Shown in pieces: positions 1 to 33,147 of a DNA stretch of 33,147 bases. A program made the position numbers and the translations under genes. The stretch lies in IMG/VR virus record IMGVR_UViG_2630968543_000006; one strand, written 5' to 3'. Numbering within the stretch: position 1 is the first letter of the stretch; each line of letters starts with the position of its first letter. This stretch comes from a virus (taxonomy: Duplodnaviria > Heunggongvirae > Uroviricota > Caudoviricetes). The notes under the pieces were generated by a model that worked only from the letters and a program-made list of their open reading frames with translations, was not told the DNA's origin and made no database searches.

Positions 1-90
1 TCACTCTGCCAGATGGCGCAATGCCATCTGGTATCACTTAAAGGTATTAAAAACAACTTTTTGTCTTTTTACCTTCCCGTTTCGCTCAAG
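1..90. other. Host chromosomal flank, B' side of lambda attB
   Basis: Minus strand immediately after the att core reads CTTGAGCGAAACGGGAAGG, which I recall as the E. coli attB B' arm. Perfect 9-bp hairpin ccagatggc/gccatctgg at 9-31. Confidence 0.6.
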
Positions 91-250
91 TTAGTATAAA
101 AAAGCTGAACGCGAAACATTAAAAACCATTAATATCAATGTGTTACAATATCTTTAGTCTAAAAAATAGACTACATGATGCTACAAAACACAACATATCC
201 AGTCACTATGAATCAACTACTTAGATAGTATTAGTGACCTGAGACAGAGC
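91..250 (-). other. attR: attR (P-O-B'): 15-bp core at 91-105 plus lambda-like P arm with Int arm-type sites
   Basis: Plus 91-105 ttagtataaaaaagc is the reverse complement of the lambda core GCTTTTTTATACTAA. The adjacent 106-250 resembles the lambda attP P arm, with arm-type motifs agtcactatg (about 201-210) and tattagtgacctg (about 229-241). Confidence 0.85.
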
Positions 251-291
251 ATTAGCGCAAGGTGATTTTTGTCTTCTTGCGCTAATTTTTT
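251..291 (+). terminator. sib: sib/tI-like hairpin terminator (retroregulator of int) on the strand of leftward int transcription
   Basis: Perfect inverted repeat attagcgcaag (251-261) / cttgcgctaat (276-286) with a 14-nt loop, running into a T-tract through 291. Position just beyond the P arm matches lambda sib/tI. Confidence 0.55.
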
Positions 292-638
292 GTTATCAAA
301 CATGTCGCACTCCAGAGAAGCACAAAGCCTTGCAATCCAGTGCAAAGATTTGTGTGCCTCAGTTTTGTCTAAGTGTTCTACTGAAAACATAGTAAAATCG
401 GCAACAGCTGGAAATCATTCAATACTCGCACTATCGAAAGTTCACCAGCCAACCGCAGCACGTTCTTGCATACAACGTGCTGCGGCATAATCCCAATGAT
501 TACTCCCTGACAGGGTTCGTAGGCCACTCAATATCAGGTGCAGTTGATGTATCAACACGGTTCAGCAACACCCGATACTTCTTCCAGGCTTCCAGCAACG
601 AGGTTTCTTCCTCCGTTGCATATACAGCTCACCTTTTT

Positions 639-938
639 TCACCCACGATTAACCAACAGCCAGACCAGCAGACACGCCACCACCGGCACAGAAAAATCCA
701 TCAGGCTTGCCACATCCCAAGCTCGCGGATCAAAACCGCCCCACCACGGCATATTCATTCGCTTGCCATGCCCGAACATTTCAATCCAGCGATATTCTGC
801 CTGGGTATGTTCACGCGCAATGAAGAACGTACAACCGGCTATCGCTCCGTAAGCCCAGTTTCCGGTAAAAAGACCAACCAGTACCTGCGCAGCCACAGCA
901 CAAAGTGCATGAAGGAAAGGTGTTATATCCATTTTCAT
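639..938 (-). CDS. Small inner-membrane protein of unknown function (about 3 predicted TM helices), last gene before attR
   Basis: Track ORF 639..947 (TTG at 947; ATG codons at 938 and 932). Hydrophobic segments FLHALCAVAAQVLVGLF, WAYGAIAGCTFFIA and FSVPVVACLLVWLLV. No family recognised. Confidence 0.55.
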   Translation of the reverse strand: MKMDITPFLHALCAVAAQVLVGLFTGNWAYGAIAGCTFFIAREHTQAEYRWIEMFGHGKRMNMPWWGGFDPRAWDVASLMDFSVPVVACLLVWLLVNRG

Positions 939-944
939 CCTACC

Positions 945-968
945 CAATAAAACGGGGCGCTCGGCCCC
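945..968 (-). terminator. Weak hairpin plus T-tract after the fibre-like gene
   Basis: 5-bp GC stem ggggc (954-958) / gcccc (964-968) followed on the minus strand by TTTTATT. Short stem, so low confidence. Confidence 0.3.
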
Positions 969-974
969 TTAATA

Positions 975-2015
975 TTATTTAGACGCAAGCGCCGCCTCAA
1001 TTGCAGATAATCTTTGTCTTAATTCTGCGTTTTCTTCTTCCAGTGCTGTTATTCTGTCGTCTGACTCTCTGGCTACCTGAACAAGCAAGCCAGTAACACC
1101 AGAATAATCTACTGTGTAATAACGTTCACCTTCTTCACCTTCCGATCCGCTCGCACCGTCCTGATATTTCATTGCGGAACCTACAACTTCTGGGATTGCT
1201 TCCAGAGCTTCCTGTGCAATGACACCAGCATAGGGCATACCGTTTTCTTTAAGCGTGTATGTATAGCCGTTCATTTTACGGATGCGGTCGGTTGCATTAT
1301 CGATCACCTGAATGTTGTCTTTCAGATCCCGGTCGGAATGCTGGTTAAATGCGGTGGCATGACATGCACCATTAACGCTTAACATATAGGTGTTATCGGT
1401 ATTTTTCTGCGCATAGAACATATAAGCGCCACCATCAACACCGACTTCATAAACAACAGGACGGCTGGAGTTGCCCCACAATTGAGCAGTAACACCAGCA
1501 TAAGCGGTTCCCTGTGTGTTTAATGTCATGGTTGACCCATGATTGGCATATTTGATCTGTAATGTGTCGGTGTAATCAAATTTAATAAGCGCGTTACTTC
1601 CACGCTTGCTGTATGACATAAGGCAGTTACCCATTTTGAGGTATCCGCTGTCACCGGGAAAAATCATCGTACCGCCATAAAGGTTGGTAAAGTCCCAGCA
1701 AATGTTTGTCCCGTTATCGTTCAGGTTAAGGCGCGCCATTGCGTTACCTGGACTGTCTATCCATTTTTTGAGGTATAGTTCGCAATACGCATCCTCAACA
1801 CCTGCCGTCCTGTGAGTTGAGCGGAGTTTTCTCCCAAATATAGCTCCGCTAGTTGGCAATACCTGCTGATACCATGAAACAGACCAGTCACCAACGATTT
1901 CATCTTTGCTGTCTACATATAATTTTGTTGCGTAGCTTCCTTGATCGTTTTTTAATTTGCTAACGTCGGATTTTAGCGTTTTGATGTCATCAGGAATTAC
2001 TGTCGATGTAGCCAT
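975..2015 (-). CDS. Tail fibre / tailspike-like protein with C-terminal intramolecular chaperone (peptidase S74-like) domain
   Basis: 346-aa ORF with GAGGA ribosome-binding site upstream. C-terminal motifs NQHSDRDLKDNIQVIDNA...YAGVIAQEALEAIPEVV and a terminal coiled-coil (ITALEEENAELRQRLSAIEAALASK) are typical of the endosialidase-chaperone domain. N-terminal ~220 aa unrecognised. Confidence 0.6.
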   Translation of the reverse strand: MATSTVIPDDIKTLKSDVSKLKNDQGSYATKLYVDSKDEIVGDWSVSWYQQVLPTSGAIFGRKLRSTHRTAGVEDAYCELYLKKWIDSPGNAMARLNLNDNGTNICWDFTNLYGGTMIFPGDSGYLKMGNCLMSYSKRGSNALIKFDYTDTLQIKYANHGSTMTLNTQGTAYAGVTAQLWGNSSRPVVYEVGVDGGAYMFYAQKNTDNTYMLSVNGACHATAFNQHSDRDLKDNIQVIDNATDRIRKMNGYTYTLKENGMPYAGVIAQEALEAIPEVVGSAMKYQDGASGSEGEEGERYYTVDYSGVTGLLVQVARESDDRITALEEENAELRQRLSAIEAALASK

Positions 2016-2024
2016 TTTTCTTCC

Positions 2025-2306
2025 TCACATCCAGCCACGAAGTTGATGCTCAACAGCAACCACGTATTCATCGAATAATGACGATATTTGCGAATCATTA
2101 ATGATGCGCACGTTTACAAAATATCCGTCTTCCTTAACACATACCGGTTCGCCATCTTCAGTCAGTTCTCCGGTTTCTTTGTACACATTACCTATCACGT
2201 CAATAAGAATATCATCCTGCATCGACTCGTCATCATAATAGCCAATGCTCTCCATAAAGGCCGAAAAGTCGACCCTGTCTGCAAATTTGAGTGTTAAATC
2301 TTTCAT
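2025..2306 (-). CDS. Acidic 93-aa hypothetical protein in the tfa position (possible fibre assembly/chaperone factor)
   Basis: Start overlaps the stf stop (ATGA), implying translational coupling. Acidic composition. No similarity to lambda Tfa recognised. Confidence 0.5.
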   Translation of the reverse strand: MKDLTLKFADRVDFSAFMESIGYYDDESMQDDILIDVIGNVYKETGELTEDGEPVCVKEDGYFVNVRIINDSQISSLFDEYVVAVEHQLRGWM

Positions 2307-4702
2307 TTAATACTCTCCCCCATTTGCGCATCAGTTAATTCTTTATGCCAGAGACGAAGATTTCTCAAATGGCCGAATAGATGACGAGTTCCCGATGTGG
2401 CTTGACCTCCAATTCGAATAAAGGTCCGTGTTTTTACGCCCGTCCACTCCGTTTTCATAGTTTTAGTAGCCTCACCGTTAGAAACTACTCGTTTAGTACC
2501 ATCAGAATAAATATTAAAACCACCAATGAATTTTCGAACATCAGTTCGACCAGCAAACACACTAGAAACGTAAGTACTTGTCGACGCTTTATAAGTTTGC
2601 ATATAAAGCTGACCGTAATATTTCTCAGTTGTGTTAAAAGCGTATGTAATTGACTCAATAGGTGGCACACCAGAAAAATCAAAAATACGCGGTGCTACAT
2701 TAGGAGGAATATCGCCCCAATTTCTATTAACCTCGACAAGACACGTAAGCGGTCTATTATAGATATTATTTTCAGTTGGGATCGTCACCATATCACTGGA
2801 GCGGGTTGCGGGTGCAGTTGTCGTAATAACAAAAGATGAAGCACATCCGCCGTTTTCAAATTGTGGTGTTGCAAGGTAAATATAATCTCCCGCTTCAGTT
2901 ATACCACCTTTTTTCGGCGCATACTGAATCATTGCGCCAATTAAGGTTTCACCTTCAACAGCTTCTATAGTTGCCTCATAGAAAATCCACCCTGTAACCG
3001 GATCTTTAGTTGCAGTAGCTGCTATTCTATTGGCTGCTCCGCCAGTTTTTTCTATTATCAGAGTTCCGAAAGTTAAATAAGCATCTCCTAAAAATGTATA
3101 AACCGACCCATCGTATTTTTCAAAACGCAAACGACAACGAAGACCATCAGGAGCTTTAACCCTGCATGAAACAGTGCAATACTTATTATCGCCACTAACA
3201 TCAATCCCCCGGGATGCACTGCATGTATGCAGACTAAGTGCAGATGATTGTCCTGTCATATTATCTTTTGTTCGCATTTTGGCATATGAAAAACCAAATT
3301 CATCAACACCATTATTAGTTTTATCGATATTGCTGGTACTCGTCCATTCAGCGGGAGTATTGGATTTAACAAAATAGTTAGTGCGCTGTCCTTCAATCAA
3401 TAAACCTTCTTTTTCAAATCGTGGCTCATCAATTTTAGCAACACTAAATACGCCTGATTTATTGATATATGTGGCAGTTGATGCGCGTTTAAACTTAACA
3501 ACCTTGTCGCCAGGCATCGTTATTTCATCATCACCAATAACAATTTTTTTATATGACGGCGAAAAGCCCGTAATCATATCCAGTGAATCGTTAAACGGTA
3601 TCCACACATCAGGCAGTGGCTGTAAGACATATTTATACGGCTCTGCTGCCTGACTTGCATACTCTCTGGCTGCGTCTTCACTTGCTTTAGCTGCTGTCTG
3701 GCTTGCTGCCGATGCTTTCGCCGAGTTCGCCGCTGCAGTCTCGCTTGTCTTTGCATTGGTTTCACTGGTTTTTGCCGCTTTTTGACTGTTGGCTGATGCA
3801 GTGGCAGAAGCAGCCGCCGCGCTTGCAGAACCAGCTGCCGCGCTCTCGCTTTGGGCTGCTGCAACCTGGCTGTTTTTCGCCGCAGTTTCGCTGGCTTTGG
3901 CATTCGTTTCGCTGGTCTTCGCTGCCGTCTGGCTGGACTTTGCGTTAGTTTCACTCGTCTTCGCAGCTTTCTGGCTGTTAGCCGCAGCAGTTGCTGATCC
4001 AGCTGCTGAAGTCGCAGAACCGGCTGCCGCGCTCTCGCTTTGGGCTGCTGCAACCTGGCTGTTTTTTGCCGCAGTTTCACTGGCTTTGGCATTCGTTTCG
4101 CTGGTTTTCGCTGCCGTCTGGCTGGACTTTGCGTTGGTTTCGCTCGTCTTTGCGGCTGTCTCGCTATTTTTCGCGTTGGTTTCTGATTTTTTGGCTGCTG
4201 TCGCGGAGTTTTCTGATGCAGTCTGTGAGGTCGCTGCCGCCTGTGCACTATTAGCTGCATTCGTTTCTGAGGTTTTCGCCGCGTTCTTCGATGATGCCGC
4301 TGCAGTTTCGGATTTCTTTGCCGCCGCTGCGCTCTGAGAGGCGGCTTCGGCGTTGCGTGCCGCTTCTTCCACCATTTCCTCAAAACGACGCAATGCCTCC
4401 GGCATGACATCATCTTCCGTCATGGCACCGAGAAAATCATTCAGCGTACCTGGTCTGGAACCTTCATAGACGGTAATGGTTCCGGCATGTGAAGGCGGAA
4501 AACCTTCAACAAGCAGGATAACGCTGTACTGGCCATACTCAACATCCATGCTGTAACGCCCGGCTTCATCCGGATTTTCAGAGGCCACCGTGTTCACCAG
4601 TACCGTGGTGCTGTTACGCTTTGCCTTCAGTTGAATAGTGCAGTTCTGTATTGGTTTTCCCGCACCATCTTTCAGCACACCTGAGATTTTTACTGCTGCC
4701 AT
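2303..4702 (-). CDS. stf: Side tail fibre protein Stf (lambda-like N-terminus, Ala/Ser/Thr-rich repeat shaft, non-lambda C-terminal receptor-binding region)
   Basis: N-terminus MAAVKISGVLKDGAGKPIQNCTIQLKAKRNSTTV...GRYSMDVEYGQYSVILLVEGFPPSHAGTITVYE is near-identical to lambda Stf. ATG at 4702 (track GTG at 4708). Internal AKTSETNAK repeats. C-terminal ~400 aa unlike lambda Stf as I recall it. Confidence 0.85.
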   Translation of the reverse strand: MAAVKISGVLKDGAGKPIQNCTIQLKAKRNSTTVLVNTVASENPDEAGRYSMDVEYGQYSVILLVEGFPPSHAGTITVYEGSRPGTLNDFLGAMTEDDVMPEALRRFEEMVEEAARNAEAASQSAAAAKKSETAAASSKNAAKTSETNAANSAQAAATSQTASENSATAAKKSETNAKNSETAAKTSETNAKSSQTAAKTSETNAKASETAAKNSQVAAAQSESAAAGSATSAAGSATAAANSQKAAKTSETNAKSSQTAAKTSETNAKASETAAKNSQVAAAQSESAAAGSASAAAASATASANSQKAAKTSETNAKTSETAAANSAKASAASQTAAKASEDAAREYASQAAEPYKYVLQPLPDVWIPFNDSLDMITGFSPSYKKIVIGDDEITMPGDKVVKFKRASTATYINKSGVFSVAKIDEPRFEKEGLLIEGQRTNYFVKSNTPAEWTSTSNIDKTNNGVDEFGFSYAKMRTKDNMTGQSSALSLHTCSASRGIDVSGDNKYCTVSCRVKAPDGLRCRLRFEKYDGSVYTFLGDAYLTFGTLIIEKTGGAANRIAATATKDPVTGWIFYEATIEAVEGETLIGAMIQYAPKKGGITEAGDYIYLATPQFENGGCASSFVITTTAPATRSSDMVTIPTENNIYNRPLTCLVEVNRNWGDIPPNVAPRIFDFSGVPPIESITYAFNTTEKYYGQLYMQTYKASTSTYVSSVFAGRTDVRKFIGGFNIYSDGTKRVVSNGEATKTMKTEWTGVKTRTFIRIGGQATSGTRHLFGHLRNLRLWHKELTDAQMGESIK
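3825..4202. repeat. Tandem direct duplication, 2 x 189 bp (63 codons), inside stf
   Basis: The block starting gcagaacc(a/g)gctgccgcgctctcgctttgggctgctgcaacctggctg occurs at 3825 and again at 4014, near-identical for about 135-150 bp. Shorter related repeats span about 3690-4330. Confidence 0.8.
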
Positions 4703-4712
4703 ATCCACTCCA

Positions 4713-4740
4713 CAAAAAAGCCCGCCTGAACCGGCGGGCT
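4713..4740 (-). terminator. Rho-independent terminator between lom and stf
   Basis: 8-bp stem agcccgcc (4719-4726) / ggcgggct (4733-4740) with a plus-strand A6 run at 4714-4719, giving a U-tract after the hairpin on the minus strand. Confidence 0.6.
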
Positions 4741-4766
4741 GTCATAACACTGTGTTACCTGGCTAA

Positions 4767-5366
4767 TCAGAATTTATAACCGACACCCACGATGAAACCG
4801 TCAGTGCGCCAGTCACCACTGCCGGAACCTTCATAAGCAAGGTCAATGGCCACGGATTCGGTCGGGTTAAACTGCACGCCAGCCCCCCACGCCAGAGACG
4901 TGTTGCTGTGGCGACCGTCATCACTTCCGGTCAGCACATCGTGCGTTTTCCCCTTGTTGTCAGTTACGCGGAGATAATCCCCGGAGAAGGTCGACACACG
5001 GCTGTAAGCCATACCCGCCATCGCATAAGCACTGAACCATTCATTCACGCGTACAGATGGCCCCGCCATCATGCTGAACCAGCGGTTACGCACGGAATCT
5101 TCATGCCAGCGGGTATCGCTGTAATGCGTTTTTTGCTCATCTTTGGCATTGGCATAACTGAATGACGTCACCAGCCCCAGCGTGTCCGTAAATTCATAAC
5201 GGTATTTCACGTTAATGCCCTTCAGGTCATCACTGCCTGGCATATCAGTATGGGTCTGAAGATACCCGGCGCTTAGTGTGGACTGATGCTCTGCTGCGCT
5301 CGCTGGCGTACCAGCGGCAACCAGCCAGACTACTGCGGACAGAATAACAGCACATAATTTACGCAT
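4767..5366 (-). CDS. lom: Lom outer-membrane protein (Ail/Lom/OmpX family beta-barrel)
   Basis: 199 aa with signal peptide MRKLCAVILSAVVWLVAAGTPASA and C-terminal ...GVGYKF. Matches lambda Lom by recall and sits between J and stf as in lambda. Confidence 0.9.
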   Translation of the reverse strand: MRKLCAVILSAVVWLVAAGTPASAAEHQSTLSAGYLQTHTDMPGSDDLKGINVKYRYEFTDTLGLVTSFSYANAKDEQKTHYSDTRWHEDSVRNRWFSMMAGPSVRVNEWFSAYAMAGMAYSRVSTFSGDYLRVTDNKGKTHDVLTGSDDGRHSNTSLAWGAGVQFNPTESVAIDLAYEGSGSGDWRTDGFIVGVGYKF

Positions 5367-5433
5367 AATTACCTCTCGCTTTTCTGCAATAAAAAAGGCG
5401 TCATTTCTGACGCCCGTATTGGGGTTATAAAAT

Positions 5434-8400
5434 TCAGCTGATACTGATGCCTGCGGTGGCTTTCTTCATCACCACAACCAGCAAATCGCTGATACTTGCT
5501 GTGGGATACCAGTCATTTACCAGCCATGCTGACACCGAAAACTCCAGCGTCATGTGACCGTGACCGGCAGGCATATCAATAACGCCACTGTAAATCAGCG
5601 TATTATCCAGCGCGGTACGGTTATAAATTTCAGCACCGTTTTTCCGCACTATCAGACGGCATGAGGAGTAAATATCAGTATGCTCTCTCTCATGTTTAGC
5701 GCCGCTGAATGCCACCGCCGGAATAACAATCTGCCGGTCAAACGGCTGATCGTCATAAATCCTGACGGTAATGGTCCCTGATGGCCACCGTTCCGGTGCA
5801 CGGGAGTCCCGGGGGAAAGCTTTGCCCACTGTTTTAACGAGATCGCCTTCAATCTGGTTCGCGGACAGTTTTCCCAGAACCCGGCAGTTCTCGTTAATCG
5901 TGACGTTGTTGAGCGTCCCGGAGTTCGCATTCACGTTACCGCTGATATCGGCATTTTTCGCCGTCAGCCGCCCGTCCGGTGTCAGGGAAAATGCCGGAGG
6001 ATTACCGCCGCTGGTAATGGTGGGAGCCGTCAGATATTTCAGGAACACTTCATTCATAAATATCTGATCGCCCTGACCAACAAACATCGGCTTTGTGTTG
6101 CCATTCGCAGGATTAACCATCGCAATCCTGTCCGCCGCCAGCAGCACCTGACTCTGCATGCCGTCAGGGGTGTTCTCAATACCGGCACCAATACCCGCGA
6201 TATAAAGGCGTCCGTCCTGCATCTGCTGCAGCTTCACAGCCCACATGCTGTTCAGGTTATTATTTGTATCAACCTGAACCTTCTGTATCTGCTGAATTGC
6301 CGCACTCTGGTCTTCCAGTTTCTTATTGACGGTCTGCGTGATTTCATTGCTGACATCCGTAATGGACGTCCTGATTTCAGCCAGGTCAGGCGCAAGCTGA
6401 CCGTTATCAATCTGCGTCCACAGCTCCTGAGCCAGATGGCTTTTCCCTATCTCGCCTTTGAAAAAATCCAGATAGCCGGATGCATCATCACTCGGCTGGC
6501 CAACAGCCTCCACAAATGCCGATTTGCCAACGGTGTTCACACTGCGGATGTAAAAATAATAATCATGGCCCGGTTTGATATTGATACTGGCAGCTATCCA
6601 GTACAGCGCCGTGCCAAGATAGCGGGCTGTGGTTTCAACCTGCCTGATATCCGCAATCCGCTTTTCCGAGAACCAGAACTCAAACTGTACCGTCGGATCA
6701 TAAACGGCAAGATGGGGCGTGGCGGTTATCTGAAAATAGCCCGGCGTCAGCTCAATCCGCGACGGCGCTGCCGGTGCGGCAATACGGAACGATACCGATG
6801 CCGGATCGCCCTGCTGCCCCCAGGCATTTGCCGCCCGGACTGTCAGCCTGTAGTTTCCCAGCGCCAGTTGCGTGAAGCGGTATGTGGTTTCCGTCGTCCG
6901 GGCCGTGCTGACCAGCCGCTCACTGCCGTCATCCGCTGCCACGGTCAGGCGAAGCAGGAAGCTCACGCCCTTCACCACCTTCGGTGTGTCCCATCGCGCC
7001 AGCACCTGATATTCCCCGCTGTCTGCAGTGACTTCTGCGGTCAGGTGCTGCACCGCTGGCGGCGTGACACCATTCACCGTGCCACTCTGTTCGCCGTCAA
7101 AGTGCGCCCCGTTATCCACGATGGCCTCTTTTTCCGGCACATGCTGCACGGCGGTGATGGCATACGTGCCGTCGTCGTTCTCACGGATACTCACGCAGCG
7201 GAACAGTCGCTGGCGCAGCGTCGGCAGCTTCAGCCCCCATACGCTGTATTCAGCAACACCGTCAGGAACACGGCTCACTTTTACCTTCACGCCGTCGGTG
7301 ACGGACTGAACCTCCACGCTGACCGGACTCCCCTGCCCGTCAACCAGGCTTATCAGCGTGGTGCCGGAAGATGGCAGCGTGATTTCACGGTCGAGCGTCA
7401 GCGTCCGGGTCTGGCTGTTTACCGCCAGCACGCGCCCGCCGGTGCTGATACCGGCATAGTCATCATCGCAGATTTCAATGACATCGCCCGGTACATGGCG
7501 AAGCCCTTCGGCACCCACGCTGAAGTCCACGGTCTGCGTTTCCAGCAGTTCTGTTTTAATCAGCCACAGCCCGGCGCGGTGTGCCTGCCCCCGGCTGGTA
7601 CAGCCAAAAGCATCCATCTTCGTGACGTTACGACCGTAACGGGCAATGGCCTGCGTGTCCTCCACAAGCTCTGTCGCCGTCTCCCAGCCGTTGTTCGGGT
7701 CAATCCAGTTCACCTCAACGGCATTATGGCGGTCCTTCAGGGCGCTGAAGCTGTAGCGGAACGGCGCGCCATCATCCGACATCACCACATTACTGCGGTT
7801 ATAGGTCCACACCTTATCTGATGGCCGGTCCTGCACGAACGTCAGCGTCTGCCCGTTCCATACCGGCATACAGCGCATCGCCGAGCAGAAATCACTGAGC
7901 ACATCCCACGCCTTGCGCTGTGTGGTCAGGTACGCATTACAGGTGATGCGCGGCTCCGTGCCGCCAAAGCCGTCCGGCACTGACTGGTCGCAGTACTGGC
8001 CGATGACATACAGCGCCCATTTATCCACATCCGCCGCACCAAGACGTTTCCCCATGCCGTAGCGCGGATGGGTCAGCATATCCCACAGACACCAGGCCAT
8101 GTTGTTGCTGTATGCTGGCTTAAACGTTCCGTCCCAGATACCGCTGTATTGCCGCGTCTGCGGGTTATAGTTCGACGGCACCTGCAGAATGCGCCCGCGC
8201 AGATGATAATTACGGCTCACCTGCTGGCTGCCGAACTGCTCCGAATCCACCTGCACGCCGACCAGTGCCGTGTTCGGGTAGCACTGTTTCACATCGATGA
8301 TTTCGGTGTATGACGACCAGAGCGTTTTGTTCTGCAGCTGGTCTGTGGTGCTGTCCGGCGTCATCCTGCGCATCCGTATATTGAACGGGCGCGGCGGCAG

Positions 8401-8913
8401 GTTACCCACCACCACCGAGGCCAGATACTGCGAGGTGGTTTTGCCCTTAATGGTGATGTCTTTTTCCGTCACCCAGCCACCATTACGCTGTATCTGAACC
8501 AGCAGACGGACTTCCGACGGATTCCTGTCACCCTTTGAGGTGGTTTCCACCAGTGCCTGTACACCGAAGGTAAAGCGCAGACGGTCGATGTTTGCCGACG
8601 TAATGGTGCGGGTGATCGGCGTGTCATATTTCACTTCCGTACCCAGCACCGTCTCGGAGCCGGAGGATTCAAATCCCTCCGGCGGTGACTGCTCCTGCTC
8701 ACCTGCCCGGAACACCACCGTGACGCCGGATATATTGGTATTCCCCTCACTGTCCAGCACCGGCGTACTGTTCAGCAGCACGCTTTTTAATCCATCCACC
8801 GGACCTTCAATCGGCCCTTCGCTGATGGCATCAATCACACTCAGCAGCTGCGTGGATTTCAGGTTGTCCTTCGCTTCGCGCGGGGTATGCCCCTTACTGC
8901 TGCCTTTACCCAT
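5434..8913 (-). CDS. J: Tail tip / host specificity protein J
   Basis: 1159 aa; N-terminus [44 protein letters not shown] matches lambda gpJ over long stretches; lambda position. Confidence 0.95.
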
Positions 8914-8973
8914 TCGTCATGCTCCATAAACGATAAAACCGCCCGGAGGCGGTTTCACATAAAACGTTTTTCA

Positions 8974-9616
8974 TCAGCGACCAATCACCACAACCTGACC
9001 ACCATCACCTTCATCTGCTGTGCTGATCTCCTGAGATACCACACGTGATCCCACGCGCATTTCACCGTACAGAACGGGCAGAACATTGCCCTGGGCAACC
9101 ATATTATCCAGTGAAGAAAAATAGGTGTTCTGTTTGCCGTTATCCGTTGTCTGTGTGCGGGGGGGTTTTGGGTTTAGGGGCCAGCATCTGTGCAACACCG
9201 CCAAGCGTCATACTGGCACCGAGAGAAAACAGCAGATTACTCGCCATAATTCCTACCCCCGGCATCCATATAGCAACCGCCATAACAGCCGCCCCCAGCA
9301 CAGCCTGAAACACACCGCCACTTTTGGCTCCTGCCAGACGCGGCACGATATGGATCACAGCACCATTTGCCAGCGGTTCATTCAGACGGGCTGATAATTC
9401 CGTTTCACCTGTATCACGCCCGGCAATGCGTACCTGATACCAGCCGTCGCTCAGCTTCTGACGAAACGCCGGGATCTGCATGGCCAGCGCCCGGATGGCT
9501 TCGGCCCCCGTTTTCACACGCAGATCGATGCGGCGGACAAATCGTTGTAAATCCCCGTAAAGGCAGATGCGTGCCATGCCTGGTGACGCCAGAGGGAGTG
9601 TGTGCGTCGCTGCCAT
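8974..9616 (-). pseudogene. I: Tail assembly protein I, interrupted by a +1 frameshift at a G7/C7 homopolymer (pseudogene or sequencing error)
   Basis: The N-terminal part (track 9140..9616, MAATHTLPLASPGMARICLYGDLQRF...) and the C-terminal part (8974..9204, ...TQTTDNGKQNTYFSSLDNMVAQGNVLPVLYGEMRVGS...) both match lambda gpI but lie in different frames. They overlap at the run of 7 G at 9159-9165; removing one G joins them as ...APKPKTPRTQTTDNGKQ... Confidence 0.8.
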
Positions 9617-10257
9617 TTGTCGGTATACCTCTCTCGTTTGCTCAGTTGTTCAGGAATATGGTGCAACAGCTCGCCATCACCACAGTAAATGGCGGCATGA
9701 TTCGGCACCGATGAACCAAAACAGCACAGCAGCACATCGCCCGGTTGTGCTGATGACAACGGCACCTGATACAGCCCTGTGGCCTCCAGATTATCCAGAT
9801 AGAGATTCTGACCGTGACGCCACCAGTCATCCTCGCGATGAAAATCCGGCATCTCAATTCCCGCCAGATGATAAGCATCCCGGAACAGCGTGTAACAGTC
9901 CGTCACCCCGTGCTCAAAGCGCCGCCCGGTGAGATGCGGCACACAGCGGAATTTATGAATCGTCCCCCGGCAGACCAGCCACCACGGCAAATCACTCTGC
10001 ACCTGCAGCCGCCGGTCAGCCTCACTCAGCCAGGGCAGACCACCGGGGTGGCTGTGGACCAGCGCCACAATCTCACCCTGCATCTCTGCCTGCAGCCAGT
10101 CCTCCGGAGCCATCCGGAAATAATCCTCCGGCTCACCGGAAATATTCACGCAGGGAAAATATCTTTCCCCCTCCGGCGCTCTCACCACGAAGCCGCACGA
10201 CTCCGCTGGCGCACATCGCCGGGCGTGCGCCAGAATCGCTGATTCTGTCTCTGTCAT
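9514..10257 (-). CDS. K: Tail tip assembly protein K (JAB/MPN plus NlpC/P60 domains)
   Basis: 247-aa ORF with ATG at 10257, 5 nt after the L stop. Contains HSHPGG (JAMM-like) and GVTDCYTLF (NlpC/P60 Cys) motifs. 3' end overlaps the start of I by 103 bp. Confidence 0.9.
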   Translation of the reverse strand: MTETESAILAHARRCAPAESCGFVVRAPEGERYFPCVNISGEPEDYFRMAPEDWLQAEMQGEIVALVHSHPGGLPWLSEADRRLQVQSDLPWWLVCRGTIHKFRCVPHLTGRRFEHGVTDCYTLFRDAYHLAGIEMPDFHREDDWWRHGQNLYLDNLEATGLYQVPLSSAQPGDVLLCCFGSSVPNHAAIYCGDGELLHHIPEQLSKRERYTDKWQRRTHSLWRHQAWHASAFTGIYNDLSAASICV

Positions 10258-10262
10258 GGTAT

Positions 10263-10961
10263 TTACTGCGAAAGTTTGTTAATGGAAAGGAAGCCGCCAA
10301 AATTGCCGACGTTATTGCGAAACTTACAGCCGCTCAGGCATTTGCTGCATTTATCCTTCGTGATATCGGACGTCGGCTGGTCATATTCATCAGCGACTGC
10401 CGGACCGTGATAACCGCACTCATCGCCGCGATAGGTCCAGGTGCAGGTGTTGGCCAGCATGATACGCCCCGGAAAAACAGCGCCATCCGTTTCCGTCGGC
10501 GTGGACAGTACAAAGGAGGCACTCACCGCGCTCAGTTCGCTGCACTGCTCGATGCGCCAGCGGCTGATCACCTCCTGCTCCGGATCGGCGTCACTGTTTC
10601 CGTTGACGAAGTTCACCGCATCCAGAAAACGGGCGTAAACCTTACGCCGGACCACCGTTCCGCCGACCAGACTCTGCAGATCTTCCACCATACCGGTGAC
10701 CATACCGTACAGGTTAGAAACCGTCAGCGTGGGGCGCGTACTGGTGCCTTTGCCATTCAGTTCAAAACCACTCCCCTGAATGGGATACGGCTGATACTGT
10801 CGCCCCTGCCAGGTGACCGGCTCACCTTTTTCGTTCTGCTCATTACAGAAAAAATAACGTTCTCCACCGACCTCTGTCAGGTCGATTTCCCAGAGCACCA
10901 CGCTGGCCGACTGCTCCGCACGGGTGCATTCATTCAGTGTTTCCTGCCGGATATCCTGCAT
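10263..10961 (-). CDS. L: Tail tip assembly protein L
   Basis: 232 aa, same length as lambda gpL; C-terminal Cys cluster CSKCLSGCKF; lambda order. Confidence 0.93.
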   Translation of the reverse strand: MQDIRQETLNECTRAEQSASVVLWEIDLTEVGGERYFFCNEQNEKGEPVTWQGRQYQPYPIQGSGFELNGKGTSTRPTLTVSNLYGMVTGMVEDLQSLVGGTVVRRKVYARFLDAVNFVNGNSDADPEQEVISRWRIEQCSELSAVSASFVLSTPTETDGAVFPGRIMLANTCTWTYRGDECGYHGPAVADEYDQPTSDITKDKCSKCLSGCKFRNNVGNFGGFLSINKLSQ

Positions 10962-11290
10962 CAGTTCACCACCTGTTCAAACTCTGCGCTGAACTCAACA
11001 CGCAGCATACTGACCCGCGACGACCATTTTGCGCAGGTCACCTTTATCTGCCGCCACTCATAAGGCGGCGTCCACAGAAAGGCTTTCCAGCCCCCGTGCT
11101 CTTCCAGAAACGACTCCAGTACCGTGGCCTCCTCACGGGGGACAGAAAGCGTCACGCTGTACGTTTTCAGGTTGGCATTCAGCCCGGCAGGCGCTCGCTG
11201 GGAATAGCCATCACCAAAGCGCACCTTTCTTACAGAAGGGGCCGAAGCCACATCCATACCGGGTTTCACTTTCCAGCGGAAGGTTTTCAT
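10961..11290 (-). CDS. M: Tail tip protein M
   Basis: 109 aa, MKTFRWKVKPGMDVASAPSVRKVRFGDGYSQRAPAGLNANLKTYSVTLSV... matches lambda gpM; overlaps the H stop. Confidence 0.93.
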   Translation of the reverse strand: MKTFRWKVKPGMDVASAPSVRKVRFGDGYSQRAPAGLNANLKTYSVTLSVPREEATVLESFLEEHGGWKAFLWTPPYEWRQIKVTCAKWSSRVSMLRVEFSAEFEQVVN

Positions 11291-13842
11291 CGTCCACCTC
11301 CGGAGAACAGGCCACCATCACGCATCTGTGTCTGAATTTCATCACGGGCACCCTTGCGGGCCATGTCATACACTGCCTTCATCATCTGTGGACCTGGCAG
11401 ACCATTCGTACCGTCGTTCTGAATCACCACGTGATTGTTCTGATTAAAATTAATGCCTTCAGCCCGCCGCATCTGCGCCGGACTTCCGGCACCGCCCACA
11501 TAACCACCTTCCGCATAGCCCCGCATCAGGCGGTACAGGTTGCCGACACCAATCCGGCTGGTAGCCTCCTTCGTGAAGACAAATTCACCACGATGAACAA
11601 TCCCCGCTGGCTCATATTTGCCGCCGGTTCCCGTAAATCCTCCGGTCGCAAAATGGAATTTCGCCGCAGCTGCCTGAATGGCTGTACCGCCTGACGCGGA
11701 TTCGCCGCCACCAACAGCACCGCCAATGGCGCTGCCGATACTCCCGACAATCCCCACCATTGCCTGCTTAAGCAGAATTTCTGTCATCATGGACAGCACG
11801 GAACGGGTGAAGCTGCGCCAGTTCTGCTCACTGCCGGTCAGCATCGCCGCCATATTCTGCGCAATACCATCAAAGGTCTGCGTGGCTGCACTTTTAACCT
11901 GCAACATACTGTCCGTGGCACTCTCTTTCCACTCGCTCCAGCCGGACCTGAGGCCTGCCATCCAGCTCCCGCGAAGCAGGTCTTCAGCCGCCCAGGTCTT
12001 TTTCTGCTCTGACATGACGTTATTCAGCGCCAGAGGATTATCGCCATACTGTTCCTTCAGGCGCTGTTCCGTGGCTTCCCGTTCTGCCTGCCGGTCAGTC
12101 AGCCCCCGGCTTTTCGCATCAATAGCGGCCCGTTTTGCCCGTTGCTGCTGTGCGAATTTATCCGCTTGCTGCGCCAGCGCGTTCAGGCGCTCCTGATACG
12201 TGACCTTATCGCCAAGTGCAGCCAGCTGGCGTTTGTACTCCAGCGTCTCATCTTTATGCGCCAGCAGGGATTTCTCCTGTGCGGACAGCTGGCGACGTTG
12301 TGCCGCCTCCTCCAGTACCGCGAACTGACTTTCTGCCTTCCACAAATCCCGGCGCTGCTGGCTGATTTTCTCATTCGCTCCGGCATGCTTCTCCAGCGTC
12401 CGGAGTTCTGCCTGAAGCGTCAGCAGGGCAGCATGAGCACTGTCTTCCTGACGATCGCCCGCAGACACCTTCACGCCGGACGGCTTTTTCTGCGTCGACT
12501 CATAATCCTTTTTCGCCGCCGCCATCAGCGTGTTGTAATCCGCCTGCAGGATTTTCCCGTCTTTCAGTGCCTTGTTCAGTTCTTCCTGACGGGCGGTATA
12601 TTTCTCCAGCGGCGTCTGCAGCCGTTCGTAAGCCTTCTGCGCCTCTTCGGTATATTTCAGCCGTGACGCTTCGGTATCGCTCTGCTGCTGCGCATTTTTG
12701 TCCTGTTGAGTCTGCTGCTCAGCCTTCTTTCGGGCGGCTTCAAGCGCAAGACGGGCCTTTTCACGATCATCCCAGTAACGCGCCCGCGCTTCATCGTTAA
12801 CAAAATAATCATCCTTGCGCAGATTCCAGATGTCGTCTGCTTTCTTAAACGCAGCCTCTGCCTTAATCAGCATCTCCTGCGCGGTATCAGGACGACCAAT
12901 ATCCAGCACCGCATCCCACATGGATTTGAATGCCCGCGCTGTCCTGTCTGCCCAGGTCTCCAGCGTGCCCATGTTCTCTTTCAGGCGGCGGGTCTGGTCA
13001 TCAAACCCTTTCGTTGCGGCCTCGTTCGCCGCCTGCAATGCCCCGGCTTCATCGCCGGAACGCTGCAACTGAGCAACATACGCAATCTGCTCCGCCGTCA
13101 CGTTATGGAACTGGCGTGCCATCGCCGTCAGCCCCGACGTCGGGTCTGTGGTCAGCTTCCCGAAGGCTTCAGCGACCTTGTCCACCTCCACGCCGGATGC
13201 AGAGGAGAAACGCGCCACACTCTGGCTGATGGACGCAATCTGAGCCTCACCGCTTACCCCCGCCTTAACCAGTGCGCTGAGTGACTCGCTGGTCTGGTTA
13301 AACGTCAGCCCTGCCGCCTGCCCGGCTCTGGACAGGACCAGCATACGATCTGCCGTCAGTCCCGCCTGATTGCCGGAAAGGACCAGCGTTTTGTTGAAAT
13401 CGGACAGGGTTGAGTTGCCCTGATACCAGGCATACGCCAGCGCACCGGTCGCCACCGCCAGCGAGGTGGCCCCCACCATCGGCAGGGTGATCGCACCGGC
13501 AAGCCCCCTGAACATGGGGATCATCCCGCCGAAGGAGTCCTTAACCTGACCACCCTGTTGCAGCAGGATCAGCCACGGACTTTGCCCGCCTGCAAGCTGC
13601 GTGGCCACGTCGGTGAACTGTGCAGGCAGCATACGCATGGCGGCTTTATACTGCCCGACGGAAATCCCCGCTTTCTGTGCAGCCAGCGCCTGTCGGCTCA
13701 GCGACTGTTCAACGACTGCCGCTGTTTTTTTCGCATCACTTTCCGTACCGGAAAAATGACGCCTGACTCTGGCCATCTGCTCGTCAAATCTGGCCGCATC
13801 CAGACTCAAATCAACGACCAGATCGCCTACCGGTTCAGCCAT
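11287..13842 (-). CDS. H: Tail tape measure protein H
   Basis: 851 aa (lambda gpH is 853 by recall). Extended coiled-coil region and Gly-rich C-terminus; lambda position. Confidence 0.95.
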   Translation of the reverse strand: MAEPVGDLVVDLSLDAARFDEQMARVRRHFSGTESDAKKTAAVVEQSLSRQALAAQKAGISVGQYKAAMRMLPAQFTDVATQLAGGQSPWLILLQQGGQVKDSFGGMIPMFRGLAGAITLPMVGATSLAVATGALAYAWYQGNSTLSDFNKTLVLSGNQAGLTADRMLVLSRAGQAAGLTFNQTSESLSALVKAGVSGEAQIASISQSVARFSSASGVEVDKVAEAFGKLTTDPTSGLTAMARQFHNVTAEQIAYVAQLQRSGDEAGALQAANEAATKGFDDQTRRLKENMGTLETWADRTARAFKSMWDAVLDIGRPDTAQEMLIKAEAAFKKADDIWNLRKDDYFVNDEARARYWDDREKARLALEAARKKAEQQTQQDKNAQQQSDTEASRLKYTEEAQKAYERLQTPLEKYTARQEELNKALKDGKILQADYNTLMAAAKKDYESTQKKPSGVKVSAGDRQEDSAHAALLTLQAELRTLEKHAGANEKISQQRRDLWKAESQFAVLEEAAQRRQLSAQEKSLLAHKDETLEYKRQLAALGDKVTYQERLNALAQQADKFAQQQRAKRAAIDAKSRGLTDRQAEREATEQRLKEQYGDNPLALNNVMSEQKKTWAAEDLLRGSWMAGLRSGWSEWKESATDSMLQVKSAATQTFDGIAQNMAAMLTGSEQNWRSFTRSVLSMMTEILLKQAMVGIVGSIGSAIGGAVGGGESASGGTAIQAAAAKFHFATGGFTGTGGKYEPAGIVHRGEFVFTKEATSRIGVGNLYRLMRGYAEGGYVGGAGSPAQMRRAEGINFNQNNHVVIQNDGTNGLPGPQMMKAVYDMARKGARDEIQTQMRDGGLFSGGGR

Positions 13843-14673
13843 ACCGGACTCCTCCTGCGATCCCTTCTGATACTGTCATCAGCATTACGTCATCCTCCGT
13901 CATGTCCGCCACATCCGGGGAAGCGGGGATAACTTCATTCCCGTCCGGGCCAAAACGAACGCCTCCGGCAAGCCCTGCCGCTTTCTGCATCAGCACATCA
14001 TCTTCAGGCTCTTCGTCAGCCTCGCGCCGGTTCAGCAGACTGAAATCCAGCGGATGCATATCCGGATCGCTGAAAAACAGGCTGAGTACGGTGTACGTCA
14101 GCCCGGAAAAGTGCATATCCAGCAGAACATCATGAAAATAATGGGTACTGTAAAAGCGGTGCCAGTCGGCATACTCCGTGGATGACATCCCGGCAAGCAT
14201 GGCGCGCCAGTCGGGTCGCCCCATCTCACGCGCCAGTTTCAGGGCAAAACTCAGCTCACCGTCGAACACTTTCCCGCAGAAACAGGCTCTGCAGGCCCGG
14301 CGTCCTCTGCCTGTTCAGGGGCATTATTCACCACAAACTCAGACATTCCGGACAGACGTAACACCACGTTTTCAGCCTGAGCAATTGCCTCCGTGGGCCA
14401 GGCGGTAAGCACTTCCTGCTCAATCTGCGTAATGGCTTCATTCATGGACGGCAGCTTTGTCTTCTGTGGATGGTTATGCCACAGAGACATCGCCACCAGA
14501 AACGCCCCGCCTCTGATAAGCGCCTCTACAGACACCTGCAGGTTGCCACTGGATTCAGCCTTTTTTTCCTGCTCTTTCAACCAGGCAAGATGCTCAATAC
14601 GCTGCAGGGCTGACAGTTCAGAAAGCGTGACGGTCACGCCGTTATGTTCAAATGATTCGGTTTTCAGGAACAT
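13835..14673 (-). CDS. T: G-T fusion made by programmed -1 ribosomal frameshift (T frame 13835-14275)
   Basis: The -1 frame after the slippery heptamer encodes VFDGELSFALKLAREMGRPDWRAMLAGMSSTEYADWHRF..., matching lambda gpT. The T frame has no start codon of its own in the lambda arrangement. Confidence 0.85.
14251..14673 (-). CDS. G: Tail assembly chaperone G
   Basis: 140 aa, MFLKTESFEHNGVTVTLSELSALQRIEHLAWLKEQ... matches lambda gpG; ends ...VSAGKCSTVS just after the slippery site. Confidence 0.95.
   Translation of the reverse strand: MFLKTESFEHNGVTVTLSELSALQRIEHLAWLKEQEKKAESSGNLQVSVEALIRGGAFLVAMSLWHNHPQKTKLPSMNEAITQIEQEVLTAWPTEAIAQAENVVLRLSGMSEFVVNNAPEQAEDAGPAEPVSAGKCSTVS
14269..14275 (-). 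promoter_or_regulatory. Slippery heptamer G GGA AAG for the G-T -1 frameshift
   Basis: Plus 14269-14275 ctttccc is GGGAAAG on the minus strand, in the G reading frame (..GCG GGA AAG TGT..), 6 codons before the G stop. Confidence 0.85.
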
Positions 14674-14688
14674 CGCTGACTCTCCGGA

Positions 14689-15429
14689 TTAACTGTCGGT
14701 GACGGTGATTTCTGCAACCGCAGCAAGTTCACCATTACCGGATACAACCGGAATGTTGACCTTGCCTGCAGCAACGCCGTTCACGGTGATGGTCATACCA
14801 CTGACCGACACGGTGGCTTTTGTTTTATCCGCAGACACCGCACGAAAGCTCTTGTCGGTTACGCCCTCCGGCTGGAAGGCCACGGTCAGCGTGGTGCTCT
14901 GCCCTTTCACCACCGAGGTGCTGGCAGGCGTCACGGTCATGCCGGTTGCCGCTGTTACCGTGCTGCGATCTTCTGCCATCGACGGACGGCCCACATTGGT
15001 GACTTTCACCGTGCGGGTGATCACTTCCTTCGCCGTCACCGCCTTACCGATACTGCTGACCCAGCCACGGAACACATCGACCGTGCCGTTCGGGAAGCGG
15101 ATTTTATAGGCACGGGTATCGCCTTCATTAAACCACGCCAGCAGCGCCTGCTGCCCCTGCTCTCCGGGCATCCACGCCAGCGTGAAGCTGGTATCTCCGG
15201 CAGATTTCTGCCCCTGCCCGGTCGCAGTCCAGTCTGCATCTTCATCATCGAGATAGCTGTCGTCATAGGACTCAGCGGTCAGTTCGCCGGGCGTCAGGTC
15301 TTTAACTTTTGCCAGACGCGACCAGTCAACGTCTGAAAGCGGATTCGCATAAGGGTCACCGCTCCCCTTATAAACCCACAGGGTGGTCCCGGCACCTTTC
15401 ACCGGCATTGTAGGATTTGGTACAGGCAT
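14689..15429 (-). CDS. V: Major tail tube protein V (with C-terminal Ig-like domain)
   Basis: ATG at 15429 gives [22 protein letters not shown]..., as in lambda gpV (246 aa). The track ORF extends 10 codons further upstream. Confidence 0.93.
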
Positions 15430-15436
15430 AGCGTCC

Positions 15437-15832
15437 TCACATTTCATAGGTAATGACATAAGTCATATCGGCTGAACTCCACAGGCCCGCATCATCGTCG
15501 CGCCGGTAGTCATAGCCACTGACCACCATACTGGTGATCAAATCTGACAGTGCCGGGATATCGCTCATCACCGGATAAATCCGGGACTCCATCCACGCAT
15601 CCAGCTCTGAATCCGGCACCTGAGCAGGCAGGAAAATTTCGATATGCAGCTCCGCCTGCCAGGTATCGCTGTCCAGCTCTTCGCCCGTGTATTCAGCGCC
15701 GGTGAGATAAACGGCAACTGCCGGAAAATCCGCCTCATCAAAAACAGCGGGGCGACCATCAAAAAACGTCGCCCCGGTGTCATGCTTCTCCAGTGCATCC
15801 AGTACGGCTGCACGGAGTTCAGTATGTTTCAT
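15437..15832 (-). CDS. U: Tail terminator protein U
   Basis: 131 aa, [43 protein letters not shown]... matches lambda gpU. Confidence 0.93.
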
Positions 15833-16407
15833 CGCTTTATTACCATCCTCAGTTGATGCTGCAGCGCATAGCCCAGCTCTTTCGGAAGACGTTCACGCCG
15901 TATCCGCTCAATATTCTGTTTAAACGCCGTGGTCAGCGGCACCGCCATCGGGATTTTCACCACATCAATGGGGTAACGGTTTTTCCCGGCCACACGCTGC
16001 ATAACATGCCACCGGCCGTTTTTCAGTTGCTGAATAAACGCGCCGGGAATACGACGGTTACCCACCACAAGCACGCTGCCGCCACCTTTCAGGGATGAAC
16101 GCTGCCCCTTTTTACGACGCCTGCGGCGGGACAGGACAACCCGCGCATTACCCAGCTTGATTACGGGCAAATCCCCCCGGTTAACTTTGATTCTGGCCTG
16201 CGGATTTTTGACCGTGGCCCTTTTCAGCCTGGCCCTTTCCTTTACCAGTTTCCGGCGTACCTTTGTCTCACGGGCAACCTGTGACGCAGACTGCGATATC
16301 GCGGATGAAGCAACGCGGTTAATGGCCATTGCGGCGGCACCGGGCACCGCCGTTTTGCTGATACGGCTGAGGTTTTCAACGGCCTGCTCAAGACCTTTTA
16401 TGGCCAT
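15829..16407 (-). CDS. Z: Tail completion protein Z
   Basis: 192 aa, MAIKGLEQAVENLSRISKTAVPGAAAMAINRVASSAISQ... matches lambda gpZ. Confidence 0.93.
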   Translation of the reverse strand: MAIKGLEQAVENLSRISKTAVPGAAAMAINRVASSAISQSASQVARETKVRRKLVKERARLKRATVKNPQARIKVNRGDLPVIKLGNARVVLSRRRRRKKGQRSSLKGGGSVLVVGNRRIPGAFIQQLKNGRWHVMQRVAGKNRYPIDVVKIPMAVPLTTAFKQNIERIRRERLPKELGYALQHQLRMVIKR

Positions 16408-16418
16408 ACATCCCCCTT

Positions 16419-16772
16419 TCAGCGGCGACGGTTAACGGCAGGCGGTACGCCCCGTCCAAGCCAGAGATGACAACTTCCGCCATCATCCGGCGAAACCCGA
16501 TCTACCCAGAAATTTTCCTCACCGATGGTCAGCGTGTCTCCACGCCGCAGCTGCCGCACCTCATCAGTCCGGACAAACAGGGACGGGCTGGAGCCTTCAA
16601 CGCGCACGCCCTGTCCGGCATAGCTGATATTTTCAGGGTCATCAAAAACACCACGTATCACCGCACCTGACTGCTCACCGGATGTCATGGTGGCTGACGT
16701 TCCCATGTACCCGCGTATCGTTTCATCGGCGCGGGCAATGGCAGCATCGAACAGGTTATCGAAATCAGCCAC
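16419..16772 (-). CDS. FII: Head-tail connector protein FII
   Basis: 117 aa, MADFDNLFDAAIARADETIRGYMGTSATMTSGEQSGAVIRGVFDDPENI... matches lambda gpFII. Confidence 0.93.
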   Translation of the reverse strand: MADFDNLFDAAIARADETIRGYMGTSATMTSGEQSGAVIRGVFDDPENISYAGQGVRVEGSSPSLFVRTDEVRQLRRGDTLTIGEENFWVDRVSPDDGGSCHLWLGRGVPPAVNRRR

Positions 16773-16783
16773 AGCGCCTCCCG

Positions 16784-17182
16784 TTATTGCATTCTGGCCA
16801 GGCCGCGCTCTGTCATTTCGGCTGCCACACCGGCAGAGACACGAAACGCCGTTCCCGGCAGCACAAATGCCACAGGTTCATCCCGCGTGGCGTGAAGTGC
16901 ATCAGTATGCAGCTTCACCAGTGCCACGACCGTGACCAGTTCAGACGTATCCAGAATCACGGTATCCGGCTGCGCTGATCCCACCTCATTTTCATGTCCG
17001 GTCAGCACATTTTCCCGGCTGAGAGGGGTGTCCTGACCGGCAGTTTCATCCGTGTCATCAAGCTCCTCTTCCAGCTCTGCCACACGGAGCGCCAGTTCTT
17101 CTTTCGTCCCCGTCAGGCTGACATCACGGTTCAGTTGTTCACCCAGCGACCGGAGACGGGCAATCAGTTCATCTTTCGTCAT
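16784..17182 (-). CDS. FI: DNA packaging protein FI
   Basis: ATG at 17182 gives MTKDELIARLRSLGEQLNRDVSLTGTKEELALRVAELEEELDDTDE... (132 aa), as in lambda gpFI. The track ORF begins 13 codons upstream. Confidence 0.9.
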   Translation of the reverse strand: MTKDELIARLRSLGEQLNRDVSLTGTKEELALRVAELEEELDDTDETAGQDTPLSRENVLTGHENEVGSAQPDTVILDTSELVTVVALVKLHTDALHATRDEPVAFVLPGTAFRVSAGVAAEMTERGLARMQ

Positions 17183-17223
17183 GGACTCCTCCACAGAGAG
17201 AAAATGGCCCCGAAGGGCCATGA

Positions 17224-18249
17224 TTACGCCAGTTGTACGGACACGAACGCATCAGGGTCAGCCAGCAGCATCAGCGGTGCTGACTGAATCATGGTGAACT
17301 CACGCGCCGGATCGCCGGTGGTCACCCAGTTTTTCGGGTAGCGGGCAGAGGCGTTAATACCTTCGCGCTGTGCGTCCGCATCCTGAATGCAGCCATAGGT
17401 GCGCAGACCGCGTGCCTGAGTGTTCCCCAGCACCATCGTGTTGTCCGGCAGGAAGTTCTTTTTGACGTCGTTTTCCACGTACTGTCCGGAATACACGACG
17501 ATCGCCGTATCGCCATACATTCCCTTATAGGACACCGCTTCGCCCAGGTCTTTTACCGCTGTCTCCAGCTCGGAATTAGAGCCGCGACGGGTATCCAGCT
17601 TCTCCTTGACGGCTTTGAAGGAACGGAACAGCGCCCAGCCTTTCGGATCGAACACGATGATATTCACCACACCGCTGGCGTTCAGCGCGTAGGCTTCGAT
17701 ATCGTCGGTCGGGTCATACGTGGACTTGTCACGCTTGCTCCACTCCGTGCCGCCGGACTGCGTGATGTTATTCTCCTCACTGCGGCCCATATCCACCTCA
17801 ACCGGATCGAAGGCTTCACCGGTCATGGTGTATTTGCCCTTAAGCACGGCAGAAACTGCCTGCATCTCTTCGACCTGAGCAATGGCCAGCTCTTCGTCAC
17901 GCATGTTCTGCATGATGATGCGACGGCGGCGGTAAGCCGGGTCCGCCAGATTCTGCGGATCTTCATCCGGCAGGCGACGCAGGGTCATCTGCGGATTCAC
18001 TTCATGCTTCGGCTTGACATATCCCGGCGTAAATTCAGAGGTGGAGCCGCCACGGGAACGGATAACCTCACCGGAAACAATCGGCGAAACGTACAGCGCC
18101 ATGTTTACCAGTCCCGGAATTTGTGAGAGATAGACTTTCTCCGTAGTGAAGGGATAGCTCTCACGGAAAAAGAGACGCAGAAACAGCGGATCAAACTTAA
18201 ATTTCTGCTCATTTGCCGCCAGCAGCTGGGCGGTTGTGTACATCGACAT
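17224..18249 (-). CDS. E: Major capsid protein E
   Basis: ATG at 18249 gives MSMYTTAQLLAANEQKFKFDPLFLRLFFRESYPFTTEKVYLSQIPGLVNMALYV... (341 aa), matching lambda gpE. Confidence 0.95.
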   Translation of the reverse strand: MSMYTTAQLLAANEQKFKFDPLFLRLFFRESYPFTTEKVYLSQIPGLVNMALYVSPIVSGEVIRSRGGSTSEFTPGYVKPKHEVNPQMTLRRLPDEDPQNLADPAYRRRRIIMQNMRDEELAIAQVEEMQAVSAVLKGKYTMTGEAFDPVEVDMGRSEENNITQSGGTEWSKRDKSTYDPTDDIEAYALNASGVVNIIVFDPKGWALFRSFKAVKEKLDTRRGSNSELETAVKDLGEAVSYKGMYGDTAIVVYSGQYVENDVKKNFLPDNTMVLGNTQARGLRTYGCIQDADAQREGINASARYPKNWVTTGDPAREFTMIQSAPLMLLADPDAFVSVQLA

Positions 18250-18304
18250 AAAAAAATCCCGTAAAAAAAGCCGCACAGGCGGCCTTTAGTGATGAAGGGT
18301 AAAG

Positions 18305-18637
18305 TTAAACGATGCTGATTGCCGTTCCGGCAAACGCGGTCCGTTTTTTCGTCTCGTCGCTGGCAGCCTCCGGCCAGAGCACATCCTCATAACGGAACGT
18401 GCCGGACTTGTAGAACGTCAGCGTGGTGCTGGTCTGGTCAGCAGCAACCGCCAGAATGCCAACGGCAGCACCGTCGGTGGTGCCATCCCACGCAACCAGC
18501 TTACGGGTGGAGGTGTCCAGCATCAGCGGGGTCATTGCAGGCGCTTTCGCACTCAATCCGCCGGGCGCGGTTGCGGTATGAGCCGGGTCACTGTTGCCCA
18601 GCGGCTGGTAATGGGTAAAGGTTTCTTTGCTCGTCAT
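18305..18637 (-). CDS. D: Head decoration protein D
   Basis: ATG at 18637 gives [43 protein letters not shown]... (110 aa), matching lambda gpD. Confidence 0.95.
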
Positions 18638-18646
18638 AAACATCCC

Positions 18647-19252
18647 TTACACTGGTGTGTTCAGCAAATCGTTAACGGCATCAGATGCCGGGTTACCTGC
18701 AGCCAGCGGTGCCGGTGCCCCCTGCATCAGACGATCCAGCGCAGTGTCACTGCGCGCCTGTGCACTCTGTGGTGCTGCAGCCAGAATGCGGCGGGCCGTT
18801 TCCACGGTCATTCCGGGGGTTTCTGCCAGAACGCGCGCCTGTTCTTCGCGTCCGTGAGCCTCCTCACAGTTGAGGATCCCCATAATGCGGCTGTTTTCTG
18901 CCGCAACCGCTGCGGTGATCTGCGCGTTCACGTCCGGCTGCGCCGCGCTGGCGTTTTCGCCCTCCGTCGCTGGCACCACGTCAGTAACGTCAGCCTGCGA
19001 AGCAGTGGCTGAAACAGTTGTTGATTGAGTCTCTTTGGTCATTCGCCCTCCTGAGAGACGGGATTTACGCGCATCCAGTGCATCACGCATGACGGTGATC
19101 GCATCGGTGCTGTTAACAAGTTCATCAGCCAGTCCGGCATCAATGGCCTCCTGACCGCTGTACACTGCAGCCTCGGTATCCAGCACAGCCTGCACAGACA
19201 GGCCGGTATATGCCGACACCTTCTGCGCAAACATCTGGCGGGTTGCGTCCAT
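18647..19252 (-). CDS. Nu3: Scaffolding protein Nu3 (in-frame internal start within C)
   Basis: In-frame ATG at 19252 gives MDATRQMFAQKVSAYTGLSV... and 201 aa to the C stop, matching the lambda C/Nu3 nested arrangement. Confidence 0.75.
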   Translation of the reverse strand: MDATRQMFAQKVSAYTGLSVQAVLDTEAAVYSGQEAIDAGLADELVNSTDAITVMRDALDARKSRLSGGRMTKETQSTTVSATASQADVTDVVPATEGENASAAQPDVNAQITAAVAAENSRIMGILNCEEAHGREEQARVLAETPGMTVETARRILAAAPQSAQARSDTALDRLMQGAPAPLAAGNPASDAVNDLLNTPV

Positions 19253-19946
19253 CCGGGACTGCAGTGTCTCCCGGACGTCATCCGGAAGATGGCTGTAGGG
19301 ATTGCCATCCACCTTATGGCTGCCGCTGTAAATCAGCGTGATTTCCACACCCTGTTTCTCCAGGGCAGCACCGTAATTACTGTGAGCCATCATGACGCCG
19401 ATGGAGCCTGTCCGGGCGGTCTGCGTGACCAGACGCCGGGAGGCGGCACTGGCAAGCAGCTGACCTGCACTGCAGTTCATGTCGTTGGCCAGCGCCCATA
19501 CCGGTTTTATGTCACGCACACGGGCGATGATGTCAGCGCAGTCAAATGCCCCCGCCACCATTCCGCCTGGCGTGTCCATATCCAGCAGAATGCCGTCCAC
19601 CATCGGGTCACTGGCAGCCTGTTGCAGACGGGCGATAATGCCGTTGTAACCGGTCATCCCCGAATACGGCTGCAGCGCCCGCGTCCGGCTGACCAGCGTG
19701 CCGGAAACCGGCAGCACGGCGATGCCATTCATGACCTGATAACTGCGGGCCTGTCGTGGTCCGTCATCATTAACGGATAACGCCAGCGTCGCGGGTGCCT
19801 CTCCGGCAGTCAGGCTGTCACCGGACACCGCATCCGTCAGGCGGCTGATCCCAAGCTGGCCTGCAAGCGCACAAAAGAAAACCCGCGCATAGGCGGGTTC
19901 AAGCATCAGCGGCTCATTAAAGGCCATGCTGGCAATATGCGGGAGA

Positions 19947-19966
<20 letters not shown>
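18647..19966 (-). CDS. C: Capsid maturation protease / scaffold protein C
   Basis: 439 aa from GTG at 19966, preceded by AGGAGG; VTAELRNLPHIASMAFNEPLMLEPAYARVFFCALAGQLGIS... matches lambda gpC. Start overlaps the B stop as in lambda. Confidence 0.93.
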
Positions 19967-23647
<3,681 letters not shown>

Positions 23648-23673
<26 letters not shown>

Positions 23674-24193
23674 TCAGCAACCCCGGTATCAGTTCATCCA
23701 GCGCGGCTGCTTTGTTCATGGCTTTGATGATATCCCGTTTCAGGAAATCAACATGTCGGTTTTCCAGTTCCGGAAAACGCCGCTGCACCGACAGGGGGAT
23801 CCCGTCGAGAATACTGGCAATTTCACCTGCGATCCGCGACAGCACGAAAGTACAGAATGCGGTTTCCACCACTTCAGCGGAGTCTCTGGCATTCTTCAGT
23901 TCCTGTGCGTCGGCCTGCGCACGCGTAAGTCGATGGCGTTCGTACTCAATAGTCCCTGGCTGGAGATCTGCCTCGCGGGCCTGCCGCAGTTCTTCAACCT
24001 CCCGGCGCAGCTTTTCGTTCTCAATTTCAGCATCCCTTTCGGCATACCATTTTATAACGGCGGCAGAGTCATAAAGCACCTCATTACCCTTGCCACCGCC
24101 TCGCAGAACGGGCATTCCCTGTTCCTGCCAGTTCTGAATGGTACGGATACTCGCACCGAAAATGTCAGCCAGCTGCTTTTTGTTGACTTCCAT
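23648..24193 (-). CDS. Nu1: Terminase small subunit Nu1
   Basis: 181 aa, MEVNKKQLADIFGASIRTIQNWQEQGMPVLRGGGKGNEVLYDSAAVIKWYAERDAEIENEKLRREVEELRQA... matches lambda gpNu1. Confidence 0.97.
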
Positions 24194-24400
24194 TGTTCAT
24201 TCCACGGCCAAAAACAGAGAAAGGAAACGACAGAGGCCAAAAAGCCCGTTTTCAGCACCTGTCGTTTCCTTTCTTTTTAGGGGGTGTTTTAAATAAAAAC
24301 ATGAAGTTACGGCGAAGAAGAACGGAAACGCCTTAAGCCGGAAAATTTTCATAAATAGCGAAAACCCACGAGGTCGCCGCCCCGTAACCTGTCGGATCGC
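24194..24400 (-). other. cos: cos region: cosB (24194-24370), cosN 12-nt cohesive end (24371-24382), cosQ side (24383-24400)
   Basis: Plus 24371-24382 aggtcgccgccc is the reverse complement of the lambda cohesive end GGGCGGCGACCT. Flanks match the recalled lambda left end (CGCGGGTTTTCGCTATTTATGAAAATTTTCCGG...) and right end (...CGACAGGTTACG). Confidence 0.85.
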
Positions 24401-24581
24401 CGGAAAGGACCCGCAAAATGATAATAATTATCATCTACATGTCACAACGTGCATCTACGCCATCAAACCACGTCAAATAATCAATTATGACGCAGGTATC
24501 GTATTAATTGATCTGCATCAACTTAACGTAAAAACAACTTCAGACAATACAAATCAGCGACACTGAATACGGGGCAACCTC

Positions 24582-24776
24582 ATGTCAACGAAGAACAGAA
24601 CCCGCAGAACAACAACCCGCAACATCCGCTTTCCTAACCAAATGATTGAACAAATTAACATCGCTCTTGAGCAAAAAGGGTCCGGGAATTTCTCAGCCTG
24701 GGTCATTGAAGCCTGCCGTCGGAGACTAACGTCAGAAAAGAGAGCATATACATCAATCCAAAGTGATGATGGATGA
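24582..24776 (+). CDS. ylcI: Small basic protein, YlcI-like ORF (counterpart of the lambda right-end small ORF)
   Basis: 64-aa ORF MSTKNRTRRTTTRNIRFPNQMIEQINIALEQKGSGNFSAWVIEACRRRL... in the position of the lambda ORF between bor and cos. Family assignment from memory only. Confidence 0.55.
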   Translation: MSTKNRTRRTTTRNIRFPNQMIEQINIALEQKGSGNFSAWVIEACRRRLTSEKRAYTSIQSDDG

Positions 24777-25137
24777 ACATCCCGGTTTCTTCCACCATCG
24801 CACCGGAAAAGCGACTATGAGGGTAACCCTGCGTCTGTCAGCACAGTAAAACCCGGTGTGCATCGTTTTTGATTATTCCCGCACACTCACGCAGAAGGAA
24901 TTCCCCGTCGGGCTACGGTCATGGTTAATGCGGGAATACGGCGACGATACAGCGCAGCTAAAAGGGTAATGGACAGATAGAGCGGTTTATTTCATTCCAC
25001 AGGATTCTGAGTGCCCCCCCCTCCTCCAATAGGCTGAGCATCCACCTATATAGTTTTAATTTTCATCAATCCATTTAACTATCGTTTAATTGTTGTCACA
25101 TAGGATTCTGCCGTTTTTAACAATGCAGGATAATAAG

Positions 25138-25431
25138 ATGAAAAAAATGTTGTTTTCTGCCGCTCTGGCAATGCTTATTACAGGATGTGCTCAACAGACG
25201 TTTACTGTTGGAAACAAACCGACAGCAGTAACACCAAAGGAAACCATCACCCATCATTTCTTCGTTTCGGGAATTGGACAGGAGAAAACTGTTGATGCAG
25301 CCAAAATTTGTGGCGGCGCAGAAAATGTTGTTAAAACAGAAACCCAGCAAACATTCGTAAATGGATTTCTCGGTTTTATTACTTTAGGCATTTATACTCC
25401 GCTGGAAGCGCGTGTGTATTGCTCACAATAA
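25138..25431 (+). CDS. bor: Bor lipoprotein (serum-resistance lipoprotein, Iss homologue)
   Basis: ATG at 25138 after AGGA; MKKMLFSAALAMLITGC (lipobox) AQQTFTV...ETITHHFFVSGIGQ...TPLEARVYCSQ, 97 aa, close to lambda Bor. Oriented opposite to the late genes, as in lambda. Confidence 0.93.
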   Translation: MKKMLFSAALAMLITGCAQQTFTVGNKPTAVTPKETITHHFFVSGIGQEKTVDAAKICGGAENVVKTETQQTFVNGFLGFITLGIYTPLEARVYCSQ

Positions 25432-25462
25432 TTGCATGAGTTGCCCATCGATATGGGCAGCT

Positions 25463-25924
25463 CTATCTGCACTGCTCATTAATATACTTCTGGGTTCCTT
25501 CCAGTTGTTTTTGCATAGTGATCAGCCTCTCTCTGAGGGTGAAATAATCCCGTTCAGCGGTGTCTGCCAGTCGGGGGGAGGCTGCATTATCCACGCCGGA
25601 GGCGGTGGTGGCTTCACGCACTGACTGACAGACTGCTTTGATGTGCAACCGACGACGACCAGCGGCAACATCATCACGCAGAGCATCATTTTCAGCTTTC
25701 GCATCAGCTAACTCCTTCGTGTATTTTGCATCGAGCGCAGCAACATCACGCTGACGCATCTGCATGTCAGTAATTGCCGCGTTCGCCAGCTTCAGTTCTC
25801 TGGCATTTTTGTCGCGCTGGGCTTTGTAGGTAATGGCGTTATCACGGTAATGATTAACAGCCCATGACAGGCAGACGATGATGCAGATAACCAGAGCGGA
25901 GATAATCGCGGTTACTCTGTTCAT
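25463..25924 (-). CDS. Rz: Rz i-spanin
   Basis: ATG at 25924 gives [50 protein letters not shown]... (153 aa), matching lambda Rz. Start overlaps the R stop (ATGA). Confidence 0.93.
25522..25704 (-). CDS. Rz1: Rz1 o-spanin (lipoprotein embedded in the +1 frame of Rz)
   Basis: 60 aa, [20 protein letters not shown] (lipobox) [40 protein letters not shown]; entirely inside Rz. Confidence 0.9.
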
Positions 25925-26418
25925 TGCTGACCCCACAAACAGATTTCACGCTCAATCTCACGACGAGTCATGAGACCTTTCCATTGCTTACCGCCAGCAT
26001 ATGTCCAGCGACGTAGCTGATCACATGCGCCTTTGATATCGCCCTGGTTTATTTTGCGAAGAAGCGTCGATGTTCTGAAATTGCCAGCACCCACGTTGTA
26101 AACGAATGAGTAAAGAGCGCCGCGCGTTGTTTCCGGTATATCGACTTTGATGTACGGGTTAATTTGTCTGGCGACAGTGGCAAGGTCTTTATTCAAGAGT
26201 GCTTTGCATTCTGCTTTGGTATACGTTTTACCGAGCATGATGTCTTTTCCTGTATGCCCGTGACATACAGTCCATACACCAACAATATCTTTGTATGGTA
26301 TGTAGCTGACACCTTCCAGACCATCGTTACCACTTGGGCCAGTAATTAACACTGATGCTATAGCAATTGCTCCGCCACCAATAGCAGCAGCAACGGCTTT
26401 TCGTAATGATGGAGGCAT
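25921..26418 (-). CDS. R: SAR endolysin, phage-21 R-type lysozyme (not the lambda R transglycosylase)
   Basis: 165 aa; N-terminal signal-anchor-release segment [20 protein letters not shown] followed by a lysozyme domain (...[14 protein letters not shown]...). Matches P21 R / DLP12 RrrD by recall. Confidence 0.9.
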
Positions 26419-26633
26419 TATTCACCTCTCGCAGCCTTGCGCTTATCTTCTTTAATCTTGAAATAAAGGTTTGTCAGGTACGTCAGCAGGCCAAATACCA
26501 GGCTACCCAGCACTCCAATTGCCGCCCACTGTGAGGGCGTGACTTTATCTAGCAGCTGTAAAAACCAGTACCCGGCACTACCTGCTGAGGTGCCATAGGC
26601 GACACCCGTTGTTAACTTATCCATGGATTTCAT
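26418..26633 (-). CDS. S: Pinholin S (phage-21 S-type) with dual-start motif
   Basis: 71 aa, [74 protein letters not shown] codons at 26633 (M1) and 26624 (M4) are consistent with the S21-71/S21-68 pair. Confidence 0.9.
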
Positions 26634-26744
26634 AACCCCACCTCGCAGACAAAGCGGGTGTAAATTGAGGGAATACTACGAAACGTAACAGACTCGGAGT
26701 CAGTGAATAACTCAGGTATTGGGTTATCAGCTAATATCGAGACT

Positions 26745-26778
26745 CAAAAAATGGAAAAACCCGCTCGACGGCGGGTTT
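26745..26778 (-). terminator. Intrinsic terminator on the late-gene strand, about 110 nt upstream of S
   Basis: 8-bp stem aaacccgc (26757-26764) / gcgggttt (26771-26778) followed on the minus strand by TTTTCCATTTTTT. Confidence 0.5.
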
Positions 26779-27205
26779 AAGCTGTGTGACGAAGTAACCA
26801 CTCTTAACAGCATAACCAATTTTTTACGTACGTAAACCACTAAATGATATTTGCGAGAATGCTACCGAGTATTGAAAACACCACTACAAATACATAAGCA
26901 AATCTCAACAAATAACCAACAAATAATTTCCAGCGTTATTTTTAGCCGATTTAAATTGAACCTTCAAATTATAGAGCACTTATAAATAACAGCCATTAAT
27001 ATAAATTGGCTAATAGATTTATTTTTATTCAGCCAAGAGCCATGAATAGGATTCGATAGAAAAAAGTTCAGATAAAAATAGAGATCTACTTCACAAATCA
27101 AACGAGAAACCAAAACTTACATCTTGAAATAATCACATTGATTAGATGAATATTTATCGCGCAGTGACATCATTTTTTAATAATAGTTCAAAAAAAGGGC
27201 TCACG

Positions 27206-28288
27206 ATGAAAAAATTAACAGTGGCAATTTCTGCTGTAGCTGCATCAGTACTGATGGCGATGTCTGCTCAGGCAGCTGAAATTTATAATAAAGACAGTAA
27301 CAAGCTGGATCTGTACGGGAAAGTTAATGCTAAGCACTACTTCTCCTCTAATGATGCAGATGATGGTGATACTACTTATGCCCGTCTTGGCTTCAAAGGT
27401 GAAACCCAAATCAACGATCAACTGACTGGTTTCGGTCAGTGGGAATATGAATTCAAAGGCAACCGCGCTGAATCTCAAGGTTCTTCCAAAGACAAAACCC
27501 GTCTTGCATTTGCAGGCCTGAAATTTGGTGATTACGGCTCAATCGATTACGGCCGTAACTACGGTGTAGCATACGACATCGGTGCGTGGACTGACGTTCT
27601 GCCAGAATTCGGTGGTGATACCTGGACCCAAACAGATGTGTTCATGACTGGTCGCACTACTGGTGTTGCAACTTATCGTAACAACGACTTCTTTGGTCTG
27701 GTCGATGGCCTGAACTTTGCTGCTCAGTATCAGGGTAAAAATGACCGCACTGACGTAACTGAAGCCAATGGTGATGGTTTCGGTTTCTCCACTACTTATG
27801 AGTATGAAGGATTCGGCGTGGGTGCAACCTATGCTAAATCAGATCGCACTGACGGTCAGGTCGCCTATGGTAAGAGCAAATTCAATGCCTCCGGCAAAAA
27901 TGCGGAAGTATGGGCTGCAGGCCTGAAATATGATGCGAACAATATCTATCTGGCTACCACATATTCTGAAACTCAGAATATGACCGTTTTTGGTAATAAC
28001 CATATTGCAAACAAAGCACAAAACTTTGAAGCAGTAGCACAATATCAGTTTGACTTCGGTCTGCGCCCATCTGTTGCTTACCTTCAGTCAAAAGGTAAAG
28101 ACCTTGGTGTTCATGGTGACCGAGACTTAGTCAAGTATGTCGATGTCGGTGCTACTTACTACTTTAATAAAAACATGTCCACTTTTGTTGATTACAAAAT
28201 CAACTTAATTGACGATAGTAAGTTTACCAAAACAGCTGATATTGATACCGACGACATCGTCGCTGTAGGTCTGGTTTACCAGTTCTAA
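27206..28288 (+). CDS. nmpC: General outer-membrane porin, NmpC/Lc type (OmpC/OmpF/PhoE family)
   Basis: ATG at 27206 gives signal peptide [23 protein letters not shown] then [24 protein letters not shown]... and C-terminal ...VAVGLVYQF (360 aa). Opposite orientation to the late genes, between Q and S, as in DLP12. Confidence 0.9.
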
Positions 28289-28425
28289 TCTGATTACGAA
28301 AAAGATATGTTGCGGGAGGCGTTGCCTCCCCAACATATAAGTGGCTCCCTCAAGCCACTTCCTTTAGAAGCACAACCTTGCTTCTAACTATATAAACCTT
28401 CTGTTATATATTACCCTTTATTTTT

Positions 28426-28450
28426 GGGGGCGTCTCAACGCCCCATTTTT
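28426..28450 (+). terminator. Hairpin plus T-tract about 140 nt downstream of nmpC (plus-strand terminator candidate)
   Basis: Stem ggggcgt (28427-28433) / acgcccc (28438-28444), then a T5 run at 28446-28450. A second GC hairpin gggaggc/gcctccc at 28314-28330 lies right after the nmpC stop. Confidence 0.45.
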
Positions 28451-28477
28451 AATAATTTTTAGTAAACAATTGGCATA

Positions 28478-28861
28478 TTAATTAGAGTTATTAACAACGA
28501 TATCCATCTCTAACTGGATATCTAATGCCATTAACATCCCTTCAATTATGCCCTCAGCCTTCTGTAACCTTTTCCCGATATAACCATCAGAGCAGCAATG
28601 CTTACCTGCCAGTGACATGAATGTCATACCGACTACATAATAATCTACTAATAAATCGTGCAAATCGCTGTTGTTCTTTTTCAGACGGGCCATGCACCCG
28701 CAAATGATCATAGCGTCATCGTCACAACATTGCGGGCGAGATTTTACTTTTGAAGTAATTAATCCCTTAAAACCGGCGGCAATGGACGACCAGGTCACAT
28801 CTTCATGATTATTAGCCGCCCACGCTCCCCAACGCTCAAGAACCATCTGAATATCACGCAT
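28478..28861 (-). CDS. Q: Late-gene antiterminator Q (DLP12 QuuD / phage-82-like type)
   Basis: ATG at 28861 gives [62 protein letters not shown]... (127 aa). Matches DLP12 QuuD by recall. Track start is TTG at 28876. Confidence 0.85.
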
Positions 28862-28946
28862 CAACTTACTCCACAAAAATCAGACCAGAACGCCAATTAC
28901 AAGCAAAAATCAACAAAACAGTATTAGTTGATTGTTATCTCTGACT

Positions 28947-29069
28947 TCATACTCCTGCTCCTGTCAGGGTTTTGGCGTAATTCTTCAGTATTCGGTAATC
29001 GGTCAAAACAGAACCGGGGAAACGATATAAGCGCAGATGCCCCCAGCGGTGGCGAAGAAGTTCTGCCAT
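28947..29069 (-). CDS. ylcG: Small ORF (40 aa) between rusA and Q, YlcG-like by position
   Basis: Hand translation gives MAELLRHRWGHLRLYRFPGSVLTDYRILKNYAKTLTGAGV. Below the 60-aa track cutoff; position matches DLP12 ylcG. Confidence 0.45.
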   Translation of the reverse strand: MAELLRHRWGHLRLYRFPGSVLTDYRILKNYAKTLTGAGV

Positions 29070-29083
29070 ATAAAACTCAAACA

Positions 29084-29446
29084 TCATTCATTCCCCATTT
29101 CGGTGATGGTCAGTTCCAGCCTCCCACCTTTGGTAACAGGCATCTTCACAACGCGGTAATCAACGACCTGAGCATCATCCAGCCAGAAACCTGCTTTGGT
29201 GAGTGCGTCAAAAGAGGCTTTTTGTAGATTATCCAGGTCACGGCGACGGCGATCCGGCATGTGGCACTCAATGCGGATTTTCACAGGCATAGCCAGACCG
29301 ATATCCAGCATTGAGCCTTTAATGATTCGGGCGACGTTATCGCGGTATGCCTGCCCTTCTGCGCTGATGTGCGTGCGCCCTCGATTATGGCGGTAGTAGC
29401 GGTTATTGCTCGGCGGCCAGGGTAGTGTGATGTGGTAAGTATTCAC
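29084..29446 (-). CDS. rusA: Holliday junction resolvase RusA
   Basis: 120 aa, [120 protein letters not shown]; near-identical to E. coli RusA by recall. Confidence 0.95.
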
Positions 29447-29733
29447 GCCTTAATTACCCCCTCTTTCAGCCAGATAACCTGCGTTCTCGCCATACCTTCC
29501 AGCGCGCATTCTTTTGCATATCCAGCGTCAACAAAATGCGTGCGGCGGTCGATTTCGTCGTGGCAGGCAGAACATGCAATGGTGGCAATCAGGTCTGGCG
29601 GTTTCGTACCGGTGCCGCACAATCCAGTCAGCCGGATATGTGCCAGTACAGACGTTTCAGGGTTGCCATTACATACGCCAGGGATTCTTACCTGGCATTC
29701 CCGACCACGCGCTGCTTTTCTCAAATCAGCCAT
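29443..29733 (-). CDS. ybcO: YbcO-like protein (DUF1364, putative nuclease)
   Basis: ATG at 29733 gives [64 protein letters not shown]... (96 aa). Cys-rich; matches DLP12 YbcO by recall. Confidence 0.85.
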
Positions 29734-29896
29734 GATTCCTCCTTGCTGCCAGTCGCAACCATTTTTTATCAACCAGGCTAGCGGTATATCCGAGCAGTGT
29801 TGGTATTTCGGATGGCTTCAGCTCAGGTTTACGCTTACGACGATTTGGTACTTTGTAGATGTGTCCGTTCATGACACGAATAAGCGGTGTAGCCAT
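29726..29896 (-). CDS. ninE: NinE-like protein
   Basis: Hand translation gives the 56-aa [56 protein letters not shown]. Start overlaps the ybcN stop and stop overlaps the ybcO start. Below the track cutoff. Confidence 0.7.
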   Translation of the reverse strand: MATPLIRVMNGHIYKVPNRRKRKPELKPSEIPTLLGYTASLVDKKWLRLAARRNHG

Positions 29897-30351
29897 TACG
29901 CCTCCTGCTTGTCGCGCAGCAGCTGGAACTCGCAGCTCTGCGGAATAGTCAGGTGGCAGCCAATATTCATCGCCCAGGCTTCAACCTTACACAGGAAGAC
30001 ATACATCTCTCCGGTATCAAGATCGGAGGTATGGCGTAACGACTGGATAGTAGTGATTTCGCCGGTTACGACATCAACCAGGTCCTTGGTTTCATAACCG
30101 AGGTATGTGTGTTTGAGAGCATCTTTTACCCATGCTGCGGTAGCGAACGATTTCCCCCTGCTGATGAGGTATTCACTGATTTCGCTGTACCACATGTGGC
30201 TGAGTGCATTCTGGGAAAGACTGCGTCTCTCTCGCCACGGTTTAAGCACCATGCGAAAGCATTTGCCGTCTTCCAGATAAGGCTGGATCTGCTGACCGAT
30301 AGCGGTGAAGTTACCGCGATGCAATTTGATGCCATCTTGTGGGAGGTTCAC
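29896..30351 (-). CDS. ybcN: YbcN-like protein (DUF1367, nin-region protein)
   Basis: 151 aa, [61 protein letters not shown]...; matches DLP12 YbcN by recall. Confidence 0.85.
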
Positions 30352-30557
30352 GCTTCACCTCCACAGAGGTCAAACGCTAGATGCAAAGAATTGCAGGTGC
30401 ATTTCTGCATCTGTGAAAGGAGAAGATAGTTTGGATTGTATGTGCGCATAAACGTCCCCGTTTAGCGCAGAAGTCACCGGAGTTGTTCAGGCTCCGATTA
30501 CTTAATTATGGCAAGTTGATTATCGCAAATCAAAGGTTTTAATTGTGCTTTATTCTT

Positions 30558-30758
30558 TCAAGCGTTTCCTTCATACCAAAGCCTATAAAGTTTTTCTTCT
30601 TCGTTTGGGTTAATAGGCTCACCATGTTTTAATTTTTCAGTGTACAAAATTGTTGAACAAATCGCGGAAGTTAATCCAGTGATCGCCATCTGCTGCAGAT
30701 CGGATTTTTGTGTCCCCCCCAACAGACGATCTCCCATCCATGTAATAATTGTATCCAT
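30558..30758 (-). CDS. Hypothetical 66-aa protein
   Basis: ORF MDTIITWMGDRLLGGTQKSDLQQMAITGLTSAICSTILYTEKLKHGEPINPNEEEKLYRLWYEGNA on the same strand as the nin genes. No family recognised. Contains a C7 tract at 30714-30720. Confidence 0.4.
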   Translation of the reverse strand: MDTIITWMGDRLLGGTQKSDLQQMAITGLTSAICSTILYTEKLKHGEPINPNEEEKLYRLWYEGNA

Positions 30759-31351
30759 GCTTCAGCCCTTCTTAGTAAATAGTGTGTAGGGCGACTGAAG
30801 GACCGAGTTTATGCTTTTTCGCATTGCTTTCAGTTAGTAGACCGGTATCGCACCGGAAACAATCCTACGGCAAATTGGTTGTCTGACCTCTCGGTTTTTC
30901 GTGCATTAACCGATACCCACTACAGTCTCGGCGAAAGCTGCACACCCCCAAGGTGTACTGGTAGCACTCGGCACAGCCTAGCGCGCCACTTTCTTCTCAC
31001 TATCCAGTCTAATTTTATCCCCTAGTCAGACACTCAGATGTAGTGCTCCGCAGCGGCATGCGGGGGAATACAAAAACTCGGACAAAATTGGGCCCTCCTT
31101 TTTGAATCACTCGCGGGGATGTAGTTATTAATACATGGGAAAAGATCTGTTTTCAAATCCAACATTATATGGTTTCAATACCACGGGGTGGCTATGTGGC
31201 TATGTGTTTCTCATTATTATTTACAATCTACTGTAATCGCTCCGAACGCAAATGCGTCAATACTCGAATCAACTGATCATCCTGCCACGACTGAAATCTC
31301 AAATAGGCCGTTTCTCAAGTAAGAGATTTTGAATGCATTATTGGCTACTGA

Positions 31352-31378
31352 AATAAAAAACCCAGCGCCAACTGGGTT
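31352..31378 (-). terminator. Rho-independent terminator just after the 164-aa gene
   Basis: Stem aacccag (31359-31365) / ctgggtt (31372-31378), followed on the minus strand by TTTTTTATTT; 18 nt after the stop at 31396. Confidence 0.7.
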
Positions 31379-31395
31379 CATATGAAATTTTTTTG

Positions 31396-31890
31396 TCATT
31401 TCCAATTGCAAGACTGTGAAATTTTTTCCACAACCTTATCAATCTCAGACAAGTCAAACTCAACTACTTGCATAGTTGATCCATAAGGTTCAAACCCAAA
31501 AATAGCTTTTTTATGCTTAGCCAAGGTCTTTATAAATTGTATTGGTTGTGGAGCAAATGCAGAATCACCGCCTTCCCCACCTCCCCAAGCACTCTTGACC
31601 GGCTTTCCGCCATCTAACCGCACTGTAATTCTTGGGTTGTCCGAACCCATATAATCATTGAATGATAAATAGGCATCTGTTTTGTTATCACTACAACGCA
31701 ACACCAGTGAAGTTGCACGATCAGTACCTGCTTTGTTATATGAATCTGGTGATAAATTAAGAGCCACAAAGTCAGTCTGGTCAGTCATTTTATTTATCTC
31801 AGACTTTGTTATCCACGACCCTAACTTCTCTACACCAGCATTTGCAGTAAACGAGGCACTTATGACAAAGGCTATAATAAATTTTCTCAT
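31396..31890 (-). CDS. Secreted (periplasmic) protein of unknown function, likely an accessory (moron) gene
   Basis: 164 aa with signal peptide MRKFIIAFVISASFTANA. Has its own terminator and is separated from downstream genes by the ORF-poor stretch. No family recognised. Confidence 0.6.
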   Translation of the reverse strand: MRKFIIAFVISASFTANAGVEKLGSWITKSEINKMTDQTDFVALNLSPDSYNKAGTDRATSLVLRCSDNKTDAYLSFNDYMGSDNPRITVRLDGGKPVKSAWGGGEGGDSAFAPQPIQFIKTLAKHKKAIFGFEPYGSTMQVVEFDLSEIDKVVEKISQSCNWK

Positions 31891-32036
31891 AACCCTATCT
31901 CCTTGGATTTAAAGAACTAAATATTATCAAGTCTCTTGCCACTAGAAAACCCACTTTATTTCCAAACTCTGATGGCATTCCTGAAAATCCGCTTCATACT
32001 CACTTGCCCCGCCCTATCATCCTGAGTAGCTAACCG

Positions 32037-32210
32037 TTAAACAAACGTTCGCCAGACCTTACCATCAATGACCAGGATTCCTGCCCGCGCCATTTTTGCC
32101 GCAGCCTGATTTATGCTGGTTAATGTCACACCTGTTGTCGCAGCAACGTCCGGCGCACAGAAGCTCTTGTGCGTCTCCAGATAATGAATAATTGCCTCTT
32201 TGCCCGTCAT
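32037..32210 (-). CDS. Small winged-helix-like protein, 57 aa from ATG at 32210 (PapI/FaeA-like pattern); possibly the 3' remnant of a gene disrupted by the IS
   Basis: MTGKEAIIHYLETHKSFCAPDVAATTGVTLTSINQAAAKMARAGILVIDGKVWRTFV. The track ORF 32037..32402 runs upstream into the IS, which ends 8 bp from this ATG, and there is no convincing ribosome-binding site. Confidence 0.4.
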   Translation of the reverse strand: MTGKEAIIHYLETHKSFCAPDVAATTGVTLTSINQAAAKMARAGILVIDGKVWRTFV

Positions 32211-32217
32211 ACAGTTG

Positions 32218-33147
32218 TGAACCGCCCCGGGTTTCCTGGAGAGTATTTTATCTGTGAACTCAGGCTGCCAGATCATCGTTTCCGATGGAAGCATAATAAG
32301 CTTTTTCTGCTTCTGCCGGAGGAGTATGGCCCAGCCTTTCCAGCAATCGTCGATTGTTATACCAGTCCACCCACGTGAGTGTGGCCAGTTCCACTTCTGC
32401 ACGGTTTTTCCAGCTCTTACGGTGTATTACCTCCGCTTTGTAAAGACCATTGATGCTCTCCGCCATCGCGTTGTCATACGAGTCGCCTGTACTTCCTGTT
32501 GATGCCAGTAATCCGGCTTCCTTAAGCCGCTGTGTGTAGGCCAGCGATACATACTGAGAACCTTTATCACTGTGATGGACCGTGCCGGACGGTCGACGGG
32601 CCCATAACGCCTGCTCCAGTGCATCCAGCACGAATGTCGTCTCCATGGACGATGAGACCCGCCACCCCACAATGTATCCGGCAAACACATCAATGATGAA
32701 CGCCACATAGACGAAGCCCTGCCATGTGCTGACGTAAGTAAAATCAGCCACCCACAGCTGGTCAGGTCGTTCTGCCACGAACTGACGGTTTACGCGGTCG
32801 CCTGCGGCAACGGCTTTCCGGCTGATGGTCGTACGGACCTTTTTACCCCGGAGAACACCGGCAAGTCCCATAACCGCCATGAGACGTGCCACAGTGCATC
32901 TGGCCACTCTGATACCTTCCCGTAACAACTGACGCCAGACTTTACGCACACCGTATACCTTGTGATTTTCATCGTATACGCGCTGTATCTCTTTCTTCAG
33001 CCAGTCATCGCGCTGCGCACGGGCACTGCGTTTATCCGGATGATGTCGCTGTTGCTGACAGTGGTAATACGTTGACGGGGCAATATGCAGTTCGCTGCAT
33101 AGCGGTCCGACCCCGTACTGCTCACGCAGCTTATCCAGCAGTGGCAT
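32218..33147 (-). mobile_element. IS3-family insertion sequence (IS629/IS1203-like), terminal inverted-repeat end at 32218; extends beyond the window
   Basis: IS3-type end tgaaccgccccgggtttcctggagag beginning with TG at 32218, about 40 bp beyond the orfB stop. Element identity is from memory. Confidence 0.8.
32260..33147 (-). CDS. IS3-family transposase OrfB (DDE integrase catalytic domain); start is at the window edge and may lie upstream
   Basis: 295 aa. MPLLDKLREQYGVGPLCSELHIAPSTYYH...LWVADFTYVSTWQGFVYVAFIIDVFAGYIVGW...HHSDKGSQYVS...DNAMAESINGLYKAE carries the D, D...E hallmarks of IS3-family OrfB. Confidence 0.9.
   Translation of the reverse strand: MPLLDKLREQYGVGPLCSELHIAPSTYYHCQQQRHHPDKRSARAQRDDWLKKEIQRVYDENHKVYGVRKVWRQLLREGIRVARCTVARLMAVMGLAGVLRGKKVRTTISRKAVAAGDRVNRQFVAERPDQLWVADFTYVSTWQGFVYVAFIIDVFAGYIVGWRVSSSMETTFVLDALEQALWARRPSGTVHHSDKGSQYVSLAYTQRLKEAGLLASTGSTGDSYDNAMAESINGLYKAEVIHRKSWKNRAEVELATLTWVDWYNNRRLLERLGHTPPAEAEKAYYASIGNDDLAA

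Follow-up and report, generated by a model that had tools for sequence, protein, structure and literature searches.

Organization of the side tail fibre locus

The window, by which we mean the whole 33,147-nucleotide stretch of DNA analysed, carries a lambdoid Escherichia coli prophage integrated at the lambda attachment site beside ybhB/bio. Three genes follow one another on its minus strand, encoding a Stf-like proximal side tail fibre of 801 residues (2303..4708), an acidic protein of 93 residues (2025-2306), and a protein of 346 residues (975..2015) that is a putative distal fibre or second receptor-binding subunit. Coordinates of the two smaller genes agree exactly with those in a first-pass annotation made from the sequence alone. 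Both products find full-length matches in a PHROG search, the 93-residue protein to phrog_1361 (E 9e-46) and the 346-residue protein to phrog_4563 (E 7e-221), and therefore must be viewed as products of real genes rather than chance open reading frames. The stf start is a GTG at 4708; RefSeq homologues use the ATG at 4702, which gives 799 residues.

The stf stop codon and the start of the 93-residue gene overlap as ATGA, and the TGA stop of the latter falls within the ribosome-binding site (GAGGAAG) of the 346-residue gene, whose ATG lies 9 nt further on. A terminator-like hairpin between lom and stf (4719..4740, minus strand) bounds the three-gene unit upstream, and another, reading GGGGCCGAGCGCCCC and then GTTTTATT, lies directly 3' of the 346-residue gene (954..968, minus strand) and bounds the unit downstream. 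The first-pass annotation had called the 93-residue protein acidic and translationally coupled, as the overlap and a pI of 4.05 (21 Asp and Glu residues against 7 Lys and Arg) bear out. Its statement that, unlike in lambda, no tfa follows stf also holds: no intact Tfa gene (Caudo_TAP, PF02413) lies directly after stf, and the sole Tfa remnant downstream is a 39-residue relic at 503-619 that covers positions 95-130 of the 131 in Caudo_TAP.

The 93-residue and 346-residue reading frames are in the same frame, with only the TGA and 9 nt between them, and metagenomic fragment P0148 has TGG in place of that stop. Programmed read-through from one gene into the next was nevertheless rejected, and the arrangement judged incidental, because other lineages use TAA and some have spacers of 2 or 11 nt. 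A Mu-, P1- or e14-type arrangement, with an alternative fibre end that can be inverted, was rejected as well, since a scan of the window found no invertase and no inverted repeats flanking the 346-residue gene, which has the same orientation as its neighbours and a start of its own. In phage Tritos, a PinR gene lies close to the module. PADLOC returned zero matches for the 93-residue protein, the 346-residue protein and a 97-residue protein, and a defence or moron role for any of the three was dropped.

The proximal fibre and its head

Stf consists of a lambda-type N-terminal tail-attachment domain, a heptad shaft rich in Ala, Ser, Thr and Lys whose coding region shows a 21-nt periodicity, and a C-terminal head of about 430 residues. 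The lambda Stf N-terminal domain model PF08400 matches residues 5-134 (E 6e-67), PDB 9e7m, the N-terminus of the lambda tail fibre, is matched at E 1.6e-49, and phrog_1419 is matched over the full length. The head (residues 364-801; 2306..3619, minus strand) starts with PLPDVWIPFNDSL. NCBIfam model GTA_spike_fiber covers residues 437-637, and the first part of the head resembles the head-spike fibre of RcGTA; a profile built from ten heads finds PDB 6tb9, Rcc01080, with E 1.8e-15. The last part has the conserved ending IRIGGQ..RHLFGH.RN.R.WHK.LTD.Q, and the head in which the proximal fibre of the window ends reads PLPDVWIPFNDSL...RHLFGH.RNFRIWHK. Mean column identity in the ten-head alignment is 63%, with 39-58% identity to the head in the window. 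Pfam finds no S74 domain in this Stf.

Compared with Tritos, the head body shows only 33-65% identity, while both of its flanks show 90-100%. This variable body is likely the first receptor-binding region. The homologous head of Gp22 from phage IrisVonRoten has been described as galectin-like (PMC11990801).

The 346-residue protein

Pfam model Peptidase_S74 (PF13884) matches residues 227-278 of the 346-residue protein with E 4.8e-14 and 52.8 bits, above the cut-off of 22, and PDB 6f45 (S16 gp37) aligns over residues 215-327. Ser227 and Lys232, within HSDRDLK, are spaced like the catalytic dyad, with Lys five residues after Ser, and the SDRDLK residues are near-invariant in a 26-sequence alignment. 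Together with a long C-terminal helix at residues 303-344 in the AF2 model, these features define an intramolecular chaperone domain at residues 227-346 (978..1337, minus strand). The self-cleaving chaperone-type domain proposed in the first-pass annotation is thus found by profile search and by its dyad, while cleavage itself is predicted from the S74 family: autocleavage between His226 and Ser227 would leave a mature subunit of 226 residues and 24.9 kDa. The monomer model as a whole is poor (pLDDT 54.7), and a fold search with it found nothing at E 0.001.

Column variability among nine alleles of the 346-residue protein is concentrated in two patches. One, at residues ~197-226 (1338..1427, minus strand), lies directly before the predicted cleavage site, and the other falls at residues ~32-106 (window ~1698-1922). 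A local dip in identity to phage ESCO3 occurs at window 1420-1520. The patch at ~197-226 is likely the receptor-binding tip, and the protein behaves in its sequence features as the second receptor-binding protein that had been proposed for it.

The 93-residue protein

A confident alpha/beta structure is predicted for the 93-residue protein, with lower model confidence in a conserved C-terminal tail, P-x-R-x-W. The sequence has zero matches in Pfam, NCBIfam or PDB sequences; the model retrieves only generic alpha/beta matches among PDB folds, and only uncharacterised, unnamed phage proteins from BFVD. In these same four resources, neither Tfa/Caudo_TAP nor T4 gp38 nor gp57A shows any sequence or fold likeness to it. 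A homologue of about 92 residues, its gene overlapping or abutting the fibre stop codon as in the window, is present wherever the non-lambda, lectin-like Stf head occurs, so that its partner is the head and not the 346-residue protein. At least six phage groups have this protein, and we found no paper that describes the joint considered below or gives the ~92-residue protein a role. In a search for fusions ("Rosetta stones"), all 49 representatives were stand-alone; two long matches were multi-stretch and were read as low-complexity acidic sequence.

The 93-residue protein may be a folding or assembly factor for the head, a functional but non-homologous analogue of Tfa, or it may be a structural piece of a joint. 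Of the two roles, that of chaperone seems to us slightly more likely, since phages that lack the third gene keep the protein.

Occurrence and cassette exchange

The module is found in 519 of 5426 complete E. coli genomes, about one in ten, and in several isolated phages. The pair formed by the head and the 93-residue protein occurs in lambdoid, T1-like, T5-like, 9g-like, Dhillonvirus and rV5-like phages, sometimes with no third gene, as in phage 21, ev243 and the rV5-like phage naswa. The family profile of the 93-residue protein was too variable for scanning IMG/VR, and single sequences were used. For the phage-21-type clade, the third gene is absent from all 45 informative IMG/VR loci with the pair, while in the window-type clade it is present with its N-terminal motif at 78 of 78 loci, and also at L146. 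The clade of the 93-residue protein and the presence of a third gene are therefore correlated, but the correlation is confounded by linkage; among the sequences inspected, no residue signature in the 93-residue protein cleanly separates lineages with the third gene from those without.

Where present, the third gene follows the 93-residue gene within ~12 nt. A tblastn search found 59 phage records with this arrangement and the motif. Three other phage backgrounds have homologues of the 346-residue protein in the identical three-gene order, and the comparison with related fibre loci shows the design already present in T1-, T5- and 9g-like phages. It is common. Between the virulent Nonagvirus ESCO3 and the window, shared DNA is limited to the head-coding part of stf, the 93-residue gene and the 346-residue gene, and the T1- and T5-like carriers have tails and shafts unrelated to those of the window.

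In the same slot, between conserved flanks, a 234-residue allele can replace the 346-residue one. The head body and the body of the distal fibre recombine independently, and the junction between them, made up of the last ~40 stf codons, the 93-residue gene and the 5' end of the third gene, stays conserved. The mosaic breakpoints and the alternative alleles together imply cassette exchange, which the first-pass annotation had listed among its possibilities.

A conserved N-terminal motif in third-gene products

Every third gene begins M(A/V)TxTxIPxDIxxLK. In the window the motif is MATSTVIPDDIKTLKSD, residues 1-17 (1965..2015, minus strand), a proposed docking peptide. Conservation covers the first ~15-35 residues (MATSTVIPDDIKTLK...) of all third-gene products in five phage groups, including products that are otherwise unrelated. 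Carriers include PhiR49_1 (234 residues), KarlJaspers (225 residues), IrisVonRoten Gp24 (574 residues), L6jm (577 residues), KarlBarth gp30, L006, L008 and L009, and in all of these from KarlJaspers onward the gene was located after the 93-residue gene. The motif-bearing gene adjoins a homologue of the 93-residue gene at all loci examined; in tblastn results listing both, the motif match begins ~10-20 nt past the end of the match to that homologue. A short coiled-coil helix is predicted after the motif at residues 9-24 (AF2 model, low confidence).

It had been stated at first pass that the N-terminal ~220 residues show no obvious virion-attachment region. That is correct in that no known domain lies there, but conservation of the first ~15-35 residues across five groups calls for a correction, and fits a docking peptide. 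The conserved junction could also be a mere recombination linker and not an interaction surface.

Comparison with known fibre systems

The closest counterpart is Gp22-23-24 of IrisVonRoten (Bas32, T5-like), three genes in the same order and with the same coupling as in the window. The heads of Gp22 and Stf have 52% identity, Gp23 (92 residues) is 39% identical to the 93-residue protein (E 2e-16), and Gp24 begins MVTKTVIPTDITKLK and closes with an S74-type domain, as the 346-residue protein does. On these alignments, homology between the two modules is the best reading. Gp24 has been described as the distal, T-shaped fibre, with an intramolecular chaperone, and an AlphaFold-Multimer model attaches it to the proximal fibre Gp22; the same paper is silent on the 92-residue Gp23 (PMC11990801). 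IrisVonRoten also infects K-12 with restored O16 antigen (PMC11990801, 10.1101/2021.03.08.434280). The differences are that in T5-like phages tail attachment is by an LtfC collar, whereas the fibre in the window uses the lambda Stf N-terminal domain, and that Gp24, at 574 residues with two receptor-binding domains, has in common with the 346-residue protein only the motif and the chaperone domain.

In the T5-like phages DT57C and DT571/2, LtfB, a second fibre without a tail-attachment domain, is borne by LtfA, the first, via a conserved N-terminal segment, and the two subunits provide two O-antigen specificities that are altered by recombination (PMC4728585, PMC10713586). Their C-terminal self-cleaving S74 domains are like that of the 346-residue protein. 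However, both DT57C subunits have S74 domains, while in the window only the distal one does, so that the module works similarly but is not a member of that system. The gene numbering of DT57C has no small protein between ltfA (gp108) and ltfB (gp107), attachment of the second fibre there is thought to be mid-shaft, and the docking segment is described as akin to phiEco32 gp15 rather than to the motif in the window.

The lambda stf-tfa pair, grouped here with the Mu/P2-type fibres and their Tfa chaperones, occupies the same slot, after J and lom, has the same Stf N-terminal domain, and likewise has a small gene translationally coupled to the fibre gene. In contrast to lambda, the C-terminus of Stf here is not lambda-like, Caudo_TAP does not match the 93-residue protein, whose fold differs from that of Tfa, and a second fibre subunit is present that lambda lacks. 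The K1F endosialidase, T5 pb1 and S16 gp37 share with the 346-residue protein PF13884, the Ser/Lys dyad spacing, the C-terminal helix, and variability in a tip that immediately precedes the cleavage site. Those proteins are long and have virion anchors of their own, whereas the 346-residue protein is short (226 residues when mature) and appears reliant on another fibre for attachment.

A proposed two-segment side tail fibre

We favor, with fair confidence, a reading in which stf, the 93-residue gene and the 346-residue gene form one late transcription unit that makes a two-segment side tail fibre. The 346-residue protein would trimerise with the aid of its C-terminal domain and then cleave itself, and would dock, by way of the N-terminal peptide and the short coiled coil after it, onto the end of Stf formed by the head and the 93-residue protein. 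The dock must lie in one or the other, since ESCO3 shares no further DNA with the window and neither the tails nor the shafts of the T1- and T5-like carriers are related to those of the window. If the distal subunit docks there, each side fibre would bind receptors at two places, in the head body and at the distal tip (~197-226), with O-antigen or LPS glycans as the most likely targets.

Side and lateral fibres set the reach of siphoviruses among O-antigen-bearing strains, and a lambda-type particle with a swappable second receptor-binding subunit would help explain the fibre diversity of E. coli prophages. For lambda-based delivery particles, the module may offer a natural docking arrangement for retargeting, in which Stf, the 93-residue protein and the first ~20 residues of the distal subunit are retained and the remainder is varied; a preprint on the Eligo lambda vector is silent on the module. 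A broader and more doubtful proposal is that the last ~40 head residues, the ~92-residue protein and the motif peptide make up a universal plug-and-socket joint, with the small protein as a new structural connector. Were this true, lambdoid, T1-, T5-, 9g-like and Dhillonvirus phages would swap distal subunits of differing architecture, the exchangeable parts being S74 fibres of 225-577 residues and non-S74 tips.

The main alternative, which we regard as tentative, concerns the 93-residue protein: rather than a chaperone, it would be a virion structural connector on the Stf head, anchored there by its own P-x-R-x-W tail and acting as the socket into which the distal fibre inserts its N-terminal strand. 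Its conservation far exceeds that of its head (97% against 57%, window to Tritos), the conserved block comprises exactly the stf C-terminus, the 93-residue gene and the third-gene N-terminus, and the protein is unlike any known fibre chaperone. The conserved, lower-confidence tail and the beta-strand-like TxTxIP suggest strand augmentation, a type of attachment seen for LtfA on LtfC in DT57C (PMC10713586). Retention of the 93-residue protein without a third gene, in phage 21, ev243, rV5-like phages and the 45 of 45 loci, argues against a connector, as does the lack of any fibre-protein fusion among its 49 representatives.

It is unlikely that the 346-residue protein is instead a separate fibre mounted elsewhere, on the tail tip, on J, or as a side branch of the Stf shaft. 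DT57C LtfB, for which a branch point midway along LtfA has been proposed (PMC4728585, PMC10713586), offers a precedent. However, the third gene travels into unrelated tails and shafts (ESCO3, T1-like, T5-like) only with the head and the 93-residue protein, its neighbour at every locus examined, and no other shared partner was found.

Least probable is that the 346-residue gene is a non-functional leftover, either the fibre fragment considered at first pass or a cassette stored outside particles: residues 132-342 do resemble the C-terminus of full-length, 1210-residue Stf proteins (phrog_6578), a tfa relic lies close by in what is a recombination hotspot, and truncations or frameshifts affect a number of database entries, but the gene has its own start and a ribosome-binding site coupled to the gene upstream, and is no invertible alternative exon. 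A larger fibre gene of which it might be a truncated duplicate was looked for, and the window holds no other copy, which together with a dN/dS of 0.12-0.38, indicative of purifying selection, argues against a fragment. In a cluster of 2132 member sequences the gene has its full length, and it is intact in most of the 78 window-type loci and in isolated, plaque-forming phages, one of them virulent.

Organization of the fibre locus

All genes of the fibre locus in this lambdoid E. coli prophage lie on the minus strand in the order J (5434-8913), lom (4767-5366), a stf-like gene with an 801-aa product (2303-4708), a 93-aa ORF (2025-2306), a 346-aa ORF (975-2015, the third gene) and a membrane protein gene of 97/102 aa (639-947). 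Terminator-like hairpins at 4740-4719 and 968-954 enclose exactly the stf, 93-aa and 346-aa genes. Within this unit, the stf stop overlaps the 93-aa start in the sequence ATGA, and the 93-aa stop is contained in a ribosome-binding site, GAGGAAG, with 9 nt to the ATG of the 346-aa gene. The first-pass annotation had described a 93-aa acidic ORF followed by an S74-type 346-aa ORF, and that observation was right in every detail, since ORF coordinates, coupling, acidity and the S74 match were all found as it described them. The 93-aa and 346-aa ORFs share a frame, with a TGA and 9 nt between them (2013-2027, minus strand), and one metagenomic fragment (P0148) has TGG in place of TGA, which creates a fusion. 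Conserved read-through is nevertheless unlikely, because other lineages use TAA, and spacers of 2 or 11 nt occur in some. Upstream, terminator-like hairpins at 4719-4740 and 5396-5415 (minus strand) stand one on each side of lom, as expected of a moron that has entered between J and stf.

The 801-aa Stf protein matches the Pfam prophage tail fibre N-terminal domain (E 6e-67) and the lambda Stf N-terminus of lambda tail structure 9e7m. Its shaft coding region shows a 21-nt (heptad) periodicity (3669-4321, minus strand) and a tandem duplication of 189 nt (3731-3919 and 3920-4108, 84% identical), which could alter fibre length through unequal recombination. The last ~430 residues, beginning PLPDVWIPFNDSL at residue 364, form the head, a module that can be aligned among ten fibres from widely differing phages, with 39-58% identity to that of the window. 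The head-spike fibre of the Rhodobacter gene transfer agent is a homologue of the first part of this module (NCBIfam; PDB 6tb9, E 1.8e-15), and the matching part of Gp22, the proximal fibre of the T5-like phage IrisVonRoten, has been called galectin-like (PMC11990801).

A small acidic protein that accompanies the Stf head

The 93-aa protein (pI 4.05) has homologues in 181 phage records. Every annotated example checked, from lambdoids (including phage 21), T1-like Drexlerviridae, Dhillonvirus, Nonagvirus, T5-like phages and rV5-like myoviruses (which have a longer form), lies directly 3' of a fibre gene with this head; by this association the 93-aa protein belongs with the Stf head. The family is small, with 49 representatives among 1.84 billion proteins, always ~90 aa and never fused, and conserves an N-terminal MKDLTLKF, D.IG..Y, DGYFVN.R and a C-terminal P.R.W. 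Head and 93-aa homologue occur without a third fibre gene in phage 21, ev243 and naswa. Among IMG/VR loci of the phage-21-type clade, the third gene is absent in all 45 that are informative, the 97-aa membrane gene coming directly next; with a window-type 93-aa gene, all 78 informative loci have a third gene of the 346-aa or 234-aa type, its product starting with the motif described below.

The proposed distal subunit

Residues 227-278 of the 346-aa protein give a Pfam match to Peptidase_S74 (E 4.8e-14), and Ser227 and Lys232, nearly invariant, have the spacing of the S74 dyad. By analogy with K1F endosialidase, T5 pb1 and the fibres of the T5-like phage DT57C (PMC4728585), trimer folding is expected to be driven by the C-terminal 120 residues, whose subsequent removal would leave a subunit of 226 aa and 24.9 kDa. 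Nine 346-aa alleles vary chiefly in two patches, residues 32-106 and 197-226, the second immediately N-terminal to the predicted cleavage site. The binding tip of such fibres usually lies directly before that site. Against four diverged alleles, dN/dS of the gene is 0.12-0.38. The monomer model is poor (pLDDT 54.7) and of no use in fold comparison.

Any gene closely 3' of a 93-aa homologue, mostly after 9-12 nt (11 nt in one metagenomic phage, 2 nt in KarlJaspers), encodes a product starting M(A/V)TxTxIPxDIxxLK. Such products include, besides that of the window, the 234-aa allele of PhiR49_1, a 225-aa protein of KarlJaspers, the T-shaped distal fibre Gp24 of IrisVonRoten (574 aa), a 577-aa fibre of Salmonella phage L6jm, proteins of 326-338 aa in three metagenomic phages, and KarlBarth gp30, which lacks the S74 domain. 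The 346-aa protein and Gp24 can be aligned over residues 1-17 and the chaperone domain but nowhere else. With the N-terminal 40 residues of the 346-aa protein as query, tblastn found 59 phage records; where a record lists both matches, this one starts roughly 10-20 nt past the end of the 93-aa match. The motif is followed by a predicted helix (residues 9-24), extended in relatives by TLKSDVS-type repeats, as expected of a coiled-coil stalk of variable length. The earlier statement that the 346-aa protein shows no attachment region thus holds for known domains only; this conserved N-terminal peptide, followed by a helix of variable length, is the obvious candidate. In the Dhillonvirus KarlBarth, the motif-bearing gene is seemingly split into overlapping ORFs of 98 and 196 aa (gp30/gp31, L094 3770-4649), which could reflect a frameshift, a sequencing error or a genuine two-piece tip.

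A conserved junction between variable modules

The virulent Nonagvirus vB_EcoS_ESCO3 carries the segment at ~90% nucleotide identity, and the DNA it has in common with the window is confined to the stretch that opens with the head and closes with the 346-aa gene; T1-like and T5-like carriers have tails and shafts unrelated to the window's. The third gene is invariably accompanied by the head and the 93-aa protein and, since no other partner is so constant, its product would be expected to dock on one of these two. Between the window and phage Tritos, identity is 90-100% in the Stf N-terminus and shaft, drops to 33-65% in the head body and recovers to 91-100% over the last ~40 stf codons and the 93-aa, 346-aa and 97-aa genes. 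In Drexlerviridae, too, conservation covers the 3' end of stf together with the small gene. Judged from these alignments, the pattern is compatible with a conserved joint that links two receptor-binding modules, each varying independently; a mere recombination linker would be compatible as well. A published AlphaFold-Multimer model of the IrisVonRoten homologues has Gp24 attached to Gp22 (PMC11990801). That the conserved block is a true joint we put forward only tentatively, as rather doubtful.

Relation to known fibres

The closest relative is the Gp22-Gp23-Gp24 set of IrisVonRoten; each of the three proteins is homologous across the module-defining parts at a minimum. Among analogues studied by experiment, the nearest is the branched LtfA/LtfB fibre of DT57C, which belongs to a different family. 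The module is not a pair like lambda stf-tfa, the test for Tfa being negative. Lateral fibres built from several proteins have already been recognised in T5-like phages and small siphoviruses (10.1101/2021.03.08.434280), so that the present module is a fibre of a known kind in a lambdoid setting. T5-like phages and small siphoviruses engage O-antigen with fibres of this sort, and within their respective groups it is IrisVonRoten and JakobBernoulli that infect K-12 once its O16 antigen is restored (10.1101/2021.03.08.434280); the two fibre subunits of DT57C differ in the O-antigen specificity that they confer (PMC4728585). By analogy, O-antigen would be the likely candidate for the receptor here.

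Cassette exchange and distribution

PhiR49_1 is 97-100% identical to the window across stf, the 93-aa gene and the first ~15 codons of the third gene, beyond which it has an unrelated allele with its own S74 domain; identity returns to 93-99% in the 97-aa gene. In ev243 the third gene is missing precisely between the same flanks. On these comparisons the third gene behaves as an exchangeable cassette. No second copy of the 93-aa or 346-aa gene exists in the window. A 39-aa C-terminal relic of a lambda-type Tfa at 503-619 (minus strand) matches Caudo_TAP positions 95-130 of 131 (E 1.7e-17) and shows that a lambda-type stf-tfa end once stood here and was replaced by the present fibre module. The homologous stretch is an incomplete tfa pseudogene in RefSeq.

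Of 5426 complete E. coli genomes, 519 contain the 1332-nt segment at a coverage of at least 80%; it is also present in the isolated temperate phages Tritos, HannyBb, 2G7b and PhiR63_1. RefSeq names the products "hypothetical protein" (93-aa) and "tail fiber domain-containing protein" (346-aa). E. coli strain 582 has an identical copy next to ybhB and the bio operon, the lambda attachment site. By comparison with this strain the window begins just past ybhB and, with the lambda att core at 91-105 (reverse complement of GCTTTTTTATACTAA), the arm from the fibre genes to the att site is below 900 nt, much shorter than the lambda b region.

An invertible segment is rejected, neither inverted repeats nor an invertase having been found in the window. 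Tritos has a PinR-type invertase gene ~230 nt beyond the 97-aa gene (L002 2222-2812), next to the same non-invertible fibre module; it may have remained from an earlier fibre segment that was invertible. The 97-aa predicted membrane protein (phrog_1443, function unknown; 639-932, minus strand, ORF callable to 947) has no match in Pfam or PADLOC. Its gene lies just past the terminator closing the fibre unit, keeps 93-99% identity where the fibre cassettes diverge, and is a candidate for a moron or an exclusion gene. A 49-aa ORF (378-527, minus strand), with no Pfam match, overlaps the tfa relic, and the name "nucleocapsid protein" of its RefSeq homologues looks spurious.

Follow-up and report, generated by a model that had tools for sequence, protein, structure and literature searches.

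A one-base insertion in a homopolymer splits tail gene I of a lambda-like Escherichia coli prophage

Introduction

The stretch of viral DNA analysed here (IMG/VR record IMGVR_UViG_2630968543_000006, 33,147 nucleotides, hereafter the window) contains a homologue of the lambda tail assembly gene I that cannot be read through from start to stop. The gene spans positions 8974-9616 on the minus strand, and its reading frame is broken at a run of seven G residues. Is this break a heritable mutation, an error of sequencing or assembly, or an arrangement from which a working tail protein can still be made? We address this by translating the gene in its intact and interrupted forms, by comparing the length of the run in related prophages, and by looking for the interrupted form in other assemblies.

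The lesion in gene I

On the plus strand, positions 9149-9175 read tctgtgtgc-GGGGGGG-ttttgggttt, and the run is thus C7 on the coding strand (Table 1). The mutant 0 frame reads AAA ACC CCC CCG CAC ACA GAC AAC GGA TAA on the coding strand. If one C is removed it continues as ACC CCC CGC ACA CAG..., and a G6 run encodes Thr-Pro-Arg. ORF A, the 5' part of the gene, begins with MAATHTLPLASPGMARICLYGDLQRF, like lambda I, and ends in ...APKPKTPPHTDNG (longer form ...MLAPKPKTPPHTDNG), followed by a TAA stop at 9140-9142. It contains native residues 1-152 and then six out-of-frame residues (PHTDNG). Residues 14-97 are the ubiquitin-like Lambda_tail_I domain (PF06805, E = 7e-24, 84.5 bits against a cut-off of 23.8), with a Gly/Ala-rich hydrophobic segment after it. 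The 3' part now lies in the +1 frame, within ORF B (8974-9204), which reads ...PKPPRTQTTDNGKQNTYFSSLDNM...VVVIGR (fuller: ...NPKPPRTQTTDNGKQNTYFSSLDNMVAQGNVLPVLYGEMRVGSRVVSQEISTADEGDGGQVVVIGR). Downstream of the run, this part encodes residues 153-213 (RTQTTDNGKQ...VVVIGR), equivalent to residues 163-223 of lambda gpI. We rejected separate translation of ORF B, since the one candidate start codon it has, a TTG at 9204, is not preceded by a Shine-Dalgarno-like sequence. A Pfam search of ORF B matched no domain.

Table 1. Coordinates of gene I, its neighbours and the terminal insertion element in the window.
Feature	Position	Strand	Basis
Gene J, central tail fibre, 1159 aa, intact	5434..8913	-	Translation, relatives' annotation
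Gene I 3' part, now in the +1 frame (ORF B = 8974-9204)	8974..9158	-	Translation
ORF A, 5' part of gene I, 158 aa	9140..9616	-	Translation and Pfam
G7 run (C7 on the coding strand)	9159..9165	-	One-base insertion site relative to the G6 of relatives
[quoted passage not shown]
End of IS3-family element (transposase ORF 32260-33147)	32217-33147	- (transposase ORF)	rve and HTH_21 domains

A first-pass annotation of this DNA had proposed that the gpI homologue is split by a single extra base, and the translations agree: the two halves lie in two frames that overlap at the G7 run. Deletion of one G restores, as that annotation also claimed, a continuous protein (a 642-nt ORF, 213 aa), whose alignment to the 223-aa lambda gpI covers both proteins fully at 79% identity (E = 8e-129). 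PDB chains of lambda gpI (8IYK, 8IYL, 8K35, 8XCG, 9E7M) match the repaired protein over its whole length as well. The two genes share the order L-K-I-J, the 103-nt overlap with K, an identical N-terminus and an identical stretch of 59 residues at the C-terminus. They differ in that the window gene is interrupted after codon 152 and that its hydrophobic linker has 10 residues fewer, the sole gap in the alignment. At the site of the run, lambda has ACT CCC CGT (C4), whereas the intact form of the window allele has ACC CCC CGC (C6). The sequence of the gpI C-terminal domain (TAPI-C, lambda residues ~134-223) is present in the window, yet not in frame with the ubiquitin-like domain. Judged from its translation, the gene belongs to the Lambda_tail_I family by descent and is, as it stands, a pseudogene.

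The annotated start of gene I is inconsistent across databases. RefSeq entries for close relatives (L001 20001-20543; L075 11543-12085) use an internal GTG that overlaps the K stop, giving 180 aa, while other database records use Met14 and give 200 aa; the start used in lambda and in the window gives 223 and 213 aa, respectively. Three singleton proteins of 335-337 aa (P0003, P0004, P0058) combine NLPC_P60 and Lambda_tail_I domains and resemble K-I fusions, presumably produced by frameshifts in the 103-nt K/I overlap of other genomes. Fusions of I to K or J are mentioned by Iyer et al. (PMC1779556).

Prophage context

The window holds the late half of a lambda-like prophage in minus-strand orientation. 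The side tail fibre genes are followed by lom, J, I, K, L, M, H, T, G, V, U and Z, and then by head genes, terminase, lysis genes, Q and the nin region. Gene I sits between K and J in the tail module, as expected for gpI. The 3' end of K overlaps the start of I by exactly as much as in lambda (NC_001416: K 14276-14875, I 14773-15444). By analogy with lambda, J would be the partner that normally receives the gpI C-terminus missing here (PMC10721106).

The closest relatives are prophages of the E. coli strains 582 (98.9% identity over 29.6 kb) and MS 196-1 (99.6-100% identity over 32.2 kb). Each of these prophages occupies the lambda attachment site, flanked by ybhB (bio side) and ybhC. Base 1 of the window aligns in both with the base right after ybhB, placing this prophage at the lambda attachment site as well. 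Within window positions 1-1000, the first ~950 bases hold remnants only; the relatives' annotation lists there a tail fibre assembly pseudogene, marked as partial, and small hypothetical ORFs.

How complete is the rest of the prophage? The ORFs of J, K, L, M, T, G, U, Z, the portal, the terminase and others have the lengths of the intact genes annotated in the relatives, and H differs from the relatives by an in-frame deletion of 6 nt. The first-pass view that the other structural genes are intact therefore holds for the head and tail genes by their lengths. The further description of the prophage as otherwise complete was not borne out. The tail-fibre assembly gene is a remnant in the window and in the relatives alike. 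Compared with MS 196-1, the ren/P junction carries an additional IS3-family element, which lies ~10 nt within the 3' end of the replication gene P and interrupts the early region. The window stops inside this element, as short-read contigs do, and the immunity, recombination and integration regions lie beyond it. MS 196-1 itself carries IS3-family copies in a tail fibre gene and in rusA, and none at ren/P.

Run length in related prophages

The full 643-nt gene has matches in 4,271 complete E. coli genome records, and megablast found no gap-free match to the G7 gene in any of them (0 of 4,271). The best three complete-genome matches reached 642/643, differing at the run alone (verified for strain 582). 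Since whole-gene megablast cannot count run lengths, we replaced it with 80- and 81-mer queries, for which the top identity band consists of exact matches, and with pattern scans allowing G5-G9. No match to the G7 81-mer at 99% identity or above was found in 20,395 records from 5,426 complete E. coli genomes; the G6 80-mer was matched at this identity in 392 complete E. coli records.

An open pattern scan (G5-G9 between fixed flanks) recovered 60 IMG/VR loci, 2 GTDB species representatives and 46 metagenome contigs. All of them spanned 29 nt, the length that a G6 run gives, and a check with a shorter-flank regular expression recovered 60, 2 and 45 of these loci, again all G6. Runs of G5, G7, G8 and G9 were absent from the 107-108 loci of these scans, which permitted G5-G9. 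In the phage-genome collection, none of the 133 matching records was gap-free and the closest relative (642/643 nt) has G6. The G6 run is kept over ~41 sampled I haplotypes, the most divergent of which differ at 42 of the 643 positions, and lambda itself has a C4 run only. A search for homologous proteins was dominated by full-length forms of 213 aa and 200 aa. By contig counts, too, the same protein allele with its frame intact greatly outnumbers the truncated form, the 213-aa form being on 129 contigs and the 200-aa form on at least 998.

The first-pass annotation had allowed that the two-ORF arrangement might be conserved among related prophages and had suggested comparing their run lengths. 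With G6 everywhere scanned, by the 81/80-mers and by the open scans, the two-ORF arrangement is not conserved: it was seen in 0 of more than 500 relatives. An intact gene in a single ORF is the rule, and the two-ORF layout is neither conserved nor programmed.

The G7 allele in other assemblies

The G7 run does recur outside the window. The exact 158-aa product of ORF A is found on 16 other contigs by one index and on 10 by another, with the nr accessions EAB6864521.1, HAI3619685.1, MSF53072.1 and MSG05946.1. Its sources are five NCBI drafts (GCA_012858965.1, GCA_009682365.1, GCA_004259125.1, GCA_009682035.1, GCA_003358355.1), four Logan assemblies of separate sequencing runs (ERR4035820, SRR19432074, ERR15823824, ERR10177164) and one ENA metagenome. 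All ten of the loci that we fetched for this product carry G7 (10/10). Five fetched G7 loci are identical to the window over 0.5-1.5 kb, and GCA_012858965.1 differs from it at 1 of 6,477 bases. The longest contig recorded with the 158-aa product is 24.8 kb, less than the window, which must therefore be a further, separate assembly.

The G7 copies of I share the haplotype of the window, with the exception of one SNP (9103) in a single contig (L003). As these contigs were found by an exact-protein look-up that fixes residues 1-158, the shared haplotype is partly built in. It extends, however, over the 166 nt 3' of the premature stop, which lie outside the constraint of the look-up and vary strongly from one G6 copy to another. 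The protein look-up would miss G7 on any other protein haplotype, and the open scans found none either. Some of the G7 samples may be re-sequenced isolates of one clone. The surroundings of the gene are less uniform, as two contigs (L003 and L004) carry a different tape measure gene (1077 aa) and diverge by ~3% in K and L. We considered independent recurrence of G7 at a hypermutable tract and set it aside: the flanks differ, but gene I is one haplotype bar one SNP. A single origin of G7 followed by recombination is the simpler reading, although recurrence may have gone unseen among contigs picked by exact protein sequence.

One G7 draft (L005; GCA_009682035.1, contig WKWK01000145.1, 2,695 nt) contains the 3' end of a G7 copy of I followed immediately by a diverged G6 copy (97% identical). 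These tandem copies come either from a real duplication or from two co-resident prophages joined into a chimera by the assembly, and they show that a G7 genome can also hold I sequence with an intact frame.

Origin of the G7 run

The lesion is present in the window, absent from the scanned relatives and found again in other assemblies. It is very probably a genuine, heritable insertion from G6 to G7 in a lambda-like E. coli prophage, part of ordinary prophage decay. The extra base most likely arose through strand slippage during DNA replication. It would shift the frame after codon 152 and remove the last 61 residues, leaving a product with the N-terminal ubiquitin-like domain and the hydrophobic helices. 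The residues lost would be those that, in lambda, plug the lumen, provide the gpJ-anchoring beta strands and hold on to the C-terminus of the tape measure protein. The G7 allele would then be one real mutation that was inherited and passed through some recombination. It is rare, and it represents neither programmed recoding nor a gene split that relatives share.

It is quite unlikely that the isolate truly has G6 and that the extra G is a homopolymer miscall, introduced by sequencing or assembly. Runs of G or C are classic sites of indel errors, no complete E. coli genome searched has G7, and the window ends in an IS element like a draft and may not have been polished with a second technology. 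Yet the sequencing error that the first-pass annotation had left open is weakened by the 10-16 other public contigs that encode the identical truncated product; these come from varied projects and pipelines, and those fetched all have G7 on the same haplotype. The run is also the only one out of step in the window: 44 of the 45 homopolymers of at least six bases, a C8 and another C7 among them, agree in length with MS 196-1, the closest complete genome, and the sole deviating one is the G run in I. Likewise, over ~29-32 kb of comparison with 582 and MS 196-1, this run is the only frame-changing indel, with no second frame-breaking indel in ~32 kb; the others are multiples of three or compensated pairs within diverged stretches. 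We thus rejected a generally error-prone assembly on the homopolymer census and the indel list. The G7 run is neither private to one assembly nor accompanied by other homopolymer discrepancies. If the run is real, it could in principle be a reversible on/off switch for prophage tail production (a phase-variable contingency locus), given that homopolymer tracts gain and lose units, that G7 could revert to G6 by the same slippage, and that the G7 allele occurs in more than one prophage background. This is extremely unlikely for a tract of only 6-7 bases that is found in two lengths, with G5, G8 and G9 absent from the 107-108 loci of the permissive scans, and whose longer form was found on one I haplotype only, via the truncated-protein look-up. 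The G6 tract merely encodes Thr-Pro-Arg, and lambda manages with C4. Nor do strains vary in tract length as those of a contingency locus would, the G5-G9 scans having returned G6 only.

A G7 run might also be real without being null, if a +1 slip of the ribosome or slippage of RNA polymerase yielded enough gpI for some infectious particles; we regard this as unlikely. A peptidyl-tRNA-Pro on ACC-CCC-CCG could slip from CCC to the overlapping CCC, and the +1 product would be identical to the wild type (...KTPRTQ...; junction peptide ...KTPRTQTTDNGK). The need for gpI is small, at three copies per virion. The sequence CC[C/U]-[C/U] is described as especially prone to +1 slippage; in E. coli the rate reaches ~1% where shifting is most frequent, which is at the second codon (PMC4519876). 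That G7 lies beside one tape measure gene in the window and another in L003 and L004 would also mean that the allele survived recombination. Against such a rescue, the arrangement is shared by none of the relatives scanned, and the phage-genome collection holds no G7 record, its closest entry having G6. Codon 152 is an internal position, at which less slippage would be expected than at codon 2 (PMC4519876). A stimulator of the prfB type is absent: reading the sequence upstream of the shift site (GCCCCTAAACCCAAAA), we saw no Shine-Dalgarno-like element resembling GGAGG, and the next 0-frame codon, CCG, is neither a stop nor obviously rare, with the 0-frame stop lying five codons past it. Vertical inheritance and recombination between prophages would be enough to explain the persistence of the allele. 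The site does resemble known +1 frameshifting at CCC-C proline codons (involving tRNA-Pro, m1G37/TrmD and EF-P) in that CCC-C stands in the mutant 0 frame and the wild-type protein would be recovered by a +1 slip, but that process is a translation error of at most about 1% and not a device of gene expression (PMC4519876). Among the features of programmed frameshifting, slippery re-pairing is present, as it would be for any C7 in this register; conservation and a stimulator are not seen. Some +1 leak at ACC-CCC-CCG is plausible from the sequence, whereas programmed recoding is not plausible. It is very unlikely that low-level +1 or RNA polymerase slippage has kept the G7 allele alive and that its presence in several strains reflects spread as live phage. 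If true, however, this would be a natural case of a structural phage gene kept alive by +1 frameshifting at a proline codon.

For comparison, the window also contains a second pair of overlapping tail-module ORFs joined at a slippery sequence. The heptamer GGGAAAG, the canonical lambda slippery sequence for the programmed -1 G/GT frameshift, lies at 14269-14275 on the minus strand, exactly where ORF G (14251-14673) meets ORF T (13835-14269), and the programmed -1 frameshift of this tail chaperone pair appears intact in the window. The split of I is unlike this pair in two respects. The same G and T ORFs are annotated in both close relatives, while I is split in no scanned relative; and G/GT uses a -1 shift, while the I split requires +1 and has no recognisable stimulator.

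Predicted consequences for the tail tip

What would a heritable insertion at this position do to gpI? The N-terminal domain of gpI is the ubiquitin-like beta-grasp domain of Iyer et al. (PMC1779556). Residues 135-223 of lambda gpI (134-222 in Ur-lambda) form a trimer in the lumen of the tail tip. This trimer is a tripod that holds up the C-terminal coiled coil of the tape measure protein, and each gpI, acting as a plug, is tied to gpJ via three beta-sheet augmentations (PMC10721106, PMC12617516). The plug consists of residues 159-175, and after binding to LamB the protein is ordered only from residue 167 onward (PMC11101478). In the window, residue 152, the counterpart of lambda residue 162, is the last one before the frameshift. 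By this alignment, most of the plug and all gpJ-anchoring strands (lambda 163-223) would be out of frame, and the truncated product would keep only parts that are unresolved, or transiently ordered, in the virion. We infer that the prophage would be unable, or nearly so, to build functional tail tips with the gpI that it encodes itself. Complementation in trans could come from another lambdoid prophage in the same cell, given that complete E. coli genomes with this gene have a median of 2 copies and up to 7.

The side tail fibre gene stf of lambda is dispensable for plaque formation. It offers the closest parallel, as laboratory 'wild type' lambda has lost its side tail fibres by a well-known frameshift in stf (cited in PMC10721106). 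Both are frameshifts that put a lambdoid tail gene out of action and have been passed on by descent. Unlike the side tail fibres, gpI is by structure integral to the tail tip, and a lesion in I should damage the phage far more.

Significance

Homopolymer frameshifts are a standard route of prophage decay. A frameshift of this type in a prophage tail gene is nothing new in kind, the truncated protein is already in the databases, and the G7 allele raises no new biological question. There are, however, practical consequences. When prophage viability is scored, tail-tip gene I should here be counted as frameshifted. The 158-aa 'tail assembly protein' entries (such as EAB6864521.1 and HAI3619685.1) are to be read as truncation products of this allele and not as a short isoform. 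The break also coincides with the plug and gpJ anchor of the recent lambda tail structures, and the allele thus naturally separates the ubiquitin-like N-terminus from the C-terminus that is incorporated into the virion. This could help tests of the roles of the gpI N-terminal part and of the K peptidase.

Other features of the window

The spacer between I and J (8914-8973, minus strand) contains a GC-rich hairpin, AAACCGCCTCCGGGCGGTTTT. The same hairpin occurs in lambda (L012 2446-2505) as AAACCGCCTGCGGGCGGTTTT, differing only in the loop. We rejected it as a terminator that would add polarity, because a simple terminator scan made no call and the hairpin is present in lambda. In the side tail fibre gene (2303-4708), a direct repeat lies within 3731-4165 on the minus strand (3731-3976 versus 3920-4165, ~85% identical); at the protein level it corresponds to AAKTSETNAK-like motifs reiterated within the N-terminal part. 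The prophage also carries three cargo genes, encoding an iss/bor-like lipoprotein (25090-25431, plus strand), an OmpC/NmpC-like porin (27146-28288, plus strand) and a VasI/TagO-like secreted protein (31396-31890, minus strand; Pfam VasI, E = 3e-6).

Follow-up and report, generated by a model that had tools for sequence, protein, structure and literature searches.

The 33,147-nt stretch of viral DNA analysed here (the window; Caudoviricetes, IMG/VR record IMGVR_UViG_2630968543_000006) carries a porin gene on the plus strand, between the antiterminator gene Q and the holin gene S, both of which lie on the minus strand. An earlier note on this DNA had concluded that late transcription under Q antitermination has to cross the porin in antisense, and the question is where the late promoter and its first terminator lie. 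Judging from the sequence, the late promoter and terminator are placed on the lysis-gene side of the porin, so that Q-controlled late transcripts most likely begin past this gene, with no antisense passage through it. We give a probability of roughly 80% to the reading that the porin is a self-contained lysogenic-conversion cassette outside the Q-responsive late unit, sitting in reverse orientation in a slot between Q and the late promoter pR'.

Gene order and closest relatives

Domain matches bear out the gene identities and orientations given in the earlier note: Q (28478-28861, minus; PF06530) is followed by an intact porin gene (27206-28288, plus; PF00267) and by an S21-type holin gene (26418-26633, minus; PF04971). 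The Q ORF delimited by program spans 28478-28876, reaching a TTG at 28876, and homology to 384-nt quuD annotations sets the gene at 28478-28861. Its QuuD-type product matches PF06530 with E=3.5e-53, shares 77% amino acid identity with the Q protein of phi24B and matches the solved Q21 weakly (E=1.2e-6); identical copies are annotated quuD in RefSeq. With both the Pfam domain and similarity to characterised members present, it was assigned to the Q21/Q933W family of antiterminators. The lysis cassette (25463-26633, minus), which provides the first genes of the late operon, consists of S (P21 holin S, PF04971), then R, a SAR-type lysozyme gene (PF00959), and Rz (PF03245), and its genes carry essD/rrrD annotation in identical genomes.

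The porin is a Lc/NmpC/OmpD-like protein of 360 amino acids with a signal peptide. Residues 29-360 match the full PF00267 profile (positions 1-337 of 337, E=9.5e-151) and the C-terminus reads YQF, which with the signal peptide gives a complete Gram-negative porin ending in an aromatic residue. The protein is 90% identical to Lc of phage PA-2; its N-terminal 23 residues are identical to the annotated Lc signal peptide, and the differences are grouped in three patches, presumably surface loops.

The locus is already known: porin cassettes of this Lc/NmpC type are familiar from PA-2/DLP12-like lambdoid prophages, and, as in PA-2 and DLP12, the porin lies between Q and the lysis genes on the opposite strand. 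The PA-2 lc locus (GenBank J02580) matches in order and orientation (R-S, then the spacer, then the porin on the other strand), with ~97% identity in the porin-S spacer and 100% in the 189-nt Q-porin spacer. It differs in the ~10% of porin residues that make up the three patches, in a 16-nt insertion upstream of S and in a mismatch in the stem of the late terminator tR'. In the DLP12 (qsr') element of E. coli K-12, the corresponding quuD-nmpC-essD-rrrD-rzpD module is 99% identical in Q and the ipeX region and ~91% identical over the rest, and the pR' module has the same sequence. K-12 nmpC is split by IS5, however, whereas the porin of the window is intact, and K-12 lacks most structural genes, whereas the window has terminase-to-tail genes. 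The same layout occurs in the plaque-forming phages ev243, Lambda_4C10, PhiR63_2, Turner and PhiR26_1, and phage 434B works with the DLP12 Q-porin-lysis segment. Overall, the arrangement was found in ~2,400 of 5,426 complete E. coli genomes (~44%) and in 36 phage records.

A probable late promoter module beside S

A pR'-leader-terminator module of the kind that goes with this Q family is present once in the window, in the porin-S interval at 26837-26747 on the minus strand. Its predicted promoter (26809-26836) consists of a -35 hexamer TTTACG (26836-26831), a 16-nt spacer containing the palindrome TTACGTACGTAA (26835-26824) and a -10 hexamer TATGCT (26814-26809), and aligns with the annotated phi24B promoter TTTACG-16-TATCAT, which lies directly after phi24B Q. 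The late start is predicted at the A at 26802, the first base of the conserved leader AGAGTGGTTACTTCGTCACACAGC (26779-26802). This position derives from the Sakai prophage Sp5, whose pR' start was mapped by dRNA-seq 258 nt upstream of a Term-seq 3' end (PMC7547250); counting back from the U tract reaches the A of TAAGAG, 7 nt past TATCAT, and the homologous base of the window is 26802. This leader is unique in the window (100 shuffles yield 0 matches) and nearly invariant in seven diverse phages.

Downstream of the leader, the minus-strand terminator that the earlier note had seen just upstream of S proved real: terminator scan and RNA fold both give an 8-pair stem (26778-26757) with the tail TTCCATTTTT, and the element is homologous to the terminator annotated in phi24B (L002 1562-1584). 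Occupying 26747-26778, it is the first terminator after pR' and the sole one before S, which begins 113 nt further downstream, and it can be regarded as the late terminator tR'. As is characteristic of a Q-dependent late cassette, the putative promoter is thus separated by no more than ~50 nt from an intrinsic terminator that precedes the late genes; the distance from the -35 to the terminator is ~90 nt, compared with ~85 nt in the experimentally annotated pR'21 cassette of phage 21.

The stretch 26837-26755 (minus) is 77% identical over 82 nt to the pR'-leader-terminator unit of the 933W-type phage phi24B (pairwise E=5e-11), where the annotated pR', qut and terminator begin inside or just past Q, and 85.5% identical to PhiR40_1 (E=7e-22). 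In seven phages that have the porin, no invariant run of the porin-S spacer is longer than 26837-26763 (75 nt), which begins exactly where the homology to the Stx-phage pR' begins. Motif searches are far less discriminating. A consensus promoter scan at 9/12 found nothing from Q to S, and at the relaxed threshold of 8/12, which the pR' hexamers reach, equal matches lie elsewhere, two of them in the Q-proximal spacer; since such matches occur everywhere, hexamers cannot locate pR'. Likewise, generic terminator-like matches in the region are not enriched (5 found, 3.6 expected), so that significance comes from homology and conservation and not from the pattern scan.

A close counterpart is the pR'-tR' unit of 933W/Sp5-type Stx phages, the source of the small RNA StxS, which is homologous from the -35 to the first hairpin (spacer, -10, start region and leader included) and is served by Q proteins of the 77% identity given above. 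In the Stx phages, however, the unit touches the end of Q or overlaps it, as opposed to a distance of 1.65 kb in the window, and they have a second terminator at +258 and cargo (tRNAs, stx) within the late transcript. The window lacks both the StxS seed region and the second terminator, and no further terminator precedes S in it. Because the Sp5 hairpin homologous to tR' is evidently read through to that second terminator, the efficiency of tR' is uncertain.

The pR'21 cassette of phage 21 (QBE, SDPE, terminator) is comparable in combining a Q of PF06530 with an S21-type holin, a lysozyme and Rz, and in a promoter-terminator size of ~85-90 nt. Yet its Q is only distantly related (E=1e-6), its -35 begins 7 nt past the Q stop codon, and its QBE direct repeat ATTGAGCA/AATGAGCA is absent. 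The spacer palindrome, whose phi24B version is TTACGATCGTAA, and the TAAGAG motif, similar to the SDPE of phage 21 (TAAGCT), are candidates for a Q-binding or a pause element.

Taken together, comparative evidence contradicts the claim of antisense late transcription through the porin, as the only cognate module lies at 26837-26747 and the published DLP12 lysis promoter is on the S side as well. The earlier note had itself named a late promoter adjacent to S as the arrangement that would overturn its idea, and homology points to just this arrangement. RNA polymerase that has started at the pR' homolog (~26802, minus) would be joined by Q and would then pass tR' (26778-26747) into S-R-Rz and the structural genes, heading away from the porin. 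In the lysogen, pR' would give only a leader RNA of ~50-55 nt.

The pR' homolog does not adjoin Q: the Q stop codon lies at 28478 and the -35 at 26836, with the 1.65-kb porin cassette intervening. Q acts in trans, and adjacency of pR' to Q is typical rather than mechanistically required. As a diffusible DNA-binding factor, Q could therefore act ~1.65 kb from its gene.

The Q-porin spacer as a porin 3' UTR

The hairpins that the earlier note had placed directly downstream of Q are present, and their fold is significant; what changes is their assignment, as they are best read as the porin's own 3' UTR, including a plus-strand terminator. The spacer (28289-28477) folds as four to five successive hairpins on either strand, with z=-9.06 on the plus and z=-5.67 on the minus strand, and none of 200 shuffles folds as well. 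All 189 nt are identical to PA-2 (J02580) and to 434B, the carrier of the DLP12 segment, and the segment is found only together with the porin (36/36 phage records). Within it, four hairpins and a terminator (28289-28452, plus) would form the structured 3' UTR of the porin mRNA. Substitutions fall mainly in loops, and one A-to-G change creates a G-U pair on the plus strand only; covariation analysis of the hairpins was dropped, the seven sequences being 97% identical.

The transcript would end at an intrinsic terminator beside the Q stop codon (28427-28452, plus; 28427-28444 by scan), in which GGGGCGTCTCAACGCCCC forms seven pairs, six of them G-C, and is followed by ATTTTTAATA. Read on the minus strand, the same hairpin has no U tract, because the next letters are CAAAAATAAA.

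The region 28289-28452 corresponds to the one named ipeX in DLP12 and PA-2, which in DLP12 lies in the nmpC 3' UTR. It has the sequence of an ipeX-type 3' UTR of nmpC/lc and the matching location, between the porin stop codon and a Rho-independent terminator. It is reported to inhibit OmpC/OmpF expression (Castillo-Keller et al. 2006). An Rfam search of the region at gathering or E<=1 thresholds returned only chance-level Trp_leader and snoRNA matches; hence, neither the ipeX region nor the pR' leader is covered by a curated RNA family.

This spacer is also where a lambda-like late promoter would be looked for first, given that in canonical lambdoid cassettes, including the annotated one of phage 21, pR' follows directly after Q. 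A promoter here (28289-28477, minus) would make the hairpin array its leader and the hairpin at 28338-28296 its first terminator, and Q-modified polymerase would read antisense through the porin and the 26778 terminator into S. One hexamer match, though weak (TTAATA-18-AATTAT, 8/12), does begin at the Q stop codon, with a terminator-like hairpin and T run ~150 nt downstream on the minus strand. The segment, however, has no similarity to any pR' region, its strongest terminator points the opposite way, it is tied to the porin and is lost when Q homologs have other cargo, and its 100% identity is to the porin 3' UTR of PA-2 and DLP12, while a unique and maximally conserved cognate module sits beside S. 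A late promoter next to Q therefore appears highly improbable.

The minus-strand hairpin itself (28296-28338) has 15 pairs with one bulge, which is why the pattern scan missed it, and is followed by CTTTTTCG; it may act as a terminator for transcripts exiting Q. Q is transcribed toward the porin with only this terminator-like hairpin intervening, and in lambda, N-modified transcription from pR is established to go on past Q. On induction, polymerase modified by an N-type factor could accordingly pass Q on the early pR transcript, ignore the hairpin and collide with or silence porin transcription. Such read-through would add to the preferred reading of a self-contained porin cassette without replacing it. 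Neither an N gene nor a nut site is visible in the window, where an IS3-family element cuts the early region at the edge, and we consider this scenario plausible but somewhat short of an even chance. It is the only route by which induction might possibly interfere with the porin.

The porin 5' region and the sigma-E-type promoter

Upstream of the porin, a region with the RBS, 5' UTR and probable promoter (27137-27205, plus) is conserved in the seven-phage alignment, in which 27200-27137 is the second-longest invariant run of the porin-S spacer. An AT-rich spacer (26876-27055, 27-30% GC) lies between this block and the pR' block and is poorly conserved, with 6-15 variable columns per 40 nt. The porin cassette would thus comprise its own AT-rich regulatory region, the ORF, the structured 3' UTR and its own terminator, with transcription from its own promoter. 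The Lc porin of PA-2 is expressed in lysogens and alters host porin content, and the intact ORF and the conservation of the 5' region would fit expression of the window porin in lysogens as well.

The PA-2 record, of 1986, has an annotated CRP site that maps to ~27078-27098, upstream of the porin. A 'CRP site' of this record was also considered as a porin regulator; placed at 26782-26802, inside the pR' leader, it was rejected in this role, as that leader is conserved in Stx phages without a porin.

Facing away from the porin ATG, on the S side of the porin ORF, lies a second candidate for the promoter of the lysis genes, the sigma-E-like motif GAACTA-N16-TCACT (27189-27163, minus), published for DLP12 as 'essDp'. 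The '-121 to +650' region of this promoter (coordinates after Rueggeberg et al. 2015) was cloned in PMC7918800 with primers given in its Table S1, and published DLP12 work sets the Q-responsive promoter at the sigma-E-type site. The forward primer maps to 27278-27259, which together with the 771-bp amplicon puts the +1 at 27157, i.e. ~355 nt upstream of the pR' homolog start. The reverse primer has no exact match in MG1655, probably owing to text errors, and a near-match in essD reproduces the 771 bp.

It could thus be argued that essDp, back-to-back with the porin promoter, mainly drives the lysis cassette and is the site of Q action, which would leave 26837-26747 as no more than an attenuator or terminator inside a leader of 524 nt. 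The motif stands at exactly the distance expected from the published coordinates and primers, and the block 27200-27137 that contains it is invariant in seven phages. The -35 of essDp is reported to have mattered for both RpoE- and Q-dependent expression (Rueggeberg 2013 and 2015). Yet the porin's 5' UTR and its promoter, on the opposite strand, account for the invariant block equally well, the loading mode solved for the Q21 family relies on a QBE inside the promoter and on a sigma-70-dependent pause, and the canonical module is conserved in phages that lack the upstream region. We therefore regard essDp as an unlikely main driver. The published DLP12 reporter constructs include both the pR' module and essDp, so the fragment cannot separate the two candidate promoters. 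In any case, use of essDp instead of pR' would change the promoter and not the conclusion on the porin ORF.

A cargo slot between Q and pR'

Homology breakpoints delimit the porin cassette as the content of a variable slot (26838-28501) that includes the last ~8 codons of Q: homology to the Q of PhiR40_1 and ~660 E. coli records ends at 28502, and homology to the pR' module restarts at 26837. The module persists with different cargo in the slot or with an empty slot (PhiR40_1, phiP27, phi467, Stx2_14040), whereas the Q-proximal segment 28289-28501 is lost in relatives without the porin. Other occupants of the slot, most of them reversed, are a lipocalin, a T5orf172 protein and unknown ORFs.

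More speculatively, and in our estimate rather doubtful as a whole, the Q-pR' junction might be a general, transcriptionally insulated slot for lysogen-expressed cargo, and the DLP12/PA-2 lysis cassette might be fed by two nested promoters, one of sigma-E type back-to-back with the porin promoter and the sigma-70 pR' downstream of it. If so, the published RpoE/Q_DLP12 results would need to be re-read, since the fragment holds both promoters.

The analysis of the porin locus opens no new biological question, and its practical value lies in correct annotation: in PA-2/DLP12-type prophages, the porin would be insulated from Q-controlled late transcription, and its expression should therefore follow its own promoter and small RNAs rather than late antisense transcription. 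It also supplies testable coordinates for the late promoter and tR', namely a predicted start at ~26802 and a terminator at 26778-26747 in the window, equivalent to 577,229 and 577,253-577,285, respectively, in MG1655.

Gene organization and known relatives

The window is a lambdoid prophage with minus-strand late genes. An ORF listing combined with Pfam scans places RusA at 29084-29446, YbcO at 29443-29772, the Q antiterminator (PF06530) at 28478-28876 as an ORF, with the 384-nt quuD-type gene at 28478-28861, and the lysis cassette S-R-Rz at 26418-26633 (a phage-21-type holin), 25921-26418 (lysozyme) and 25463-25936 (Rz); Bor follows on the plus strand, then Nu1/terminase and the structural genes. 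As the earlier note had proposed, a full-length porin gene lies on the plus strand between Q and S (27206-28288; PF00267, E=9.5e-151), and a terminator scan likewise recovered the minus-strand terminator expected just upstream of S, here called tR' (stem 26778-26757 with a T-rich tail).

The 2.5-kb segment spanning Q, porin and S is present (coverage of at least 80%) in 2,395 of 5,426 complete E. coli genomes, where RefSeq labels its genes quuD, porin OmpC, essD and rrrD, as well as in 36 phage records. Its carriers include the plaque-forming phages ev243, Lambda_4C10, PhiR63_2, Turner and PhiR26_1, the classical PA-2 lc locus (J02580) and phage 434B, in which a DLP12 segment of E. coli K-12 replaces Q, the late promoter and the lysis region (PMC9119081). 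DLP12 of MG1655 shares the gene order of the window (quuD-nmpC(IS5)-essD-rrrD-rzpD-borD), and PA-2 Lc is 90% identical to the window porin, the differences being grouped in three patches. The system is already known as PA-2 lc and as DLP12 nmpC/ipeX/quuD/essD. A divergent porin copy with its 3′ UTR (~86% identical) is also found in a degraded remnant of a prophage close to the fli genes of E. coli SCU-111 (locus L016, 3286-4368), which keeps emrE-ybcL-ybcM and has no annotated Q or lysis genes, suggesting that the porin was kept after prophage decay.

A candidate late promoter adjacent to S

According to the earlier note, Q-antiterminated late transcription runs antisense through the porin gene. 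This claim found no support: a homolog of the Stx-phage late promoter pR' lies at 26837-26755, in the porin-S spacer, and a late promoter adjacent to S—the scenario which that note had itself set against its claim—is the best-supported reading of the sequence.

In a similarity search, the porin-S spacer gave two classes of phage matches: porin-carrying phages match over its full length, and in ~300 Stx and other lambdoid phages the similarity is confined to 26837-26755. In phi24B (933W type), whose Q protein is 77% identical to that of the window, the match coincides exactly with the late promoter, qut and first terminator as annotated, a unit beginning within the 3′ end of Q. The two regions align at 77% identity: phi24B reads TTTACG, a 16-nt spacer, TATCAT and GATAAGAGTGGTTAC..., then AACCCGC-loop-GCGGGTTTTTT, and the window reads TTTACG, a 16-nt spacer, TATGCT and GTTAAGAGTGGTTAC..., then AAACCCGC-loop-GCGGGTTTTT. 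The pR' start of the Sakai Stx phages Sp5 and Sp15 has been mapped via dRNA-seq; it precedes a Term-seq 3′ end by 258 nt and is described as ‘closely associated with Q’ (Sy et al., PMC7547250). A count of 258 nt upstream from the Sakai terminator's U tract ends at the A of TAAGAG, 7 nt past TATCAT; this A corresponds to minus-strand base 26802 of the window. The same compact layout is seen in the experimentally annotated phage 21, where a QBE lies between -35 and -10, an SDPE at +2 from the start and a terminator by +50; no QBE or SDPE could be assigned in the window. Q21 and Q933W have been put in one family (Yin et al.).

The hexamers of the pR' homolog match at only 8/12 positions, a score reached at many other places, two of them in the Q-proximal spacer. 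However, across seven porin-carrying phages (mean column identity of 90%), the longest invariant run of the porin-S spacer, 75 nt at 26837-26763, starts exactly where the Stx-phage homology starts, whereas the mid-spacer (27055-26876; 27-30% GC) is variable. The window holds a single copy of the leader motif TTAAGAGTGGTTACTTCGYCACACAG (26807-26782, minus strand), against 0 matches in 100 shuffles. A ‘CRP binding site’ of the 1986 PA-2 record, the GTGGTTACTTCGTCAC inverted repeat, maps to 26782-26802, i.e. to this leader; because the leader is equally conserved in porin-free Stx phages, such conservation does not speak for a role in regulating the porin.

Two repeats were also seen here. The pR' spacer holds a perfect 12-bp palindrome, TTACGTACGTAA (26824-26835, minus strand), a possible binding site for Q or another protein; its phi24B counterpart, TTACGATCGTAA, is also perfect although both central bases differ, and that of PhiR40_1, TTACAATCGTAA, is imperfect. 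Farther upstream, ~100 nt from the pR' homolog, the AT-rich variable spacer contains a tandem 11-nt direct repeat, TTATTTGTTGG / TTATTTGTTGA (26905-26926, minus strand), conserved in part among porin-carrying phages.

Q might instead act via essDp, the published DLP12 lysis promoter (PMC7918800; reporter fragment -121 to +650, after Rueggeberg et al. 2015). The forward primer of this fragment aligns with 27278-27259 and the reverse primer lies in essD, reproducing the 771-bp amplicon and placing the +1 at 27157, exactly the right distance from a sigma-E-like GAACTA-N16-TCACT (27189-27163). This start precedes the pR' homolog by ~355 nt, is back-to-back with the start codon of the porin gene and, like the pR' homolog, lies on the side of the porin ORF that faces S. 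Since both candidates lie inside the published fragment, it cannot separate them. Yet loading in the Q21 family uses a sigma-70-dependent pause (Yin et al.), and this, together with the homology to Stx-phage pR', leads us to rank the canonical pR' module as the Q-loading site and to regard loading at the sigma-E-type promoter as unlikely.

A cargo slot between Q and pR'

The pR' module (26837-26747) is kept where the slot between Q and pR' carries other contents: a reverse 148-aa ORF with no Pfam match in PhiR40_1 (L005 1990-2436), a forward T5orf172/MUG113 protein gene in phiP27 (L006 1239-2468), two reverse ORFs behind a lambda-type Q in phi467 (L008 1542-2416) and only 37 nt in Stx2_14040. 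In E. coli Nord58, a reverse lipocalin gene occupies the slot after Q (L015 3423-3680). At the other end, homology to porin-free Q homologs such as that of PhiR40_1 ends at 28502; ~660 E. coli records match at 80-90% identity and, among the matches listed, Q was matched only to 28502 (e.g. Nord58). Together, these boundaries delimit the slot as 28501-26838. They assign the Q-proximal hairpin region to the porin cassette and the pR' module to the late operon.

The hairpin array next to Q

The hairpins that the earlier note saw beside Q were confirmed by RNA folding: the 189-nt Q-porin spacer forms 4-5 consecutive hairpins (plus-strand z = -9.06, minus-strand z = -5.67), and 28289-28477 is 100% identical to its counterpart in PA-2 and DLP12 (434B). 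We take this nmpC/lc 3′ untranslated region to be ipeX, reportedly described by Castillo-Keller et al. in 2006 as an RNA element lowering OmpC and OmpF. A plus-strand terminator (28427-28444) closes the array and abuts the Q stop codon; read on the minus strand, this terminal hairpin lacks a U tract. At the opposite end of the array, closest to the stop codon of the porin, lies a 15-pair hairpin with a single bulge (28338-28304) and CTTTTTCG after it, which could be a stop for unmodified transcripts leaving Q. With the plus-strand terminator at the Q stop and this minus-strand hairpin at the porin stop, the convergent Q and porin transcription units appear to overlap over the array.

Inside Q and antisense to it lies the best sigma-70-like match of the region (GTGACA-18-CATAAT, 10/12; 28612-28641, plus strand). 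No CII-box motif is evident at this match; phage 21 has paQ annotated at a similar position inside Q.

Proposed mechanism

In the model proposed here, the porin gene is a moron that was inserted in reverse orientation between Q and pR'. Its own promoter would drive it in the lysogen, where pR' would yield only a short terminated leader. Upon induction, the early transcript would supply Q, which would act at pR' 1.65 kb away and let polymerase pass tR' and transcribe S-R-Rz, heading away from the porin gene. The only possible antisense to the porin would be early pR read-through past Q; this needs an N-type antiterminator, and none can be seen here, as an IS3-family element cuts off the early region at the edge of the window. 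In Sakai Sp5 (L017 769-1003), transcription passes the hairpin homologous to tR' and reaches a second terminator at +258, the end point of the StxS RNA. The window (26778-26634), in contrast, has the first hairpin only before S, so that control of the lysis genes would rest on one terminator, which may itself be leaky.

The IS3-family transposase ORF (rve, HTH_21; 32260-33147) continues past the window's right end; an ALIL frameshifting pseudoknot (Rfam RF01497, 58.6 bits) precedes it, and it lies upstream of the nin-like genes, an arrangement that may reflect interruption of the early region. Two further ORFs may be additional morons: a nin-proximal ORF of 164 aa that weakly matches VasI (T6SS) (31396-31890, minus strand; E=2.9e-6) and a 64-aa DUF3950 ORF between Bor and Nu1 (24582-24776, plus strand).

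Follow-up and report, generated by a model that had tools for sequence, protein, structure and literature searches.

Phage morons are promoter-gene-terminator cassettes inserted between conserved lambdoid genes. The lambdoid phage HK022 carries the put RNAs, ~70-nt double hairpins at pL and pR that act in cis as antiterminators. The prophage RNAs DicF, IsrK, and AgvB/AsxR are short, and the GOLLD and ROOL RNAs measure ~580–800 nt. GOLLD and ROOL are large ornate RNAs with Rfam families of their own, often found in prophages (Weinberg et al. 2017, PMC5737381), and their assemblies have been studied by cryo-EM (bioRxiv 10.1101/2024.12.08.627333). Regulatory sRNAs encoded by prophages include DicF, C0293/svsR, IsrK, and AgvB/AsxR (PMC12803456, PMC4104026). 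Of these, svsR is a 77-nt RNA located at the 3' end of cI (PMC12803456), and identity of the RNA described below with svsR/C0293 was rejected on this account.

The DNA analyzed here is a stretch of 33,147 nucleotides from a tailed phage (IMG/VR record IMGVR_UViG_2630968543_000006), referred to as the window. A region of its minus strand very probably constitutes the gene of a structured RNA of 331 nt (Table 1). This RNA is closest in kind to GOLLD/ROOL and to the phage morons, is a member of neither RNA family, and represents a new family of structured phage RNA. It shares with GOLLD and ROOL a large, intricate fold, an unassigned function, long-range covarying pairings, and a location in prophages as a separate transcription unit; in contrast, it has no sequence or structure match to them by cmscan, and it occurs in lambdoid prophages of Enterobacterales with no tRNA genes nearby, whereas GOLLD and ROOL are found mainly in Firmicutes and relatives. 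As in phage morons, a predicted promoter and terminator of its own are accompanied by a patchy presence, a fixed slot (replication genes to ninB), and varying neighbors, but the cargo is a structured RNA instead of a protein. Prophage sRNAs are likewise non-coding RNAs from lambdoid prophages, which alter host or competitor-phage biology. Most of them base-pair, whereas the present RNA is 331 nt long, conserved over its full length, and multi-helical, without extended complementarity elsewhere in the window or in carrier genomes. The put RNAs resemble it as lambdoid-phage elements that lie immediately behind a promoter and precede terminators; it differs from them in its size, its location in the nin region, and the terminator of its own that follows it.

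Location and Extent of the RNA Gene

A DLP12-like lambdoid prophage occupies the right end of the window. Its early-right genes all lie on the minus strand and follow one another, by decreasing coordinate, in the order IS3-family element (truncated by the end of the window), ren remnants, TagO/VasI-like secreted protein, a gap at 30759–31395, 66-aa ORF, ybcN/ninB, ninE, DUF1364 protein, and rusA. The original prediction had singled out this 637-bp gap as lacking any ORF of at least 60 aa, and recomputing the reading frames gave the same outcome in all frames. Its position was also borne out, with nin genes on one side and the TagO/VasI-like gene on the other, as were the GC-rich segments noted within it: the GC content is 46–55% in the RNA gene compared with 35–41% in both flanks. 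The gap had been called the only long stretch of this type; it is the longest, but three others of 301–512 bp likewise contain no 60-aa ORF (Table 1).

Table 1. Coordinates of features in the window and their properties.
Feature	Position	Strand	Remarks
Structured non-coding RNA, 331 nt	30790–31120	-	5' end ATCCCCGCGAG at 31120, 3' end ...TTCAGTCGCC at 30790 (gene assignment very probable)
P1, closing helix of one domain	31120–31115 with 31022–31017	-	
Second closing helix	31009–31004 with 30798–30793	-	
Loop-loop (kissing) pairing, 5' half CACUAC	31040–31045	-	hairpin loop, alignment columns 66–90
Loop-loop pairing, 3' half GUAGUG	30918–30923	-	hairpin loop, alignment columns 189–212
Predicted -35, TTGAAA	31151–31156	-	TTG(AAA/AAT/TAT/ATA) at the same distance in 21/21 lineages
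Predicted -10, TATTAA	31128–31133	-	TTTAAT, TTAAAT, or TTATAT in other lineages
Conserved block abutting -35	31157–31180	-	AACCATAT-N-TTGTATRGTT, imperfect dyad, ~25 nt
31-nt spacer	30759–30789	-	Shine-Dalgarno-like AAGAAGGG (~30766–30773) for the next ORF; no terminator
66-aa ORF	30558–30758	-	truncated copy of a 118-aa protein (L002 4035–4391)
33-aa ORF	31135–31236	+	antisense over the RNA promoter and its upstream region; judged spurious
Gene remnant, last 28 codons	31231–31314	-	stop at 31228–31230; intact gene is Turner CDS0075, 107 aa
Intrinsic terminator of TagO/VasI-like moron	31358–31379	-	
TagO/VasI-like secreted-protein gene	31396–31890	-	moron with its own terminator
ybcN/ninB	29896–30351	-	
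ORF-free stretch (<60 aa), 512 bp	26634–27145		
ORF-free stretch (<60 aa), 313 bp	24777–25089		
ORF-free stretch (<60 aa), 301 bp	24281–24581		

A nucleotide search, which the original prediction had proposed as a check, showed that the core of the gap is conserved in the phages Turner and IdasGreatGrand and in Klebsiella phages. In the E. coli phages Turner and IdasGreatGrand, most of the gap is present and 94% identical to the window. In two Klebsiella phages, the similarity is confined to the ~330-bp core, at 78% identity; there, a rho-independent terminator lies directly 3' of the core, and the flanking genes on either side bear no relation to those of the window. Aligned on the minus strand, the conserved block has sharp edges, running from ATCCCCGCGAG (31120) to ..CAGTCGCC (30790), and its strand is that of all surrounding phage genes. 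In phage Turner, two annotated "hypothetical proteins," CDS0073 (39 aa, L002 4498–4617) and CDS0074 (43 aa, L002 4667–4798), fall wholly or for the most part within the RNA gene and probably represent artifacts of gene calling, an example of gene callers placing spurious small ORFs over the RNA.

Conservation and Distribution

Pattern scans of IMG/VR and metagenome contigs, together with look-ups around a neighboring protein, yielded 32 distinct versions of the RNA that are 78–100% identical and have unrelated flanks; further homologue searches were carried out with profile HMMs (nhmmer). Named sources are Escherichia, Klebsiella, Enterobacter bugandensis, and Obesumbacterium proteus, and the most divergent homologue is L099. 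The homologues occupy the same nin-region slot, always between early/replication genes (ren side) and ninB-type genes, while the neighboring genes on both sides differ between lambdoid prophages. This ren-ninB slot is a site of variable accessory genes in lambdoid phages. Of 5426 complete E. coli genomes, 158 (2.9%) contain the RNA, one copy in each and strain EC93 among them, and no annotation covers it in any of these carriers. Lambdoid prophages of E. coli are among the most closely studied DNA, yet the RNA stands unannotated in ~3% of the complete genomes of this species.

The family is narrow. Scans of IMG/VR and the metagenomes with different conserved blocks returned the same versions at 78% identity or more and none more distant, a plasmid collection gave no match, and a scan of the GTDB species-representative genomes with an invariant 18-mer gave only chance matches in unrelated phyla. 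The 18-mer GAGAGGTCAGACAACCAA also occurs in four Saccharibacteria assemblies (L086, L092, L093, and L094), which have identical weak profile matches of ~27 nt; this is probably an unrelated sequence conserved in that phylum.

Within the 32-sequence alignment, segments of the RNA follow different phylogenies. The Obesumbacterium version (L203), for example, combines a 5' region of the L058/L059 type with a Klebsiella-type hairpin at columns 259–283. These mosaic patterns suggest recombination inside the 331-nt element, which would make co-variation between distant positions harder to put down to shared ancestry alone.

Secondary Structure and Covariation

The original prediction had described potentially structured segments and had proposed folding both strands. 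Folding of the single sequence was uninformative, being no better than shuffled sequences on either strand (z of -0.3 and -0.2), so that the structure is visible only by comparison with homologues; it is in the alignment that a fold emerges. When all columns were compared with all others for covariation, phylogenetic signal masked the result; a search for stacked runs of co-varying columns took its place and revealed a kissing loop. Combined with RNAalifold, this search gave a model of 16 helices and 86 pairs arranged in two domains.

The long-range loop-loop pairing (helix 5) joins alignment columns 76–81 with 198–203 and is found in three compensated versions, CACUAC/GUAGUG, CGCAAC/GUUGCG, and CACCAC/GUGGUG, with 99% of its cells paired. 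In the hairpin that carries the GUAGUG half, five pairs have changed on both sides. Across the 32 sequences, 97.9% of pair cells are standard pairs compared with 34.9–45.0% when the 3' partners are slid by 1–3 columns, a contrast that is inflated, as the model was built from the same sequences. This affects the counts of both-sides changes less: the 17 pairs observed compare with 12.8 in shuffles and at most 7 in the slid controls, and the 155 cells with 51.7 and at most 23, respectively. The covariation score was 0.223 compared with at most 0.058 in slid controls. On four of the five measures, none of 500 shuffles reached the observed values; the fifth, the count of further pair types, was not above the shuffles (383/500). 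The sequences represent only ~8 independent lineages, and all homologues are at least 78% identical, so the covariation is consistent but comprises few events. P1, the GAAAAA-loop hairpin, and several other helices never vary, and covariation is silent on them. Paired and unpaired stretches alike are near-invariant.

A strand test gave 98.1% paired cells as given and 86.8% on the reverse complement, and the 296 G-U cells fix the minus strand. Compensatory pair changes on one strand only are what is generally expected of a structured RNA. The original prediction flagged a real feature, but on the wrong strand and of the wrong kind. An RNA was among the options it offered, and this part was right; the product, however, is not a small RNA, but one of 331 nt, heavily structured and encoded on the minus strand.

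Comparison with Known RNA Families

The absence of a match to any known RNA family, as stated from the sequence originally, was confirmed with the Rfam search suggested at the time. Rfam 15 comprises 4227 models, including GOLLD, ROOL, HEARO, 6S, tmRNA, RNase P, riboswitches, DicF, C0293, IsrK, and C4. No family was assigned to the RNA in the window at the gathering threshold; in the region 30400–31800 at E ≤ 10, three chance-level matches all lay outside the RNA core, and seven homologue-carrying loci searched at E ≤ 5 gave nothing on the RNA. Neither tRNA-like nor tmRNA character was detected in the RNA.

The Breaker/Weinberg surveys consulted make no mention of this RNA, and searches of the literature, including searches with sequence strings, found no description of it in the papers covered. 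The first 200 of the 408 supplementary files of the Fremin 2021 catalogue contained no match, and the large candidate catalogues of Fremin et al. 2021/2023 may list the RNA without a name.

Promoter and Terminator Signals

Directly upstream of the RNA, a sigma-70-type promoter is predicted, with a 17-nt spacer and a distance of 7 nt from the -10 element to the conserved 5' A. The -35 element was recognized in the sequence and in the alignment of homologues; a simple promoter scanner did not list it. The same arrangement, TTGNNN, 17 nt, -10, 6–7 nt, and the conserved 5' A, was present in all 21 lineages inspected. The imperfect dyad that abuts the -35 is also conserved at the equivalent positions of the 20 other lineages, in most lineages with the sequence given in Table 1, although the upstream genes are unrelated; it may be an UP element or an operator.

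An intrinsic terminator is located 7–12 nt 3' of the RNA in 13 of the 21 lineages, and an ORF begins ~20 nt beyond it. In six lineages without a terminator, including those of the window, Turner, Enterobacter, and Obesumbacterium, the RNA runs into the 118-aa ORF. The versions L058 and L059 are nearly identical as RNAs and have different terminators (CCGCC.. and GCCACC..), which indicates that RNA and terminator are separate modules. The copy in the window, which has no terminator and is followed by a truncated ORF, may be partly decayed.

Genes Downstream of the RNA

The genes that follow the RNA belong to at least five unrelated families; their products include the 118-aa helical protein, a 183-aa protein, a 191-aa membrane protein, a 95-aa protein, and DUF1367. 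Except for DUF1367, these proteins had no Pfam or PADLOC match. The 118-aa ORF stands directly after the RNA in 6 of 21 lineages, and its family is limited to Enterobacterales prophages. Its AlphaFold model is a generic four-helix bundle (pLDDT 80) with no fold match (best Foldseek E ~0.3–0.4). At the truncated 66-aa copy in the window, phage Turner has ~130 bp more.

In Klebsiella phage Kp4856-1, the downstream protein of 183 aa (L003 3400–3951) contains an R-x4-H motif (RHNLLH) that is reminiscent, at the level of the motif, of HEPN nucleases. At the same position, other lineages encode a 191-aa protein that has hydrophobic segments at both termini. The 183-aa and 191-aa proteins may be exclusion or abortive-infection effectors.

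Proposed Function

With moderate confidence, we favor an autonomous "RNA moron" that acts in trans through its fold. As far as the sequences can indicate, the element has the attributes of a moron, namely a predicted promoter throughout the lineages inspected, a terminator in the majority, a place between conserved phage genes, and a patchy presence among E. coli genomes. Action in trans via the fold is suggested by the near-invariance of paired and unpaired stretches, by the multi-helical architecture, and by the fact that no complementary targets were found. Compared with the rest of the window, the RNA showed no significant complementarity; the best match, a 14-mer (E 0.03), lies in a lineage-variable hairpin, although seeds of 7–10 nt could escape such a search. 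The carrier E. coli genomes contained no extended complementarity to it elsewhere, each having one matching place.

According to this proposal, the sigma-70 promoter would drive an RNA of ~331 nt, which would fold into two domains with 16 helices tied together by the loop-loop pairing. In most of the phages the intrinsic terminator would stop transcripts begun at the RNA's own promoter, while in the lytic cycle N-modified polymerase coming from pR would read through it into the next gene. Such confinement, with the downstream gene reached only by antiterminated transcription from pR, would follow from established lambda biology. The RNA would act by its shape instead of as a base-pairing sRNA, either by self-assembly or as a ligand or decoy for a protein or nucleic acid of the host or of a phage, and it would confer an accessory advantage on the lysogen or phage, for example exclusion or counter-defense. 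Expression in the lysogen, action in trans, and a biological role are what we infer from the signals and the conservation described above. If the RNA does act in trans, it would be a case of a large structured RNA performing an accessory phage function, and its host, E. coli, readily lends itself to genetics, phage challenge, and structural studies. Against an RNA moron, no partner protein is conserved beside the RNA, and the six terminator-less lineages, with the RNA running into the 118-aa ORF, fit a 5' leader equally well.

The main rival is such a cis-acting leader or riboswitch-like sensor, in which the RNA would serve the gene that follows as its 5' untranslated region and would gate this gene by termination/anti-termination, by occlusion of the ribosome-binding site, or by a put-like modification of RNA polymerase; taken together, these variants appear possible but unlikely. 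A same-strand ORF always begins 30–60 nt past the RNA or its terminator, leaving no space for a further promoter, and the succession of promoter, structured RNA, terminator, and ORF is the classic layout of an attenuator. In the six lineages that combine the RNA with the 118-aa ORF, RNA and protein have diverged together, and the near-invariant unpaired stretches look like the binding core for a ligand or factor. However, the unrelated families downstream share no consistent functional class, and homologues of the 118-aa protein (51% identity) are also encoded where the RNA is absent. As a self-contained hairpin, the terminator stands 7–12 nt past the last helix, its stem differs between the near-identical RNAs L058 and L059 with no compensating change in the RNA, and no convincing mutually exclusive anti-terminator was seen by inspection.

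It is doubtful, though conceivable, that the RNA founds a new "ornate" class of functional RNA in enterobacterial lambdoid phages, with ribozyme, self-assembly, or sensor variants. By analogy with the RNA-only assemblies reported for GOLLD and ROOL, separate molecules might join through the co-varying loop-loop contact and so self-assemble; another possibility is that the fold has ribozyme activity or, as a sensor, controls toxic moron genes while infection proceeds. Were this so, a protein-free RNA would be a determinant of phage competition or defense in E. coli itself.

Coding Potential

A coding or dual-function RNA, with a micropeptide translated from a frame near its 5' end, appears very unlikely. 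The alignment of homologues contains no conserved ORF and no 3-periodicity. A near-perfect Shine-Dalgarno motif, AAGGAGG (columns 22–28), precedes a TTG-initiated frame of 12–19 codons (MSEFLYSPACRCGALHLSV), which ends at the invariant TGA of GTCTGAC; motif and frame together span window 31099–31026 (columns 22–95). The motif is kept in 31 of 32 sequences, and, together with the invariant stop codon, five synonymous substitutions are consistent with translation. Non-synonymous changes in the same frame, however, number at least eight, three E. coli copies (L005, L012, and L014) interrupt it with an early stop codon, and its TTG start lies inside a predicted helix. Its variable columns co-vary with pairing partners up to 125 nt away, for which coding offers no explanation, and past its stop a further 240 nt of RNA are conserved to an equal degree.

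The original prediction had also pointed to a 33-aa plus-strand ORF with a hydrophobic C-terminus as a candidate small membrane peptide. The ORF exists, but it is judged spurious and is not conserved: its frame and hydrophobic tail depend on an 8-bp tandem duplication (31188–31206) that Turner lacks, so that it is frame-shifted relative to Turner, and in all lineages beyond Turner the underlying DNA is unrelated and holds no counterpart. Type I pairs have an antisense RNA overlapping a small toxin ORF that is hydrophobic and conserved, and the pair of this type suggested originally falls away. Decayed early-region DNA, another of the options, applies to ~85 bp only. This segment is a gene remnant that matches Turner CDS0075 at 64% identity (blastx, E 1.8e-11) and was left when the TagO-like cassette took the place of the upstream gene.

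ToxI RNAs of type III systems carry tandem repeats and have a cognate endoribonuclease; membership in this class was rejected, with no tandem repeats found in 30790–31120 (Tandem Repeats Finder) and at least five unrelated proteins downstream. Neither a toxin-antitoxin system, whether of type I or type III, nor mere decay of the DNA is thus a credible account of the locus as a whole, for although the hydrophobic ORF, the ToxIN-like order of promoter, RNA, terminator, and protein gene, and the gene remnant lend these readings some color, the ORF is unconserved, the RNA has neither repeats nor a conserved cognate protein, and strong purifying and compensatory selection shows that the 331-nt core is not decayed.

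Other Features of the Prophage

The longest of the other ORF-free stretches, 26634–27145, lies directly upstream of a plus-strand porin gene (ompC/nmpC-like), between the porin and the lysis genes, and had no Rfam match at the gathering threshold. The only Rfam match in the window at this threshold was ALIL (RF01497; 58.6 bits, 33076–33147), a frameshift pseudoknot belonging to the IS3-family transposase at 32260–33147, which is cut off by the window end. A 121-aa ORF (32037–32402) partially overlaps the 3' end of the transposase ORF.

E. coli strain 582 (L001 3247–5216) is 100% identical to the window across 30500–31900. The IS3-family element of the window sits where strain 582 has a ren pseudogene and the replication gene P, while in strain 582 an IS21 insertion, which the window does not have, truncates ninE. 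One prophage is decaying by different routes in different strains.
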